From assembly GCA_964539545.1 (NCBI GenBank), contig CAZIJG010000004.1:8054-72053 (forward strand): a DNA stretch of 64,000 nt, written 5' to 3'. How positions within the stretch are numbered: the stretch's first letter is position 1; the number at the start of each line of letters is the position of its first letter. This DNA comes from an uncultured Gammaproteobacteria bacterium. GTDB lineage: Bacteria; Patescibacteriota; Patescibacteriia; Patescibacteriales; UBA12465. Shown one piece after another: positions 1-64,000 of the stretch. The position numbers were made by a program, and so were the translations under genes. The notes under the pieces are model-generated. The model did no database searches. It saw only the letters and a list, made by a program, of their open reading frames with translations, and was not told the origin of the DNA.

Positions 1-677
1 CCCAGATGTTGTCTCGAATGGTTATTCGTTTTTGTGAGAGGAAAGGTTGGTCTGTAGAAATTATTGAAAATACTCCTGGACAAGAAGCTGGTATTAAGCG
101 CATGGTGTTAAAGATTGATGGCCATTGGGCTTATGGTTATTTAAGAAGTGAAAATGGCGTACATAGGTTGGTTAGAATCTCTCCGTTTGATGCAGAAGCC
201 ATGCGTCATACTTCGTTTGCTAAAATAGAGGTTATCCCAGAGTTACCGGAAGAAACTGAGATTGAGCTGAAAGACGAAGATTTACGTGTTGATGTCTATC
301 GATCTTCTGGTCCTGGTGGTCAGAGTGTGAATACTACCGACTCGGCAGTTAGAATTGTTCATATCCCAACTAAAATATCAGTAGCTTCTCAAACAGAACG
401 TTCTCAGCATCAGAATAGAGAAATTGCCATGAAGTTACTTAAATCCAAGTTATTCCAGCTAGAGGAGGAGAAAAAACAAGCGGAAGAAGCAAAATTAAAA
501 GGGAAAGTTCAGAAAGCAGAGTGGGGCAAGCAGATTCGATCCTATGTTCTACAGCCATATAGAATGGTAAAAGATCATCGTACGGGATATAGCACTGATC
601 AAGTGAATGACATTTTAGACGGTGGTTTAGAAGTTTTTATTGAAAGTTATTTAAAATGGAGTAGAGAGAAAAAGTAA
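1..677 (+). CDS. prfB: peptide chain release factor 2, C-terminal part (5' end outside window)
   Basis: Frame open to window edge; RF2 SPF tripeptide (RISPFDA) and GGQ motif (SSGPGGQSVN). Confidence 0.9.
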   Translation, partial: QMLSRMVIRFCERKGWSVEIIENTPGQEAGIKRMVLKIDGHWAYGYLRSENGVHRLVRISPFDAEAMRHTSFAKIEVIPELPEETEIELKDEDLRVDVYRSSGPGGQSVNTTDSAVRIVHIPTKISVASQTERSQHQNREIAMKLLKSKLFQLEEEKKQAEEAKLKGKVQKAEWGKQIRSYVLQPYRMVKDHRTGYSTDQVNDILDGGLEVFIESYLKWSREKK

Positions 678-716
678 TTTAGAAAAATTTAATATACTAT
701 AGTTTAAAATAGCGGC

Positions 717-2036
717 ATGAAGAGCCGCTATTTAGTTTTAATTTTTGGATTAGTTTTTTTAAGGATATTGTTGTTTCCAATTGCGAATTCGGATTATCAG
801 TTGGTTTTAGGTCAACATCAGTTTAAGGCAATAATCTGTGAAGAGCCCAAGCGTTCATTCCATAAGCAAGAACTAATTTTATGTTCTAGTTTAGTCAGCT
901 CCAGGATTCTAGTTCAGACTGAGACCTTTCCACGCTATGGGCTTTATCAAAAATTAGAATTGAGCTGTAATTTGCAAGAGCCAGAAAACTTTTCTGATTT
1001 TGATTATAAAAATTATTTAGCTAAACAGGGAATTCATTTGTTGTGTTTTTATCCGAGGGTTCTTAGTATTCAGGATTCTGGAATTAATGATGCAAAGTAT
1101 TTAAGTTGGAAAATAAAAGAAAATATTGCCCGGAGAATAGATAGACATTTGTTAGAACCGGGGGCCGGTTTAGCTAAGGCTATGTTGTTGGGTTATCGTA
1201 GCGAAATAGCTGAAGAACTGGAAAGGGGGATGATTAAGGCTGGTTTAGCACATATTTTAGCTATTTCTGGATTACATATTTCTATATTTATTGGCTTATT
1301 ATTGTGGTTATTCAAGAAGCTTAGATTTAAATGGTTAATTATATCTGTTATTTTATTGTTTTACTTGTTTATTTTAGGATTTCCTATTTCAGCAATTCGG
1401 GCTGTAATTATGTCGTTGTTACTGTTTACTGGTCGGAGTTGGGCTAGTTTGAGGGTGAGATTTTTATTAGCGTTGGCGATAACGCTATTAATATATCCTA
1501 GGGCATTTCAGGAAGTAGGTTTTCAAATGTCTTTTTTGGCTGTGGCTGGTTTAATTTGGATATATCCTTTATTGGACAATTGGTCTTATAGGGTATTCGG
1601 TTATTGGTCATTGAGATTACGAATGTCAAAAATGGTTCCTTTTGACTTTTCCTTAGAACAACACAAGAGTTTTAAGTTTATTATTCAGGGTTGTTTAGCA
1701 TCGTTATCTGTGAATATAGTTTTGTGGCCGCTATTGTCATATTATTTTTCTGGTTATAATATTTTGTCTGTTGTTATTAACGTTTTAGCTTTGCCAGTTT
1801 TGCCGCTATTACTTAGCGGATTGTATATGAGTGTAATAGTGCCAGTGATTTTTTATGCTTGTTATTGGCCATTACAATATTTTCAATTATTAAGTCAGAT
1901 ATATGTTGGATATTTTGAATTCATGATTAGTAGGGAATTATTGCTAGTATATTATTTTGTTCTCCTATTTTTCGTGGTTAGGGTAACAAAAAACAGGTCT
2001 GTTAAACCTGGTTTTTGTAGAAAAATACTAGATTAA
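717..2036 (+). CDS. comEC: ComEC/Rec2-family DNA internalisation membrane protein (competence domain only)
   Basis: 439 aa polytopic membrane protein with ComEC signature GLAHILAISGLHISIF. Confidence 0.75.
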   Translation: MKSRYLVLIFGLVFLRILLFPIANSDYQLVLGQHQFKAIICEEPKRSFHKQELILCSSLVSSRILVQTETFPRYGLYQKLELSCNLQEPENFSDFDYKNYLAKQGIHLLCFYPRVLSIQDSGINDAKYLSWKIKENIARRIDRHLLEPGAGLAKAMLLGYRSEIAEELERGMIKAGLAHILAISGLHISIFIGLLLWLFKKLRFKWLIISVILLFYLFILGFPISAIRAVIMSLLLFTGRSWASLRVRFLLALAITLLIYPRAFQEVGFQMSFLAVAGLIWIYPLLDNWSYRVFGYWSLRLRMSKMVPFDFSLEQHKSFKFIIQGCLASLSVNIVLWPLLSYYFSGYNILSVVINVLALPVLPLLLSGLYMSVIVPVIFYACYWPLQYFQLLSQIYVGYFEFMISRELLLVYYFVLLFFVVRVTKNRSVKPGFCRKILD

Positions 2037-2212
2037 TTTTTTTCTTTCTTTGCTAGAGTTCTTAAACAAGAGGTACAAATCTTAAGTTTTTGATTTCCCA
2101 CCTTCTTAGACTGCAAGTTAATATGTTGACGTTTCAGGGTCTTAACTTTAGAGTGAGAGCGCTTTGCGCCTTTAGTAGAACCTCTTCCGCATAGATCACA
2201 TTTTCGAGCCAT
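2033..2212 (-). CDS. rpmB: 50S ribosomal protein L28
   Basis: 59-codon ORF below ORF-track cutoff, hand-translated MARKCDLCGRGSTKGAKRSHSKVKTLKRQHINLQSKK...; L28-like N-terminus; converges on comEC and overlaps its stop by 4 nt. Confidence 0.8.
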   Translation of the reverse strand: MARKCDLCGRGSTKGAKRSHSKVKTLKRQHINLQSKKVGNQKLKICTSCLRTLAKKEKN

Positions 2213-2299
2213 ATCTTTTCATTTTTATTTCTAAATTTAGATAAAACAATCCTAACACGCTTTGCGTGCAAAAGCAAGTTGTGTTAGAGTGAGGATATT

Positions 2300-2938
2300 A
2301 TGATACAACTTTTTCAAATAATTGTTTTAATATTTTCGGCCGTTATTCATGAATATATGCATGGTTGGATGGCTGATAGATTGGGCGATGATACTGCCAA
2401 GAGAGCAGGGAGACTAACTTTAAATCCTTTGGTTCATCTTGATATGTTTGGCTCAATTATCTTACCTTTGCTATTAATTTTCTCTGGAGTAGGTGTTATT
2501 TTTGGCTGGGCTAAACCGGTGCCATATAATCCTAATAATCTTCGAGATTCTAAATGGGGGTCTGCAAAGGTAGCGGCCGCTGGTCCATTGGGTAACCTAA
2601 TTATTGCTGTGTTTTTTGGTATATTCCTGAGAGTTGTTCCTCTGGGTAACCCTATGTTGATAGGATTGATAGCAATTATTATATTTATCAATTTAATTCT
2701 GATGATATTTAATTTAGTACCGATTCCTCCTTTAGATGGTTCTAAAATATTGATGGCCTTCTTGCCATTTTCTTGGCAATTAAAATTTATGCGCTGGGAA
2801 AAGTATGGAATGATCTTAGTATTGTTGTTTCTTTTTGTAGCTATAGATCTTATTTTACCGATCACTTTATTCCTAATGAAGATAATTGTTGGTAGTCAGG
2901 CTTTCATGACTATTAGCTTAATGTTCGGTTTTGGCTAA
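2300..2938 (+). CDS. site-2 protease family (peptidase M50) membrane metalloprotease
   Basis: HExxH (HEYMHGW) plus NLVPIPPLDGSK motif, multiple TM segments. Confidence 0.8.
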   Translation: MIQLFQIIVLIFSAVIHEYMHGWMADRLGDDTAKRAGRLTLNPLVHLDMFGSIILPLLLIFSGVGVIFGWAKPVPYNPNNLRDSKWGSAKVAAAGPLGNLIIAVFFGIFLRVVPLGNPMLIGLIAIIIFINLILMIFNLVPIPPLDGSKILMAFLPFSWQLKFMRWEKYGMILVLLFLFVAIDLILPITLFLMKIIVGSQAFMTISLMFGFG

Positions 2939-3104
2939 AATTAGAAGTGAATAATGATTTCATGTTTGATTTTTCCAACTAGGCTCCTGGTGTTTATTCT
3001 GTTCAAGTAAATGGAAAAATCACTAGAATAATTAAGCAATAACCAGTTTTGTATTCAATATTTTATAAAGCATCTTTTTTTACAAAATGCTTTTTTTTCT
3101 GCTC

Positions 3105-3133
3105 TTGACTTATTTTTTATCTTTTGTTAAATT
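3105..3133 (+). promoter_or_regulatory. candidate sigma70 promoter of str operon
   Basis: TTGACT (3105-3110), 17 nt spacer, TAAATT (3128-3133), ~75 nt upstream of rpsL. Confidence 0.4.
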
Positions 3134-3207
3134 AGATGCATAAGAATTTGTCCCGTAATACGGGATTATTTTTATCCTATAAAAATTAAATTTATAAATA
3201 ATTTATT

Positions 3208-3627
3208 ATGCCTACTATTAACCAATTAGTCAGAAACGGTAGAAAGACAGCTGTTAAAAGACAGAAGACTTTGGCTCTGCATACTAATGTAGATAGTTTG
3301 CATCGTCGAAAAAATGTTACTAAAGGTGGGGCTCCTTTTAAGCAAGGAGTTTGTTTAAAGGTAACCACAATGACTCCTAAGAAACCTAACTCAGCTTTAA
3401 GAAAGATTGCTAGAGTTAGATTGTCCAACGGTATGGAAGTTACTGCTTATATTCCTGGTATGGGACATAATTTACAAGAACATTCCGTGGTATTAGTCAA
3501 AGGTGGACGTACTAAGGATTTGGCTGGTGTGCGTTATAAAGTAGTTAGGGGCGTTTACGATGCTCAAGGTGTAGAAGGCCGTAAACAAAGCCGCAGTAGC
3601 TATGGTACTAAGAAAAATCAAGCTTAA
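3208..3627 (+). CDS. rpsL: 30S ribosomal protein S12
   Basis: MPTINQL..., [16 protein letters not shown] motif; first gene of str operon. Confidence 0.97.
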
Positions 3628-3632
3628 AATTT

Positions 3633-4100
3633 ATGAGAGGAAAACAAGCTCCAAAAAGAGATATAGGTGGCGATTCAAAGTATAATGATCAAAGTATCGC
3701 CAAATTCATTAACTACGTTATGCAAGACGGTAAAAAAACTACTGCTGAAAGCGTGGTTTATGGCGCTTTTGAGGTTATTAAAGACGAAACCAAGCAAGAT
3801 CCCAGACATATTTTTAATAAAGCCATAAAAAAGGTTTCTCCTTTAGTTGAGGTTAGAGGTCGTAGAGTTGGTGGCGCAAATTATCAAGTGCCGTTTCAGG
3901 CCAGAGGTGAACGTCGTTTTTATTTAGGTTGCAAATGGATTATTGATGCTGCTAAGGAGAAAAAAGGTAAACCAATGTTTGAAAGATTGGCTCGTGAGAT
4001 TTTAGATGCTTCTAATGGTGAAGGAGCAGCTGTAAAGAAAAGAGAAAATGTGCATAAGATGGCCGAAGCTAATAAGGCTTTTGCTCACTTTGCTCGTTAA
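3633..4100 (+). CDS. rpsG: 30S ribosomal protein S7
   Basis: S7-like translation (VEVRGRRVGGANYQVP), position after rpsL. Confidence 0.95.
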   Translation: MRGKQAPKRDIGGDSKYNDQSIAKFINYVMQDGKKTTAESVVYGAFEVIKDETKQDPRHIFNKAIKKVSPLVEVRGRRVGGANYQVPFQARGERRFYLGCKWIIDAAKEKKGKPMFERLAREILDASNGEGAAVKKRENVHKMAEANKAFAHFAR

Positions 4101-4115
4101 TTATTTTAAAATTCT

Positions 4116-6191
4116 ATGGCTAGAGATTACTCTTTGGATAAAATCAGAAATATCGGCATCATGGCCCACATTGACGCTGGTAAGACTACCTTTACAGAAA
4201 GGGTACTTTTTTATACTGGAAAGAAGCATAAAATAGGTGAAACTCATGATGGTGCAGCAGATATGGATTGGATGGAACAGGAAAAAGAAAGAGGTATTAC
4301 TATTACTTCTGCAGCCACTACTTGTTTTTGGAAAAACAATAAAGTTAATATTATCGATACTCCTGGTCACGTAGACTTTACGGTTGAAGTAGAGAGATCT
4401 CTAAGAGTATTAGACGGTGCAATTGCTGTATTTGATGGTGCCGCTGGCGTAGAGCCTCAGTCTGAGACTGTATGGCGTCAAGCTGATAAATATAATGTAC
4501 CAAGACTTTGTTTCATAAATAAAATGGATAAATTAGGCGCTGATTTTAAGATGAGTATGGACTCTATTAAAGAACGTCTAAATCCTAAAGCCGTAGCTTT
4601 TCAATTACCAATTGGCGCTGAAAATGATTTAATTGGTGTAATTGATTTATTAGAAAGAAAAGCTTTAAAATTTAGTGGTAATTTAGGTGAAAATATTGAA
4701 GGAATTGATATCCCAGATGACTTAAAAGATGAGGTAGAAGCGTTGAGATCAGAAATGATCGAGAAAATTGTAGAATGTGATGAAGACATCATGGAAAAAT
4801 ATTTAAATGGTGAAGAGCCTAGTATTGTAGAATTAAAGAAGGCTACTCGAAAAGGAGTTATTGCTAATTTAATTTATCCAGTATTTGCTGGAACTGCTTT
4901 GCAAAATATTGGAGTACAGCCAGCTTTAGATGCAATTGTAGATTATTTACCTTCTCCTTTAGATGTAGATGACATTGTTGGACATAATCCTAAAAATGAT
5001 GAAGAAGAGATAATAGTGACAGCGAAAGACGATGCTGCTTTTTCTGCTCTAGCCTTTAAAGTTGCTACTGATCCTTTTGTAGGTAAGCTATGTTTCGTTA
5101 GGGTGTATAGTGGAGTTCTAGAAGCTGGTAGTTATATTATGAACTCGTCTACCGGAAAAAAAGAAAGAATCGGAAGATTGGTTAGAATGCACGCTAATAA
5201 CCGTGAAGAAATTAAGGAATTATATGCCGGTGATATTGCTGCAGTAGTTGGTTTAAAAGATACTACTACTGGTAATACTCTATGTTCTGAAGATAAGCCA
5301 GTATTATTAGAGTCAATTACTTTTCCAGAACCAGTTATTAAAATTGCTGTAGAACCTAAGACTAAAGCGGATCAAGAAAAGATGGGCGTTGCTTTGCAAA
5401 AATTAGCAGAGGAAGATCCAACTTTCAGAGTAGAAACCGATGAAGAAACTAATCAGACTTTAATTTCAGGTATGGGAGAACTTCATTTAGATGTGATTAT
5501 CGATCGTATGAAAAGAGAGTTTAAAGTAGAGGCTAATATCGGACAACCTCAAGTGTCATATCGTGAAACTATTCGTCAAACTGCTGAAGCTCAACATAAG
5601 TATGCTAAGCAATCTGGTGGTCGTGGTCAGTATGGCCATTGCTATTTGAGAGTTGAGCCAAAAGAAGAAGGTGGTGATTTCGAATTTGTTGATGAGATTA
5701 AAGGTGGTTCAATCCCTAGAGAATTTATTCCAGCCATTGAGAAGGGTGTTAAAGAAGCTATGAATAACGGTATTATTGCTAACTATCCAATGGTAGACTT
5801 AAAAGTAGCAGTTTATGATGGTTCTTATCATGAAGTAGACTCTTCTGAACTAGCTTTCAAAATGGCAGCTATCTTTGCTTTCAAAGAAGCTTGTCAAAAA
5901 GCTAAGCCAGTATTATTAGAACCGGTTATGAGCGTAGAAGTAGTAACACCAGAAGATTATATGGGTAATATTATTGGAGATTTGAATGCTAAGAGAGGCC
6001 AGATTGGAGAAATGACTGACAGAGCAAACGTTAAGGTGGTTTCAGCCAAAGTGCCTCTAGCAGAAATGTTTGGTTACGCTACTGATTTAAGATCTATGAG
6101 TCAGGGAAGAGCTAACTACACTATGGAGTTTTTACATTATGCTGAAGTACCTAGAAATATTTTAGAAAAAATTCAAGAAAAAAATAGTTAA
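4116..6191 (+). CDS. fusA: elongation factor G
   Basis: G motifs [21 protein letters not shown]; 691 aa; str operon position. Confidence 0.97.
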
Positions 6192-6195
6192 ATTT

Positions 6196-6555
6196 ATGGA
6201 TAATAATTTATTCAAATTGTTAAAATCAGTTAATAAATCGGGAGATCGGTTAGTAATTTATAATCCAGAAAATCCTAATAATTCTTGGGTGGCTATTTCT
6301 CTAGAAGAATATGAAAAGTTGACCAAAGGGCCAGCTTTTACAGAAAAATTAGAAGTAGCAGAGCAGTTGACAGAAGTAAATTTAGCTGATAAAATAAATC
6401 ACGAAAACTCCTTAGAAGAGGAGTCTTCTAAGAACTCTGAAAATGTCTATTCTGACCCTGATATTCCAACCTCTGTACATGAGGTTTTAAGGAATAATCA
6501 TGGTTGGCAAATTCCTAAAGACGTAAAGAGTTCAGCTAGTGAAATCATTGAGTAA
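6196..6555 (+). CDS. hypothetical acidic protein inserted between fusA and tuf
   Basis: 119 aa ORF starting 5 nt after fusA stop; no recognisable motif. Confidence 0.45.
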   Translation: MDNNLFKLLKSVNKSGDRLVIYNPENPNNSWVAISLEEYEKLTKGPAFTEKLEVAEQLTEVNLADKINHENSLEEESSKNSENVYSDPDIPTSVHEVLRNNHGWQIPKDVKSSASEIIE

Positions 6556-6654
6556 TTTAAATAATAAATATAATAAGTCGCGACTGGGTGTCTCTTAAGA
6601 CAGATAACCTTAAAAAGTTTCAATGAGTTTTTGAGGGTCGTGAATATAATTAAC

Positions 6655-7842
6655 ATGGCAGAAAAATTCGAACGTAACAAGCCGCATGTTAATGTAGGTA
6701 CTATTGGTCACGTTGATCATGGTAAAACTACTTTGACTGCAGCCCTACTGAAGACTTTGGCCTCTAAAGGCCTAAGCGCTTCAAGTAAAGACGTAGATCA
6801 AATTGATGCCGCTCCAGAGGAAAAAGCTCGTGGTATTACCATAGCTACTGCTCACGTTGAGTATGAATCTGAAGCTCGTCATTATGCTCACGTAGATTGT
6901 CCTGGTCACGCAGATTATGTTAAAAACATGATCACAGGTGCTGCTCAGATGGATGGTGCTATTTTAGTAGTATCAGCTACTGATGGTCCTATGCCCCAGA
7001 CTCGTGAACACATTTTATTAGCTCGTCAGGTTGGTGTACCTAAGATCGTTGTTTTCTTAAACAAATGCGACATGGTAGAAGACCAAGAACTTATTGACTT
7101 AGTAGAAGAAGAAGTTCGTGATTTATTAAAGAAATATGAATTTCCTGGAGATGAAACTCCAATTATTCGTGGTAGTGCTTTGAAAGCTCTAGAAGCTCCA
7201 GATAGTGATGCCGGTCAATCAATCATGGATTTAGTAAAAGCTTTAGATGACTATATTCCTACACCTGAAAGAGCTGTCAATTTAGATTTTTTAATGCCAA
7301 TTGAAGATATTTTTTCAATTGAAGGCCGTGGTACTGTAGTAACTGGTCGTATTGAAAGAGGTACTATTAAGATTGGTGAGGAAATTGAATTAGTCGGTTT
7401 AATGGAAACTAAAAAAACTACGGTTATTGGTATAGAGATGTTTAATAAACAGTTAGACGAAGGTTTAGCCGGTGATAATGCTGGTGTCCTTTTAAGAGGT
7501 ACCAAGAAAGATGAAGTAGAGAGAGGCCAAGTTCTAGCTAAACCAGGAACTGTTACTCCACATACTGAATTTGAAACTGAAGTATATGTTCTAAGCAAAG
7601 AAGAAGGTGGTCGTCATAAACCATTCTTCAAAGGTTATAAACCACAGTTCTATATCCGTACTACGGATGTAACTGGTGAAGTTATTTTACCAGAAGGTAC
7701 TGAAATGGTTATGCCTGGAGATACAGTTAACTTAGGTGTTAAGTTGATTTCTCCTATTGCTTTAGAAGAAAAACAGAGATTTGCGATTAGAGAAGGTGGA
7801 CGTACTGTAGGTGCTGGTGTAGTTACAAAAATTACCAAATAG
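6655..7842 (+). CDS. tuf: elongation factor Tu
   Basis: [21 protein letters not shown]; canonical [11 protein letters not shown] start is the ATG at 6655 (ORF-track start 6631 is an upstream in-frame extension). Confidence 0.97.
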
Positions 7843-7850
7843 ATACTTTA

Positions 7851-7874
7851 AGCCCTGATTATTAAATCAGGGCT
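7851..7874 (+). terminator. hairpin after tuf
   Basis: AGCCCTGATT/AATCAGGGCT 10-bp stem; weak T tract. Confidence 0.5.
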
Positions 7875-7910
7875 TGTTAGTGCCTATTTAATAAATTAAA
7901 GATTATTCAC

Positions 7911-8285
7911 ATGGCAGAGAAAAAGGTAAAAGCTGAGAAAGCAACTGACAATCCAAGTAAGGCGAGTAGTAAGGATTTCAAACAAAGAATCCGTATTAAA
8001 ATAAAGGCCTTTGATCATAAGATTATTGACCAATCTACACGCACCATCATGGAGGCTGTTCAAAGAAATGATGAGCAGATTTTTGGTCCTATCCCACTTC
8101 CAGTTGAGAAGAAAAGATATACCGTAAATCGTTCTACTTTTGTGCATAAAGATGCTCGTGATCAGTACGAAATGAGGATTCATAAACGCTTGATTGACAT
8201 CGTTGAACCAACTCAGAAAACCATTGAAGACCTAAGTAATCTAAATTTGCCAGCAGGGGTTGACGTCGAGATAAAGATGCAGTAA
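7911..8285 (+). CDS. rpsJ: 30S ribosomal protein S10 with ~20 aa N-terminal Lys-rich extension
   Basis: [17 protein letters not shown] core; first gene of S10 operon. Confidence 0.95.
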
Positions 8286-8464
8286 AATAGGTTTATTACA
8301 ATTAAATGTATTAATGACTATCTAGATAACTCTTAAGGAGAAAGTGTCTAAATAGAATTTGATTACATTGGAGGCAATTTTCAATAACAATCCGAACTAA
8401 TATATAAACCCTGATAACAGGGAATTGTTCGCTGGTTCATTGAAAGCCAGTTTTTTATTTTTAT

Positions 8465-9271
8465 ATGAAGTTTATATTAGGAACCAAACAAAAAATGACA
8501 CAAATTTGGCAGGGTGATAAGGTAATAGCCGTGACTCAGGTTAAGGCTGGTCCTTGCTCAGTTAGTGCTATAAAAACTAATGAAAGAGATGGTTATACTG
8601 CTGTGCAATTAGCTTTTGCTGATCGCAAGGAAAAGAATATTAAAAAACCACAATTAGTGCAATTTAAAAAATTAGGTATTAGACCTAGATATGTTAAAGA
8701 ATTCAGAGTAGAGGTGCTACCAGAAAATTTGAAGCTAGGTGATAAAATTAATGTGAATACTTTTGCAGCGGGAGATCCTGTTCAAGCGACCGGGACTTCT
8801 AAAGGTAAAGGTTTTCAAGGTGTAGTAAAGAGACATGGTTTTGCTGGTGCTCCAGCTAGTCATGGTACAAAAGATCAATTACGTATGCCTGGATCAATTG
8901 GTGCTACTGGACCAGCTCACGTATTTAAAGGAATGCGTATGCCCGGTAGAATGGGTAACGACAGAGTTACTACTATTGGTTTAGAGATCATTGAAGTAGA
9001 TGAAGTTAATAATATTTTATTTGTTAAAGGCTCTGTTCCTGGAGCAACTAACGGTTTAGTTATGATTCAAGGTGAAGGTGAATTAAAGATTACTGAAGAA
9101 AAACTAAAAGCTGAAGAAAAAACTGTAGAGGTTAAAACAGAAGAAAAACCTGAAGAAAAACCAGCAAAAGAAGCAAAAGAAGCAAAAGAAGGAGTTAAAG
9201 AAACAAAAGTTAAAGAAACAAAAGTAGAAGAACCAAAAAAAGAAGAAAATAAAGAAGCAGATAAGAAATAA
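8465..9271 (+). CDS. rplC: 50S ribosomal protein L3 with ~60 aa Lys/Glu-rich C-terminal tail
   Basis: GKGFQGVVKRHGF motif; operon order. Confidence 0.95.
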   Translation: MKFILGTKQKMTQIWQGDKVIAVTQVKAGPCSVSAIKTNERDGYTAVQLAFADRKEKNIKKPQLVQFKKLGIRPRYVKEFRVEVLPENLKLGDKINVNTFAAGDPVQATGTSKGKGFQGVVKRHGFAGAPASHGTKDQLRMPGSIGATGPAHVFKGMRMPGRMGNDRVTTIGLEIIEVDEVNNILFVKGSVPGATNGLVMIQGEGELKITEEKLKAEEKTVEVKTEEKPEEKPAKEAKEAKEGVKETKVKETKVEEPKKEENKEADKK

Positions 9272-9276
9272 TACAT

Positions 9277-9930
9277 ATGTCTATTAAAGTTAATCTATAC
9301 AATCAGAACGCTGAATCAATTGGAGAGTTGTCTTTGAAAGATAAGGTTTTTAAAGTAGAAGCTAATAATGATTTATTACATCAGGCTGTGGTGGCTCAAC
9401 AAGCTAACCAGAGACAAGTTTTAGCTCATACTAAAGATCGTAGTGAAGTAAGAGGTGGTGGTAAGAAACCTTGGAAACAAAAAGGTACTGGTCGTGCTAG
9501 AGCGGGTTCATCACGTTCTCCTATTTGGATTGGTGGTGGTGTTACTTTCGGACCAACTAAGGATAGAAACTTTTCTCAAAAGATTAATTTAAAAATGAAA
9601 AGAAAAGCAATCCTAATGGCTTTATCAGATAAAGTTGAGAATAAGGCTATGGCAGTATTAGATAAGTTGGAAGTTAAAGAGTTTAAGACTAAAGATATTG
9701 ATAAAGCAGTGGCTAGTTTTGAAAAGAAAGTATTTAAAAATGAAACTAAACGTAGTGTATTAATAATTACTGATCAAAAAGATGAGAAATTAAAATACTC
9801 TACTAGAAATCTAGTTGGTGTAGAAATTCTTAATGTTAATAATATAAATATTGTAGATCTGTTGAAATATAAGTATTTATTGGTTGTTGAACCAGTAATC
9901 AAAGCTTTAGAAAAGAGATATAATAAATAA
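9277..9930 (+). CDS. rplD: 50S ribosomal protein L4
   Basis: KPWKQKGTGRARAGS motif; operon order. Confidence 0.95.
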   Translation: MSIKVNLYNQNAESIGELSLKDKVFKVEANNDLLHQAVVAQQANQRQVLAHTKDRSEVRGGGKKPWKQKGTGRARAGSSRSPIWIGGGVTFGPTKDRNFSQKINLKMKRKAILMALSDKVENKAMAVLDKLEVKEFKTKDIDKAVASFEKKVFKNETKRSVLIITDQKDEKLKYSTRNLVGVEILNVNNINIVDLLKYKYLLVVEPVIKALEKRYNK

Positions 9931-9931
9931 T

Positions 9932-10435
9932 ATGGCAATATTTTCCAAAAAAAAGAAAACCGATGAAAAGAAAGAAAAACAGCTAGAAGATAAGAAGGTA
10001 GTAGAAAAAAAGGTTATTGAAAAAAAAGTAGAAAAGAAAGCAGAGGAGAAAGTTGAAGAAAAAACTGAAAAAAGCATGAAAGATCTTTATGCTGAATCTG
10101 AAACTAAGGCTAAGAAAGTTACTGGAAAGAAAGCAGAAAGAATAATTACGGGTAATGCTTATAGAGTGTTAGTAAAACCTTTGGTAACTGAAAAAGCTGC
10201 TAATTTAGGAGCTCAGAACCAGTATGTGTTTGTAGTAGAAAAATCTGCCAATAAAGTAGAAATTGCTAAGGCTATATTTCAAGTTTATGGAGTTAAGCCA
10301 ATTAGTGTTAATGTTGTAAATAACCGTGGTAAAGTGGTTAGACGTGGTAGACAAACAGGTAGACGTAAAAATTGGAAGAAAGCAATTATTACTTTACCAA
10401 AAGATAAGAGTATTAATATTTATGAAGGTGTATAA
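9932..10435 (+). CDS. rplW: 50S ribosomal protein L23 with ~70 aa Lys/Glu-rich N-terminal extension
   Basis: C-terminal L23 core (LVTEKAANL...VFVVEKSANKVEIAKA); operon order. Confidence 0.9.
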   Translation: MAIFSKKKKTDEKKEKQLEDKKVVEKKVIEKKVEKKAEEKVEEKTEKSMKDLYAESETKAKKVTGKKAERIITGNAYRVLVKPLVTEKAANLGAQNQYVFVVEKSANKVEIAKAIFQVYGVKPISVNVVNNRGKVVRRGRQTGRRKNWKKAIITLPKDKSINIYEGV

Positions 10436-10443
10436 TTAAAGCT

Positions 10444-11286
10444 ATGGGAATAAAGAAAGTAAAACCAACAACCCCGGGGCGCAGAGGCGCGACTTTTGAT
10501 GATTTTTCTGATATCACTAAATTTAAACCAGAAAAAAGACTAGTGGTTATTAAGAAAAAACGTGGGGGTAGAAATAATACTGGAAAAATTACTATTCGTC
10601 ACAGAGGTGGCGGAGCGAAACGTTATGTTCGTATAGTTGATTATAAGAGAGATAAGTTTGATATTCCAGCCATAGTTAAGTCTATTGAATATGATCCAAA
10701 TCGTGGGGCTCGTATTGCTTTATTGTCTTATGCTGATGGTGCAAAAAGATATATTATTACTCCAGTAAAATTAGAAGTTGGAGACACTGTAATAAGTAGT
10801 AAGAGTAAAATTGAAATTAAAACTGGTAATGCTATGCCAGTAGAGTATATTCCAGCTGGTATTGCTATTTCTTGTGTTGAGCTAGAAGCCGGTAAAGGAG
10901 CTCAAATTGCTCGTGGTGCTGGTAACTTAGTAACTGTGATGGGTGTAGAAGGAAAGTTTGCTCAGTTAAAAATGCCTTCAGGTGAAATCAGATTAGTAAA
11001 GAAAGAATGTTTATGTACTGTTGGCCAATCTAGTAATCCAGATAAAAGACATATCAAATTAGGTTCAGCCGGTAGGAAAAGAAGATTAGGTATTAAGCCG
11101 ACTGTTAGAGGTAGCGCTATGAATCCGGTTGATCATCCCCATGGTGGTGGTGAAGGTAACCAATCTATTGGTATGAAACATCCTAAAACTAAATGGGGTA
11201 AACCAGCCTTAGGCGTAAAGACCAGAAAGAAGAATAAAGCTAGTAATAAACATATTATCCGTAGAAGGAAGAAAGGACGCCGTTAA
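10444..11286 (+). CDS. rplB: 50S ribosomal protein L2
   Basis: VDHPHGGGEG motif. Confidence 0.97.
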   Translation: MGIKKVKPTTPGRRGATFDDFSDITKFKPEKRLVVIKKKRGGRNNTGKITIRHRGGGAKRYVRIVDYKRDKFDIPAIVKSIEYDPNRGARIALLSYADGAKRYIITPVKLEVGDTVISSKSKIEIKTGNAMPVEYIPAGIAISCVELEAGKGAQIARGAGNLVTVMGVEGKFAQLKMPSGEIRLVKKECLCTVGQSSNPDKRHIKLGSAGRKRRLGIKPTVRGSAMNPVDHPHGGGEGNQSIGMKHPKTKWGKPALGVKTRKKNKASNKHIIRRRKKGRR

Positions 11287-11312
11287 TATATTAACTAAGA
11301 TTTTTAAATACT

Positions 11313-11597
11313 ATGTCTAGAAGTTTAAAAAAAGGACCTTACATTAACGAAAGAATCCTGAAAAAGATAAAAGCCTTGAAACCAGGGGATAAGACTATTA
11401 TTCAGGTGTGGGACAGAGCTTGTTCTATCACCCCAGAAATGGTTGGTTTTACTATCGGCGTGCATAATGGTAGACAACATACTCCAGTTTATATAGTAGA
11501 GAATATGGTTGGTCATCGTTTAGGAGAATTTTCTCCAACTAAGAAATTTGTAGCTCATGGCGGTAGAATGGCCAAGGCTCAATCTCAAAGTAAATAA
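11313..11597 (+). CDS. rpsS: 30S ribosomal protein S19
   Basis: MSRSLKKGPY..., GVHNGRQH motif. Confidence 0.97.
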   Translation: MSRSLKKGPYINERILKKIKALKPGDKTIIQVWDRACSITPEMVGFTIGVHNGRQHTPVYIVENMVGHRLGEFSPTKKFVAHGGRMAKAQSQSK

Positions 11598-11614
11598 TCT
11601 AGATATTTAATTAT

Positions 11615-12187
11615 ATGGAAGTAAAAGCTAGCTTAAAACATTTAAGAACCTCTCCCAGAAAAACCAGATTAGTGGTGGATCTTATTCGTGGTTTAGAGGT
11701 TGACCAAGCTTTGAATCAATTGCGATTTATTAATAAAAGAGCAGCTGATCCAATTAGTAAATTACTATCTTCTGCAATTAGTAATGCAGAGAATAATTTT
11801 GAATTGGAGAAAGCTAATTTATTTGTTAAAGAAATCAGAGTTGATGAAGCATCAACTATAAAACGTTGGATGCCTAGAGCTCATGGTCGTGCTACTCCGT
11901 TAAGAAAGAGAGGCAGTCACATTTTGATTACTTTAGGAGAAATTAAAGATTCTGGCAAAAAGAAAGCTAAGGTTCAAGAAATTGAAAAACCATTAAAACT
12001 ACAAGCTGATAATAAAGGAGAATCAGCTGAAAAGATTACAAAAAAAACTAAAAAAGAACAATCTGAAAGTGCTACTCAGGAAAAAGGTAAGGAAATTAAT
12101 GATTCAAAACGTGATGGCAGAGGTGGTAGCAACAGAGGAGAAGGTAAAGGTTTTTCTTCTAAAGTTTTCCGTCGCAAGGCAGGTTAG
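11615..12187 (+). CDS. rplV: 50S ribosomal protein L22 with ~80 aa charged C-terminal tail
   Basis: SPRKTRLVVDLIRG motif; operon order. Confidence 0.93.
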   Translation: MEVKASLKHLRTSPRKTRLVVDLIRGLEVDQALNQLRFINKRAADPISKLLSSAISNAENNFELEKANLFVKEIRVDEASTIKRWMPRAHGRATPLRKRGSHILITLGEIKDSGKKKAKVQEIEKPLKLQADNKGESAEKITKKTKKEQSESATQEKGKEINDSKRDGRGGSNRGEGKGFSSKVFRRKAG

Positions 12188-12204
12188 TTAAATTTAAAAA
12201 TACT

Positions 12205-12897
12205 ATGGGTAAGAAAATCAATCCAAAAATTATAAGAATCGGTGTTATCAAGACTTGGCCTTCACTTTGGTTTAAGACTGGTGACGATTATATTAAAAGC
12301 GTTCAACAAGACGTTGGCGTTCGAAGATATATTTTGAAGCATTTTAAAGAAGCTGGAACCGATAAAGTAGAGATTAGCCGTAGTGCTAATAAGATTAACG
12401 TAGATATCCACACTGCTAAGCCAGGTTTAATTATTGGTAGAAAAGGTGATGGTATTGAAGCATTGAAGAAAACCCTACATAGTGAATTTTTAAAGAATTT
12501 CCGACCTAATGAAATCAAATTAAATGTAAAAGAAGTTTCTCGACCTAATTTGAGTGCTCAAATTGTATTACAGTCTATGACTTTAGATATTGAAAAAAGA
12601 ATGCCTTTCCGTAGAGTAATGAAACAAGCTATTAGCAGAGTAGAAAGAGCCGGTGCCCTAGGAGTGAAGGTTAAAGTGGCTGGTCGTTTAAATGGAGCAG
12701 AGATTGCTAGAAGCGAAAAATTAGTTTCTGGCAAGGTTCCATTGCAGACTTTAAGAGCTGATATCGATTATGCTCGTGGTGTTGCTCGCACTACTTATGG
12801 TGCGATTGGTATCAAAGTTTGGATTTACCGTGGCGAAATATTTAATGATACAAATAAAGAAGCCAGAGGTGAAGTAGTAGGCGAAGTCCTAAAGTAA
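12205..12897 (+). CDS. rpsC: 30S ribosomal protein S3
   Basis: [11 protein letters not shown]-terminus, [13 protein letters not shown] motif. Confidence 0.97.
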
Positions 12898-12908
12898 TAT
12901 TCCTTTAT

Positions 12909-13313
12909 ATGTTAATGCCAAAAAAAACAAAATTCAGAAAAGATCATAAACGTTATCATCGTGGTAAAGCCACTCGTATGAATAGTGTTAGTTTTGGTGA
13001 GTTTGGTTTGAAGAGTTTAGAAGGTTGTTGGATTAGTTCTAGACAGATTGAAGCTGCCAGGAAAGTGATTACTAAATATACTAGAAAAGATGGTAAAATG
13101 TGGATCAGAATCTTTCCAGATAAGCCTGTAACTAAAAAAGGCGGTGAAATGCCCATGGGTAAAGGTAAAGGTGCAGTAGATCATTACGTAGCGGTTATTA
13201 AACCAGGTACAGTAATGTTTGAGATTGCTGGTGTAAATGAAGAATTAGCTAAAAAAGTATTATTATTGGCTGCCTATAAATTGCCAGTAAAATGTAGATT
13301 TGTCATCAAATAA
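12909..13313 (+). CDS. rplP: 50S ribosomal protein L16
   Basis: MPKKTKFRK start, [17 protein letters not shown]. Confidence 0.97.
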
Positions 13314-13323
13314 TTTAAATACT

Positions 13324-13521
13324 ATGGAAATTAAAGATTTGAAAACTAAAAGTGTAAATGATTTACAGCAGTTACTCGCTCAAGAAAGAGATAAATTGAG
13401 AGATTTACGTTTTAAAGATTCTAATAAGCAGTTGAAGAATATTAGAGAAATTAGAAATACTAAGAAGTTTATTGCTGGTATTTTAACTTTTCTTAACAAG
13501 GCTAAAGAAGAAAATAAATAA
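13324..13521 (+). CDS. rpmC: 50S ribosomal protein L29
   Basis: MEIKDLKTKS...LRFK; the ATG at 13324 is preferred over the track start 13300, which overlaps rplP. Confidence 0.9.
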   Translation: MEIKDLKTKSVNDLQQLLAQERDKLRDLRFKDSNKQLKNIREIRNTKKFIAGILTFLNKAKEENK

Positions 13522-13530
13522 TATTTCTAT

Positions 13531-13794
13531 ATGAAAAAACAAGAAGCTAAAATTAAAAAAGAAATTATCCGCAAAAAATTTGTTGGTGAGGTTATTAGTA
13601 ATAAAAATGAAAAAACGGTTGTAGTTAAAGTGGATAGAGTTAAAATACATCCTAAGTATAAAAAAAGATATACTGTTAGTAAAAAATATAAAGTACACGA
13701 TGAGAAAGAGCAGTTTAAAGTAGGTGATAAAGTTAATTTTGTAGAATGTCGCCCAATGAGTAAAGAAAAAAAATGGCGTGTGTTATATAGCTAA
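13531..13794 (+). CDS. rpsQ: 30S ribosomal protein S17
   Basis: [18 protein letters not shown] pattern; operon order. Confidence 0.93.
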
Positions 13795-13805
13795 ATTTTA
13801 AGATT

Positions 13806-14177
13806 ATGATTCAAGTAGAAACAAAATTAAAAGTTACTGATAATTCTGGAGCCAAAAAAGTCCAGTGTATTAGAGTTTTGGGGGGATATCGTAAAAGATA
13901 TGCTAGACCTGGAGATATAATTACAGTAGCCGTTAAAGAAGCTGTGCCACATTCTCCAATTAAAAAAGGCGATGTGTTAAGAGCAGTAGTTGTAAGAACC
14001 GCTAAGGAAATTAGACGCGATGACGGTAGTTATTTACGTTTTAACGATAATGCTTGTGTTATTATTGATAAAGAAAAAAAGGAACCTAAGGGTACACGTA
14101 TTTTTGGACCAGTAGCCAGAGAAGTGAGAAGAGCTGGATTTTTCAAGGTTGCTTCTTTAGCTCCTGAAGTACTGTAA
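13806..14177 (+). CDS. rplN: 50S ribosomal protein L14
   Basis: [17 protein letters not shown] start. Confidence 0.97.
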
Positions 14178-14191
14178 TAATATTTAAGATT

Positions 14192-14512
14192 ATGAAAATA
14201 AAACAAGGCGACAAAATAAAAATGTTAATTGGGAAAGATAAAGGTAAAACTGGTAAAGTTTTGCAAGTTATTCCAAAGGAGAATCGAGTTAGTATTGAAA
14301 ATCTAAACTTGCTAGTTAAACATTTACGTCCACGTCGTGAAGGCGAAAAAGGCCAAAGAATTGAATTCCCAGGTTTAGTTAATATTTCTAATTTAGCTCT
14401 AGTTTGCCCTAAATGTGGGAAAACTACTAGAGTTAACTATAAAGTAGTAAAGACAGATTCTGGACAGAAGAAGTATCGCCAATGTAAAAAATGTCAAGAA
14501 ACATTTGTTTAA
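14192..14512 (+). CDS. rplX: 50S ribosomal protein L24 with CxxC...CxxC C-terminal segment
   Basis: KIKQGDKIKMLIGKDKGKTGKV KOW motif; CPKC...CKKC in last 35 aa. Confidence 0.93.
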   Translation: MKIKQGDKIKMLIGKDKGKTGKVLQVIPKENRVSIENLNLLVKHLRPRREGEKGQRIEFPGLVNISNLALVCPKCGKTTRVNYKVVKTDSGQKKYRQCKKCQETFV

Positions 14513-14523
14513 TTTTTGAATAT

Positions 14524-15063
14524 ATGAATAATTTGCAAACAAGATATAAAAAAGAGATCCTACCACAGTTAAAGGAGAAATTAGGTTTAAAGAATGATAT
14601 GGTAGCGCCTAAATTAATTAAGGTATCTATTAATGTTGGATTTGGTCGTCACAATAAAGATAAAGCCTATATTGAAAGAGTAGAAAAAGTTTTAACTGCT
14701 GTTAGTGGCCAGAAAATTATTTTAACTAAAGCTAAGAAGTCTATTGCTGCTTTTAAAGTTAGAGAAGGTATGACTGTTGGTGCTATGGTAACTTTGCGCA
14801 AGCAGTATATGTATGATTTTGTAGAAAAATTAGTTTCAATAACTTTTCCAAGAGTTAGAGATTTTAGAGGTATCAGCGAGAAATCAGTTGATGCAGCTGG
14901 TAATCTAACAGTTGGATTTAAAGAACATACCGCTTTTCCAGAAATTGGAGGAGAAGATTCAGAAAATGTTTTTGGTTTAGAAATTAGTTTAGTTACTAAT
15001 ACTAAAGTTAGGGAGAAAGGCTTAGAGCTATTTAGGCTCATTGGCTTCCCATTTAAGAAATAG
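14524..15063 (+). CDS. rplE: 50S ribosomal protein L5
   Basis: MNNLQTRYKKEILPQL start at ATG 14524 (track start 14491 overlaps rplX). Confidence 0.95.
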   Translation: MNNLQTRYKKEILPQLKEKLGLKNDMVAPKLIKVSINVGFGRHNKDKAYIERVEKVLTAVSGQKIILTKAKKSIAAFKVREGMTVGAMVTLRKQYMYDFVEKLVSITFPRVRDFRGISEKSVDAAGNLTVGFKEHTAFPEIGGEDSENVFGLEISLVTNTKVREKGLELFRLIGFPFKK

Positions 15064-15066
15064 TAT

Positions 15067-15252
15067 ATGGCTAGAAAAGCATTAATTGCCAAGGCAAAGA
15101 GAAAACCAAAATTTTCTACTCGTAAAATTAACCGTTGCTGGCGTTGTGGTCGTGTTCACGGTTATTTGAGAGATTTTGGCTTATGTAGAATTTGTTTGAG
15201 AGAATTAGCAGACAACGGTGATTTACCAGGAATTAAGAAAGCCAGTTGGTAA
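15067..15252 (+). CDS. rpsZ: 30S ribosomal protein S14 type Z (zinc-binding)
   Basis: 61 aa, CWRCGR...CRIC. Confidence 0.95.
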
Positions 15253-15288
15253 ACTAGTAAGTTTAAATAAATCTATAAGAGAAAAATT

Positions 15289-15702
15289 ATGACAGACCCA
15301 ATTTCAGACATGCTGACCAGAATTCGTAATGCATCTGCTGTGAAAAAAGCGGAAGTGGTTTTGCCTATGAGTAAAATTAAATATCGCTTGGCTAAAGTTT
15401 TAGAAGAACAAAACTGGGTGAAAAAGGCAGAAATACTTAAGGGAGGTGAAAAAGGCGCAGCTAATGGAAATTTTGATCAGTTAAAAATAGTTTTGAAATA
15501 TAAAAAGAACGGTAAACCTTTTATTAGTAATTTAAAGAGAATTTCTAAACCAGGTTTGAGAGTTTATGTAGATAAAAATAATATTCCAAAAGTGTTAAAC
15601 GGTTTTGGTATGGCTGTAATCTCTACTCCGCAGGGTTTAATGACTAATCAACAGGCTAAAGCTGCTAAAATCGGAGGAGAACTTATTTGTCAAATTTATT
15701 AA
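15289..15702 (+). CDS. rpsH: 30S ribosomal protein S8
   Basis: MTDPISDMLTRIRNA start. Confidence 0.97.
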   Translation: MTDPISDMLTRIRNASAVKKAEVVLPMSKIKYRLAKVLEEQNWVKKAEILKGGEKGAANGNFDQLKIVLKYKKNGKPFISNLKRISKPGLRVYVDKNNIPKVLNGFGMAVISTPQGLMTNQQAKAAKIGGELICQIY

Positions 15703-15713
15703 TTCAATTTTTT

Positions 15714-16262
15714 ATGTCACGTATAGGAAAATTACCAATTATATTGCCAGAAGGTGTTCAGGCAGAAATAACTAAAAAGAAAGTAGCTGTAACAGGTCCT
15801 AAAGGGCAGTTAGAGCAAGAGTTAGCTATTAAAGATGTTCTAGTAGAGTTAGTTGACGGAAGTATTTTAGTAACAGTTAAAAATCCAGAAGATCGCCAAC
15901 AACGCGCTTACTGGGGTCTTTATCGTAGCTTAATCAATAATTTAGTTATTGGTGTTAGCGAAGGATTTGAAAAGAAATTAGAAGTAAATGGAGTTGGTTA
16001 TAAAGTTGCTGTTAGTGGTAATACCATGACTTTAAATTTAGGTTATTCTCACCCGATTGTATTTGTTTTACCAGAAGGTATCACAGCAACCGTTGAGGGT
16101 AACATAATTACTGTAAGCGGTATCGACAAACAATCAGTTGGTAATACTGCTGCTAAAATTAGAAAGTTTAGAAAACCAGAGCCCTATAAAGGTAAAGGAG
16201 TTAAGTATGTTGAGGAAGTTATTATTAGAAAAGAAGGTAAGGCTGCTTCCAAAGGTGAATAA
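15714..16262 (+). CDS. rplF: 50S ribosomal protein L6
   Basis: MSRIGKLPI start at ATG 15714. Confidence 0.95.
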
Positions 16263-16273
16263 ATTTAAAAACT

Positions 16274-16627
16274 ATGAATTTGCAAAAATTAAAACAACAA
16301 AATAAAGCTAGATTACACCGTAAGGTAAGAGCTAAAATTCAGGGAACTAGTGAAAGACCTAGATTAACTGTATTTCGTTCTAATTTAAGTATGTATGTAC
16401 AAGTTATTGATGATGAAGCAGGTAAAACTATTGTTAGTGCTCATACTAAAGAATTAAAGAAGAAAGTCAGTAAAATTGAACAGGCTTTAGAATTAGGTAA
16501 ATTAATAGCTAGTAAAGTTAAAGATAAAAAAATTAAGACTGTGGTTTTTGATCGCAGCTCTTACCGTTACCATGGCCGCGTAAAAGCAGTAGCCGAAGGG
16601 GCACGTGAAGGCGGGTTAGAATTTTAA
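16274..16627 (+). CDS. rplR: 50S ribosomal protein L18
   Basis: [20 protein letters not shown] motif. Confidence 0.95.
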
Positions 16628-16631
16628 TATT

Positions 16632-17345
16632 ATGTCAGATAAGAATCAACCAATAGAAGAAAAAAAGGGAGAAGAGAAGGTGGAGACTAAGGTGGAGACT
16701 AAGGTAGAAGCTAAAACTGTAGCTACAAAGCCAGCAGTTAAAACAACTCCTACATCTGGAGGCGCAGCTAAAGTTGTGGCTAAGTCTATTTATGGTGAAA
16801 GGAAGACACAGCAAAAGAGAATGCGTCGAGGTAGACCAGAAAAGAAAGACGATTTTGATCAAAGAATTTTAGATATTGCTAGAGTAACCAGAGTTATGGC
16901 CGGTGGTAAGCGTATGAGCTTTAGAGCCTGTGTGGCTATTGGTGATAAGAAAGGTAAAGTAGCCGTTGGGTTAGGCAAGGGAGCTGATGTTAGTATGGCT
17001 GTAAATAAAGCTGTAAATTGTGCTAAAAGAGACATGATATCAGTATCTATGGTTAATAACACTATCCCTCATGAAGTATTCAAGAAATTAGGAGCTGCTA
17101 AAATTTTATTTAAACCAGCCAGAGAAGGACGTGGTGTTATTGCTGGCGGTATTGTAAGAATTATTGTAGAATTAGCAGGTATTAAGAATATAACTAGTAA
17201 AATTTTAGGAACTAATAATAAGATTAATAATGCCCGATGTACTATTGAAGCTTTCAGACAGTTGAAGAGAGTAGAAACACCTAATAATACTGATAAAAAG
17301 AAAAAGGAAAAAGAGACAGATAAAAAAGAAATTAAGCAAAAATAA
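16632..17345 (+). CDS. rpsE: 30S ribosomal protein S5 with ~75 aa N-terminal and Lys-rich C-terminal extensions
   Basis: GGKRMSFRACVAIGD core; KVETKVETKVEAK tandem repeat at N-terminus. Confidence 0.93.
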   Translation: MSDKNQPIEEKKGEEKVETKVETKVEAKTVATKPAVKTTPTSGGAAKVVAKSIYGERKTQQKRMRRGRPEKKDDFDQRILDIARVTRVMAGGKRMSFRACVAIGDKKGKVAVGLGKGADVSMAVNKAVNCAKRDMISVSMVNNTIPHEVFKKLGAAKILFKPAREGRGVIAGGIVRIIVELAGIKNITSKILGTNNKINNARCTIEAFRQLKRVETPNNTDKKKKEKETDKKEIKQK

Positions 17346-17347
17346 TT

Positions 17348-17773
17348 ATGTCTTTAGAGTTAAATAATTTCAAAAAACCAGCTAGAGTAAAGAAAGACCG
17401 CAAACGTATAGGGCGCGGTAATGCTTCAGGAACAGGTACCTATAGTGGTCGTGGTCAAAAGGGCCAAGGCTCTAGATCAGGTGTTACAGGATTGAAGAGA
17501 CTAGGAATGAAGAAGCAGTTAATGCAGATCCCTAAACTTAGAGGTTTCAAATCTTTACGACCAAATAATCAGGTAGTATCTATTGATAGTATCAATGCTG
17601 TATATAAAGAAGGTGAAACAGTAAATCCAACTACTCTGGTAGAGAAAGGTTTAGTAAAGAAAGCAGATTTGCCTATTAAGATTTTAGGTAAAAGAGCTAT
17701 CAAAGTGAAAGATATTAAAGTAGAAAACGTTAAAATGTCTCAAGGAGCTAAGGCTTCTGTAAAAGCTAAATAA
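17348..17773 (+). CDS. rplO: 50S ribosomal protein L15 (directly follows S5; no L30 gene)
   Basis: GRGNASGTGTYSGRGQKGQ motif; only 2 nt between rpsE stop and rplO start. Confidence 0.95.
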   Translation: MSLELNNFKKPARVKKDRKRIGRGNASGTGTYSGRGQKGQGSRSGVTGLKRLGMKKQLMQIPKLRGFKSLRPNNQVVSIDSINAVYKEGETVNPTTLVEKGLVKKADLPIKILGKRAIKVKDIKVENVKMSQGAKASVKAK

Positions 17774-17775
17774 TT

Positions 17776-19047
17776 ATGTGGCAGAAACTTAAACAAATTT
17801 GGAAGATTAAGGATCTAAGAAATAGGATCTTATTTGTTTTGGCTATGTTAGTAATCTTTCGTTTAGCAGCTCACATTCCAATTCCGGGAGTTAACACTGA
17901 AGCTTTGAAAGAGCTGTTTGCTTCTAATCAGATTTTAGGATTGATTAATATATTTTCTGGAGGTAGTATGCAGAATTTTTCCATTGTGATGATGGGTATT
18001 GCTCCTTACATTACTTCCTCAATTATTTTTCAATTATTAGGAATGATTGTTCCTAAATTAGAAGAAATGCAGAAAGAGGAATCTGGTAGACAAAAGATTA
18101 ATATGTGGACTAGATGGGCTACAGTACCTTTAGCAGCCCTACAGGCCTATGGCATGATTACTTTATTACGTAGTTCAGGTTATCAAATATTAGGAGATAT
18201 TACTGGTTTTGATTTTTTTACTATGATTGTCACCATTACTGCTGGAACCATGTTCTTGATGTGGATTGGTGAGTTAATTACTGAAAAACAGGTTGGTAAT
18301 GGTATTTCGTTATTGATTTTTGCTGGTATTATAGCGGCTTTGCCAACAGCTCTACAACAGATATTGATTAATTTTGATCAATCTCAAATGTTTATGCTGA
18401 TTGGTTTCATTGTAATTGCTATTATTACAGTAGTTGGTGTAGTTATTATTAATGAAGGGCAGAGAAACGTTCCAGTGCAATATGCTAGACAAATTAGAGG
18501 TAATAGAGCTTATGGTGGTACTAGCACTCATTTACCGCTAAGAGTAAATATGGCTGGTGTTATTCCAATTATTTTTGCAATTTCAGTTATTCTATTTCCA
18601 TCTATGATTGCGCAGTTCTTTGTATCTGCTCAAACTCCATGGATTGCTAATTTTGCTCAATGGACCATAGATATTTTTAATAATCAATTATTCTACGGTA
18701 TTTCCTATTTCTTGTTAGTATTTGGATTTACGTATTTTTATACCGAAGTTATCTTCCATCCTCAACAAATTGCTGAAAACTTACAGAGACAAGGTGGATT
18801 TATTCCAGGTATTAGACCAGGAAAACAAACTTCTGAATATTTAGCTCAGACTACTCATAAAATTATTTTTGTTGGAGCTTTATTTCTAGGTTTGATTGCT
18901 ATTTTACCTTTAGTGATGAGATACTTTACTGGTGTTCAGTCTCTAGCCATTGGCGGTACTAGTTTGTTAATTGTGGTAGCGGTAGTTATAGAAATAGTTA
19001 AACAAGTTGAGTCTCAATTAACCATGAGAGAGTACGACGGATTCTAA
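17776..19047 (+). CDS. secY: preprotein translocase subunit SecY
   Basis: 423 aa, ~10 TM, position after rplO. Confidence 0.95.
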   Translation: MWQKLKQIWKIKDLRNRILFVLAMLVIFRLAAHIPIPGVNTEALKELFASNQILGLINIFSGGSMQNFSIVMMGIAPYITSSIIFQLLGMIVPKLEEMQKEESGRQKINMWTRWATVPLAALQAYGMITLLRSSGYQILGDITGFDFFTMIVTITAGTMFLMWIGELITEKQVGNGISLLIFAGIIAALPTALQQILINFDQSQMFMLIGFIVIAIITVVGVVIINEGQRNVPVQYARQIRGNRAYGGTSTHLPLRVNMAGVIPIIFAISVILFPSMIAQFFVSAQTPWIANFAQWTIDIFNNQLFYGISYFLLVFGFTYFYTEVIFHPQQIAENLQRQGGFIPGIRPGKQTSEYLAQTTHKIIFVGALFLGLIAILPLVMRYFTGVQSLAIGGTSLLIVVAVVIEIVKQVESQLTMREYDGF

Positions 19048-19071
19048 AGATAATATTATTTAAATATAGTG

Positions 19072-19097
19072 AAAGCCCTGAAAAAGGGCTTTTTTGT
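19072..19097 (+). terminator. rho-independent terminator after secY
   Basis: AGCCC/GGGCT stem followed by TTTTT. Confidence 0.7.
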
Positions 19098-19137
19098 TTG
19101 TTTTTATTGTGATATAATGATTCTATATTATAATATT

Positions 19138-19716
19138 ATGCCAATAAAGAATCTTCCTAAAGCTGGATCAGGCTTTAGACCCAGAGTATTTGCTAAAAAA
19201 TTATCCAATCTAACTAGATCTGGAAGTTTTAAGAATTTACGTGATAATTCTAAAGATATTAATGCCGCAGTGGCTGGATACGCCTCTGTTATTAAGCGTG
19301 GCGGATTATCTCGTAAGCAACAGCTTACAGTTATAAGAAAGGCTAAAGCGGGAGATTCTGCATTTTCTAAAATAGATGTTAGGCAAACTAAAAAGATATT
19401 GAAACATCTTAGTCCAGGCAGGGTTAGTTTGGAGAAAACTGATCTTGGATCTAAATCTAAACCAAAAGTTTCCGCTCTGGAAGATAAGAGGGCTTCTGAG
19501 CGAGTAATTGCAGACAAGAGGAAAAGAAATGTTATTAGCTCTAGAAGATCAAATGATTTTTTGAAATCAGTCAAGGGAGGACCAGGTGAAAAATCATCGG
19601 ATGAATTAAAATATGATAGCATGGCTAGTGCTAGTGCTCTGAATCCAGGAACTTCATCAATACCTAAGCCACCACCGTCTAAACCAGGCTCTGGTAGTTT
19701 TAGTAATTTATATTAA
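19138..19716 (+). CDS. hypothetical basic protein, paralog A of a tandem pair
   Basis: ATG at 19138 lies downstream of the secY terminator and a TGaTATAAT box (19110-19118); the N-terminal ~95 aa align with the next ORF. Confidence 0.55.
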   Translation: MPIKNLPKAGSGFRPRVFAKKLSNLTRSGSFKNLRDNSKDINAAVAGYASVIKRGGLSRKQQLTVIRKAKAGDSAFSKIDVRQTKKILKHLSPGRVSLEKTDLGSKSKPKVSALEDKRASERVIADKRKRNVISSRRSNDFLKSVKGGPGEKSSDELKYDSMASASALNPGTSSIPKPPPSKPGSGSFSNLY

Positions 19717-19719
19717 TAT

Positions 19720-20013
19720 ATGGGAATATCTAATTTACCACAACCAGGTGAAGATTTCAGGGCTAAAGTTGGTCCAGGAAGTTTTGCTAGAAAATTTAGT
19801 AATGCTGTGCGATTTGGTTCATTAAATAATTTGCAAGATAATTATGAGGTCATTGTTGATTCGGTTGACGATTATGAGGAATATATTCGTCGTGGTGGGT
19901 TAACCAGGTCACTTCGTTGGCGGATTTGGTTAAAAATTAAAAAGAGGTCTAAGAATCTTACTCGAGATGATCAAAGAGAGATAAAACAGATTCTCAGGCA
20001 TTTAGGGAAGTAG
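19720..20013 (+). CDS. hypothetical basic protein, paralog B of a tandem pair
   Basis: Shares NLPxxGxxFR, KxSN, GSxxNLxDN, IxRGGLxR and ILxHL blocks with 19138..19716. Confidence 0.55.
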   Translation: MGISNLPQPGEDFRAKVGPGSFARKFSNAVRFGSLNNLQDNYEVIVDSVDDYEEYIRRGGLTRSLRWRIWLKIKKRSKNLTRDDQREIKQILRHLGK

Positions 20014-20016
20014 TAT

Positions 20017-21090
20017 ATGATGTTAATTATTTTTTCTTTATTATTATTACTATCCTTTTATTTATTGGCAAGGATTTGTGATGAATATTTTGTTAATTCT
20101 TTAGATAGGGTATCGGAAAAGTTGAAATTGTCTTCAGATGTGGCTGGAGCTACTCTAATGGCTGTGGGCTCAAGTGCTCCAGAATTATTTGTAGCTATTA
20201 TTGCTTTATTGAAGCCAGGCGATCACGCAGCGATTGGCATGGGAGCTATTGTAGGTTCTGCCATCTTTAACATCCTAGTTATTATTGGTGTCACGGCTGT
20301 AGTAAGAAAGGCTGTTCTATCTTGGCAACCAGTAGTCAGAGATACAATGTTTTATTCTATCTCTATTATTATGTTGGTATTTGCTTTTCGAGATGGTGTT
20401 ATTGTTCTAGAAGAAGCTTTGTTATTTGTAGGAATGTATGTTGTCTATGTAATAGCAGTATTTAATTGGCGTCGCATACTTCCCTATAAAGACCTTGATA
20501 TTATTGAGGAAGTGCGGGAACATCTAGAAGATCAAAAGAAAAAGAAAAGAAGTTTTTGGAATATTCGCACATTGTTATTGCCATTTGATTGGCTATTAAG
20601 TAAAATATTTCCACCGGCTAAATACTATTATGCGGTGTTTTTTGTTTCCATTATTACTATTGCCGGTTTGAGCTGGGTATTAGTGGATAGTGCAGTTATT
20701 ATAGCTGGGATATTAAAAATTCCAGAAGTTATTGTGGCTTTGACAATTATAGCAGTTGGTACTTCGGTGCCCGATCTAATATCTTCAGTCATTGTGGCTA
20801 AGCAAGGGCGAGGAGGTATGGCTATTAGCAATGCTATTGGTTCTAATATATTTGATATTCTATTTGGTTTGGGTGTGCCCTGGACTATTATGTTAGCACT
20901 TGGTCAGCCAAGTATTGTTGTTGGCACAACCACTTTGATTAGTTCGGTTATATTGTTATTTGCTACGGTGTTAGTTATTTTCTTCCTGTTGTTGAGTAAA
21001 AGATGGAAGATAGGTAAGCACTCTGGCTATTTCTTGATTGCTCTCTATCTGGTATATTTATTGTGGTCAATTTTACAAGCCTATTCATAA
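20017..21090 (+). CDS. Ca2+/Na+ antiporter (CaCA / YrbG family), copy 1
   Basis: alpha-repeat motifs GSSAPELF and GTSVPDL; ~10 TM. Confidence 0.8.
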   Translation: MMLIIFSLLLLLSFYLLARICDEYFVNSLDRVSEKLKLSSDVAGATLMAVGSSAPELFVAIIALLKPGDHAAIGMGAIVGSAIFNILVIIGVTAVVRKAVLSWQPVVRDTMFYSISIIMLVFAFRDGVIVLEEALLFVGMYVVYVIAVFNWRRILPYKDLDIIEEVREHLEDQKKKKRSFWNIRTLLLPFDWLLSKIFPPAKYYYAVFFVSIITIAGLSWVLVDSAVIIAGILKIPEVIVALTIIAVGTSVPDLISSVIVAKQGRGGMAISNAIGSNIFDILFGLGVPWTIMLALGQPSIVVGTTTLISSVILLFATVLVIFFLLLSKRWKIGKHSGYFLIALYLVYLLWSILQAYS

Positions 21091-21101
21091 TAAATTTAAA
21101 T

Positions 21102-22082
21102 ATGGCACTCACTTTAGTTTTATTTATTTTAGGATTTGTCTTCTTAGTAAAAGGGGCTGATTTGTTGGTGGATGGTTCATCTTCCATAGCAAAAAAATAT
21201 GGTCTATCCTCTATAATGATTGGCTTGACTATTGTGGCGTTTGGCACCTCTTTGCCAGAATTAATTGTTAGTGTTATTGCTGCCACCGGCGGTAGCTCAG
21301 ATATAGCAATTGGTAGTATTATAGGTTCTAATTTTTCTAATACTTTGCTAATTTTAGGTATAACTGCCCTAGTAACCCCGTTAGTAATTAAGAAGAGTAC
21401 AGTTAATAAAGAGATACCTTTGTCATTATTAGCTATTTTTGCTGTAGGGATTCTAGTTAATGACTTGATACTGAACGGGATTAGTCCCAATGGCCTAGCC
21501 AGAATTGATGGTTTAATTTTATTATTATTTTTTGTGATTTTCATTTATTATACCTTTGGTCTTAGTCGAGAAAAGAAAAATAAATTGCCTAATTTGAAGT
21601 TAATTGAAGACAGAGAGATAAAGAAACATAATAATTGGCTATCAGCAGGAATGATTGTTGTCGGTTTAGTCGGTTTATATTTTGGTGGTATATGGATTGT
21701 AGATGGTGCAACTGAGATTGCTAGATTGTTTGGTTTGAGTGAGGTTTTGATTGGATTAACCATTGTGGCGGTCGGTACATCATTACCCGAACTGGCAGCT
21801 TCGATCATGGCAGCTAGAAAAGGACAGATGGATATGGCTATGGGTAATGTAATTGGCTCTAATATTTTTAATCTGTTATGGATACTAGGTCTTAGTGCTT
21901 CAATATTTCCAATTAGTTATAATCCAGCTTTAAATATCGATATAATAATATTAATAGCTATAACTATATTACTATTTCCATTAATATATGGTGGTCGTAA
22001 GAATGTTTTAACGAAAAAAGAAGGAGCCATTCTTCTAGTTTTATATTTAGCCTATCTAGTCTTTGTAGCTATTAGAGGATAA
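21102..22082 (+). CDS. Ca2+/Na+ antiporter (CaCA / YrbG family), copy 2
   Basis: GTSLPELIVS and GTSLPELAAS alpha-repeats; MALTLVLF start at ATG 21102. Confidence 0.8.
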   Translation: MALTLVLFILGFVFLVKGADLLVDGSSSIAKKYGLSSIMIGLTIVAFGTSLPELIVSVIAATGGSSDIAIGSIIGSNFSNTLLILGITALVTPLVIKKSTVNKEIPLSLLAIFAVGILVNDLILNGISPNGLARIDGLILLLFFVIFIYYTFGLSREKKNKLPNLKLIEDREIKKHNNWLSAGMIVVGLVGLYFGGIWIVDGATEIARLFGLSEVLIGLTIVAVGTSLPELAASIMAARKGQMDMAMGNVIGSNIFNLLWILGLSASIFPISYNPALNIDIIILIAITILLFPLIYGGRKNVLTKKEGAILLVLYLAYLVFVAIRG

Positions 22083-22087
22083 AATTT

Positions 22088-22921
22088 ATGTATAAAAAAA
22101 CAACAGCTGAAATAGAAGTTTTGCGTCAGGGGGGTCGTTTATTGGCGCAAATTTTAAAAGAAACAACAGACATGGTTAAGCCAGGTGTGACAACTGGAGA
22201 GTTAGAAGAATATGTCTGTGAGCGAATAGCTGAGGTTGGAGGGCGTCCAGCTTTTAAGGGTTATGGACTAGCCACTGATCCAGTTTTTCCTACAGCATTA
22301 TGTACTTCAGTTAATCAAGAAATAGTTCATGCCCCAGCTTTACCAGCCAGAGAATTAAAAAATGGAGATATTATTGGCGTTGACGTGGGCATGGAATGGC
22401 CATATAAAAATACTGGTAAATTAGATGGCAAAAATATTCCGGTAAATCCTTATAGCGAAGGAGGCGGTTATTATACCGATATGTCTAGGACTGTAGCTGT
22501 GGGTAAAATTAGCATGGAGGCTAAGAAGCTAATGAAAATTACTAGACAATGTTTAGATGCGGCGACTAAACAAGTTAAGCCAGGTAATACGGTTAATGAT
22601 ATCGGTAGCACAATCGAAAAGATTGCTGAAAAAGAAGGTTATGGAGTTGTTAGAGATTTAGTTGGTCACGGAGTTGGGTATAAGGTTCACGAGAAACCAG
22701 ATATATTTAATTATGGTATTGGATCAAGTCATCCTCAGAATATAGTTTTAGAAGTTGGCATGGTAATAGCTATTGAGCCAATGATTAATTTAGGAGATTG
22801 GAGAATTAAAACAGGTAATGATGGTATAAGTATTGAAACCGCGGACGATAGTTTAAGTGCTCACTATGAAAATACCATAGCGATAACAGAGAAGGGACCA
22901 TTAATTATAACCGAGGTATGA
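22088..22921 (+). CDS. map: methionine aminopeptidase type I
   Basis: GHGVG, AIEPM and pita-bread fold pattern (DIIGVDVG...HYENTIAIT). Confidence 0.9.
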   Translation: MYKKTTAEIEVLRQGGRLLAQILKETTDMVKPGVTTGELEEYVCERIAEVGGRPAFKGYGLATDPVFPTALCTSVNQEIVHAPALPARELKNGDIIGVDVGMEWPYKNTGKLDGKNIPVNPYSEGGGYYTDMSRTVAVGKISMEAKKLMKITRQCLDAATKQVKPGNTVNDIGSTIEKIAEKEGYGVVRDLVGHGVGYKVHEKPDIFNYGIGSSHPQNIVLEVGMVIAIEPMINLGDWRIKTGNDGISIETADDSLSAHYENTIAITEKGPLIITEV

Positions 22922-23304
22922 TCGATAAAGAGAAAAAATATTTAGCCATAGATTGGGGAGAAAAACGTTTGGGGTTAGCAGTTGGACAGCTAGAACCAAA
23001 TTTAGCTGTGCCTTTAAAAACAGTAGCTAATCTTAGCGAAGTATTAGCTGTTATTATAGAAGAAGAAGTGGATGAAATTGTTCTGGGTCAGCCTATTTCT
23101 ATGTCAGGCAAAGAAAACTTTTCAGATAACTTTCTTTATTTCAAAAAACTTTTAACAGAAAAGGCAAATATCCCAATTCATTTAGTTGATGAAAGATTGA
23201 GTTCTAAAGCGGCTGACAAGCTTCTAATTTCAAAAAAACTTGGAGTTAGAGATGAGTTAGCTGCTATGGTAATTTTAGAAACTTTTTTAAATTTAAATGA
23301 CTAA
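22918..23304 (+). CDS. ruvX: putative pre-16S rRNA nuclease / Holliday junction resolvase-like YqgF
   Basis: LAIDWGEKRLGLAV N-terminus, DERLSSKAA motif. Confidence 0.8.
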   Translation: MIDKEKKYLAIDWGEKRLGLAVGQLEPNLAVPLKTVANLSEVLAVIIEEEVDEIVLGQPISMSGKENFSDNFLYFKKLLTEKANIPIHLVDERLSSKAADKLLISKKLGVRDELAAMVILETFLNLND

Positions 23305-24037
23305 GGGTTCTACTTTTTTAATTCAAGCAATAATTTTAAAAAATCAACCCTGGCGAGAACATGATAGCCAAGTGGTTGTTTTTAGTAATGAGGAGGGAAA
23401 GTTGAAATTAAATGTTCGAGGAGCTATGAGGAGTAGTTCCAAGCTAGTTGGTCATTTGCAACCGTTTACTTTATCTGAGCTAATGATAATTAAAGGTAAG
23501 TCTAGTGAATATGTGGGTGGAGCTATGAATAGTTCGGCTCATTGGAATTTGCGACAAGGATTTAATAAAATGCGATTGACTGGTAAATTATTTAATTTAT
23601 TTCATAAGTTAGTAAGAAATAATCAGCCAGATAATGATTTATTTTTTCTGCTTAAAAGTTTTTTAACTGAATTAGATAAAACTGTAAAAGATTTAGATGA
23701 GGAATTATATCAATTATATTATTTAGCTTTCTTTTGGAAATTAATAACTATTCTAGGCTATGGTCCAGAATTATACACTTGTAATTATTGTAAAAAGGTC
23801 ATTACCGAAAAAAAGAATTTTTTTCAATTAGATAAAGCTTCGGTAATATGTGGAGCTGAGATAGTTGATGAATATTCTTTACCCGCGTCAGCAGATACTA
23901 TTAGAATTATGAGATTTTTGATCAATTCAGATTTTAATAAGATTAAAAATTTAAAAGTTAGACCCACCCATTTAAAAGAAGCTGTTAAAATTGCTAAAAA
24001 ATTCTTGCTTTATCATTTTGAGGATTATTTAAGGTAA
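23297..24037 (+). CDS. recO: DNA repair protein RecO
   Basis: OB-fold N-terminus (ILKNQPWREHDSQVVVFS) and CxxC (CNYCKK) zinc motif. Confidence 0.7.
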   Translation: MTKGSTFLIQAIILKNQPWREHDSQVVVFSNEEGKLKLNVRGAMRSSSKLVGHLQPFTLSELMIIKGKSSEYVGGAMNSSAHWNLRQGFNKMRLTGKLFNLFHKLVRNNQPDNDLFFLLKSFLTELDKTVKDLDEELYQLYYLAFFWKLITILGYGPELYTCNYCKKVITEKKNFFQLDKASVICGAEIVDEYSLPASADTIRIMRFLINSDFNKIKNLKVRPTHLKEAVKIAKKFLLYHFEDYLR

Positions 24038-24118
24038 GTGGAACTAGATTTAATGGTTATTCTTGCCAAAGGGTATAAAAACAGATAGTATATTTAAGTA
24101 AGTATTTATTATTATTTT

Positions 24119-25906
24119 ATGTTAAGAACACACGATTTAGGACAAATAAATAAAGAATTAGTGGGTGAGACAGTTACCATAACTGGTTGGGTACATTATC
24201 GCAGAGATCATGGAGGTTTAATTTTTTTAGATTTGCGAGACCACTACGGTTTAGTGCAGGTAAAGTTAGATAAGGATATTAATCAAGATGCCTTGAATGA
24301 AGCAGAAAAGCTTAGACATGAATGGGTGGTGCAAGTGGAGGGGGAAGTAGTGGCTAGACCTAGAGAGATGATAAATAAAGACTTGGCCAGTGGAGAGGTT
24401 GAAGTAGAAGCAATGAAATTAGTAGTGTTAAATCCATCTGACACATTACCTTTTGAGATTAGCGAACTAAAAGCTAGTGAGGCCAATGAAGCTTTGCGTT
24501 TGGAGTATCGTTTTTTAGATTTACGTAGAGACAAATTACAACAACTTTTAAAGACTAAAGCTGAGTTTATTGAGCATTTTAGAGCTTATTTTAGAGCTAA
24601 AGGCTTTTTAGAGATTCAGACACCAATATTAGCTAGTTCATCTCCAGAGGGCGCTAGAGACTTCCTAGTGCCTTCTAGACTGTATTCTGGTAAGTTTTAT
24701 GCTTTGCCACAAGCGCCTCAACAATTCAAACAATTGTTAATGGTTGGTGGCATAGATAAGTACTTTCAAGTTGCTCCTTGTTTTCGAGATGAGGATCCTC
24801 GTCAGGATAGACATTATGGAGAGTTTTATCAATTAGACATGGAAATGAGTTTTGTAGAGTTAGATGATATTTTTCAAATTATGGAGCCAGTAATGATTTC
24901 TTCCGTTGAGAAGTTTAGTAATAAGAAAAATATTAATTTAACCAAGGGAGATAGATTCATCCAGATTTCTTGGAAAGAAGCTATTGATAAATATGGTATT
25001 GATAAACCAGATTTACGCTATGGTTTAGAATTACAAGAGTTAAGCGATGTAGTTAAGGATTCAGAATTTAAAGTATTTTCCGACGTTCTAAAGAATGGTG
25101 GCGTAGTTAAGGCAATTGTTGTACCGCAGGCAGAAAAGTTTACTCGTAAGATAATTGATGAATTAACTGATTTAGCCAAGCAGAGAGGAGCTAGAGGTTT
25201 AGCCTATATTATTGTTAAAGACGATGGGCTTCAATCTCCAATCGTTAAATTTTTAGGAGAAGAAAAGGCCCAAGAGATTGTTAAGACTCTAGGAGCTAAG
25301 GCCGGCGAGATTATCTTCTTTGCTGCTGATAAATGGCGAATAGCTTGTGAGACTTTGGGAGTAATTAGAGTTCAATGTGCTGATATGTTAGAGCTGAAAG
25401 ATAATACAGTGGCCACCTGGTGTTGGATCGTAGATTTCCCAATGTATGATTATTCTGAAATTGAAGAAGATAGAATAGACTTTAGTCATAATCCATTTTC
25501 TATGCCTCAGGGCGGATTAGAAACTCTAAATAATACAGATCCTTTAGATATCTTAGCTTATCAGTTTGATTTAATCTTGAATGGCTTTGAGATTTCTAGT
25601 GGTGGTATTCGTAATCATTCACCAGAGATCATGTATCGAGCTTTCGAAATCGCTGGATATAGTAAAGAGGAGGTAGATAAGAAATTTGGTGCTATGATTA
25701 AAGCTTTCTCATTTGGCGCTCCACCCCATGGTGGAAATGCTCCAGGGTTAGATAGGCTATTAATGGTATTGCAAGATTTAAATTCTATTCGTGATATCTA
25801 TGCTTTCCCTAAGGATGGCCAAGGCAGAGATTTAATGACTCAAAGTCCTAGCGAAGTAGATGATAGCGTTATCAAGGACTTACATATTAAAATAGACAAA
25901 AAATAA
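24119..25906 (+). CDS. aspS: aspartyl-tRNA synthetase (bacterial type, with insertion domain)
   Basis: [25 protein letters not shown] and GLDRL class IIb motifs. Confidence 0.95.
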
Positions 25907-25910
25907 CGAT

Positions 25911-27302
25911 ATGACAGAAGTATTAATTAAAGATTTGTACAGAGGAACTGATAAATATTTAAATCAGGAAGTTAAAATTTCTGGTTGGGTGAGAACGGTT
26001 AGATCTTCTAAGGATTTTGGTTTTATTGAAGTTAACGATGGGTCTTTCTTTAGGGGTCTTCAGGCAGTTTTTGAACAGGGAATAGACAACTTTAATGAAT
26101 TAGCTAAGTTGACTGTTGGTTCTTCTTTGGAAATAATTGGTAATCTGGTTGAATCTCCAGCCCAGGGTCAAGATTTTGAACTAAAGTTAAGCAAGGCTAG
26201 GATAATCCAGTTGGCTGATAGCAATTTTCCTTTACAGAAGAAGCGCCATAGTTTTGAATTCTTACGTACTATTTCACATTTAAGATCACGTAGTAATACT
26301 TTCTCAGCTGTTTTTAGGTTACGTTCTGTATTAAGTCAGGCAACCCATAGATTCTTTACTGAGAAAGGGTTTGTTTATGTCCAGACACCAATCATATCTG
26401 CTAGTGATTGTGAAGGCGCAGGAGAAATGTTTAAAGTGACTACTTTAGATTTAGATAAAGTGCCTCAGACTAAAGAAGGAGAGGTAGACTATAGTAGAGA
26501 TTTTTTTGGCAAGAAAGCTGGTTTAACGGTTAGCGGTCAATTAAATGCCGAAGCTATGATTATGGGCTTGAGAAAAGTGTATACTTTTGGGCCAACTTTT
26601 AGAGCGGAGAATTCTAATACTCCTAGGCATGCTAGTGAATTTTGGATGACGGAGCCAGAAGTGGCCTTCAATGATTTAAATGATAATATGGATTTAGCGG
26701 AAGAGATGGTTAAATATTTATTGAAAACAGTTTTAGAGGAATTGCCAGAAGAAATGGAATTTTTTAATAAGTTTATTGATAAGGAATTAAAAGATAGATT
26801 AGAAAAGATTATTAAAACTGATTTTAAGCGAATTACTTATACAGAGGCTATTGAGATATTAGAGAAATCAGATAAGAAATTCGAATATCCCGTTAGGTGG
26901 GGGATTGATCTGCAGACTGAACATGAGAGATATTTAGCTGAGGAAGTATTTGATTCTCCGGTTTTTGTTACCGATTATCCTAAAGACATCAAAGCTTTCT
27001 ATATGCGAGTTAATGATGATGGAAAAACAGTGGCGGCTATGGATCTATTAGTACCTAAGATTGGCGAAATTATTGGAGGTAGTCAAAGAGAAGAACGTTA
27101 TGATATTCTATTAGAACGAATGAAAGAAATGGGATTAGATGAGAAAGAATATTGGTGGTATTTAGATTTAAGAAAATATGGTAGTGTTCCACATGCTGGT
27201 TTTGGCCTAGGATTTGAAAGACTAGTTATGTATCTAAGTGGCATGGCTAATATCCGTGATGTTATCCCATTTGCTAGAGTGCCAAAGAGCGCAGATTTTT
27301 AA
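25911..27302 (+). CDS. asnS: asparaginyl-tRNA synthetase
   Basis: [36 protein letters not shown] motifs. Confidence 0.93.
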
Positions 27303-27329
27303 TTCGATATATGAGACTTTAAGATTTTA

Positions 27330-27359
27330 AAACCGACTTATTGAAAGTTGGTTTTTTTT
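27330..27359 (+). terminator. rho-independent terminator after asnS
   Basis: AACCGACTT/AAGTTGGTT stem plus T8. Confidence 0.7.
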
Positions 27360-27422
27360 GTAAAACTTATTGACAAAATTTTTTAGATGATTTATTATAT
27401 TAAAATACTTTAATTAACTAAA

Positions 27423-27719
27423 GTGATGGATACAAAACATAAATTATCGCCAAAGACTCAAGAACTTTATCAGGCGATTTTAAAATTAGAAAGTTTAGAG
27501 GAGGCTAAGCGATTTTTTCGCGATCTATTAACCGAGGCGGAAATTGAAGAGTTTGGCAACCGCTGGATAGCCGCTCAGAGATTATCAGACAAAGTGTCTT
27601 ATTTAAAGATTGCCGAGGAGACTGGGCTTAGCTCAGCTACCATAGCCAGAATTTCTAAATGGTTGACTCAGGGTATGGGAGGCTATGGGGCTATGATTAA
27701 CAAAATAAAGAAAAAATAA
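27423..27719 (+). CDS. TrpR-like YerC/YecD family DNA-binding protein
   Basis: FRDLLTEAEIEEFGNRW...SYLKIAEETGLSSATIARISKWL. Confidence 0.7.
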   Translation: MMDTKHKLSPKTQELYQAILKLESLEEAKRFFRDLLTEAEIEEFGNRWIAAQRLSDKVSYLKIAEETGLSSATIARISKWLTQGMGGYGAMINKIKKK

Positions 27720-27725
27720 TTTTAT

Positions 27726-28490
27726 ATGCGAGAACTAATTTATATAACTACTGCTGCCGGAGGCAATGCCACGGCTATACAGATTCTAGAAGAAGCTTTG
27801 GACGGGAAGGAATATGCCAGAAAGGGAAAAAAGTTAATTGATGAATTTCAAAATTTTCAGGTTGAGCAGGCAGGATTTTTAATTCCCAAAGACAAACATT
27901 TTGAAATGTCTGGTGGAGAATTTTGCGGTAATACAGCGGGAGCAGCTGCTATTTTGCTAGGTAATACCTTTGAAAAACAAGAAATTGATTTTACTATGTC
28001 TGGTTTTGAAGGTGATATTACAGGTTGTTTTAATAATATAAGAACTAATAAATATTCAGTTAAATGTGTTTTTCCCAATTTATCTTTGGATATTGAACAA
28101 ATAGACGATAACATGTATTTAGCGGATATGGGTGGAATTATCTATGTAGTTATAAAAGGTAAAACTCCTACAGGTTGCGAAACTTTCCATCGTAGATTGA
28201 TTCGTAGATTGAATTTAGAAGATCGTAAGGCGGTTGGAGCAGTTTGGGTGCAAAACGACGGTGACGCTGTTAAGATAGATCCGGTAGTGTGGGTGAAAGA
28301 GATAGATAGCTTATTTTATGAGACTTCTTGCGGATCAGGCTCAATCGCCGTAGCTAAAGTTATGAATAAAGCTAATATTATTCAGCCTACTGGAAAAGTA
28401 ATAAAAATATTTTTTGAAGGTCAAGATGTAGTGGTAAATAGCGAGATTCAAATATTACACAAGAAACACATTGAAAGGTTAGAGGATTGA
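27726..28490 (+). CDS. DapF-fold PLP-independent epimerase/racemase-like protein
   Basis: Two pseudo-symmetric Cys motifs, GGEFCGNTAGAAA and ETSCGSGSIAVA, resembling the DapF catalytic cysteines. Confidence 0.5.
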   Translation: MRELIYITTAAGGNATAIQILEEALDGKEYARKGKKLIDEFQNFQVEQAGFLIPKDKHFEMSGGEFCGNTAGAAAILLGNTFEKQEIDFTMSGFEGDITGCFNNIRTNKYSVKCVFPNLSLDIEQIDDNMYLADMGGIIYVVIKGKTPTGCETFHRRLIRRLNLEDRKAVGAVWVQNDGDAVKIDPVVWVKEIDSLFYETSCGSGSIAVAKVMNKANIIQPTGKVIKIFFEGQDVVVNSEIQILHKKHIERLED

Positions 28491-28573
28491 CAATAGAGTT
28501 AACCTATGCCTATAATCTATAATACATATTTAATTATATTCACTGATCTTTAAATTTATAAAAGGAGAGAACC

Positions 28574-29476
28574 ATGGGAATTAAAAATTCAAAAAAAGGA
28601 AAAACATTGCCGGGCAATTATGTAGTATCGTCAGATATTGAAATATTGTTGGGAAAATGGGCCAAAGAAAGGCAATTAAAATTACCGGATTCAGATTTTT
28701 TTGCGCAGATTAGGCGTGAATTTGAAACCTACATGAAGACTATTTTTGCGGGGTTTCATTTAATTCCGGAAGATGCTATCCGAATAGGAATAAACAAAAT
28801 TGTAAAAGAAAGTGGTTTAGTACCGGTTTCTCTAGATAGAGTTTATTTTGATAACGGAGGTGTCCATTTTGACGTTACCCGGATGGTTGACGAGGATGGT
28901 AATGATATTGGGATAGGTCCTCGTCATCAGGGAGAAAGTATGATTCAACAAACCGATAAATTAGATGTTATTGGTAATAAAGGTATTGTACTTGTAGATG
29001 ATGTTATCTTTTCCGGTGACCTGCTAGTAGCAGTTACCAGGTTTCTAACGAAACATGGTTACAAAATTGAATTGATCTGCGCTGGAGTGGCCATTCGCCA
29101 AGGAGTTGATAAACTAAAGGCTCTTGGGTACAAGGTAGAAGCAGGTATGACCTATGAACATGTTATTGATGAAGTCTGTGAAAGAGACTTTTATCCAGGA
29201 GTTCCATTTTCAGGAAGACTTTTAGATAATCTTAATAACATCGGAGTGCCTTACCTTTTACCATTCGGTAAACTTGATATCTGGGCGTCCATTCCGTTGG
29301 AATATACCATTGATCTTTCAAAATTCTGTATAAAACAGACCATCAGAATTTTTACGGCTATTGAGAAGGCGTCAAATAAAGAAATCTTATGTGGAGATTT
29401 GGACAGAGGAGTAATAGGTTATTTACCAATGCAAAGATTTGTTGCTGCTTTAGAAAAGAGTATGAAAGAGTTGTAA
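28574..29476 (+). CDS. type I phosphoribosyltransferase-domain protein, function unknown
   Basis: PRPP-loop-like IVLVDDVIFSGD; strong SD AAAGGAGAG upstream. Confidence 0.5.
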   Translation: MGIKNSKKGKTLPGNYVVSSDIEILLGKWAKERQLKLPDSDFFAQIRREFETYMKTIFAGFHLIPEDAIRIGINKIVKESGLVPVSLDRVYFDNGGVHFDVTRMVDEDGNDIGIGPRHQGESMIQQTDKLDVIGNKGIVLVDDVIFSGDLLVAVTRFLTKHGYKIELICAGVAIRQGVDKLKALGYKVEAGMTYEHVIDEVCERDFYPGVPFSGRLLDNLNNIGVPYLLPFGKLDIWASIPLEYTIDLSKFCIKQTIRIFTAIEKASNKEILCGDLDRGVIGYLPMQRFVAALEKSMKEL

Positions 29477-29497
29477 AGTAAAACTTTATAATTTCAA

Positions 29498-29524
29498 AAC
29501 CGGCTTAGTAAAAGTCGGTTTTTA
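29498..29524 (+). terminator. rho-independent terminator
   Basis: AACCGGCTT/AAGTCGGTT stem plus T run. Confidence 0.7.
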
Positions 29525-29598
29525 TTTTGTCATTGACTTTTATATTAAATAATGTTATGTTAATATAATTGTTTTATTGTTCATTAAAACCTATAGTC

Positions 29599-30414
29599 AT
29601 GAATAAACTACTTATTTTGTCTGATTTAGACAAGACCATCATTGATAGAAATTATAAATTAACAGCTAAAATATCCGATTTCCTTAGTGTGATAAAGAGA
29701 GCACAGAATAAAGGGCATTTAGTCGGACTTCATTCTGATACACCTTTGTCAGTTCTTGTGGAATGGGCAAATAAATTTAATATGAATGGCCCAATAATTG
29801 GAGAAAATGGTTCTGTGGCGCGGATTTCCAAAGCAATCGAACCCATAACTATTGCACCTAAAGACAGGAGTATTCGTTGGAAGGCTCTGAGAAGAGAAAT
29901 CAGTTTTTTTCTGGTTAGTAATGGATATTTGGTGGTTGATACCAATGATTATCTTGGCTATTTAGAACAGAAGTATCCCGCTAAAGCCGGAGAGAAGATG
30001 ATAATAGTTAATGGTTGTCGAGAGCATAGTTTAGCTTACTATGTCCGTTCTGTTATTACTGACGGGTCTCTTGTTAAGGACGTGCTACTATTTAAAAAAG
30101 TAAATGATCTGGTTTTAAAGAAGTTTCCACTTTTAAAGGATACTGATCAAGATTTAAACCCGGATTATACCCTTAGTATCTTTGTTTCCAAGGGAGCAAA
30201 TAAGGCCAATGCGATGCCAGTTCTACGTAGTTATTTCCCCAATCATAAAATAATTATGATCGGTGACGGTACTGGAGATATTGTTATGCATGACAATGTA
30301 GATGCTCTATATGCTGTTAGTAACGCTGTATCAGGGTTGAAATCTGTTGCTGATAAAGTAGCAATACGGGCTGTAACAGAAGGTGTTATCGAAATTATTA
30401 ATGATATCATTTAG
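29599..30414 (+). CDS. HAD-superfamily (IIB-like) phosphatase
   Basis: DxDxT (LSDLDKTIID) and GDGTGD motifs; MNKLLIL start at ATG 29599. Confidence 0.7.
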   Translation: MNKLLILSDLDKTIIDRNYKLTAKISDFLSVIKRAQNKGHLVGLHSDTPLSVLVEWANKFNMNGPIIGENGSVARISKAIEPITIAPKDRSIRWKALRREISFFLVSNGYLVVDTNDYLGYLEQKYPAKAGEKMIIVNGCREHSLAYYVRSVITDGSLVKDVLLFKKVNDLVLKKFPLLKDTDQDLNPDYTLSIFVSKGANKANAMPVLRSYFPNHKIIMIGDGTGDIVMHDNVDALYAVSNAVSGLKSVADKVAIRAVTEGVIEIINDII

Positions 30415-30433
30415 AAAAAAAAGCTTAAAATAT

Positions 30434-30462
30434 AACAGGGTTCTTTATAACCCTGTTTTTTT
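30434..30462 (+). terminator. rho-independent terminator
   Basis: AACAGGGTT/AACCCTGTT stem plus T7. Confidence 0.8.
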
Positions 30463-30463
30463 C

Positions 30464-30492
30464 TTGACAGAATTTAAAATTTAACATAGTAT
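30464..30492 (+). promoter_or_regulatory. candidate promoter of tRNA-His
   Basis: TTGACA (30464-30469), 17 nt, TAGTAT (30487-30492). Confidence 0.55.
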
Positions 30493-30533
30493 TAATGAAA
30501 CCTATCAGTCCTTTCTAAAAAATAAAAAAATTC

Positions 30534-30610
30534 GGGCGTGTAGCTCAGTTGGCTAGAGCAGCGGATTGTGGATCCGCGGGTCGTCGGTTCGATCCCGATC
30601 GCGCCTACCA
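30534..30610 (+). tRNA. tRNA-His (GTG), CCA encoded, no encoded G-1, A73
   Basis: Hand-folded cloverleaf: acceptor GGGCGTG/CGCGCCT, D arm GCTC..GAGC, anticodon arm GCGGA-TTGTGGA-TCCGC, T arm GTCGG-TTCGATC-CCGAT, then ACCA. Confidence 0.85.
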
Positions 30611-30639
30611 AACCCAGTTATTTATAGCTGGGTTTTTTA
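30611..30639 (+). terminator. terminator after tRNA-His
   Basis: CCCAG/CTGGG stem plus T6. Confidence 0.7.
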
Positions 30640-30735
30640 TTGTCTACAACTTGACACCAGGGGGCTAATTGTCGTAAGATTGTATGAAAACTAGTACATT
30701 AAAATTTAATAATATAATAAAAGAGGAGGTGTAAG

Positions 30736-32136
30736 ATGAGTAGAAAAATCAAATCGAGATTACCAGGAGGCTTTCAGGATTTTGATACCCGAAAGTGCCT
30801 GATTAAAGAAAAAGTCATTGGAATTATAGAATTAGTTTTTAGAAGTTTTGGTTTTAATCCTATTGAGACCCCGTTAGTTGAATTTTATGAGGCTTTGGTG
30901 GGACGAGATGATACTTCAAAAAATCTGTTTCAATTGCGTACTAAAGGAATTGGCGCTGAGGAAACACTGGGTTTAAGATTTGACCATACGGTTCCATTTG
31001 CTAGATTTTTAGCTCTTAATCCCTATAACAAGAAGAAGCAGATAGGCATTTCTTTGCCTTGGAAGCGATCTACTGTAGGGCCAGTTTTTAGAGCTGATAA
31101 ACCACAGCAAGGAAAGTATAGGCAATTTTTTCAGTTTGACATTGATATCGCCGGAACAAGGCTGATGTTAGCTGATGCTGAAATTGTGGCGGTTATGTAT
31201 TGTACTTTAAAAGCTTTATTGAAAGATGAAGAGTTTAAAATTAAGATCAATAACCGTAAAACTTTAAATGGTTTAGCAGAAATGTTAGGCTTTGAGTCCA
31301 AAAGCGAAAAAGCTATGCAAATAATGCGTAGCTTAGATAAAGTAGAAAAAATTGGTTGGTCAGGAGTTAAAGAAGAATTAGCTTTAAAACCAATTGATGA
31401 TTTTGATCCTAGCCCAGGACTAGATGAAAAAAGTCTAGAAATTGTCTATCAGTTTATTACTATATCTGGTAATAATACCGATAAGATCAAGAAAGCCAGA
31501 GAGGTTTTTAAGGGGAATAACTTAGCTCTGCAGGGTATTGAAGAATTAGAACAAATTCTAGCTTACGCCGATAATTTAGGTGTTCCGGTGGAAAACTTAG
31601 TTATCGATTTTTCAGTAGCTCGGGGATTGGGCTATTACACTGGTCCGGTATTTGAAACCGAGATTCCAAGAGCAAAGAGATTTGGTAGTGTATTCTCTGG
31701 TGGTCGATTTGACGACCTAATGCAGAGATTTTCAAACGTTAGTTTGCCAGCAGTAGGAGCTTCTATCGGAGTAGATAGACTTTTGGCTGTTATGGACTAC
31801 TTAAAATTAACAATTGAAACAAAGAATACTGTTTCAGAGGTTATGATCTTGCGTCTAGGTGAAAATCTGGATAGTAAGTACTTAGAAATTCTGAACTGGA
31901 TAAGAGAGACGGGTTTTAATGTCGAATTATCTTTTTTTGGAGACACTACATGGGGTGCTCAATTTAATTATGCTTTATCTAGGTTGCCAGGCTTAAAATA
32001 TTTGGTAATTATGGGTGGAAATGAAATTGAAAAAGGCACTGTACAGATTAAGAATCTTGCTAATAAAAAGCAAGAAGAAATTGCATACAAAGAAATAAAG
32101 AAGTATTTTTTAACATTAAAAACAGAGAAATTGTGA
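30736..32136 (+). CDS. hisS: histidyl-tRNA synthetase (class IIa) with divergent motifs
   Basis: FRADKPQQGKYRQFFQFDIDIAG (motif 2), ARGLGYYTGPVFE, GGRFDDL, GASIGVDRLL (motif 3), C-terminal anticodon-binding-like domain. Confidence 0.8.
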   Translation: MSRKIKSRLPGGFQDFDTRKCLIKEKVIGIIELVFRSFGFNPIETPLVEFYEALVGRDDTSKNLFQLRTKGIGAEETLGLRFDHTVPFARFLALNPYNKKKQIGISLPWKRSTVGPVFRADKPQQGKYRQFFQFDIDIAGTRLMLADAEIVAVMYCTLKALLKDEEFKIKINNRKTLNGLAEMLGFESKSEKAMQIMRSLDKVEKIGWSGVKEELALKPIDDFDPSPGLDEKSLEIVYQFITISGNNTDKIKKAREVFKGNNLALQGIEELEQILAYADNLGVPVENLVIDFSVARGLGYYTGPVFETEIPRAKRFGSVFSGGRFDDLMQRFSNVSLPAVGASIGVDRLLAVMDYLKLTIETKNTVSEVMILRLGENLDSKYLEILNWIRETGFNVELSFFGDTTWGAQFNYALSRLPGLKYLVIMGGNEIEKGTVQIKNLANKKQEEIAYKEIKKYFLTLKTEKL

Positions 32137-33815
32137 AAAAAATTAGAACTATTATTATTGACGGAAAGTCCCTTTCGTTATTAGATGTTATTCTAATAGC
32201 ACGTGGGCAAGAGGATCATCCTGACAGTGATGATAATCATCATCATCATTCCAGCTATCCTACGGTTGAAATAGAAAAAGATGCAAAAAAAGCTTTAAGC
32301 GAATCGCATAACGCTCTAAAGGCGTACATGGATGCTGGTAATATTGTATACGGCGTAAATACTGGTTGTGGCAATCAAAAATCTACGATTATTCCTCCTG
32401 ATCAGATAACTGCATATCAAGCTCACTATATTCCCGCTCATTGTGTGGGAACTGGTGATTATTTTGACGCAGAAGTTACTAGGGCGGCAATGATTCTGAG
32501 AGCTAACTCTTTTTGTCGTGGTAATTCAGGCATCCGTTTGAAAGTAGTAGATAAGATTGTTGAATTGTATAATAAAGGAGTTATCCCTGCTGTTCCTAGT
32601 CAGGGGTCAGTTGGAGCTTCCGGTGACCTATGTCCTTTAGCTCATATGGCAGCAACCATGATGGGGCTTGAAGGCCAAATGGCTTTTTATAAAGGTGAGA
32701 CAATACTAGCTAAAAATGCTTTAGCAGCAGCTGGGATTGAACGATTGGTGTTGGAAGCAAAGGAAGCCATGGGGTTGACCAACGGGTCTACTTTTATTCT
32801 ATCATTGAGTGTTTTAGCTTATTATGATGCGCTAAATCTTTATGAGTATGGTAATTTGATCGCCGCATTAGCAATGGAAGCAGTTAGAGCAGAAAAGAAT
32901 GCTTTTGATCCAAGAGTACATGAATCTAGAGGGCATAAAGGCTCAATTGATGTAGCAAGAATCCTTTTAGAATTAACTGATGGTTCCCTGAGAATGACTG
33001 ATGCAGGTCGAAGGGTGAAATTAGCAGCTGAAACTAAAATTTATCGAGAGGATGAAAATGGAAAAAAGACTGATGAGCCTGTACCGAGAGTGCAGGATAC
33101 TTATTCTTTCCGAGCTCATCCTCAGGTTATGGTAGTTCTTTCTAATGCTTTGGACGCTATGAAAGTGGTCTTAGAGAAAGAAATTAACGCCAGTACCGAT
33201 AACCCATTAGTGTTCAAGAAAGAAGATGGTACATTTGAAACCAGGAGTGGTGGAAACTTTCACGGAGAAATATTAGCCCATTCAGCTGATAATTTAAAGA
33301 ATGCTGTTACAGCAATAGCTAATATCTCAGACAGAAGGTTCTACAACATGTTAGTTCCTGAAGACAGTTATGGTTTACCAGGCGATTTAGCCGGACCGGT
33401 TAATAAAAAATTAAATACCGGTTTGATGATTCTGCAGTACTCTACAGCTGCATTAGTGCATGAGATGAAAATTCTTTGTACCCCATCAGGTGTAGATAGT
33501 ATTCCAACGTCAGCAGGCCAGGAAGACTATGTTTCTATGGGAACAGTTGCCGCTCGACACTTGAGGAGAGTTGTTACGATGGGTAAGAAAGTACTTGCTG
33601 GGGAAATGATGGCCGCTATTCAGGGTATTGCTTTAACCGAGAAAGAGTTAAAAGAATATGCTAGGTTAGGTACTTACACTGGGTATGCTTACGACTTCTT
33701 CTTGGAGAAAGTTGATGAACTTCCTATTAACGAAGACCGAATAATGTTGAGTGTTATTTGGGAAAAAGTTATCCAACTCATGTCAGAAAAAACAATGTAT
33801 GACATTATTGGTTAA
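32133..33815 (+). CDS. hutH: histidine/aromatic amino acid ammonia-lyase (MIO enzyme)
   Basis: GSVGASGDLCPLAHM (Ala-Ser-Gly MIO triad); GTG start overlaps hisS stop (GTGA); His-rich insert DDNHHHHSS near N-terminus. Confidence 0.8.
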   Translation: MKKIRTIIIDGKSLSLLDVILIARGQEDHPDSDDNHHHHSSYPTVEIEKDAKKALSESHNALKAYMDAGNIVYGVNTGCGNQKSTIIPPDQITAYQAHYIPAHCVGTGDYFDAEVTRAAMILRANSFCRGNSGIRLKVVDKIVELYNKGVIPAVPSQGSVGASGDLCPLAHMAATMMGLEGQMAFYKGETILAKNALAAAGIERLVLEAKEAMGLTNGSTFILSLSVLAYYDALNLYEYGNLIAALAMEAVRAEKNAFDPRVHESRGHKGSIDVARILLELTDGSLRMTDAGRRVKLAAETKIYREDENGKKTDEPVPRVQDTYSFRAHPQVMVVLSNALDAMKVVLEKEINASTDNPLVFKKEDGTFETRSGGNFHGEILAHSADNLKNAVTAIANISDRRFYNMLVPEDSYGLPGDLAGPVNKKLNTGLMILQYSTAALVHEMKILCTPSGVDSIPTSAGQEDYVSMGTVAARHLRRVVTMGKKVLAGEMMAAIQGIALTEKELKEYARLGTYTGYAYDFFLEKVDELPINEDRIMLSVIWEKVIQLMSEKTMYDIIG

Positions 33816-33833
33816 CATGATCATTATTAAATT

Positions 33834-33863
33834 AAAAGGCTGTTTTAAAAACAGCCTTTTTTC
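33834..33863 (+). terminator. rho-independent terminator after HAL
   Basis: AAAAGGCTGTTTT/AAAACAGCCTTTT stem plus T run. Confidence 0.85.
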
Positions 33864-33924
33864 TTTTTCTTTAGATGCTGAAATGTGATATAATTAAACT
33901 AGATTAATAAATAATTTAAAATAT

Positions 33925-34572
33925 ATGCCAGTTAAAAAAATAGATAAGATTTCTGCTAAAGTGCTGAAGTATTTGGAGAAAACAGGGATTAAACATGACA
34001 TTTTAGAGCATAAGACAGTTTATACTGCGATTGACGCTGCCAAGACTCTAAAGAAAGAATTAAATGAGATTGCTAAGTCTTTACTGATTAAGGCAGATAA
34101 AGATTATTATTTGGTGTTGTTGCCATCTGATCACAATTTAGATGCTGATAAATTAAAGAAAGTCATTGAGAAGGGTGGAGATAAGCAGGTAAAAAGTATT
34201 AAAATTCCGGGAGAAAAAGTTATGGAAAAGACTTTAAAAATTAAAGCAGGAGCTTTAACTGCTTTTGGCAGCCTATATAATATTCCTGTGATTGTAGATA
34301 AAAAATTAGAAAAGGTTCGGAAAGCTGTGTTTGCCAGTGGTAGTCTGAATCAGAGTGTAGAGATTGCAGTTAAGGATTTTATAAAAATGGAAGATGCTTT
34401 GTTAGACAACTTTGGTATCAAGAAGAAAATTAAGGTAGATAAAAAAGTCAAGATTAAGAAGCCAGTAAAGAAAAGCCCAGCCAAGAAGAAGCCAGTAAAG
34501 AAAGCAGTTTCTAAAAAGAAATCAGCTGCTAAGGCAAAGAAGAAAGTTACTGCAGCTAAGAAGAAGAAATAA
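33925..34572 (+). CDS. YbaK/ProX-type aminoacyl-tRNA deacylase domain fused to Lys/Ala-rich histone H1-like tail
   Basis: N-terminal ~160 aa YbaK-like (HKTVYTAIDAAK...KSLLIKADKDYYLVLLPSD); last ~55 aa KKPVKKSPAKKKPVKKAVSKKK... Confidence 0.65.
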   Translation: MPVKKIDKISAKVLKYLEKTGIKHDILEHKTVYTAIDAAKTLKKELNEIAKSLLIKADKDYYLVLLPSDHNLDADKLKKVIEKGGDKQVKSIKIPGEKVMEKTLKIKAGALTAFGSLYNIPVIVDKKLEKVRKAVFASGSLNQSVEIAVKDFIKMEDALLDNFGIKKKIKVDKKVKIKKPVKKSPAKKKPVKKAVSKKKSAAKAKKKVTAAKKKK

Positions 34573-34574
34573 TT

Positions 34575-35303
34575 ATGATGGAAGTTAAAATAGAAAAATT
34601 TCAAGGTCCTTTAGGGCTGCTTCTACAGTTGATAGAGAAGGATGAATTAGATATCACAGAGATTGGATTATCCGCGATTGCCGATCAATACGTTAACTAT
34701 ATTCAAGATAATTTACAGACGACGCCAGATCAAATGGCGAATTTTTTGTTGGTAGCGGCTAGATTATTGTATATCAAGTCTAAGGCGTTACTACCTTATT
34801 TATATAATGAAGAGGAAGAGACTGAAATCGATGATTTGAAAACTCAGTTGAGGATGTATAAAGAATTTATTCGGGCCAGTGAAAAAGTTAAGGAATTAGC
34901 CAGTGGCAAAAGATTTTTATTTGCTAAGCCATTTCATCCGGGACAAGCTAAGCGACAGTTATTAAAAATTTCTTCCTTCTTATCACCTAAAGATTTGACT
35001 AATAAAGAAATAAAGCAGACATTTCAAGGTATTCTGGATCGTTTAAAACCTCAAATTGAGAAAATGGAAGAAGCTAGGCTGGATTATGTAGTCACTATTG
35101 AGGAAAGGATTAGTCATATTCAAGGTTTGTTAGACAGAGGAACTAATTATAATTTTAGTTCGTTAATTAATCAGGCTGAGAATAAAACAGAAATAATAGT
35201 AAATTTTTTGGCAGTATTAGAATTAGCTAAGCAAAGACAATTAATTTTTAAACAAAGTGGCTTGTTTGGAGAAATAAATATATTTTCATCAAAAAGTATC
35301 TAA
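34575..35303 (+). CDS. scpA: segregation and condensation protein A (kleisin)
   Basis: FQGPLGLLLQLIEKDELDITEIGLSAIADQY N-terminus. Confidence 0.85.
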   Translation: MMEVKIEKFQGPLGLLLQLIEKDELDITEIGLSAIADQYVNYIQDNLQTTPDQMANFLLVAARLLYIKSKALLPYLYNEEEETEIDDLKTQLRMYKEFIRASEKVKELASGKRFLFAKPFHPGQAKRQLLKISSFLSPKDLTNKEIKQTFQGILDRLKPQIEKMEEARLDYVVTIEERISHIQGLLDRGTNYNFSSLINQAENKTEIIVNFLAVLELAKQRQLIFKQSGLFGEINIFSSKSI

Positions 35304-35312
35304 AATATTATT

Positions 35313-35870
35313 ATGAGTTTGAAATCACAAATTGAATCATTATTATTTATCTCAGCTAAATCATTAAATTTAAATGATTTAGTTAAGTTAACTAAAAAAG
35401 ATAAAAAAGAAATTGAAAAGGCTGTTTTAGAATTAAAAGAGGATTATAAAGCGAAAGAGTCTGGCTTACAAATTATTAAGAATAATAGTAACTATCAAAT
35501 GGTTTCAGCGGCCGAAAATGCTAAGCTAGTGCAGAAATTTTTAGAAGATGAAACTTCTGGAGAGTTGTCTCAACCTAGTCTCGAAGCCCTAACTATTATT
35601 GCCTATCGTGGGCCGATCGCTAAGATAGAATTAGAGAGAATTAGGGGCGTAAATTGCAGTTTAATTTTAAGAAATTTGATGTTACGAGGATTAATTGAGG
35701 AAAAAAAATTATCTAGTGGACAGGATAAAGTATATGCTGTAAGCTTAGATTTTATTAGGTTTTTAGGAATCGAAGAGGTGAGCCAATTACCTGATTATGA
35801 GAGACTAAATAAAGATCAAACTATCTCAGATTTTCTGGCTGGTACTTTGAATTCTGACCCAGAAAACTAA
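35313..35870 (+). CDS. scpB: segregation and condensation protein B
   Basis: LSQPSLEALTIIAYRGPIAKIELERIRGV motif; follows scpA. Confidence 0.85.
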   Translation: MSLKSQIESLLFISAKSLNLNDLVKLTKKDKKEIEKAVLELKEDYKAKESGLQIIKNNSNYQMVSAAENAKLVQKFLEDETSGELSQPSLEALTIIAYRGPIAKIELERIRGVNCSLILRNLMLRGLIEEKKLSSGQDKVYAVSLDFIRFLGIEEVSQLPDYERLNKDQTISDFLAGTLNSDPEN

Positions 35871-35879
35871 TTTAAATTT

Positions 35880-36791
35880 ATGGGATTTACTATTACGGCT
35901 ATTCTAATCACGTCAATTTTTACAAACAGCTGGTTTATGCCCAGCTTTTTTTCCTATTTTAACAATGATTTAGAAATTCCTGTCACTACTAAAGAAGTGG
36001 TGGTAAACAGAAGCCAGCTATTGGACAATTATTTTAATAATCCTCAAGAGTTAGATATCTCTGCTGGTAAAGCAGCCATATTAGAAGCAGATAGTAATTA
36101 TTTTTTATATGAAAAAAATAGTCAGTCAGTTCAGCCAATAGCTAGTATTACTAAATTAATGACCGCTCTAGTGACTATAGATTTAAATCCCAATTGGGAT
36201 GAAATATATGAAATTCAAAAGGACGATAGAAGGGAAGGCGGAAAAATTCATCTTTATTGGGGAGACCAAGTTACTATTAATGATTTATTTTATCTAAGTT
36301 TGGTGGGTTCAGCTAATACGGCTACAGCGGCATTAGTTAATTCTTTAGGTGTAACTGAAGAAAATTTTGTTACATTGATGAATAGTAAGGCCAGGCAACT
36401 GGGCTTATTTTCTACCAGCTTTGCTGACCCGGTTGGTTTATCTGAAGATAATTTATCTACCGCTAGAGAAGTAGCTAGATTAACTAAAGAAGCCTTAAAT
36501 CAACCAGAGATACTGGAAGCTCTAGATAATTCTGAATATATAGTGACCACTCAAAAAGGAGCTAAACGAACCATCTCTTCTACGGATCTGTTGATTGACG
36601 AAGATTTGCCTGGAGATTTAACTTTAATTGGTGGCAAAACTGGCTATATTGAATTAGCTGGTTACTGTTTTACTGCTCAATTTAATAATTTAGGACAGCC
36701 TGCTATTATTACCGTAGTCTTGGGTTCGGAAGATGTTTTTAAGCGTTTTCAAGATACGCTAATTTTAGCCAAGTGGGCTTATAGTCTATAA
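35880..36791 (+). CDS. D-alanyl-D-alanine carboxypeptidase (peptidase S11)
   Basis: SxxK active site (ASITKLMT), SANTA (SxN-like) and KTGY (KTG) boxes. Confidence 0.8.
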   Translation: MGFTITAILITSIFTNSWFMPSFFSYFNNDLEIPVTTKEVVVNRSQLLDNYFNNPQELDISAGKAAILEADSNYFLYEKNSQSVQPIASITKLMTALVTIDLNPNWDEIYEIQKDDRREGGKIHLYWGDQVTINDLFYLSLVGSANTATAALVNSLGVTEENFVTLMNSKARQLGLFSTSFADPVGLSEDNLSTAREVARLTKEALNQPEILEALDNSEYIVTTQKGAKRTISSTDLLIDEDLPGDLTLIGGKTGYIELAGYCFTAQFNNLGQPAIITVVLGSEDVFKRFQDTLILAKWAYSL

Positions 36792-36801
36792 CCAAAAAAG
36801 C

Positions 36802-37260
36802 TTGTTTTTTCCACTAAAATACAATAAAATAAAGACTTGGCTACATAATGTCATTCCAGCCTCTAGAAGACTAGAAGAATTGAACTGGCATAAGCTAATA
36901 GTCAAGTATTTGATTGCTGGGTTTCTGTCTACTTTAACCCATTTGTTAGTGTTGCATTTTGTGCACACAGTGTTTTATTTAAACATTATAGCTTCTACTA
37001 CGGTTGCTTTCATTGCGGCGTTTTTAGTAAGTTTTAGTTTACAAAAGTTTTGGACATTTAGAAATCTAAGTAGGAAATATTTACAACAAATTTATCTTTA
37101 TTTGTCCATAGGAATTTTTAATTTATTCGTAAACGGATTGTTGATGGAAATAACTGTTAATTGGTGGGCTTGGCATTATCTTTGGGCTCAGATCGCTACT
37201 TCTGCTTTAATTGCTGTAAGCAGTTTCATATTATATAAATTTATTGTTTTTAAGAAATAA
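36802..37260 (+). CDS. GtrA-family membrane protein
   Basis: 4 TM, KYLIAGFLSTLTHLLV GtrA-like N-terminus; true start may be further downstream. Confidence 0.6.
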   Translation: MFFPLKYNKIKTWLHNVIPASRRLEELNWHKLIVKYLIAGFLSTLTHLLVLHFVHTVFYLNIIASTTVAFIAAFLVSFSLQKFWTFRNLSRKYLQQIYLYLSIGIFNLFVNGLLMEITVNWWAWHYLWAQIATSALIAVSSFILYKFIVFKK

Positions 37261-37261
37261 C

Positions 37262-37678
37262 ATGAAATTAGAAATAAATCGTAGTCAATATAGTATTAAT
37301 CCGGTTCAATTTCTTAGGCAAAATGGTTGGGCGACAATATATGATCGTCGAAGAAATAAAACTAGTTATGTAAAAAGATTGACCAGAGATTTTTATCCGC
37401 GTTTACATCTGTATTTAGATGAATATTCGGAAAAATATGTTTTTAATATTCATTTAGATCAAAAACAAGCTAGTTATCATGGCCATGCGGCCCATAGTGC
37501 AGATTATGAAGATAATCCAGTTCTAGAACAGGAGATAGCCAGATTAAGGCAGGAATTAGGTGAATTTAAAATTACACTTAAAGAGCCAAAAAAAGATATT
37601 TTAGAAAATGTAGGGAATGGCATATTAGGTGCCGAAGCTCAGTCAAGTAAAAAATCTTGGTGGAGAAAAATATTTTAA
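37262..37678 (+). CDS. hypothetical protein
   Basis: ORF with ATG at 37262 just after GtrA stop; no motif recognised. Confidence 0.45.
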   Translation: MKLEINRSQYSINPVQFLRQNGWATIYDRRRNKTSYVKRLTRDFYPRLHLYLDEYSEKYVFNIHLDQKQASYHGHAAHSADYEDNPVLEQEIARLRQELGEFKITLKEPKKDILENVGNGILGAEAQSSKKSWWRKIF

Positions 37679-37684
37679 ATAATT

Positions 37685-39469
37685 ATGAGTCAAAGTGAAG
37701 AAATAAAAAATAAGCTTGATATTGTAGACGTTCTTCGAGATTATATTCAACTGAAGCCAGCTGGAGCTAATTTTAGAGCTCTATGCCCGTTTCATAATGA
37801 AAAGACTCCTTCTTTTATGGTTTCACCAGAGAAGCAGATTTTTCATTGTTTTGGTTGCGGTAAGGGGGGTGATGTTTTCAGCTTTGTAATGGATATGGAA
37901 GGATTAGACTTTGCCGGTGTTTTGAGGTTGTTGGCTCCTAAAGCGGGAGTAGTGTTAAAGAAACAAGATTTTGTTAAAAGTTCTCAGCGCTCTCGACTCT
38001 TAGATTTATTAGATTTAGCTAGTCGGTATTATCATAAATCATTACTAGATACTAGTGGCGGAAAAAAAATGTTAGGATATCTAAAAGACAGAAATTTGAG
38101 TGATGATACTATTGCCGAGTGGCAAATTGGTTATAGTCAGAATAGTTGGGATGATTTGATTAATTTTTTGAAGAATAAGAAATATCGTGAAGATGAAATA
38201 TCTAAAGTTGGTCTAAGTCATAAGAAAGAAGGTAAGAGTCATTATTATAACCGCTTTCGTAATCGAATTATGTTTCCCATTAAAGATATCAATGGCAACA
38301 CAGTAGCTTTTACCGCCAGGGTTAATCCGCAGATTGAAGAGCAAGAAAAAATGGGAAAATATATTAACAGTCCAGAAACAGAACTATATAATAAAAGTAA
38401 GATACTGTTTGGTTTAGATAAGGCTAAAATGGAAATTAAGAAGCAAGATTTGGCTATAGTAGTAGAAGGCCAAATGGATGTTATTGCTTGTCATCAGGCA
38501 GGCTTTACAAATGTAGTAGCTTCTTCTGGCACAGCCTTAACCAATGATCAACTAAAGATTCTAAAAAGATATAGCAATAATATTGCCCTATCCTTCGATA
38601 TGGATAAAGCTGGCCAAATGGCAGCAGATAGAGGTATTAATGAAGCTTTGGGATTGGAAATGAACATTAGAGTCATTGTTTTACCAGAGGGTAAAGATCC
38701 GGCTGATCTAATTGCTAAAAGTTCACAGAGCTTTAGGGAGGCAGTAGAGCAGTCTGTGGTGTTCATGGAATATTGTTTTGATAAAATATTAGAAGAATAT
38801 GATGTCAATGAGGTTGTTGGGAAAAAGCATGCTGCAAAAAAAATTATGGACTTGATTTCTAAGATAGTTAATAAGATCGAACAGGATCACTGGATGAAGC
38901 AGGCTAGCGAAAAACTTAATGTCTCAGAGAATGTTTTTAGAGAATCTTTGACCTCTCTCAAATTATTAGCAGCGGATAGGAAAAAGAAAAACGTTACTCC
39001 GACTATGCCAATTAAAGCAGTTTTGAGCAGAGAAGAGAAGTTGGCTAAGTCAGTTTTAGCCTTGTTATTAAAATTCCCCCAGCTAATTCCTTACGCAGTG
39101 TCTAATTTAGAGGTTCAAGAAGTTTCCGGAGATAAAAATGTTGAGTTTTACAATCAGCTAATTATTTACTATAATAAAGATAATTCCTTAGATTATTCTC
39201 AATTCAGTAACTGGCTAAAAGAGAGTAGCCGAGAAGTTTTTAGTCTTTTGTCCGAGCTGACCTTACTAGGTGAGAAAGATTTCTATAACCTAGAAAGTTC
39301 ACAGGCACAAAAAGAACTTATTAATTTAATTTCTCTGGCCAAATCTCTATTTCGTCAAAGTAGGAAGAAAGATATTGAGAAAGAAATTGCTGTTTTAGAA
39401 AAAGCAGGTAAACGCGACGAAGTTACTAAGTTGCTAGAGGAATTACAAAGGTTATCGGCTCAGATCTAA
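37685..39469 (+). CDS. dnaG: DNA primase
   Basis: Zinc ribbon CPFHNEKTPSF...CFGCG, TOPRIM VVEGQMDV. Confidence 0.93.
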   Translation: MSQSEEIKNKLDIVDVLRDYIQLKPAGANFRALCPFHNEKTPSFMVSPEKQIFHCFGCGKGGDVFSFVMDMEGLDFAGVLRLLAPKAGVVLKKQDFVKSSQRSRLLDLLDLASRYYHKSLLDTSGGKKMLGYLKDRNLSDDTIAEWQIGYSQNSWDDLINFLKNKKYREDEISKVGLSHKKEGKSHYYNRFRNRIMFPIKDINGNTVAFTARVNPQIEEQEKMGKYINSPETELYNKSKILFGLDKAKMEIKKQDLAIVVEGQMDVIACHQAGFTNVVASSGTALTNDQLKILKRYSNNIALSFDMDKAGQMAADRGINEALGLEMNIRVIVLPEGKDPADLIAKSSQSFREAVEQSVVFMEYCFDKILEEYDVNEVVGKKHAAKKIMDLISKIVNKIEQDHWMKQASEKLNVSENVFRESLTSLKLLAADRKKKNVTPTMPIKAVLSREEKLAKSVLALLLKFPQLIPYAVSNLEVQEVSGDKNVEFYNQLIIYYNKDNSLDYSQFSNWLKESSREVFSLLSELTLLGEKDFYNLESSQAQKELINLISLAKSLFRQSRKKDIEKEIAVLEKAGKRDEVTKLLEELQRLSAQI

Positions 39470-39490
39470 GAGTCTAAGTTTTTGCTATTT

Positions 39491-40756
39491 ATGTCCAAAA
39501 CAAAGATTAAAATTAAGAAAAAAAATACTTCGAAAAAGAAAGCTATCAAGAAGAAGGTTGTTATTAAAAAGAAGATCGTTAAGCCAATAAAGAAAGTTTT
39601 TAAGACGGTTACCAAGAAGAAAGCTACAGTTAAAAAGGCAACTAAAAAAATAATTAAAAGAGTTATTACTCAGCCAGACGTAGAAAAGCTGGGCAAGCTA
39701 ATTGTTAAGGGTCGTTCCCGTGGTTTTGTGACTGAGACTGAATTGTTATTCCTATTTCCAGAGATTGAAGAATATGTTTATAATTATGAGATTTTTTTAG
39801 GTGATCTTCAAGATAGCGGTGTTCGTATTATTGAAGATGTTGGTAGTATTCTAGGTCTAGAAGAAAGAGCTAGAGAAGAAAAGGAGTCAAATGGAGAACA
39901 GTTAATTGGTAGTGTGGATATGTCTAAGCTTAGTGAAGACTCTATTCAGATGTATCTGAAAGAAATTGGTAAAGTACCATTATTAACCGCAGATGAAGAA
40001 GTAGAGCTAGCTAAGAGAAAAGAAAAGGGTGAAAGAGAGGCAGAAAAAGGTATTATTGAAGCAAATCTGAGATTGGTAGTTTCAATTGCTAAGAAATTTG
40101 CTGGTGCTAAAGGTTTAAGTCTATTAGATCTTATTCAGGAGGGTAATATTGGCTTATTTAGAGCCGTAGAGAAGTTCGAGTATAGGAAGGGCTATAAATT
40201 TTCTACTTACGCCACCTGGTGGATTAGACAGGCTATTACTAGAGCTCTAGCTGATCAGTCTAGAACCATTCGTATTCCAGTGCATATGGTAGAAACTATT
40301 AATAAGTTTCAACAAGTGCAGAAAAGCTTGATTCAAGAATTAGGCAGAGAGCCCCTACCAGAAGAAATTGCTGCTGAAATGGATGAAGATCTAGATAAGG
40401 TTCGATATATTATTAAAATTTCTCAAGATACTATTTCTCTAGAAACCACTATTGGAGATGATGAAGAAGATTCTACCTTAGAAGACTTTATTGAAGATGT
40501 GAAAAACATTTCCCCCGATAGAGCAGCCGCTTTACAACTATTAAAAGATTATGTAAAAGAAATTATAATCAATCTGTCTCCTCGTGAGCAGAAGATTTTA
40601 GAAATGCGTTTTGGCTTAACCGATGGCGTAGCTCATACCCTGGAAGAAGTAGGACAAGAATTTGATGTTACTAGAGAGAGAATTAGACAGATTGAAGCTA
40701 AGAGTTTGGAGAAGATTAGAAAGCTCAGAGGATTAAATAAACTAAAAGACTACTAA
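39491..40756 (+). CDS. rpoD: RNA polymerase sigma-70 factor with Lys-rich N-terminal region
   Basis: Region 2 ([37 protein letters not shown]) and region 4 ([20 protein letters not shown]). Confidence 0.93.
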
Positions 40757-40757
40757 C

Positions 40758-49463: not shown

Positions 49464-49863
49464 TTATATGAATGCAAGTAATTGGTATTCGCAGCTTATT
49501 AAACCATCTTGGGCGCCTCCTTCCTGGCTATTTGGCCCAGCGTGGTCATTTTTGTATATTCTCATAGCTATATCTTTTGGTAAGGTAGTTTTATTGTTTG
49601 CACAGAAAAAAATACCGTTTATAGTTTTATTGCCTTTTATCCTTAATATTATATTTAATCTATCCTTCACCTATTTTCAGTTTGGTTTAAAAAATAACAC
49701 TTTAGCTGCTATTGATATACTGCTTGTATTAGGAACATTGATTTGGGCCATGATAGTTATTTATCCATACGTACAATGGGTTGCCTATGTTCAGATACCT
49801 TACTTAGCGTGGGTTGCTTTTGCCACTGTGCTACAAATAACAATTACATACCTGAATAAATAA
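49456..49863 (+). CDS. tspO: TspO/MBR family tryptophan-rich sensory protein (short)
   Basis: WYSQLIKPSWAPPSWLFGPAWSFLY N-terminus; 4-5 TM. Confidence 0.7.
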   Translation: MNNYMNASNWYSQLIKPSWAPPSWLFGPAWSFLYILIAISFGKVVLLFAQKKIPFIVLLPFILNIIFNLSFTYFQFGLKNNTLAAIDILLVLGTLIWAMIVIYPYVQWVAYVQIPYLAWVAFATVLQITITYLNK

Positions 49864-49917
49864 CTTTGTTATAATTGTTTATTTTTTATTACAATAATAT
49901 TATTTCTCGCAGATAGT

Positions 49918-50322
49918 ATGCAAACATTTTTACCTTATAAAAGTTTTGAGAAGTCTGTTCAATTTTTAGACTACAGAAGGCTGGGGAAGCAAAGAGTGGA
50001 AGCTTATCAAATACTTAACATAATACTGAATAGAACCAAGAGTAATGGCTGGAAAAATCATCCAGCTGTTTTGATGTGGAAATGTTGTCCAAACGCTTTA
50101 AAATCTTATTTTAATATTTGCGTAGAAGAATGGGAGAGACGAGGGTATAGAAATAATATGACTAAGGAGAATATCAGGGGTAAAATTGTATATCCTCAGT
50201 GGATTGGGAATAGACAGTTCCATTCAGCTCATCGGTCTAATTTATTAAGAAAAGATTATCATTATTATTCTCAATTTAAATGGAAGGAAGGAAATGACTT
50301 GCCTTATGTTTGGCCTGTATGA
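49918..50322 (+). CDS. pyrimidine-dimer DNA glycosylase-like (Pyr_excise / DenV-related) protein
   Basis: LDYRRLGKQRVEAYQIL...GWKNHPAVLMW resembles this family; recognised from memory only. Confidence 0.45.
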   Translation: MQTFLPYKSFEKSVQFLDYRRLGKQRVEAYQILNIILNRTKSNGWKNHPAVLMWKCCPNALKSYFNICVEEWERRGYRNNMTKENIRGKIVYPQWIGNRQFHSAHRSNLLRKDYHYYSQFKWKEGNDLPYVWPV

Positions 50323-50344
50323 GAATATTCAACTAATTTCATTT

Positions 50345-50679
50345 TCATCACCTCCCCTTGTATTACTAAGCATCAAACAATTGTGACGCTATTGTGACTG
50401 AAAGGTGATTAAAAATGGTAAATACTGGTAACTTCTGGCGACTTAGAACAGGGAATAATAATAGCTAATATTACGATAATTTAGCTATTATTAGCAACAA
50501 TGTCAGATAGTCCATTTCGTGCTTCGAATCCGACCCCGGGAGCAAGCAAAAATAGGCTAAGGTTAGCCTATTTTTTAGTATCAAAGACATCAAGATGTCA
50601 CAATTTGTGACGTTATTGTGTCGGTTTTTTCTTAGATTTTAAAGAAAAAATTATTTTTAGAATCCTAACCCGAAATTAC
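50345..50679 (+). repeat. junction unit C: arm + perfect core (50523-50544) + terminator + integrase relic + variant half core (50659-50675)
   Basis: ATTGTGACGCTATTGTGAC at 50380-50398; TGTCACAATTTGTGACGTTATTGTGTCGG at 50596-50624. Confidence 0.85.
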
Positions 50680-50819
50680 TTTTATTATGTTTTTGGCTGT
50701 GATAAAGGGGATCAAATTTAAGAGTAAGGTCGAAAGGCCTATTTTTGTTTTATTTTTAGCCCAATTTTGATATAATAGTTATGTAAAAATAATAAAAAAA
50801 TAATTTATAAAATAGAATT

Positions 50820-51965
50820 ATGAAAAATTCAACAGCTTTTAAAATTTTGGCTTTACTTGTTTTGTTAGTAGTAGGAGGGTTATTTGTGGTTTACAATAAT
50901 AAAGCCAACAATACGGGAAAAGTACTGGCTACGCAAACACAGATGAATCAAGATGAAAAGCAAATAGAAAAAACTAATAATATCACAGATGCAAAAGATG
51001 TGATACCAGCCCTAAAAGATTTCGATAAAATTAAAAGTAACAATATTTTAGAGGATGAGTCTTCAGAATATTCTGTCAATTCAGAATCAGACCAGAATTG
51101 TGATTTATTTTCTAGTAAATTAGCTTCTTGTGCTCAATATAAGTGTCAATTTATTCACCCGTTTACTGAAGAAACTATGGAGAAAGAGATTATGGGGGTG
51201 ATAAATGAAAAATGTCATTACGAGGAACAAATGCCAAATAATGGTAAAATGACTTGTGATTACGATGAGGATACTAGGATGGCTGTTGCTCAATATTATA
51301 CAGATATAGTTGATAATGAAGATGATGAAGAGGGAGTACATATAGAGCTGGAGGGCGAGGAATATGAAATTACCTATACAATTAATGGTGAAGAGGTCTT
51401 AAATCCATTACAAGAGGTCATGGATAGGGGTATCTGTGTAATATCTGGGTACGATGATTATTCAGAAAATAATAACAGTAGTTTAAGCGGTATTTTAGAA
51501 ATAGAGTGGGGAGAATTTGTAAAAGCTACAGATTCATCAGGCAGAGATTCATGGAAAATGGATATAAAAATTATTAATAATGAAAACAAGGACGTTGTCT
51601 TATCATTTGATGGTTCAAATCCAGACGAGAATTGGGGATGGGGAACTAAATCTATGGTAGATAGTGGGGACGATAAAGTATATGATTTAACAATTCGTCA
51701 TTATTCTTTCGATAAAGTTAAGTATGATAAAAAATATATAAAATTATCATTTTACGAATGTAATAAGCTGTCAGTAAGAGATGAAGAGGATATATGTCTT
51801 TCAAGTTTTGGATTTGACGGAACATTATCTCCTTGGGAGGTTCTTGAAAACAGAGAAGATGCTGGGGATCCGATTAGTCCAACGTTAGTTTCGGAAAAAT
51901 ACTTTAATTTTGATAGTCTTACCACCCCTCCGCTAGAGATTAGTAGAGAAGATTATTTGAAATAA
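50820..51965 (+). CDS. hypothetical secreted Asp/Glu-rich protein
   Basis: Signal-anchor N-terminus (FKILALLVLLVVGGLFVV); TGaTATAAT box at 50768-50776. Confidence 0.5.
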   Translation: MKNSTAFKILALLVLLVVGGLFVVYNNKANNTGKVLATQTQMNQDEKQIEKTNNITDAKDVIPALKDFDKIKSNNILEDESSEYSVNSESDQNCDLFSSKLASCAQYKCQFIHPFTEETMEKEIMGVINEKCHYEEQMPNNGKMTCDYDEDTRMAVAQYYTDIVDNEDDEEGVHIELEGEEYEITYTINGEEVLNPLQEVMDRGICVISGYDDYSENNNSSLSGILEIEWGEFVKATDSSGRDSWKMDIKIINNENKDVVLSFDGSNPDENWGWGTKSMVDSGDDKVYDLTIRHYSFDKVKYDKKYIKLSFYECNKLSVRDEEDICLSSFGFDGTLSPWEVLENREDAGDPISPTLVSEKYFNFDSLTTPPLEISREDYLK

Positions 51966-52003
51966 AAATGTTAAAGAGTAATAAACTTATAGAGTAAAGT
52001 TTT

Positions 52004-52209
52004 ACTTAGTGCCACCTCCCATCACCTCTCCTTATATTGCACGCCTCACAAAAAGTTGTGACGCTATTGTGACTGAAAGGTGATTAAAAGTGGTAAATGC
52101 TGGTAACTTCTGGCGACTTAGGACAGGGAAGAATAATAGCTAATATTACGATAATTTAGCTAGTATTAGCAATAATATTTAATAGTCCATTTCGTGCTTC
52201 GAATCTAAT
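52004..52209 (+). repeat. junction unit D: arm + diverged core (TTCGAATCTAATCCCGGGAT)
   Basis: TTGTGACGCTATTGTGAC at 52048-52066; core variant at 52190-52209 directly abuts a promoter. Confidence 0.85.
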
Positions 52210-52215
52210 CCCGGG

Positions 52216-52244
52216 ATAGGATATTGACAAAAGTATATTTTCAC
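52216..52244 (+). promoter_or_regulatory. cassette promoter module copy 1
   Basis: TTGACA (52216-52221), 17 nt, TATGCT (52239-52244), then TTTTTATTAC. Confidence 0.6.
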
Positions 52245-52300
52245 GGTATGCTTTTTTATTACATTTAGATACACAAATTGTTCATTAAAAAACTATAACT

Positions 52301-52939
52301 ATGTCCAGTAAAAAAGAAAGAAGAAAGTTCAAAGCTTTTTACAACAATCAACAAACAAACAAACAGAATGTAGCCGTAGTGGCCCACTCTACCAACAGAA
52401 AGGCCAGACGTCCATCACAGGAAATTGGCGACGATATCAGAAAAATGTTGGGTAAATTAAGAGATCATTCTGTTGTTTTTCCTGAGGTTAATTCCGAGCC
52501 GATTAAATTGGGAAAACTTTATGAAGTAACAGTTAAAATTGGAGAAGATGAAGCTCAAGAAAGGCGATTGGTATATGCAACTGTAGTGCTTCCATTTGAA
52601 GAGAGTGAAGATTGCTTGACGGGATTAACAGAATTGTTTGTTAATTCAAAAAAGAAAGTTATTACTGCTCCAGAAGTGGAAAGTAAAGCCGATGTTTCTC
52701 CAGTTTTAAAAGTGTTATATCCACTTCCAATGGGCGGATATGCTATGACACCAATAACAATTTTTAACTGGTATGGTAAAGAAGAAATTGTTATGTCAAA
52801 CATGAAAGAGCCTCCTTTAGAAATTATTGAAGTAATAAATGCTCCATACTGTCATATTTTTGATATGGTTTGGTCAGGATCCTACATCGGAAGACAAATT
52901 GACGGAGTAGAGCTTTTTGAAGAAGCTAAGGTGGCATAA
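52301..52939 (+). CDS. hypothetical protein
   Basis: 212 aa ORF, basic N-terminus. Confidence 0.45.
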   Translation: MSSKKERRKFKAFYNNQQTNKQNVAVVAHSTNRKARRPSQEIGDDIRKMLGKLRDHSVVFPEVNSEPIKLGKLYEVTVKIGEDEAQERRLVYATVVLPFEESEDCLTGLTELFVNSKKKVITAPEVESKADVSPVLKVLYPLPMGGYAMTPITIFNWYGKEEIVMSNMKEPPLEIIEVINAPYCHIFDMVWSGSYIGRQIDGVELFEEAKVA

Positions 52940-52966
52940 AAAATAACCTATAAAATTAGGATTTAT

Positions 52967-52997
52967 AACCGCATAATCAATATGCGGTTCTTTTTTT
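52967..52997 (+). terminator. cassette terminator
   Basis: AACCGCATA/TATGCGGTT stem plus T7. Confidence 0.8.
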
Positions 52998-53004
52998 ACT
53001 AAAT

Positions 53005-53335
53005 TTTTAATCACCTCCCCTTGTATTACTAAGCATCAAAAAATTGTGACGCTATTGTGACTGAAAGGTGATTAAAAGTGGTAAATGCTGGTAACTTCTG
53101 GCGACTTAGAACAGGGAAGAATAATCGCTAACATTACGATAATTTAGCTAGTATTAGCAACAATATCCGATAGTCCATTTCGTGCTTCGAATCCGACCCC
53201 GGGAGCAAGCAAAAATAGGCTAACATTAGCCTATTTTTTAGTATCAAAGACATAAAAATGTCACAATTTGTGACGTTATTGTGACGTAAAATCCCAATGT
53301 TTTAGACATTTAGATTTTTCTTGTATCCGACCCCA
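53005..53335 (+). repeat. junction unit E (reference copy): arm + perfect core (53186-53207) + terminator + integrase relic (53259-53286) + half core (53320-53335)
   Basis: ATTGTGAC at 53043 and 53054; TGGTAA/TGGTAA/TGGCGA at 53079, 53089 and 53099; core identical to tRNA-Asn 3' end. Confidence 0.9.
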
Positions 53336-53402
53336 GAGAGTATTTATATATAAAATATGGTATAATTAAAAAAAGATTATTAATTACTCTAATAATAAAT
53401 CT

Positions 53403-54101
53403 ATGTTAGAAAATTTTCCTGTCGCTCAAACTAAAAAAGAAAAACCTAAGAAAACATTTAAAGAAAGGATTTTACAAAATAAAGCCGCAAAAATCGCAGC
53501 CATCTTTTTAATTATGCTTGGATCTGCTAAGTCGTTAGAGGCAAGCGGTAATACTGAAGGTGGACCTGACCCAGAAAATGTGAAGCACAAGATCGAAGAT
53601 GCTAGGGGGTTCTTAAAGCAAATAATTCCAGACACAAAAAATAGTGATAATGCTGCATCTCATACACTTAACGGTCGAAATATAAGTACTTGTAAGTATC
53701 CCACTGGTCAAGAAGTGACAGTAGCTGATAATAATGATTATATTATAGTTTCAACTGATGAGGGTAGAAAAGTTTTTTACGATGATGATGCCGATGGCTC
53801 TTTGGATAGGGTGGTGCTTAATAAGGGCGAAGAAGAAGAAAGAATTTTTGTTAAAAATGCAATGTATGCATTTCAATCAATGGAGGAAATGGCTGAACAA
53901 GCTGAAGTAATAGCAGATTTAATGCCTAAGCAGGTTAGTGTTCTTAATCTTAATCATGAAAACGGAGAAGCTCAATTTGTAGATATGTCTGACGGCGCGA
54001 GCGGAACATTTACTGAAGATGACGCCGATGGTCTAATTAATACAATGCAAGATCGCTATACTCAAGAATTAGAAGAAATTTCTCAGGATTTAAATAAATA
54101 A
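53403..54101 (+). CDS. hypothetical secreted/anchored acidic protein
   Basis: Hydrophobic segment AAKIAAIFLIMLGSAKSLEA; TGgTATAAT box at 53358-53366. Confidence 0.45.
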   Translation: MLENFPVAQTKKEKPKKTFKERILQNKAAKIAAIFLIMLGSAKSLEASGNTEGGPDPENVKHKIEDARGFLKQIIPDTKNSDNAASHTLNGRNISTCKYPTGQEVTVADNNDYIIVSTDEGRKVFYDDDADGSLDRVVLNKGEEEERIFVKNAMYAFQSMEEMAEQAEVIADLMPKQVSVLNLNHENGEAQFVDMSDGASGTFTEDDADGLINTMQDRYTQELEEISQDLNK

Positions 54102-54134
54102 AATAGTCTATATTTAAGTGATTTTTTTTATTAC

Positions 54135-54336
54135 TTTCACCACCCCTCCTTGTATTGCCAGCGAAACAGAAAGTTGTGACGCTATTGTGACTGAAAGGTG
54201 ATTAAAAGTGGTAAATGCTGGTAACTTCTGGTAACTTAGAACAGGGAATAATAATAGCTAATATTACGATAATTTAGCTAGTATTAGTAACAATATCTGA
54301 TAGTCCATTTAGTACTTCGAATCCGACCCCGGGAGC
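54135..54336 (+). repeat. junction unit F: arm + near-perfect core (54316-54336, 21/22)
   Basis: TTGTGACGCTATTGTGAC at 54174-54191; followed by hairpin terminator at 54341-54371. Confidence 0.85.
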
Positions 54337-54414
54337 TATTAGAAATACCCTATAAAATTAGGGTATTTTTTGTTACTCATTTTTTTAATGTTTGATTTTT
54401 GGTATAATAAAAGA

Positions 54415-54834
54415 ATGAAAATCTTCAACGAAAAAATCTGGAGAAGGCATACGAGCCCTCTTAGTGGTTGGACGCGTGTAATTGCTTTCTTTTTGATACC
54501 TATCCTAATTTGGACTCAAAATTGGTATCTACTGTTGGTCCTGCTAGCTTTTTTTGTAGTTAATCCAATTCTTTTTTCTGAACCAAAAAATAAAGATAAT
54601 TGGATGAGCAAATCCATATTAGGAGAAGAACTATGGACTAAAAAAGGGGTTTTGCAAAAGGATTTTCCTACTGTACTAAATCTCTTAAATGGACTTTTCT
54701 TTTTTATACTAATCTACGGTGCGTATAATAACTTATTGGAAGTAACAATTTTTTCAACTATATTATCAAGTGTCTTTAAACTTTGGTATTTAGATAGAAT
54801 GGTTTTATATTATGATAATAAAAAAAATAACTAA
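54415..54834 (+). CDS. hypothetical membrane protein
   Basis: ATG at 54415 downstream of TGgTATAAT (54400-54408); 3-4 TM. Confidence 0.5.
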   Translation: MKIFNEKIWRRHTSPLSGWTRVIAFFLIPILIWTQNWYLLLVLLAFFVVNPILFSEPKNKDNWMSKSILGEELWTKKGVLQKDFPTVLNLLNGLFFFILIYGAYNNLLEVTIFSTILSSVFKLWYLDRMVLYYDNKKNN

Positions 54835-55585
54835 TTGGAAAATATTTTGGGTATTATTTACTGCTGGAATGTTCGGAGTTATAGCAATATTTCCTTTTTT
54901 GCTCACAACGCAGGGGGATGTATTAAGAGAGCTTCCCATTCCATTATCCGTGGTTCTTCTTGCCAGTGCTATGCAAAGCGCTGTACTTATAGGAGTTGCT
55001 ATATTTGTTGGATTACGACTAGGTAAAAAAATTGGTTTTGGAACACCTCTTATTTCTTCTTGGCTTTCAGGAGAGTCTGTTAGAGAAAAACTTAAGTCAG
55101 TTGCGAAGGTGTCAATAGGGCTGGGAGCATTGAGTGGTATTTTAATTATCGGTTTTGATTATATATTCAACCTGTTTATAGGGCCTATATCTACTGTAAG
55201 CACACCATTGTGGCAGGGTTTTTTGGCATCATTCTACGGAGGTGTTGTCGAGGAAATACTATTAAGACTATTTTTTGTAACTCTATTGGTTTGGATTATG
55301 TGGAAGTTTTCAAAATCTAAGAATATTAAACCTCCCATTACAACTATCTGGATTGCGATAATTTCTGCTTCAGTAATATTTGGATTAGGCCATTTGCCCG
55401 CAACCGCATTACTTACTACAATCACTCCAGTCATTATTTTTCGTGCAGTATTATTAAATGGAATTGGTGGTGTTATTTTTGGCTGGCTATATTGGAAGAA
55501 AGGATTTGAATCGGCAATAATTGCTCACTTCACTACAGATATAATTCTTCTTACTATCTTTCCATTATTATTGAATTTAAACTAA
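54812..55585 (+). CDS. CPBP-family intramembrane glutamic endopeptidase (CAAX protease/bacteriocin-processing type)
   Basis: GGVVEEILLRLFF (EExxxR), FGLGH and HFTTD motifs. Confidence 0.75.
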   Translation: MIIKKITNWKIFWVLFTAGMFGVIAIFPFLLTTQGDVLRELPIPLSVVLLASAMQSAVLIGVAIFVGLRLGKKIGFGTPLISSWLSGESVREKLKSVAKVSIGLGALSGILIIGFDYIFNLFIGPISTVSTPLWQGFLASFYGGVVEEILLRLFFVTLLVWIMWKFSKSKNIKPPITTIWIAIISASVIFGLGHLPATALLTTITPVIIFRAVLLNGIGGVIFGWLYWKKGFESAIIAHFTTDIILLTIFPLLLNLN

Positions 55586-55589
55586 TTTT

Positions 55590-56105
55590 ATGAAAAAAAC
55601 GATATTATATATAGCTCAAAGTTTGGATGGTTTTGTCGCCACCAAAGACGGGAGCGTATCTTGGCTTGATGATTATTTTGATGTTGACTTTGGTAATTAT
55701 AGTTATGATAAGTTTGAGAAAGGTATTGATACAATAGTTCAGGGAAGTACAACCTACGATCAATTTAAACCAAAATATCCAGGAAAGAATAGTTATGTTT
55801 TTGCCAGTGATGCAGATGGTAGAAATGAGGAGGGAACAATTTTTGTAAAAGGAGAGGTAAAAAAGTTCGTTGATGATCTGGATGAGAAAACTCATGAAAA
55901 TATTTGGTTGGTGGGAGGACCAACATTATTAGCAGGATTTTTAAATAAAAAGCTTGTAGATGAAATGATTATTTTTACGATGCCAGTTTTATTGAAAGAA
56001 GGTATCTCTTTATTCAGTAATATCAAAGTAAGTCCTAATATTTCATTGCAAAAGGTTAAAAATTATGAAAAAGGTGTGATGGTCTCGCATTATAATATTA
56101 AATAG
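55590..56105 (+). CDS. dihydrofolate reductase-family (RibD C-terminal domain) protein
   Basis: ILYIAQSLDGFVATKDGSVSWLD N-terminus; WLVGGPTL. Confidence 0.7.
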   Translation: MKKTILYIAQSLDGFVATKDGSVSWLDDYFDVDFGNYSYDKFEKGIDTIVQGSTTYDQFKPKYPGKNSYVFASDADGRNEEGTIFVKGEVKKFVDDLDEKTHENIWLVGGPTLLAGFLNKKLVDEMIIFTMPVLLKEGISLFSNIKVSPNISLQKVKNYEKGVMVSHYNIK

Positions 56106-56106
56106 T

Positions 56107-56226
56107 ATGAAAAGAGTTTCTGCTGGATACCGAATCACTATTAGTATTGTGATTGCTATAATACTTCTTCTTGTCTGGATGGAGCTAGCTGTTGGCATTT
56201 TTGGGACTCCATGGGCAGGATCTTAA
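56107..56226 (+). CDS. possible 39-aa single-TM peptide
   Basis: Hand-translated MKRVSAGYRITISIVIAIILLLVWMELAVGIFGTPWAGS; ATG is 2 nt after the preceding stop. Confidence 0.3.
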   Translation: MKRVSAGYRITISIVIAIILLLVWMELAVGIFGTPWAGS

Positions 56227-56236
56227 TACGCACAAG

Positions 56237-56434
56237 ATATCACCTCTCCCTGTATTACTAAGCATCAAAAAATTGTGACGCTATTGTGACTGAAAGGTGA
56301 TTAAAAGTGGTAAATGCTGGTAACTTCTGGCGACTTAGAACAGGGAAGAATAATCGCTAACATTACGATAATTTAGCTAGTATTAGCAACAATATCCAAT
56401 AGTCCATTTGGTGCTTCGAATCCTAACCCTTGAG
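56237..56434 (+). repeat. junction unit G: arm + diverged core (TTCGAATCCTAACCCTTGAG)
   Basis: ATTGTGACGCTATTGTGAC at 56272-56290; differs from unit E arm at ~4 positions by eye. Confidence 0.85.
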
Positions 56435-56441
56435 TAAAGTC

Positions 56442-56470
56442 TTGACAAAAGTATATCAATATGGTATACT
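56442..56470 (+). promoter_or_regulatory. cassette promoter module copy 2
   Basis: TTGACA (56442-56447), 17 nt, TATACT (56465-56470), then TTTTTGATAG. Confidence 0.6.
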
Positions 56471-56494
56471 TTTTTGATAGATAAAATTCTATTT

Positions 56495-56722
56495 ATGAAC
56501 CTTAAAACTATAAAAATGGGAAAGAAAGCATTTACTGTATTTTTTACAGATCAGCCAGGTGAGGCGTCGATTACTCAGTTAATCAAATTTATAAACGAAC
56601 ATAATCTTGAGGCTTCCGACTACCACTTGATAGCTTTGCCTTCGGGTATAGCTGAAGGAGGATTTATTAAAGGCGCAAATATTAGTTGTATTTATCATTC
56701 AGAAAAAGAGTTATCCTGTTAA
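56495..56722 (+). CDS. hypothetical small protein
   Basis: Track start 56474 (TTG) lies at the predicted TSS, so ATG 56495 (or 56516) is preferred. Confidence 0.4.
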   Translation: MNLKTIKMGKKAFTVFFTDQPGEASITQLIKFINEHNLEASDYHLIALPSGIAEGGFIKGANISCIYHSEKELSC

Positions 56723-56810
56723 TTAAATTTTAAAACCATCTTAGTTATAGATGGTTTTTTTCTATATTTTATTATTATTTCTTCTCCTTTTCAATAATAC
56801 CCCAATCAAT

Positions 56811-56920
56811 GGTTCTAATCGTGTTCTTAATGGGGAGTATCCAAAAATAGGCTAATATTAATCTATTTTTTAGTATCAAAGATATAAAAATGTTACAATT
56901 TGTGACGCTATCGCAGCTTA
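56811..56920 (+). repeat. collapsed junction unit: degenerate T-loop-like core + terminator + integrase relic
   Basis: GGTTCTAATC..., AAAAATAGGCTAATATTAATCTATTTTTT, TGTTACAATTTGTGACGCTATCG. Confidence 0.6.
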
Positions 56921-56949
56921 TTGACGAAGGCATACTTTTACGGTATGCT
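56921..56949 (+). promoter_or_regulatory. cassette promoter module copy 3
   Basis: TTGACG (56921-56926), 17 nt, TATGCT (56944-56949), then TTTTTAATAC. Confidence 0.55.
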
Positions 56950-57004
56950 TTTTTAATACCTAAAATATATAAATTGTTCTTATAAATAAAAACGGGAGGT
57001 TAAT

Positions 57005-57334
57005 ATGTTAAAATGTAGTGATTGTGGATATAAAGGTGTGAATCTTTCTCCGAGTTATGGTGATGGTACAGCCAGATGTCCTCGTTGTAATGGTGTTTTC
57101 GAGGGTATACTCGCTCGAAATGCTTTGTACGATGATTTCTCAACAGTAAAAGAGGGAAATACTTTAAAGAAAGTTAATTGGGGAACAGGTGAGACGCCTC
57201 AGGATGTCGTAGTGGAAGAAGTGGTTTCTGAAATGATTATTATCAGAGTTGATAAAAGGTTAATAAAATTTGACAGCACCACAGGCGTTGCGGTGGATGA
57301 TGACAAATTAGAGTTCCTTACTTTTAACATCTAG
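57005..57334 (+). CDS. hypothetical zinc-ribbon protein
   Basis: CSDC...CPRC; SD GGGAGG 6 nt upstream. Confidence 0.5.
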   Translation: MLKCSDCGYKGVNLSPSYGDGTARCPRCNGVFEGILARNALYDDFSTVKEGNTLKKVNWGTGETPQDVVVEEVVSEMIIIRVDKRLIKFDSTTGVAVDDDKLEFLTFNI

Positions 57335-57433
57335 CAAAAAACATCTTTTCATAAAACGGTGAGGCTTAAGTCAATATCCGTTTTTTTTTATTTCAAGAGT
57401 ATGTTTGATAAAATAATACTGTTTAGATAAAAG

Positions 57434-57612
57434 TTTCGAAGTAAGTCCACTGCCGAGAGCCATCATTTTTTGGGTGTGTCAGACAGGCATATTTTGTTTG
57501 ATATTAGCTAAAAAATAAAGAGATATGATTTAGGTCATGCTTTTTTGTTGGAGTTAAATGAGTGAAAAAAGACTGTAAATAAAGGAGATTTTTAGTTCTA
57601 GTCCGAGTCCTG
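57434..57612 (+). repeat. variant junction unit X1 (second repeat family)
   Basis: TTTCGAAGTAAGTCCACTGCCGAGAGCCA core-like start; the following ~150 nt align with 61606-61775. Confidence 0.6.
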
Positions 57613-57669
57613 TTTTAATGATAATAAAAATGTTATAATTGCCATGATAAGGCATTAAGGCTAAAAATT

Positions 57670-58275
57670 ATGAAATTATTACTAACCTCGACGGGACTGG
57701 CAAACGAAAATGTAAAGAGTAGATTTATCTCTTTATTTAATAAAGATTTTTCCAAAATTAAACTATTATTTGTTGTTTCTGCCGCTGAAAAACCAAAAGA
57801 GAAGTGGTATATTAATAAAAGCGAAGAGGAGCTATTAGCTCTAGGGATTAAGAAAGAGAATTTTGTAACTTATCACACTGGACAAAAGTCAAGTAAAGAA
57901 GTTCTAGATACTGTTGATTTGATATATGTTTGTGGTGGTAATACTTTTCTTCTCCTAGAAGAAATAAAAAAAAGTGGTTTAGACAAAGATATAATTGGAA
58001 TGATTAAAAAGGAAGTATTTTATATTGGTGCTAGTGCTGGTAGTCTTATCGTTACTCCTAATATTAAAATAGCTGAGCCTTGGGATCCAAATGTTAATGG
58101 TTTAAAAGATTTAAGTGGCTTTAATTTAACAGATTTTACGATTGCTCCTCATTATACCAAAGAGGAGGAAAAAAATATTAAGAATATGGAAAGTATTTTA
58201 GGGATAGAGGTAAAAAGGATAACCGATGATCAGGCTATATTATTGATAGACGATAATATAGAGGTTATCAATTAA
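57670..58275 (+). CDS. peptidase S51 (dipeptidase E-like)
   Basis: YVCGGNTFLLL and IGASAGSLIV (Ser nucleophile) motifs; TGtTATAAT at 57631-57639. Confidence 0.7.
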   Translation: MKLLLTSTGLANENVKSRFISLFNKDFSKIKLLFVVSAAEKPKEKWYINKSEEELLALGIKKENFVTYHTGQKSSKEVLDTVDLIYVCGGNTFLLLEEIKKSGLDKDIIGMIKKEVFYIGASAGSLIVTPNIKIAEPWDPNVNGLKDLSGFNLTDFTIAPHYTKEEEKNIKNMESILGIEVKRITDDQAILLIDDNIEVIN

Positions 58276-58279
58276 TAAT

Positions 58280-58748
58280 ATGGTAGAAATTAAAAACTTA
58301 TGTAATTTTTTAGTAAAAGCTAAAAAAGCTATATATGCCAGTGGTGATGAGAATACTAAAATAAAAGAAAGTGATAAATCAACTACTTTGATTTTTGAAG
58401 AAGGAGACTTTAAATATCATGATAACTATTTTGGTGGAGAGCCTTATGGGGGGTAGAGAAGTTGTATTCTTTCAAGATGATCCTATTTATATAATGACTT
58501 ATTATGGATGGGTTAATAAGAACATTTCTAATATTGGCGAGGTCTATAAAGTATTGCAGAAGGCTCTATCTTTAATACCAGAAGATAAGCCATATCGTGG
58601 TCCAAAAGAATATACTGAAGGAGATTATATCTATTCTAACAATTTTACTGGCGAGGTAGATAATTTTTTTGGAGAAGAGACTCTCAAGTATAAGGGCAAG
58701 GAAATATATAAAGCTAAATATACAGGTGGGCTAGTTGATCAAAGATAG
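58280..58748 (+). pseudogene. DUF5680-like gene split by a frameshift in a G6 run
   Basis: Frame 1 (58280..58456) ends ...YHDNYFGGEPYGG*; the +1 frame continues GGREVVFFQDDPIYIMTYYGWV... (track ORF 58395..58748); removing one G at 58448-58453 fuses them. Confidence 0.6.
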
Positions 58749-58753
58749 GAGTT

Positions 58754-58868
58754 GGATTCGAACTGAATTATAATTTAGATTTTTAAAAATATTTAGCTAA
58801 TATTAGATATGGTAGTAGATATTTGTATTATTAAATCGACCTCTAGTTCGAATTGTATTCTCGGAGCA
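58754..58868 (+). repeat. junction unit H: strongly degenerate arm + core variant (TTCGAATTGTATTCTCGGAGCA, 58847-58868)
   Basis: Retains TTAGCTAATATTAG and T-loop-like TTCGAA; abuts a promoter module. Confidence 0.55.
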
Positions 58869-58872
58869 AATC

Positions 58873-58902
58873 TTGACAAATAGTGTATCTAAATGGTACA
58901 CT
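58873..58902 (+). promoter_or_regulatory. cassette promoter module copy 4
   Basis: TTGACA (58873-58878), 18 nt, TACACT (58897-58902), then TTTTTGATAT. Confidence 0.55.
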
Positions 58903-58944
58903 TTTTTGATATTTCAATTTATTGTTCATTAAAATTAAATTAGT

Positions 58945-60126
58945 ATGGCTAGAACTGGTAAGGCACTATCGCCTATATTTGTTAAAAATTTAGTTATTAA
59001 AGTGGCTAGGCGTGAGGGTATTCTTTTAAACGAAAATAGATTAGATGCAATTGATAAAATTTTATCAACTTTACCGCCTAACCCCAATCCCACTTGGATT
59101 ATTAGGTGGTATAGTTACAAAACTAAGAAAGAAATTTTGAAACGTTTTCAGTATAAATTAAAAGCTAAAGTTTTGTGTACTGGAGTTTATAAGGAAATTT
59201 TTTATTTTCTTAATCAAGACGAGTTTATTCGTTTAACCCAATTGTTAATTTCTAACCCACCAGAAAAAATTAATCCTCAATGGATTAGAAAAAATGCTTA
59301 CGCATTGTCTGTATCTATTAGGCGTACTTGTGCAGGAGTGAGAACCCTTGATGGTCGAATTGACTGGGAATTTGTTTTTAAGAAATTAAAAGTAAATAAT
59401 TTTTGTTACCGGAAGACAATTCCTCGAAGAGGTGATAAAGAGAAAATTATAAAGGATTTAGTTAATGTATTAGAGACGGAAGACCCAGAGATTTTTTATT
59501 ATGAATGGTTAGAAAAAAATTGTGGACCGATTGCAAAACAATTACAGATAATGTTCAAAAGTAATTGGTTATTTGTAATATCCCTATTAGATAAAAAATG
59601 GCAGAAACGCTGGCGTTATTATGGGGCTGTACAATCAGTCGATTGGTACATTAATAGGAAAGAGTTTAGCAGAGTTCTCGAAAGGTATCGCCATAAATTA
59701 TATTTGGTATATGTTGATATTAAGAGTGAGAGAAATTTACGTAATAAAATGATGTTAGATTTTTTGTTTATTGTTCAGAAAGGTAATTTATTAGCTAGGG
59801 ATTTTTTAATAGATAGCGTGAAATTGACCTTGTATGATAGTGATCAGTTATCCGATTGGCATAAGTTTAACGGTTTATTAGAGGAAAAAATAGAAAGATG
59901 TATTTTACGATTTGATTTAGTCAAAGGTGATAATTTTTATAATTATTTGTATAAATCAGTTAAATTTTTTGCTTTACCCTTTGTTGGTCTAAACGCCTTT
60001 TCCATTAATGAATCTACTTGTGATTCTTCTCAAGAAATTTCTGAATCTCTATTAACACAATCTCAGAAGGAAGATGTTGAGGAGTTTATCCGCGGCATTA
60101 AGTTAGCCTTAGTGCAGGAAAATTAA
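58945..60126 (+). CDS. hypothetical protein
   Basis: 393 aa ORF, Trp/Arg-rich, no motif recognised. Confidence 0.5.
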   Translation: MARTGKALSPIFVKNLVIKVARREGILLNENRLDAIDKILSTLPPNPNPTWIIRWYSYKTKKEILKRFQYKLKAKVLCTGVYKEIFYFLNQDEFIRLTQLLISNPPEKINPQWIRKNAYALSVSIRRTCAGVRTLDGRIDWEFVFKKLKVNNFCYRKTIPRRGDKEKIIKDLVNVLETEDPEIFYYEWLEKNCGPIAKQLQIMFKSNWLFVISLLDKKWQKRWRYYGAVQSVDWYINRKEFSRVLERYRHKLYLVYVDIKSERNLRNKMMLDFLFIVQKGNLLARDFLIDSVKLTLYDSDQLSDWHKFNGLLEEKIERCILRFDLVKGDNFYNYLYKSVKFFALPFVGLNAFSINESTCDSSQEISESLLTQSQKEDVEEFIRGIKLALVQEN

Positions 60127-60128
60127 CC

Positions 60129-60154
60129 AAGCCCATTAAAATAGTGGGCTTTTA
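60129..60154 (+). terminator. cassette terminator
   Basis: GCCCA/TGGGC stem plus TTTT. Confidence 0.65.
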
Positions 60155-60168
60155 TATTATTTAAATTT

Positions 60169-60367
60169 CCATCACCTCTCTTTGTATTGTCAGCGAAACA
60201 AAAAATTGTGACGCTATTGTGACTGAAAGATGATTAAAGGTGGTAAATACTAATAATTCCTGGCGACTTAGAACAGGGAAGAATAATCGCTAACATTACG
60301 ATAATTTAGCTAGTATTAGCAACAATATTTGATAGTTTATTTGGTGCTTCGAATCTGATTCCGAGAT
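60169..60367 (+). repeat. junction unit I: arm + diverged core (TTCGAATCTGATTCCGAGAT)
   Basis: ATTGTGACGCTATTGTGAC at 60205-60223; core variant at 60348-60367. Confidence 0.85.
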
Positions 60368-60369
60368 TA

Positions 60370-60398
60370 TTGACAAAAATATATCGACATGGTATGTT
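60370..60398 (+). promoter_or_regulatory. cassette promoter module copy 5
   Basis: TTGACA (60370-60375), 17 nt, TATGTT (60393-60398), then TTTTTTGATAC. Confidence 0.6.
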
Positions 60399-60447
60399 TT
60401 TTTGATACTTAATATATTATTTAACATTCAAAAAAGCGGAGGTAGTA

Positions 60448-61005
60448 ATGAATTGGTCAGTTTTTTTAATTGTAGTTCTTTTAAATTCTTTACTTTGCTC
60501 ACTTCAATACTTAGTAGAGCGAATAGATAAAACAAAAGGTAGAATTGTGCCACGACATTCTATTATTCCTGGAACAGACCAAAAATTTCTTTATTGGGAA
60601 GATTTTTATACTCAAACCTATGGAGATTTTTTTGGACTAGTATGGATAATGAATGGTTTTGCTCATTTATTAATAAAGGGGCAGATTACGAGTTTGGAGT
60701 GGTTTATTTTTATATTTTTTACTTTAGTTTCTATATTTATTTTCTTGTATTCAAATTTGAAATCAGGGCATAAACCAGACTGGGGATATCCATCTCAAGG
60801 CAGGATTAGTTGGGGTGGAATTACACATTTACCCTATTTTGGTAGCTTATTTGCTATGTCAATCCTGTGTTTAATAAATATTTTTAGTGGTGAAATAAGA
60901 GGAGTCTTACTTTGGACAACTTTAAGCGGCGGGTTTATTTATATAATCACCATAATCGTAGATATTAAATTAGGACATTTTGACTCAATCAAGAATTATA
61001 AATAA
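60448..61005 (+). CDS. hypothetical membrane protein
   Basis: 5-6 TM; SD GGAGG 7 nt upstream. Confidence 0.5.
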   Translation: MNWSVFLIVVLLNSLLCSLQYLVERIDKTKGRIVPRHSIIPGTDQKFLYWEDFYTQTYGDFFGLVWIMNGFAHLLIKGQITSLEWFIFIFFTLVSIFIFLYSNLKSGHKPDWGYPSQGRISWGGITHLPYFGSLFAMSILCLINIFSGEIRGVLLWTTLSGGFIYIITIIVDIKLGHFDSIKNYK

Positions 61006-61118
61006 GAATAATTCTGAAAAATAAAAGAATAAAAATATTATAAGGAAGTTTAATATTGAACTTCCTTTTTTCTTACTTAAAAGTCAATCTTAGTATATCA
61101 ATCTTATCAATATTGAAG

Positions 61119-61146
61119 TTTTGAAGTAAGTTCACTACCGAGAGCA
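61119..61146 (+). repeat. variant core X2
   Basis: TTTTGAAGTAAGTTCACTACCGAGAGCA, close to the X1 core at 57434-57462. Confidence 0.5.
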
Positions 61147-61245
61147 TCGTTCAAAAATGCTTACTTTATAGGTATTTTTGTGTATATTCTGGTTTAAATC
61201 CTTGTTTGGCACTTTACTATTATGGTATAATTTTTATATAAATCA

Positions 61246-61599
61246 ATGAATAAAAATATGGAAATTATAAAAAATAAAGAATGGATTAGAGGCAAGGAAT
61301 ATCGTAAGAGGATTTTGTTAGACAATTTCAGTAAAAATATTAATCTAATTGAAGATGTAATAATCCAGGCTCATGGAAGAGTTCCTTTACATTATCATGA
61401 TTTTACTGATGAAATTTTTTATATTGTTAAAAATTCAGCTGTTATGATTATTGATGATGAAAAATTTAAAGTTAGTGAAGGCGACATGATTTATGTGAAT
61501 AAAAACGAAAAACATGGTTTTGAAAATAAAAACGATTTAGAGCTAAAAATGATTGTTATGAAAATTAATTTTCAGAAGGGTGACTCCTATTTAAAATAG
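61246..61599 (+). CDS. cupin-domain protein
   Basis: HYHDFTDEIFYIV...EGDMIYVNKNEKHGFEN two-motif cupin pattern; TGgTATAAT at 61223-61231. Confidence 0.7.
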   Translation: MNKNMEIIKNKEWIRGKEYRKRILLDNFSKNINLIEDVIIQAHGRVPLHYHDFTDEIFYIVKNSAVMIIDDEKFKVSEGDMIYVNKNEKHGFENKNDLELKMIVMKINFQKGDSYLK

Positions 61600-61605
61600 C
61601 TCTAA

Positions 61606-61775
61606 CATAGTCCGTTCCCTCGAGCCAATACATTTTTGGTGCAGTAGACCGATATATATCGTTTAATGTTAGCCAAGAAGCAAAAAAGCATGACTCAGGT
61701 TATGTTTTTTTTGTTGTAATTAAATGGATAAGAAAGAATCGTAAATAAGAGGTATTGTGAGCTCGGATCCCATGG
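61606..61775 (+). repeat. variant junction unit X3
   Basis: CATAGTCCGTTCCCTCGAGCCA, then ~150 nt collinear with X1. Confidence 0.55.
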
Positions 61776-61993
61776 GAAGTAATTTAAAAGATTAGCATTT
61801 TGGATTTTTTAAATGAATAATGATGTAGGTTTGGGTTTTATTTAAAAAGGAGTAATTTGATATTATGTAGTAGTAGTTTTTATTTTTAGGCATGGTAATT
61901 GACAAAATATATTTATGGGTATACACTCATAATATAATAATTAATATATATCGTAATTATTGTTTGATGATTTTACGAAATATAAATAAATGT

Positions 61994-62155
61994 ATGCCAA
62001 ATATGGATAAAACAGGTCCTCAGGGAAAAGGCCCTAGAACTGGGAGAGGTTTTGGTAAGTGTAACTCTGACTCAAAAGATTTACTAAGACCTCGCGGTAG
62101 GGGTTATGGTAGAGGAATAGGGAGGGGATTTGGTCAAGACGCTAAAACTGATTAA
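61994..62155 (+). CDS. DUF5320-like Gly/Arg-rich small protein
   Basis: MPNMDKTGPQGKGPRTGRGFGKC...; ATG at 61994 preferred over the track start 61892. Confidence 0.55.
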   Translation: MPNMDKTGPQGKGPRTGRGFGKCNSDSKDLLRPRGRGYGRGIGRGFGQDAKTD

Positions 62156-62218
62156 AAAAATTCGAATAGTTTGTGTTTTAATAAATCATTCTAATTTTAT
62201 TTTGTTAAATAAAAATTT

Positions 62219-62521
62219 ATGGTAAATAATACAAAAAAATTATTAGGAAGACCAAAGAGAAACAGGAAGGTAGAGTTTGATCATCGAATTAATTTTTATA
62301 AACCCCAAGGTGTTCCGTTAAAAAATTTAGAGATTATTGAATTATCATTTGAAGAATTGGAGGCCCTAAGACTCAAAAATGTAGAAAAGAAAAGTCAAGA
62401 TGAATGTGCAAATATTATGAAAACTTCTCAAAGCACTTTTCAACGGATTTTATCTGAGGCCTATAGGAAAATAAGTAAAGGATTAATAGAAGGAAAGGCT
62501 ATAAAGATTTCTGTAGATTAA
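62219..62521 (+). CDS. DUF134 (UPF0251) putative DNA-binding protein
   Basis: GRPKRNRKV...FYKPQGVPL...LSFEELEALRL...SQDECANIMKTSQSTFQRIL. Confidence 0.7.
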   Translation: MVNNTKKLLGRPKRNRKVEFDHRINFYKPQGVPLKNLEIIELSFEELEALRLKNVEKKSQDECANIMKTSQSTFQRILSEAYRKISKGLIEGKAIKISVD

Positions 62522-62545
62522 ATAACATAAATAAATATTAAAAAT

Positions 62546-63505
62546 ATGTATAAAAAAAATGTTTTAATAACAATATTATTAGTTTTTTTGATAATTTCTC
62601 TAGCAGTAATATTAGTTTCTTTCTCTAAGACAGAAAATAATCAATTATTAGTAGGTGATGATCAAAAAGCTAAAGGGATTATGGTTCTTATTGAATTTAA
62701 GGATACTGTTGGTTTAAAAAACTTTACAGATGAGATGCAGAAAAGAGATATTAAGGGGCTTCTAATGGTTACTCCTGAATTTGTTAAAGATAATTGTAAT
62801 GATATAAAAGAAGTAATGCAAAAGGGAGTAGAGATTGTTGGGACTAATGTTGAGAAACCTTTTTGGGATGTTTCCTATGAAGATCAAAAATCAAGAATTA
62901 TTGAAATGACTAAAAATATAGAGACCTGCACTGGTATGCCTGTTAGAATTATCTCTTCTCGTTATATGGCTTCAGATATGACTACTTTAAGAGTGGCTGA
63001 CGAGTTGGGTATCCCTTATGTTACAGCCAGGGGGACAACGGATACAAAGGCAACAGTATATGAAATAGAGGGCTATAATACGAAAATATTATCAATTTCT
63101 AATATTCCAATAGCTACTTTTAAGTATGGCAGTCTATGTGATTATTCATTTTTTGAAAGAGCAGGGACTCCTGGAGATATGAGAGCAGAGCTGGATAGGG
63201 CATTTGAGCCCTTAACAAGTAAAGAAAAGGCGAGATATGGTTCTAATCATAAGGTAACACCAGTATCACATACCTGGATTGGTGGATATCTAAAGCCTTG
63301 GAATGATATGTGGCTTAATTTTTGGGATGAATCAAAAGAGAATGTTAATTGGGTGTCTTTAGATGAATTTATGTCTGATTCAGATTGGGTATTACCATTA
63401 TGGCAAATTCCTATTAATAAAAATGCGCCATATACTCCAGAGAAAATGAAACCTTTAGTATCTTTTGAGGATGAAGAAAAAATACAAAATGTTTGTGGGG
63501 AATAA
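62546..63505 (+). CDS. hypothetical membrane-anchored protein
   Basis: N-terminal TM anchor; no confident motif. Confidence 0.45.
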   Translation: MYKKNVLITILLVFLIISLAVILVSFSKTENNQLLVGDDQKAKGIMVLIEFKDTVGLKNFTDEMQKRDIKGLLMVTPEFVKDNCNDIKEVMQKGVEIVGTNVEKPFWDVSYEDQKSRIIEMTKNIETCTGMPVRIISSRYMASDMTTLRVADELGIPYVTARGTTDTKATVYEIEGYNTKILSISNIPIATFKYGSLCDYSFFERAGTPGDMRAELDRAFEPLTSKEKARYGSNHKVTPVSHTWIGGYLKPWNDMWLNFWDESKENVNWVSLDEFMSDSDWVLPLWQIPINKNAPYTPEKMKPLVSFEDEEKIQNVCGE

Positions 63506-63580
63506 ATTATTGAATGGATTAGAAAAACCGGGTTCTTTGGGGCCCGATAGTTTATCATTTATATAAATTAATTTAAAAAT

Positions 63581-63922
63581 ATGAAAATTGCAATTAGTTC
63601 AAAAACTAAGGATATTAATGATAAAATTGATGAGACTTTTGGTCGTTGTCCCTATTTTATTATCGCTGAAATTAAAGATAAGAAGATAGAAAAAATTGAA
63701 GTGATGGAAAATAAAAATATTAATCAAACAACTGGAGCAGGAGTCTCTACGGCTCAATTAGTTACTGAAAAAGAAGTCAAAGCGGTTATTACTGGAAATG
63801 TTGGACCGCGGGCATTGGATGTTTTAAATCAGTTTAATATTAAAATTTATATTGGCAAAGGAACTATTAAAGAAGCAATTGATAGTTTTATTAATAATGA
63901 ATTAGAAGAAATAAAAAAATGA
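63581..63922 (+). CDS. NifB/NifX-family (dinitrogenase FeMo-cofactor-binding-like) domain protein
   Basis: MKIAISS...FGRCPYFII...AVITGNVGPRALDVLNQFNIKIY. Confidence 0.7.
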   Translation: MKIAISSKTKDINDKIDETFGRCPYFIIAEIKDKKIEKIEVMENKNINQTTGAGVSTAQLVTEKEVKAVITGNVGPRALDVLNQFNIKIYIGKGTIKEAIDSFINNELEEIKK

Positions 63923-64000
63923 AAATAGTAATTCCCACAAATAATAGAATAGGTTTAAATGACAAAATAGCTGAACATTTTGGACGTTGTTTAACCTACA
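63919..64000 (+). CDS. second NifX-like domain protein, 5' part (runs off window)
   Basis: MKIVIPTNNRIGLNDKIAEHFGRC; ATG overlaps the preceding stop (ATGA). Confidence 0.55.
   Translation, partial: MKIVIPTNNRIGLNDKIAEHFGRCLTY

Follow-up and report, generated by a model that had tools for sequence, protein, structure and literature searches.

The locus considered here raises the question of why several small cassettes with unrelated cargo and no integrase gene begin with the same promoter-like sequence beside a copy of the 3' end of a tRNA gene. In the window, i.e. the whole 64-kb stretch of DNA that was analysed, a first-pass annotation had proposed that an int-xis-rep interval was lost in five separate deletions with a common boundary, with genuinely integrase-less cassettes as the alternative; it is this alternative that fits the data. 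The island 3' of the tRNA-Asn gene, in a genome of the Patescibacteria (probably Falkowbacteria), has probably been produced by tyrosine-integrase elements entering the 3' end of that gene: it contains one complete element (int-xis-rep and cargo), followed by at least 10 integrase-less cassettes, and copies of the att core (repeat family D4) recur along it. The cassettes are 0.4-1.5 kb long and consist of a single ORF behind a conserved head and, usually, in front of a conserved tail of ~200 nt; their 3' ends are mostly formed by a ~200-nt P arm and a copy of the tRNA 3' end.

41420..41492, + strand: tRNA-Asn(GTT) gene (ARAGORN and Rfam)
41472-41492, + strand: att core, the 3' end of tRNA-Asn, TTCGAATCCGACCCCGGGAGC (repeat family D4)
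41532..43610, - strand: backbone of the sole complete element (Pfam)
41532-42644, - strand: tyrosine integrase (Pfam)
41588-41605: arm-type site TTGTGACGCTATTGTGAC inside the 3' end of int (arm-site mapping)
42654-42851, - strand: HTH_17 excisionase-like gene (Pfam)
42903-43610, - strand: HUH Rep, family PF23343 (REP_ORF2-G2P) (Pfam)
43809..43879, - strand: candidate replication origin, TTAACTTGATTA and a GC-rich hairpin
48673..48805, + strand: example of a type A left end, with terminator hairpin, arm-type site and second partial core

Further type A left ends start at 50545 and 53208, and an intact core precedes each of the three.

The pattern TTGACR-N16-18-TAYNNTTTTT has exactly five matches in the window, at 52224, 56442, 56921, 58873 and 60370; each of them lies on the + strand, and shuffles give an expectation of 0.02. 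A profile built from 23 module copies recovers the same five sites and no others (E 1e-9 to 1e-14), a result that is partly circular because all five window copies were in the training set, two of them taken from the window itself and the other three from L087, a near-identical locus. The five-copy module is thus real, although some details of its earlier description have to be amended: 52216 is the position of the first junction, whereas TTGACA itself lies at 52224; the spacers (17, 17, 17, 18 and 17 nt in window order) agree with the 17-18 nt reported; and three of the five have the conserved tail TTTTTTGATA, which had been credited to three to four copies, the tails of the remaining two being TTTTTTATTA and TTTTTTAATA. 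The -10 boxes are, in the same order, TATGCT, TATACT, TATGCT, TACACT and TATGTT, preceded by TG in three modules. Fusion to the core holds for four modules, which start 3-7 nt past a core that is a diverged repeat of the 3' end of tRNA-Asn, but not for that at 56921, where a remnant of ~85 nt (56833-56918) intervenes after a different, very diverged core. The head as a whole is a unit of ~75 nt common to the five cassettes.

52018..52217, + strand: P arm (~200 nt, with arm-type site) and diverged core, the tail of the cassette before module 1, which it abuts (P-arm profile E 1e-50; alignment A1)
52224..52300, + strand: module 1, TTGACA-17-TATGCT, hairpin AAAAGTATA/TATGCTTTT and T-run, leader with ATTGTTCATTAAAA (dG -7.1, z -4.5)
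52301..52939, + strand: cargo ORF of cassette 1, 212 aa, no Pfam family
56238..56436, + strand: P arm and diverged core before module 2 (P-arm profile E 6e-51)
56442..56494, + strand: module 2, TTGACA-17-TG-n-TATACT, 12-bp hairpin and T-run (dG -9.9, z -4.8)
56495..56722, + strand: cargo ORF of cassette 2, 75 aa, no Pfam family
56833..56918, + strand: type A left-end remnant, terminator hairpin and truncated arm-type site (repeat family D3; sequence)
56921..57004, + strand: module 3, TTGACG-17-TATGCT, stem GCATAC/GTATGC (compensatory variant) and T-run (dG -11.6, z -6.1)
57005..57334, + strand: cargo ORF of cassette 3, 109 aa, CxxC pairs, no Pfam family
58750..58870, + strand: strongly diverged P arm and core before module 4 (alignment A1; no match to the P-arm profile)
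58873..58944, + strand: module 4, TTGACA-18-TG-n-TACACT, stem AGTGTA/TACACT (compensatory variant) and T-run (dG -10.6, z -4.2)
58945..60126, + strand: cargo ORF of cassette 4, 393 aa, no Pfam family
60167..60367, + strand: P arm and diverged core before module 5 (P-arm profile E 5e-48)
60370..60447, + strand: module 5, TTGACA-17-TG-n-TATGTT, hairpin AAAAATATA/TATGTTTTT (A:T replaces G:C) and T-run (dG -7.2, z -3.1)
60448..61005, + strand: cargo ORF of cassette 5, 185-aa membrane protein

The membrane protein of cassette 5 has many homologues in Falkowbacteria, where they lie in other tRNA-linked islets.

A feature overlooked by the first-pass annotation is a conserved hairpin with a T-run behind it, one arm lying in the spacer and the other being the -10 box. 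The + strand folds of the five window modules reach -7.1 to -11.6 kcal/mol (z -3.1 to -6.1), those of the - strand being much weaker, and they are matched in energy by the hairpins that the complete element (-11.9 kcal/mol) and the type A ends (-10) have in this place. In a comparative set of ~25 module copies from other metagenomes, the arms covary: arms of one copy pair better than arms taken across copies (9.3 versus 7.8 contiguous pairs; -7.8 versus -5.5 kcal/mol), a same-copy pairing that none of 20,000 permutations equalled. In an unfitted MAFFT alignment 83% of the cells are paired, compared with 79.0+-1.2 in shuffles (1 of 500 reaches 83%) and 46-70% in slid controls, and double changes are found in 5 of the 11 hairpin pairs; non-Watson-Crick pairs on the + strand comprise 16 G·T versus 4 A·C. 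As to position, in an unbiased sample of ~32 P-arm/core junctions ~20 are followed directly by a plain terminator hairpin and ~7 by the module, which thus occupies the place where the other elements of the family have the terminator for their target tRNA.

The promoter features, namely TTGACA, the 17-nt spacer, the TG in the loop, the purine and the distance to the ATG, are conserved independently of the hairpin. TTGAC precedes 15 of 21 AT-rich hairpins of module type that were found without requiring it; the spacer measures 17 nt in 21 of 25 module copies, the TG of an extended -10 is present in 17 and the first purine lies 6 nt past the -10 in 20, the conservation of the -10 in the additional copies being partly imposed by the patterns used in collecting them. 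In most copies the ATG is found at +70 to +78 from TTGACA, despite unrelated cargo ORFs. Counted as a class, promoter-like sites show no enrichment here, where the DNA is AT-rich (76 versus 69+-10 expected); the window modules rank among its best consensus promoter matches, module 2 (11 of 12 consensus matches) being the best. This anatomy is that of a strong sigma-70 promoter with an extended -10, in support of the earlier prediction of a near-consensus promoter at the head of each cassette.

The distribution of the head across other loci suggests what it is inherited with. In L092-L096 a homologue of the window cassette 52216-53207 is found between rbfA and a DHH gene; the homology begins at TTCGAAT within the core and spans the module, the ORF and most of the P arm, the stretch from TTGACA to ATG being near-identical to that of cassette 1. 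Locus L087, of a near-identical strain, is 98.6% identical to window positions 53199-59621 and completely different upstream of a breakpoint that lies inside the core, while in L022 tRNA-Asn is followed by module cassettes, with no integrase detected within the 8-kb locus. In the window the right half is decayed in each of the four cores adjoining modules, while the four that adjoin other left ends are perfect; module-linked cores in other loci are decayed in most cases, with intact ones adjoining the module in some loci of other genomes. Since these cores are decayed and the arm-type integrase site is absent at the module end, the module cassettes may be poor recombination substrates at present, and perhaps old, fixed insertions.

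On balance, we favour the explanation that the five modules are the native left ends of one cassette family, in which a terminator-like hairpin and a strong promoter overlap, and that the head probably travels with the cassette instead of being the scar of repeated integrase loss; the decayed cores, and the fact that no circular or excised form of a cassette was seen, count against it. As predicted from sequence, the hairpin and T-run would replace the tRNA's own terminator where a cassette adjoins the tRNA gene, and would insulate the cassette from upstream transcription. The putative promoter would share the bases of the hairpin, with the -35 TTGACA just upstream of the stem, the 5' arm and loop as spacer, the TG of the extended -10 in the loop and the -10 itself as 3' arm; transcription would begin at the first purine past the T-run, and the conserved leader of ~40 nt would then lead to an ATG at fixed distance. 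The head would be inherited and moved jointly with its cassette via recombination at the core, by an integrase supplied in trans, or in cis from a complete element.

It appears unlikely, by comparison, that complete int-xis-rep elements entered the island and each time lost their backbone at the same boundary, for which the attL core could have recombined with an internal site beside the cargo promoter. The module does stand 2-7 nt past the core end in four window units and at several other loci, and deletions between arm-type repeats occur in the element family (the 'empty' att of L022 and the type A remnants); but the five complete elements compared (window, L073, L075, L085 and L027) carry neither a module nor a core-like site at the border between backbone and cargo, and the sequence at 44775-44830, which had been taken for a looser relative, is not homologous to the module, giving no profile match even at E<=10, no -10 at the right spacing and no significant structure (fold z -0.27), so that repeated deletion is left unsupported. 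Furthermore, the head also stands behind a genuine tRNA-Ser(TGA) gene (in L100, where it begins 2 nt past the gene), behind intact cores in other genomes and behind cores of another att class. Head and leader share common descent although the cargo is unrelated, which is not expected of independent deletions in different elements. That the module is a promoter only, the inverted repeat being a by-product (an AT-rich palindromic spacer and -10, or homogenisation by template switching) with no terminator role, is rather doubtful. Such a view is consistent with the diverged copies L011 and L097, which have lost the hairpin and kept promoter and leader, with the redundancy of the hairpin at internal positions, where the preceding cassettes have their own terminators, and with the AT-rich stems, of which one among the five in the window (module 4) passes a terminator scanner requiring >=3 G:C pairs, so that termination may be weak. 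The compensatory changes and the strand-specific excess of G·T over A·C argue against it, as do the T-run, always 3' of the stem, the plain terminators that hold the same position in about two thirds of the junctions, and L100, where the module is the sole terminator candidate behind the tRNA-Ser gene.

A role in recombination or architecture in place of a transcription signal is distinctly improbable; here the palindrome with its A and T tracts would be the P' arm of the cassette att site, and would work by binding a protein or bending the DNA, or else by folding as a single strand in the manner of integron attC. The module abuts the core, where P' functions are located, its hairpin is strand-specific, and the rolling-circle Rep of the elements could produce single strands; yet the stem sequence varies freely while complementarity is retained, a poor fit to a sequence-specific protein site, the module has no TTGTGAC arm-type repeats such as are found in P arms and in other P' arms, other left ends recombine without TTGACA, and this reading offers no account of the TG, the spacing of 17 nt, the +6 purine or the constant distance to the ATG. 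Very improbable indeed is the proposal that the tail TTTTTTGATA is a nick site and the module doubles as a rolling-circle origin. CTTG^ATA is the nick consensus of the pC194/phiX174 type, from which TTTGATA, in the tail of three window copies, differs by one mismatch; but the window has 35 occurrences of TTTGATA where ~29 are expected, and the element has no CTTGATA. Only 9 of 25 module copies end in the GATA tail, which is accounted for as a U-tract with the initiating purine, and the Rep, for which pC194-type motifs had been noted, matches PF23343, with no pC194-type family among its Pfam matches at E<=0.01. A much better candidate for the origin is TTAACTTGATTA (43809-43820) beside its GC-rich hairpin (~43836-43879, -25.8 kcal/mol when folded): the pair lies upstream of rep in four Rep-bearing elements, among which TTAACTTGATTA is invariant at an overall identity of ~45%, and the motif occurs once per locus in 8 other loci. 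Where int, xis or rep could be placed in these, it lies near them, and no cassette of the loci compared contains it.

Among known systems, integron cassettes resemble those of the island in forming arrays of small, mostly single-ORF, often orphan units in one orientation, with a conserved 3' recombination site and a tyrosine recombinase whose gene heads the array. Here, however, integration is directed at a tRNA gene instead of attI; in place of a folded attC, the 3' site comprises a lambda-type P arm, with its direct arm-type repeats, and a tRNA core; and the integrase is encoded within a mobile element. Most integron cassettes have no promoter, whereas those of the island bring their own putative one.

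CIMEs, by definition decayed ICEs or IMEs, and the tandem accretion of ICESt1/ICESt3-type elements at tRNA genes (PMC5704250) offer a further parallel: the units have no integration genes and are still att-flanked, they and a complete element are arranged in tandem at a tRNA 3' end, and the array differs between strains at att sites. Unlike CIMEs, the island cassettes show no sign of derivation by decay, and they are single-ORF units of 0.4-1.5 kb with a conserved terminator-promoter-leader head, usually a ~200-nt tail and no conjugation context. The tycheposons and tRNA-linked genomic islands of Prochlorococcus (bioRxiv 10.1101/2020.12.28.424599) share a tyrosine recombinase, an excisionase, a small replication module and cargo, a complete element next to the tRNA gene, with partial tRNA copies and older material displaced away from it, and a proximal part that varies among close strains, a likeness in gene content and tRNA position; they differ in host phylum and in the replication protein, here the HUH Rep PF23343. 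In the text of that paper that was searched, 'promoter' has 0 occurrences, and remnants are described with no repeated head/tail cassette format. Within the same element family, a likeness to the module is given by the left ends of L012/L070 (at 5640), L082 and L102, in which the core is followed by a terminator hairpin, a TTGACA-17-TATAAT-like promoter and cargo; there the two separate signals stand side by side over ~70 nt, while in the module they are merged in 33 nt, with the hairpin within the promoter spacer and -10. Judged by their sequence organisation, the cassettes would be classed as tRNA-island cassettes, CIME-like or tycheposon-like.

The window, whose G+C content is about 34%, carries beside a tRNA-Asn gene a complete element which comprises, in addition to a tyrosine integrase, an HTH_17 excisionase-like gene, a HUH Rep (PF23343), two more ORFs, a divergent region and plus-strand cargo; from about 48.4 kb on there is an array of short units, most of which end in a conserved P arm of about 200 nt and a copy of the tRNA 3' end (TTCGAATCCGACCCCGGGAGC), here called the core. 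The features concerned are the following, the loci numbered L001-L102 being taken from other contigs and metagenomes:

39482-40756: RpoD gene, regions 2, 3 and 4 (Pfam matches to the same gene in L001)
41420-41492: tRNA-Asn(GTT) gene
41532-42644, minus strand: tyrosine integrase of the complete element, directly downstream of tRNA-Asn
42903-43610, minus strand: HUH Rep gene of the complete element
43809-43820, minus strand: origin candidate TTAACTTGATTA, with a hairpin (-25.8 kcal/mol) at about 43836-43879
48672, 50544, 52215, 53207, 54337, 56435, 58870 (diverged) and 60368: P-arm/core junctions

The P arm carries the direct repeat TTGTGAC-GCTA-TTGTGAC; the 3' end of int contains it as well (41588-41605), in keeping with a lambda-like attP that has arm-type integrase sites on either side. 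Related contigs belong to Patescibacteria, labelled Falkowbacteria for the most part, and an exact-protein look-up of the integrase returned the same genome only. The cargo of the 'complete' element is composite, as it contains a truncated P arm (47187-47251; profile positions 6-70, E 1e-11); a separate, older unit within it is formed by the NERD-domain gene together with the one next to it (47246-48436). Type A left ends, an alternative cassette start with a terminator hairpin and an arm-type site, are present as 'empty' remnants of about 130 nt at 48673-48805, 50545-50680 and 53208-53340, with a second partial core, TATCCGACCCC. The motif GCTAAYATTA(GC), which occurs twice per P arm (e.g. 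53120-53170) and again as the type A hairpin stem-loop TAGGCTAACATTAGCCTA (e.g. 48683-48700), may serve as a second binding site, recognised by Xis or by a host factor. A second junction-like repeat family (57395-57650, 61085-61250 and 61595-61800; …AGTAAGT(C/T)CAC…CCGAGAGC…), which includes fragments resembling a T arm (GTTCTAGTCCGAG, for example), stands between additional cassettes (peptidase S51/DUF5680, cupin) and probably represents att remnants of a different integrase type; at 58280-58748, an ORF of 58 aa overlaps one of 117 aa in another frame, the latter matching almost the entire DUF5680 domain, and the pair may stem from a single gene of an old cassette that has undergone a frameshift.

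The first-pass annotation had placed five promoter modules at cassette starts, and the present analysis bears this out: the pattern TTGACR-N16-18-TAYNNTTTTT matches five times in the window, always on the plus strand, against 0.02 expected, and a profile of 23 copies finds the same five modules (at 52224, 56442, 56921, 58873 and 60370) and no others, a result which is partly circular, since all five had gone into building the profile, two as window sequences and three through the near-identical locus L087. That the five-copy observation is real can be regarded as practically certain. Four of these modules, each a head of about 75 nt, begin 3-7 nt past a diverged core, and the fifth (56921) is preceded by a remnant of about 85 nt, with a terminator hairpin and what is left of an arm-type site. 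Some 25 non-redundant copies were gathered through two collection scans with the arm-type site and later look-ups; a search with a module consensus of fixed spacing, three mismatches being allowed, gave no matches because the loop length varies. The region 44775-44830, taken earlier for a looser relative, is not supported as one, as the profile does not match it even at E<=10, a -10 at the right spacing is absent, and so is a fold (z -0.27). A module-like promoter without T-run (TTGACA-17-TACACT; TTGACAAAATATATTTATGGGTATACACT at 61899-61927) lies upstream of a DUF5320 gene and is not picked up by the profile.

The module shows the sequence features of a promoter, namely -35, spacer, -10 and a co-oriented downstream gene. 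The -35 hexamer is TTGACA in four of the five window copies and TTGACG in the other; the spacer measures 17 nt in 21 of 25 copies and 18 nt in the remaining four; an extended -10 TG, sited in the loop of the hairpin described below, is present in 17 of 25 copies (three of five in the window), and the first purine is found 6 nt past the -10 in 20 of 25, the form of the -10 itself (TAnnnT) being partly imposed by the collecting pattern. Moreover, of 21 AT-rich hairpin/T-run structures gathered irrespective of TTGAC, 15 have it immediately outside the stem. In most copies an ATG follows at +70 to +78 from TTGACA, always on the same strand, despite the fact that the ORFs are mutually unrelated, and ahead of the ATG there is a conserved leader (consensus ATTGTTGAACATTAAAA). 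This leader of about 40 nt (52259-52300, 58909-58944 and 60405-60447; about 15 copies elsewhere) often lacks a Shine-Dalgarno sequence, and might act as a signal for translation or as a site of regulation. As the hairpin does not explain these promoter features, they count as independent of it, and the module is likely to be, judging from its sequence, a sigma-70 type promoter with an extended -10.

When junctions are aligned, the module falls in the slot of the terminator hairpin found after the tRNA gene and at other junctions; indeed, the bases after the -35 (AAAAGTATA...) are complementary to the '-10' (...TATACTTTT). The five window modules fold on the plus strand with -7.1 to -11.6 kcal/mol (z -3.1 to -6.1), far more weakly on the minus strand, and 5-7 T directly follow the stem on the plus strand; the comparison hairpins have -11.9 kcal/mol after the tRNA in the complete element and -10.0 in the type A ends. 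The stems vary yet remain complementary (GTATA/TATAC, GCATAC/GTATGC, GTGTA/TACAC, ATAGC/GCTAT, TTATA/TATAA). On a MAFFT alignment of 23 copies RNAalifold found no structure, the register of the 5' arm shifting by 1-2 nt from copy to copy, and it was replaced by a comparison of arm pairing within and across copies and by a count over a user-defined structure. The two arms of one copy pair better with each other than with those of other copies, none of 20,000 permutations being as good; in an unfitted alignment 83% of cells are paired versus 79.0 ± 1.2 in shuffles, a value reached by one in 500, with double changes at five of 11 stem pairs, and slid controls are only 46-70% paired. Internal non-canonical stem pairs are G·T in 16 cases versus A·C in four, an excess that points to folding of the plus strand, i.e. 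the strand transcribed from the tRNA. The stems are AT-rich: with a terminator scanner, at least three G:C pairs were found only in the stem at 58882-58902 and one or two in the other four, which fail the standard terminator filter.

By inserting into a tRNA gene at its 3' end, an element substitutes its own sequence for what lay downstream, and must therefore supply a terminator. Among about 32 P-arm/core junctions sampled without bias, a plain terminator hairpin comes directly after about 20 and the module after about seven, and in L100 the module begins 2 nt after a genuine tRNA-Ser(TGA) gene and heads a 72-aa ORF which ends where the tRNA-Ser 3' end is repeated in direct orientation; taken together, these observations indicate that the head fills the slot of the tRNA terminator and works with at least two att specificities. 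The stretch 5600-6165 of L100 (minus strand) is a one-cassette islet, in the order tRNA-Ser(TGA), module, 72-aa ORF, terminator and tRNA-Ser repeat; a P arm of about 200 nt was not detected in this locus and no gene matching an integrase Pfam family lies within 5 kb. On balance, the module would appear to act as a terminator.

The simplest reading of these data would be a merged terminator-promoter. The variable stem positions are those least important to a -10 (TAnnnT); two diverged copies (L011 and L097) have lost the hairpin and kept promoter and leader, while in L012/L070, L082 and L102 the two signals stand side by side, a terminator hairpin and then TTGACA-17-TATAAT. The 'TTTTTTGATA' tail would then consist of the U-tract and the initiating purine. 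Two other interpretations were considered and rejected: TTGACA as a core-type or arm-type integrase site, since other left ends lack it and it is unlike the TTGTGAC repeat, and a divergent promoter on the minus strand, since a direct reading of the sequence shows no conserved -35 on that side.

A different origin of the heads had been proposed, namely a five-fold deletion of the element backbone at one and the same boundary. This proposal is not supported: in none of the complete elements examined (that of the window and those of L073, L075, L085 and L027) does a module stand where backbone and cargo meet. Module cassettes contain no backbone remnant. The other suggestion, that the cassettes are genuinely integrase-less, agrees with their cargo ORFs, which match neither an integrase nor any other Pfam family, and with the recurrence of a cassette elsewhere from the core on. 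In particular, in contigs from several samples (L092-L096) a homologue of the cargo of cassette 52216-53207 (75% aa identity) lies between rbfA and a DHH-family gene, and the homology to the window starts at the core TTCGAAT, takes in the module, near-identical from TTGACA through ATG, and the ORF, and stops two thirds of the way into the P arm. L087, which overlaps a contig bearing a different complete element, is 98.6% identical to 53199-59621 of the window (6.4 kb), with its breakpoint inside a core and quite different genes upstream; in L022 a tRNA-Asn is followed by module cassettes, and an integrase was not detected in this 8-kb locus. The evidence from complete elements and from these loci leads us to consider module-headed cassettes as units recombining at cores, and the module itself would very probably be a native cassette end and not the product of repeated deletion. 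Three other genomes have homologues of the 185-aa cargo within tRNA-linked islets of their own; the full module is not directly upstream of the gene there, and whole-cassette movement thus gains no second example. The comparison did, by chance, bring up L100 with its module after tRNA-Ser. In L087 (1-3600; JGI Ga0307992_1002705) the window cassettes at 48.7-53.2 kb are replaced by four other ORFs, of 115 (unannotated), 536 (P-loop NTPase-like, GxxGxGKT motif), 237 and 206 aa; the att sequence at their end is short and of another type (GGTTCTAAC…CCCGGAGC).

Whether such units still move is another matter. All four window cores abutting modules (52215, 56435, 58870 and 60368) are decayed to the right of TTCGAAT, which is retained, and read CTAAT, CTAAC, TGTAT and CTGAT in place of CCGAC, whereas all four preceding non-module ends (48672, 50544, 53207 and 54337) are perfect; module-linked cores elsewhere are mostly decayed too, those in L027, L044 and L086 being intact. 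This decay could be due to age, to missing recombinational 'refreshing' or to a different core specificity. As the module side has, in addition, no arm-type site, the cassettes may be old and now poorly mobile. No excised form was seen, and viral contigs, where packaged or free forms might have shown up, contain no match to the arm-type site; present-day mobility in trans is conceivable, with the chances somewhat against it. For a mobilisation in cis by an adjacent element with an integrase, which may occur, the synteny break of L087 within a core and the recurrence of a cassette at a second locus are indirect evidence only. A further rearrangement is seen in L022 (1940-2010, minus strand), where the P' arm-type site is fused straight to the P arm at a shared TTGTGACGCTATTGTGAC; it looks like the deletion of a whole element interior between two arm-type repeats.

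The nick-site consensus of pC194 and phiX174 is CTTG^ATA, and the module tail had been proposed to double as such a site for a Rep with pC194-type motifs. TTTGATA holds in three window copies, the other two reading TTTATTA and TTTAATA, and GATA is found in nine of 25 copies overall. TTTGATA occurs in the window about as often as by chance (35 versus about 29 expected), and the modules sit in Rep-less cassettes, five per window, and not as one copy per replicon linked to rep; on these grounds GCTTTTTTGATAC is not supported as a Rep nick site. Rep matches PF23343 (REP_ORF2-G2P, 1.5e-22), with sub-threshold matches to RepSA and Helitron_like_N, and neither a pC194-type nor any other family appears among the Pfam matches at E<=0.01. 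CTTGATA is absent from the complete element. Upstream of rep, an invariant block, TTAACTTGATTA(T/A)A..CACAC, is common to four Rep-bearing elements (window, L075, L053 and L076) whose identity is otherwise about 45%; the block contains CTTGAT and adjoins long GC-rich hairpins whose sequence differs between elements; the 12-mer TTAACTTGATTA is present once per locus in eight other loci, near int, xis or rep wherever mappable and never in cassettes. Together with its hairpin, it is a candidate for the double-strand origin or nick site of the PF23343 Rep, and would fit better than the module tail. A 79-aa ORF (43576-43815) has its TTG start inside the TTAACTTGATTA motif and may for this reason not be real. 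The unsupported ideas of a templated deletion and of a Rep nick site in the module give way to testable alternatives, the PF23343 Rep origin candidate included.

At its widest, the merged terminator-promoter could be placed in an integron-like cassette system of Patescibacteria built on tRNA-targeting integrases, in which a portable head of about 75 nt (tRNA terminator, strong promoter and conserved leader ATTGTTGAACATTAAAA) and a recombination tail are attached to unrelated, mostly orphan ORFs, the head at a constant spacing with the ATG at +70 to +78, the head serving at least two tRNA specificities (Asn and Ser) and the cassettes being recruited in trans by tycheposon-like int-xis-rep elements; this is a tentative proposal, and we consider it rather unlikely as a whole. 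If true, it would imply an unknown process attaching the head to new ORFs. Should the terminator-promoter reading hold, each cassette would supply a terminator for the host tRNA gene and its own strong promoter, and would be expressed anywhere in the array, showing how genome-reduced, uncultivated Patescibacteria keep and express a shuffled pool of accessory genes. The head, the P arm of about 200 nt and the arm-type site TTGTGACGCTATTGTGAC are signatures for finding such islands in metagenomes, and allow promoter and terminator rules to be tested in an uncultivated phylum.

In integrons, the cassette carries at its 3' end attC, an imperfect inverted repeat which folds single-stranded, and is inserted at attI beside intI. 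The array format is common to both systems; the tail of the present cassettes, however, is not attC but a P arm of about 200 nt with direct TTGTGAC repeats and a tRNA 3' end, the target is tRNA-Asn and not attI beside intI, the integrase resides within a mobile element and the cassettes would not be promoterless. With CIMEs (PMC5704250) the units share core copies on both sides and a cargo matching neither an integrase nor any other Pfam family; the operational definition fits these integrase-less units apart from its derivation by decay, an ancient derivation of the module cassettes from an autonomous element being possible. The likeness to tycheposons (bioRxiv 10.1101/2020.12.28.424599) concerns the complete element only, with its tyrosine recombinase by a tRNA, small replication module, cargo and partial tRNA repeats. 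In a literature search, these elements were not found described in Patescibacteria or CPR; what is new, compared to the known systems, is the repeated cassette format, that is, a compact head in which terminator and promoter would overlap, common to unrelated cargo and to two att specificities.

Follow-up and report, generated by a model that had tools for sequence, protein, structure and literature searches.

Integrating elements of the pSAM2 type in actinomycetes carry a repSA-xis-int-attP module and use the 3′ end of a tRNA gene as their target. Mycobacteriophage L5 reportedly has a tRNA target as well, together with an attP in which arm sites form adjacent pairs, and its excisionase, the small helix-turn-helix protein gp36, is said to bind four phased sites that separate the P1/P2 pair from the core. 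The attC site of integrons is an imperfect palindrome (R′′-L′′/L′-R′) that is recombined as a folded single strand, with the crossover located within it.

In bacteriophage lambda, the P arm has the layout P1-H1-P2-X1-X1.5-X2-F-H2-core, the P′ arm has the layout H′-P′1-P′2-P′3, and the junction complex covers 240 bp (PMC4880445). The attP of ICEMlSymR7A is 283 bp long and contains five arm motifs (PMC11963761). The usual targets of recombination directionality factors are direct repeats that recur at every helix turn (PMC7498355), and winged-helix members of this class assemble head to tail into filaments (PMC11963761, PMC4880445). Among streptococcal ICEs and IMEs, tandem accretion occurs and CIMEs are found, the latter being units that have no integration or transfer genes and retain attL and attR (PMC5704250). 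Similar tandem islands lie at tRNA or tmRNA genes in Prochlorococcus, where they are called tycheposons (10.1101/2020.12.28.424599), and in Dehalococcoides (PMC3146451).

The mobile elements of Patescibacteria (candidate phyla radiation) are hardly described, and a full-text search of the literature yielded no paper on the kind of element reported here. We analyzed a 64-kb stretch of Patescibacteria DNA, referred to below as the window, in which a conserved arm of about 200 nt recurs. Its reference copy at positions 53005-53207 is most probably the P arm and core of a lambda-type attachment site, of the sort used by heterobivalent tyrosine integrases.

An integrating element at a tRNA-Asn gene

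A tRNA-Asn(GTT) gene, identified with ARAGORN and Rfam, occupies positions 41420-41492 on the plus strand, and its final 22 nt (41471-41492) are the core common to every arm copy. Together with the adjoining int gene it constitutes attL. The product of int (41532-42644, minus strand) is a tyrosine integrase of 370 aa that matches Pfam families PF00589 and PF14659. Pfam assignments and an AF2 model give it three domains. The N-terminal one has a β-β-β-α fold (strands at residues 2-6, 9-16 and 19-24, helix at 30-45; pLDDT about 90) and is joined through a linker to a SAM-like core-binding domain, after which comes the catalytic domain; the C-terminal tail (aa 343-370) is predicted to be disordered. 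The predicted structure thus includes a separate small N-terminal domain beside those for core binding and catalysis. Foldseek aligns it with full-length lambda Int (1z1b_A) across 371 columns at a sequence identity of only about 17%, and the N-terminal domain gives a sub-threshold match to Pfam Arm-DNA-bind_2 (E=0.055).

Directly upstream of int lies xis (42654-42851, minus strand), whose product is an excisionase-family winged-helix protein of 65 aa (PF12728 at 1.6e-13; TIGR01764 at 47.3 bits, where the cut-off is 28.8) and a candidate binder of the phased repeats described below. A xis homologue is found at the same place in nearly all of 80 related loci, which are those that were retrieved out of 492 confirmed integrase-encoding stretches. 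The next gene (42903-43610, minus strand) encodes a rolling-circle replication initiator, Rep, with a PF23343 match at 1.5e-22 and weak RepSA matches (21.6 bits, against a family cut-off of 700). The gene order is therefore rep-xis-int, and rep is absent from most of the related loci that have the arm. The owner of the arm is very likely a small integrating element with these three genes that sits in the tRNA-Asn 3′ end of a Patescibacteria genome. The assignment of the host to Patescibacteria follows from synteny with genomes of that group.

Probable integrase boxes on both sides of the core

An initial annotation of the window had noted that ATTGTGAC occurs twice in the arm with 11-bp phasing, at 53043 and 53054, and these coordinates are right. 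The repeats contain two candidate arm-type integrase sites, TTGTGAC at 53044-53050 and 53055-53061 on the plus strand, 11 bp apart. Counting both strands of the window, TGTGAC is present 34 times, against 11.2±3.3 expected from shuffled sequences (the largest shuffle reached 20, and none of 100 reached 34 or more), and 27 of the 34 occurrences fall in or beside attachment sites.

For comparison, we used about 70 homologous arms or contigs, which come from other Patescibacteria as well as from Deltaproteobacteria and Nitrospirota. A metagenome scan supplied the family alignments by means of a pattern that itself contains the box, and the one set free of this bias comprises 14 arms found via the integrase protein alone. 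In this integrase-anchored set the box columns are the best conserved of the arm, with majority-base frequencies of 0.96 and 1.00 against a background of 0.59-0.61, so that the expectation that TGTGAC is better conserved than neighboring arm positions is clearly borne out. Among the copies in the window, 1 of 19 box columns is variable. The 4-nt spacer that separates the boxes is not constant, and reads GCTA, GGAA, TTTT or CATA in homologous arms.

Three further TGTGAC boxes, on the plus strand within 41587-41626, make up the P′ arm of attL. They begin at 41589, 41600 and 41620, within the last codons of int, where the annotation had placed them. The two that are adjacent encode R-H-N-S-V-T, and the peptide LRHNSVT is kept in the integrase alignment. 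The P′-side boxes are 50-130 nt from the core on its right and the TTGTGAC pair of the P arm about 140 nt from it on its left; arm-type boxes thus occupy both flanks, remote from the core and unlike it in sequence.

The sequence of the boxes shifts jointly on the two arms. GTCACA at the int 3′ end corresponds to TGTGAC in the arm in the lineage of the window, and four further lineages show the same relationship with other letters: two copies of GGCCACA at the int end with TGTGGCC and TGTGTCC in the arm (L016), two of GGACACA with two of TGTGTCC (L039), two of GGGCAAC with GTTGACC and GTTGCCC (L028 and L030), and two of AGTCACA with two of TGTGACC (L027). Since boxes in the last int codons change together with those of a distant arm, the arm sites of related integrases can be read from sequence alone. 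Top conservation, presence on both sides of the core and two-sided covariation strongly support the proposal that the TGTGAC boxes are arm-type Int sites. Searches of IMG/VR viral contigs recovered generic TGTGACG direct repeats and no homologue of the arm, and no P arm was found in the 10-kb flanks of L010, L017-L019, L021 and L024.

Core and P′-type module

The core of the reference copy (53186-53207, plus strand), which we take as the crossover region from its match to the tRNA, is a copy of the tRNA-Asn 3′ end (TTCGAATCCGACCCCGGGAGCA) and is common to the arm and the chromosomal tRNA target (attB). The 22-nt identity is intact in arm copies B, C, E and F. Other lineages have the 3′ end of tRNA-Ser or of another tRNA as their core, and in tRNA-Asn-type arms the distance from box to core is 138-141 nt wherever it was measured. 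An independent assembly (L181) is 98.6% identical over 53198-59621 and then diverges leftward, with its breakpoint inside the core.

Beyond the core, a hairpin followed by a T run (53215-53240, plus strand) opens a P′-type module that is also present in L003, L012 and L166; this hairpin is placed to terminate a tRNA gene rebuilt by integration. Arm sites of P′ type then follow in the absence of int (53259-53286, plus strand), namely an inverted GTCACA at 53260 and TGTGAC at 53269 and 53280. Three TGTGAC motifs had been claimed to the right of the core in units B, C and E, and this holds for E, but C has two exact motifs and TGTGTC as the third. The whole site (53005-53286) measures about 280 bp.

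Phased repeats and other conserved segments of the arm

Four units with a 10-bp period, TGATTA at 53069, TGGTAA at 53079 and 53089, and TGGCGA at 53099, fill positions 53066-53104 on the plus strand. The last three had been annotated with correct coordinates and exact 10-bp steps. AGGTGAT (53066-53072) had been listed as a part of its own; its position is right, but it is not separate, since TGATTA at 53069 is the first of the four units. The family retains this period (lag-10 self-similarity of 0.46 versus about 0.25 in 39 non-redundant arms) and is visible in L125, L138 and L184. TGGTAA had been expected to be better conserved than its neighbors, and this is true only through the periodicity, the sequence of the units being hardly above its surroundings (0.67 versus 0.59-0.69 in the integrase-anchored arms); among copies in the window, 7 of 26 phased-unit columns vary, compared to 8 of 54 neighboring columns. 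Because unit sequence is so little better conserved than that of the neighbors, the assignment of the units to Xis rests on periodicity and on analogy. The kept period and the adjoining excisionase gene agree with the suggestion that the repeats are Xis or accessory sites, and the analogy with known directionality factors supports their being head-to-tail excisionase sites. Neither an IHF nor a Fis consensus is recognizable in the arm. A small open reading frame over the phased repeats (AAAGGTGAT-N6-GTG, 17 codons) was considered and rejected, as it is not conserved (L003 has GTG GTA AAA TCG TGA).

The outer limit of the arm is a left box resembling the 16S rRNA 3′ end (53005-53020, plus strand; family conservation 0.73), in which the anti-SD-like TCACCTCCCC is correctly located at 53011-53020. 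A CACC(T/C)C(T/C)CC variant had been ascribed to all copies, but copy H, with CACCTCTCT, departs from it at the final consensus base. The terminator said to lie just upstream of the arm could be verified for copy E alone (52967-52989). A reading of the left box as the Shine-Dalgarno sequence of a minus-strand gene was set aside: a well-spaced start occurs in some deltaproteobacterial copies only, and there is no conserved reading frame. The annotated A tract is seen at 53038-53043. Also real is the inverted repeat that had been described as bracketing the TGTGAC pair, which in copy E is a perfect 12-bp repeat, with TTTTAATCACCT (53005-53016) pairing with AGGTGATTAAAA (53066-53077). The latter segment doubles as unit 1 of the phased series and right half of the inverted repeat.

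Adjoining the left box is the TTGTATTAC box (53021-53029, plus strand; family consensus T[G/A]TAT[T/C]GC), which at a conservation of 0.87 is the second best-conserved block and is unchanged in lineages where the integrase boxes differ. The A+T-rich stretch leading from the phased repeats to the core holds two CTAAYATTAS motifs (CTAACATTAC at 53128 and CTAGTATTAG at 53148) around AATTT (53128-53157, plus strand). This motif occurs 28 times in the window, against 6.5±2.5 expected, with two per arm, and the spacing of the pair is 20 bp here and 21 bp in other Patescibacteria arms. The segment had been annotated as GCTAA...TTAGC palindromes at 53127-53158, which is the right place, but two CTAAYATTAS motifs 20 bp apart describe it better. 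It is possibly a bending or accessory-protein site. Nonamers resembling TAATATTAC were examined as a Rep nick site and discarded, their final base and context being variable and the motif also occurring inside the post-core terminator.

An array of gene cassettes ending in the arm

All copies of the arm in the window are on the plus strand. Full arms with an intact core are found in copy B (48469-48705; nhmmer 2.4e-53) and copy C (50341-50576; nhmmer 2e-49), each followed by a P′-type module with, in C, a degenerate third box; in reference copy E, likewise followed by such a module; and in copy F (54132-54372), followed by a hairpin. Copies D (52014-52255), G (56238-56465) and H (60165-60401, the most diverged) are full arms with a degenerate core and then a promoter module, which in D reads TTGACA-N17-TATGCT. 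Copy A (47187-47251) is truncated, and comprises only the left box, the two TGTGAC boxes and GAGGTGAT. Given their degenerate cores, at least some copies (D, G, H) are probably no longer substrates.

The arm is repeated behind at least seven integrase-less gene cassettes, units of 1-4 kb that carry between one and four genes, which share a strand and read towards the arm. The units from B to C and from E to F have a core with P′-type sites on their left, a P arm with an intact core on their right, and no int; like CIMEs, they lack integration and transfer genes and have kept attL and attR. Units bounded by D, G or H have one side with a degenerate core. The copies in the window represent different subtypes of the left part of the arm, each matching different foreign arms, and hence are not simple local duplicates. 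As for the end of the array, a right flank common to related genomes was not found within the window. This cassette array is a more unusual feature than the arm itself.

Comparison with described attachment sites and a proposed mechanism

The anatomy, its conservation, the covariation of boxes on two arms, the constant spacing to exchangeable tRNA cores, the predicted Int domains and the presence of Xis all point to a lambda-type site, and the comparison of homologous arms likewise favors the annotated idea of a lambda-family, attP-like site for intasome assembly. As in lambda, Int appears to have a small N-terminal domain for arm sites that are distinct from core sites; arm sites flank the core, two on P and three on P′, with int adjoining P′; and phased sites lie on the P arm between an Int arm site and the core. 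The size of about 280 bp is also in keeping with the 240-283 bp of lambda and ICEMlSymR7A. In contrast to lambda, the P-arm sites are adjacent, with no IHF site between them, there are four phased units rather than three, the core is a tRNA 3′ end, and the P′ sites are within the int reading frame. The inverted repeat and the conserved TGTATTGC box have no counterpart in lambda and no role in its scheme. Phage L5 reportedly shares the tRNA target, paired arm sites, an excisionase of the same family and four phased sites before the core; it differs in being a phage of Actinobacteria with unrelated site sequences, reportedly seven arm sites and no known cassette array. With pSAM2, the element shares rep-xis-int genes by the attachment site, a weakly RepSA-like initiator and insertion in a tRNA 3′ end, whereas its RepSA match is far under the cut-off, no transfer genes were recognized, and the host phylum is another one. 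The mechanism would thus be of a textbook type in a new place, the uncultivated Patescibacteria.

In the scheme that we propose, the small N-terminal domain of Int would bind the two TTGTGAC boxes of the P arm and three P′ boxes, the latter being those in the int 3′ end at attL or those at 53259-53286 in int-less junctions, and the C-terminal domains would act at the core, the tRNA-Asn 3′ end. Excisionase would bind the four 10-bp-phased TGRTAA units head to tail beside the Int boxes. Its binding might bend the arm such that arm-bound Int reaches the core, moving the reaction towards excision, and the A+T-rich stretch with its two CTAAYATTAS motifs could serve as a further bending or accessory site. 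Each cassette closes with an arm and core, so any copy whose core is intact could serve attL as its attR partner. If active today, the resident Int and Xis could therefore excise just the element or the element plus a varying number of cassettes. The one indirect sign of such mobilization is the strain difference from L181, with its breakpoint in the core.

Alternative explanations

The inverted repeat raises the question of whether the arm works as a folded single strand, either as an attC-like hairpin or cruciform or as a single- or double-strand origin for the rolling-circle Rep that the element encodes, with the repeat as stem and the TGTGAC pair as loop. Such a repeat, of 3-13 bp with a median of 7, encloses the box pair in almost every one of 44 arms, changed-box lineages included, and its left half pairs best with its own right half (7.36 versus 5.98 with others; 0 of 2000 permutations). 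Repeat cells changed on both sides number 31, versus 18.3±3.0 in shuffles, but the cells that pair amount to 73%, against 70.5% in shuffles; the repeat thus shows modest covariation. The DNA fold of the whole arm has a z-score of -0.99, and the crossover core is 115 nt outside the repeat, where in attC the crossover lies within the palindrome. TAGCGT, which is found between the boxes and was considered as the CS-6 motif of ssoA origins, was rejected as such, for it is missing wherever the spacer differs (L012, L014, L016). The scarcity of rep among arm-bearing relatives also speaks against an origin, and covariation of the boxes with the int-internal sites suggests that a protein reads the boxes of both arms as double-stranded DNA. 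We consider folding of this kind improbable. A structured noncoding RNA or cis-acting 3′ UTR RNA, in which the anti-SD-like CACCUCC pairs with the complementary, SD-like AGGUGAU, would fit the orientation of all cassette genes towards the arm. RNAalifold, applied to 210 nt of 21 diverse arms, yields only -4.65 kcal/mol for the plus strand and -1.0 for the minus strand, however, the single-sequence fold has a z-score of -0.34, and Rfam gives no match at gathering score or at E≤1; what remains is one short helix with weak covariation, with neither a conserved structure nor a match among curated models. In copy E a terminator stands before the arm, the possible 17-codon frame after AGGTGAT is not conserved, and promoter-like sites in the arm number 0, compared to 2.9 expected, hand-built -35/-10 candidates being wrongly spaced. 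An RNA function is accordingly most improbable, and both folded alternatives offered by the initial annotation are disfavored by these energies and scores.

Operators, too, typically contain direct and inverted repeats, and the arm could be a regulatory region, instead of a recombination arm, for a regulator encoded by the element. CTAATATTAG recurs at 44848, where the main element has a divergent promoter region, and certain recombination directionality factors are also repressors (PMC7498355). Against this, no promoter-like site exists in or beside the arm, the arm is kept behind cassettes that have their own post-core promoter, and boxes in the int 3′ end and at a fixed distance from a tRNA-derived core fit a recombination scaffold, which makes operators very improbable. 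The degenerate cores of D, G and H and the truncation of copy A could suggest instead a passive remnant without present function, derived from the duplication of a gene end or 3′ UTR or from a local tandem duplication. We give this little credence, as homologous arms exist in about 70 contigs of several phyla, beside unrelated genes, with near-invariant box columns amid variable flanks. As for the 3′-UTR remnant that the annotation had named as a refuting outcome, it is excluded by the finding that the arm travels with the integrase and stands behind unrelated genes in many genomes.

The array resembles CIMEs and tandem accretion in its tandem units at one tRNA gene, bordered by tRNA-end repeats and mostly int-less with att sites. 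It differs in having at least seven very small units, each with a nearly identical, complete 200-nt P arm; several of these units open with a conserved promoter module right after the core. This regularity looks nearer to an integron array than to decayed CIMEs. As in integrons, promoter-poor or single-gene cassettes in one orientation each end in a conserved element for a tyrosine recombinase. Unlike in attC, the crossover core here coincides with a tRNA 3′ end and lies 115 nt away from the sole inverted repeat, fold support for an attC-type palindrome at the core is absent, and conservation resides in sequence boxes rather than structure. The integrase has what is predicted to be an arm-binding-type N-terminal domain and scores far under IntI-type cut-offs (TIGR02249, 61.3 bits versus 265; PRK15417, 31.6 versus 435). 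It is conceivable, if rather unlikely, that the arm is the standard handle of an integron-like cassette system built from lambda-type parts, in which a single resident Int/Xis pair of Patescibacteria captures, reorders and co-excises small int-less units at one tRNA gene, and the inverted repeat acts as a functional DNA hairpin or cruciform or as a paired protein site peculiar to the system. A unit would then consist of core, promoter, one to four genes, terminator, P arm and core.

Implications

Read as a lambda-type site, the arm shows how an entire attachment site is laid out in a widespread clade of integrases from uncultivated Patescibacteria, with Int boxes, probable Xis sites, their spacing and exchangeable tRNA cores. 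The same arm stands behind at least seven unrelated small cassettes, so that cargo has amassed at one tRNA gene of a very small genome, whether or not it is still mobile. If the integron-like interpretation were true, such a system would be one of the principal ways in which these very small genomes acquire genes.

Arm copies and genomic setting

The arm is present in the window as seven full copies (B to H, starting at 48469, 50341, 52014, 53005, 54132, 56238 and 60165) and one truncated copy (A, starting at 47187), all on the plus strand. Each full arm terminates with a duplicate of the final 22 nt of tRNA-Asn, termed the core. Copies B, C, E and F have an intact core, and that of D, G and H is degenerate. 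Sequence reading and motif searches located all of the arm motifs listed in the initial annotation where it had placed them. The CACC consensus ascribed to all copies holds in general but is one base off in copy H, and right of its core copy C shows just two exact TGTGAC motifs rather than the three credited to B, C and E alike. TGTGAC occurs 34 times on the two strands of the window, compared with 11.2±3.3 in dinucleotide-preserving shuffles, none of which reaches 34. Twenty-seven of these occurrences fall in the 3′ end of the tyrosine integrase gene (int), in arm copies or in stretches directly right of cores.

The segments described as GCTAA...TTAGC palindromes are better read as a CTAAYATTAS motif present twice at 20-bp spacing, with 28 matches in the window against 6.5±2.5 expected. 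CTAATATTAG (or CTAACATTAG), a palindrome that each arm contains twice, has further sites at 44848-44857, 53220-53229 and 58797-58806; it forms the top of the post-core terminator hairpin and also appears in the main element's divergent promoter region and in one cassette.

The plus-strand genes interrupted by arm copies come after a block comprising tRNA-Asn (41420-41492) and, on the minus strand, int (41532-42644), a gene for a 65-aa excisionase-family protein (Xis; 42654-42851) and a rolling-circle replication initiator gene (42903-43610). The left chromosomal flank, consisting of dnaG, rpoD, one more gene and tRNA-Asn, is syntenic with several metagenome-assembled Patescibacteria genomes, which places the host among the Patescibacteria. 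About 35 relatives of the integrase share 63-71% identity with it, and many more share 40-56%. We took 80 related loci from reference genomes via the integrase protein and retrieved 76 further metagenome contigs with a DNA pattern derived from the arm. Homologous arms accompany close integrase relatives and also distant ones, including those of Deltaproteobacteria and Nitrospirota; none was found in IMG/VR viral contigs. In two deltaproteobacterial chromosomes (L015 and L023, both at 11150-11400) arm, tRNA-like core, terminator and int are contiguous, and the flanking 10 kb on each side contain neither a tRNA gene nor a second core.

TGTGAC boxes as candidate integrase sites

Fourteen arms were obtained solely via the integrase and so carry no pattern bias; among them, the two TGTGAC boxes are the best-conserved columns, with majority-base frequencies of 0.96 and 1.00 versus 0.59-0.61 in unremarkable segments. 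The 4-base spacer between them is variable (GCTA, GGAA, TTTT, CATA), and only one of 19 columns in the box region varies among the seven window copies. The box recurs three times right of core E (53259-53286) and three times (41589, 41600 and 41620) within the last int codons at attL, where tRNA-Asn adjoins the int 3′ end.

In other lineages, the box sequence shifts in step on both arms. The int 3′ end of L016 carries GGCCACA twice and its distant arm TGTGGCC and TGTGTCC; L039 has two copies of GGACACA and two of TGTGTCC; L028 and L030 pair two copies of GGGCAAC with GTTGACC and GTTGCCC; and L027 pairs two copies of AGTCACA with two of TGTGACC. The simplest account of this covariation is that a single protein recognizes the box on either arm, with its own gene carrying one box set. 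Conservation, recurrence across the core and two-arm covariation thus agree in supporting, at the level of sequence, the proposed role of the TGTGAC boxes as arm-type integrase sites.

The structural model of the integrase has an N-terminal three-stranded sheet and helix (residues 2-45, pLDDT ∼90), followed by a linker and by SAM-like and catalytic domains, and full-length lambda Int aligns along all of it (371 columns). Because the Pfam match to the arm-binding domain reaches only E=0.055, assignment of the N-terminal domain rests on the fold pattern. The last ∼28 residues, encoded in the int 3′ end (41532-41640) by the boxes right of the core (P′ boxes), are predicted to be disordered, and their sequence varies with the DNA box across lineages (RHNSVT in the window; FGHNMATV, FGHKMDTR and LGQPVGNF among L016, L028, L030 and L039). 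The tail thus appears to be conserved as a side effect of the DNA sites.

Helically phased units beside the boxes

Right of the boxes lie four 10-bp units, TGATTA (53069), TGGTAA (53079), TGGTAA (53089) and TGGCGA (53099); AGGTGAT, previously listed as a separate element, instead overlaps unit 1. Over 39 non-redundant arms, self-similarity in this zone is 0.46 at lag 10 versus 0.20-0.32 at other lags, and any lag-10 rise in control zones is weak (0.37 and 0.30). Phasing is clear in L125 (TGATAAGAAC TGATAACTCC TGATAGCTCC TGACAAC), as well as in L138 and L184. What persists is the 10-nt period, along with a loosely defined unit, (C/G)TG(A/G)T(A/T)A. Sequence conservation of units 2-4 is 0.67 in integrase-retrieved arms, slightly above the surroundings, and among the window copies the units show no more conservation than the following 54 nt. 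The expectation that the phased motifs exceed their neighbors in conservation thus holds for TGTGAC and for the period of the TGGTAA series, but barely for the sequence of the latter.

Here, as in nearly all of the related loci, the gene immediately upstream of int encodes an excisionase-family protein. Direct repeats spaced by one helix turn are the typical targets of recombination directionality factors (PMC7498355), winged-helix factors of the Xis kind bind head to tail (PMC11963761), and the lambda Xis sites lie on the P arm, adjoining an Int arm site (PMC4880445). By analogy, we assign the phased units to Xis as their candidate binder. The suggestion that these repeats are Xis or accessory sites is consistent with the retained period and the neighboring gene, with the binder itself proposed from these parallels.

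Inverted repeat and alternative readings of the arm

An inverted repeat brackets the integrase boxes; in copy E, 53005-53016 pairs perfectly over 12 bp to 53066-53077. Nearly every family member has the repeat, with variable sequence, including CACCTCTCT / AGAGAGGTG, CACTTTTC / GAAAAGTG, CGCTTCTT / AAGAAGTG and ATCACTTTTT / AAAAAGTGAT. Left halves pair better with their own right halves than with those of other arms (7.36 versus 5.98 nt; 0 of 2000 permutations). With columns fixed, two-sided changes number 31 versus 18.3±3.0 in shuffles, although only 73% of cells pair and related sequences are counted repeatedly, so that independent events are few. The repeat could form a hairpin or cruciform, or it could represent two inverted sites for one protein, given that its right half coincides with unit 1 of the phased series. 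The adjacent TGTATTGC box (53021-53029) is the second best-conserved block (0.87) and stays constant where the integrase boxes change. The left part of the arm (53005-53042) falls into two or three subtypes in the array, with B, C, E and G set against F and H, and D separate; positions 53062-53158 are nearly identical in all seven full copies.

A structured noncoding RNA or folded single strand had been raised as an alternative, and folding and Rfam comparison give it no support. The consensus fold of 21 diverse arms reaches only -4.65 kcal/mol on the plus strand and -1.0 kcal/mol on the minus strand over ∼210 nt, folds of single sequences do not outperform shuffled controls (z = -0.34 for RNA, -0.99 for DNA), and no Rfam family matches the arm even at E≤1. 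Because the genes preceding the arm are unrelated across many genomes, a gene remnant is ruled out. No promoter-like site was found in the arm, and a possible small ORF is not conserved. Our analysis instead supports the main interpretation, in which the arm corresponds to the P arm in lambda-type attachment sites and would be bound by the integrase.

Cores, junctions and the cassette array

The same left part is joined to differing tRNA 3′ ends according to lineage (Asn, Ser, the ...TTCGATTCCCGTTACCCGCTCA type and others), and in tRNA-Asn-type arms, where measurable, 138-141 nt separate the first box from the core. Such a combination of conserved protein-docking arms and a swappable crossover segment is characteristic of an attachment site. 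An independent assembly, L181, matches window positions 53198-59621, with the cassettes right of core E, at 98.6% and is unrelated further left, with no arm left of the junction (L181 3560-3620 versus window 53160-53210); the match ends at 53198, which places the breakpoint inside the core. A second core-like ATCCGACCCC occurs at 48790-48799 and 53325-53334, ∼130 nt right of cores B and E and directly after P′-type boxes, and in slightly altered form in L181. The cores of D (52200-52220), G (56420-56440) and H (60350-60370) carry 4-6 changes per 22 nt, far more than their almost intact arms.

Between 47187 and 60401 lie at least seven tandem cassettes, each 1-4 kb long and lacking an integrase gene. 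All of their genes are on the plus strand, and every cassette ends in an arm and tRNA-Asn 3′ core. Their cargo includes NERD nuclease, TspO, pyrimidine-dimer glycosylase, CAAX protease, RibD_C, Peptidase_S51, DUF6653 and DUF5680; the main element carries a DUF4145 gene ahead of the first cassette. Junctions B, C and E comprise arm, core, terminator hairpin and three P′-type boxes, and are complete attP-like sites without an integrase gene. At D, G and H, the arm and degenerate core are followed immediately by a conserved promoter module, an arrangement found with intact cores in L013, L138 and L178; a promoter module directly after the core looks like a standard cassette start. The module (TTGACAAAAGTATAT...TATGCT) occurs at 52222-52262, 56440-56480, 56919-56959 and 60368-60408, and in L013, L138, L178 and L132.

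Same-orientation arrays of two or three arms occur in L003/L141, L012, L128, L132, L152, L171 and L183. In L132 (1-1841), a 1.8-kb stretch contains three arm copies, one of them cut after the phased units and fused, coreless, to the promoter module. The window copies have at least two left-part subtypes matching different foreign arms, together with almost identical right parts, which points to independent acquisitions followed by local homogenization. The array fits tandem accretion with putative cis-mobilizable units (PMC5704250) and resembles tandem islands at tRNA/tmRNA genes of other small genomes (10.1101/2020.12.28.424599; PMC3146451), although it is unusually regular.

A lambda-type P arm is a well-known kind of site, and what is new here is its setting in a poorly explored phylum. 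The points of interest are the clean two-arm covariation with sites inside int, the inverted repeat and the cassette array, which may prove to be more than decay.
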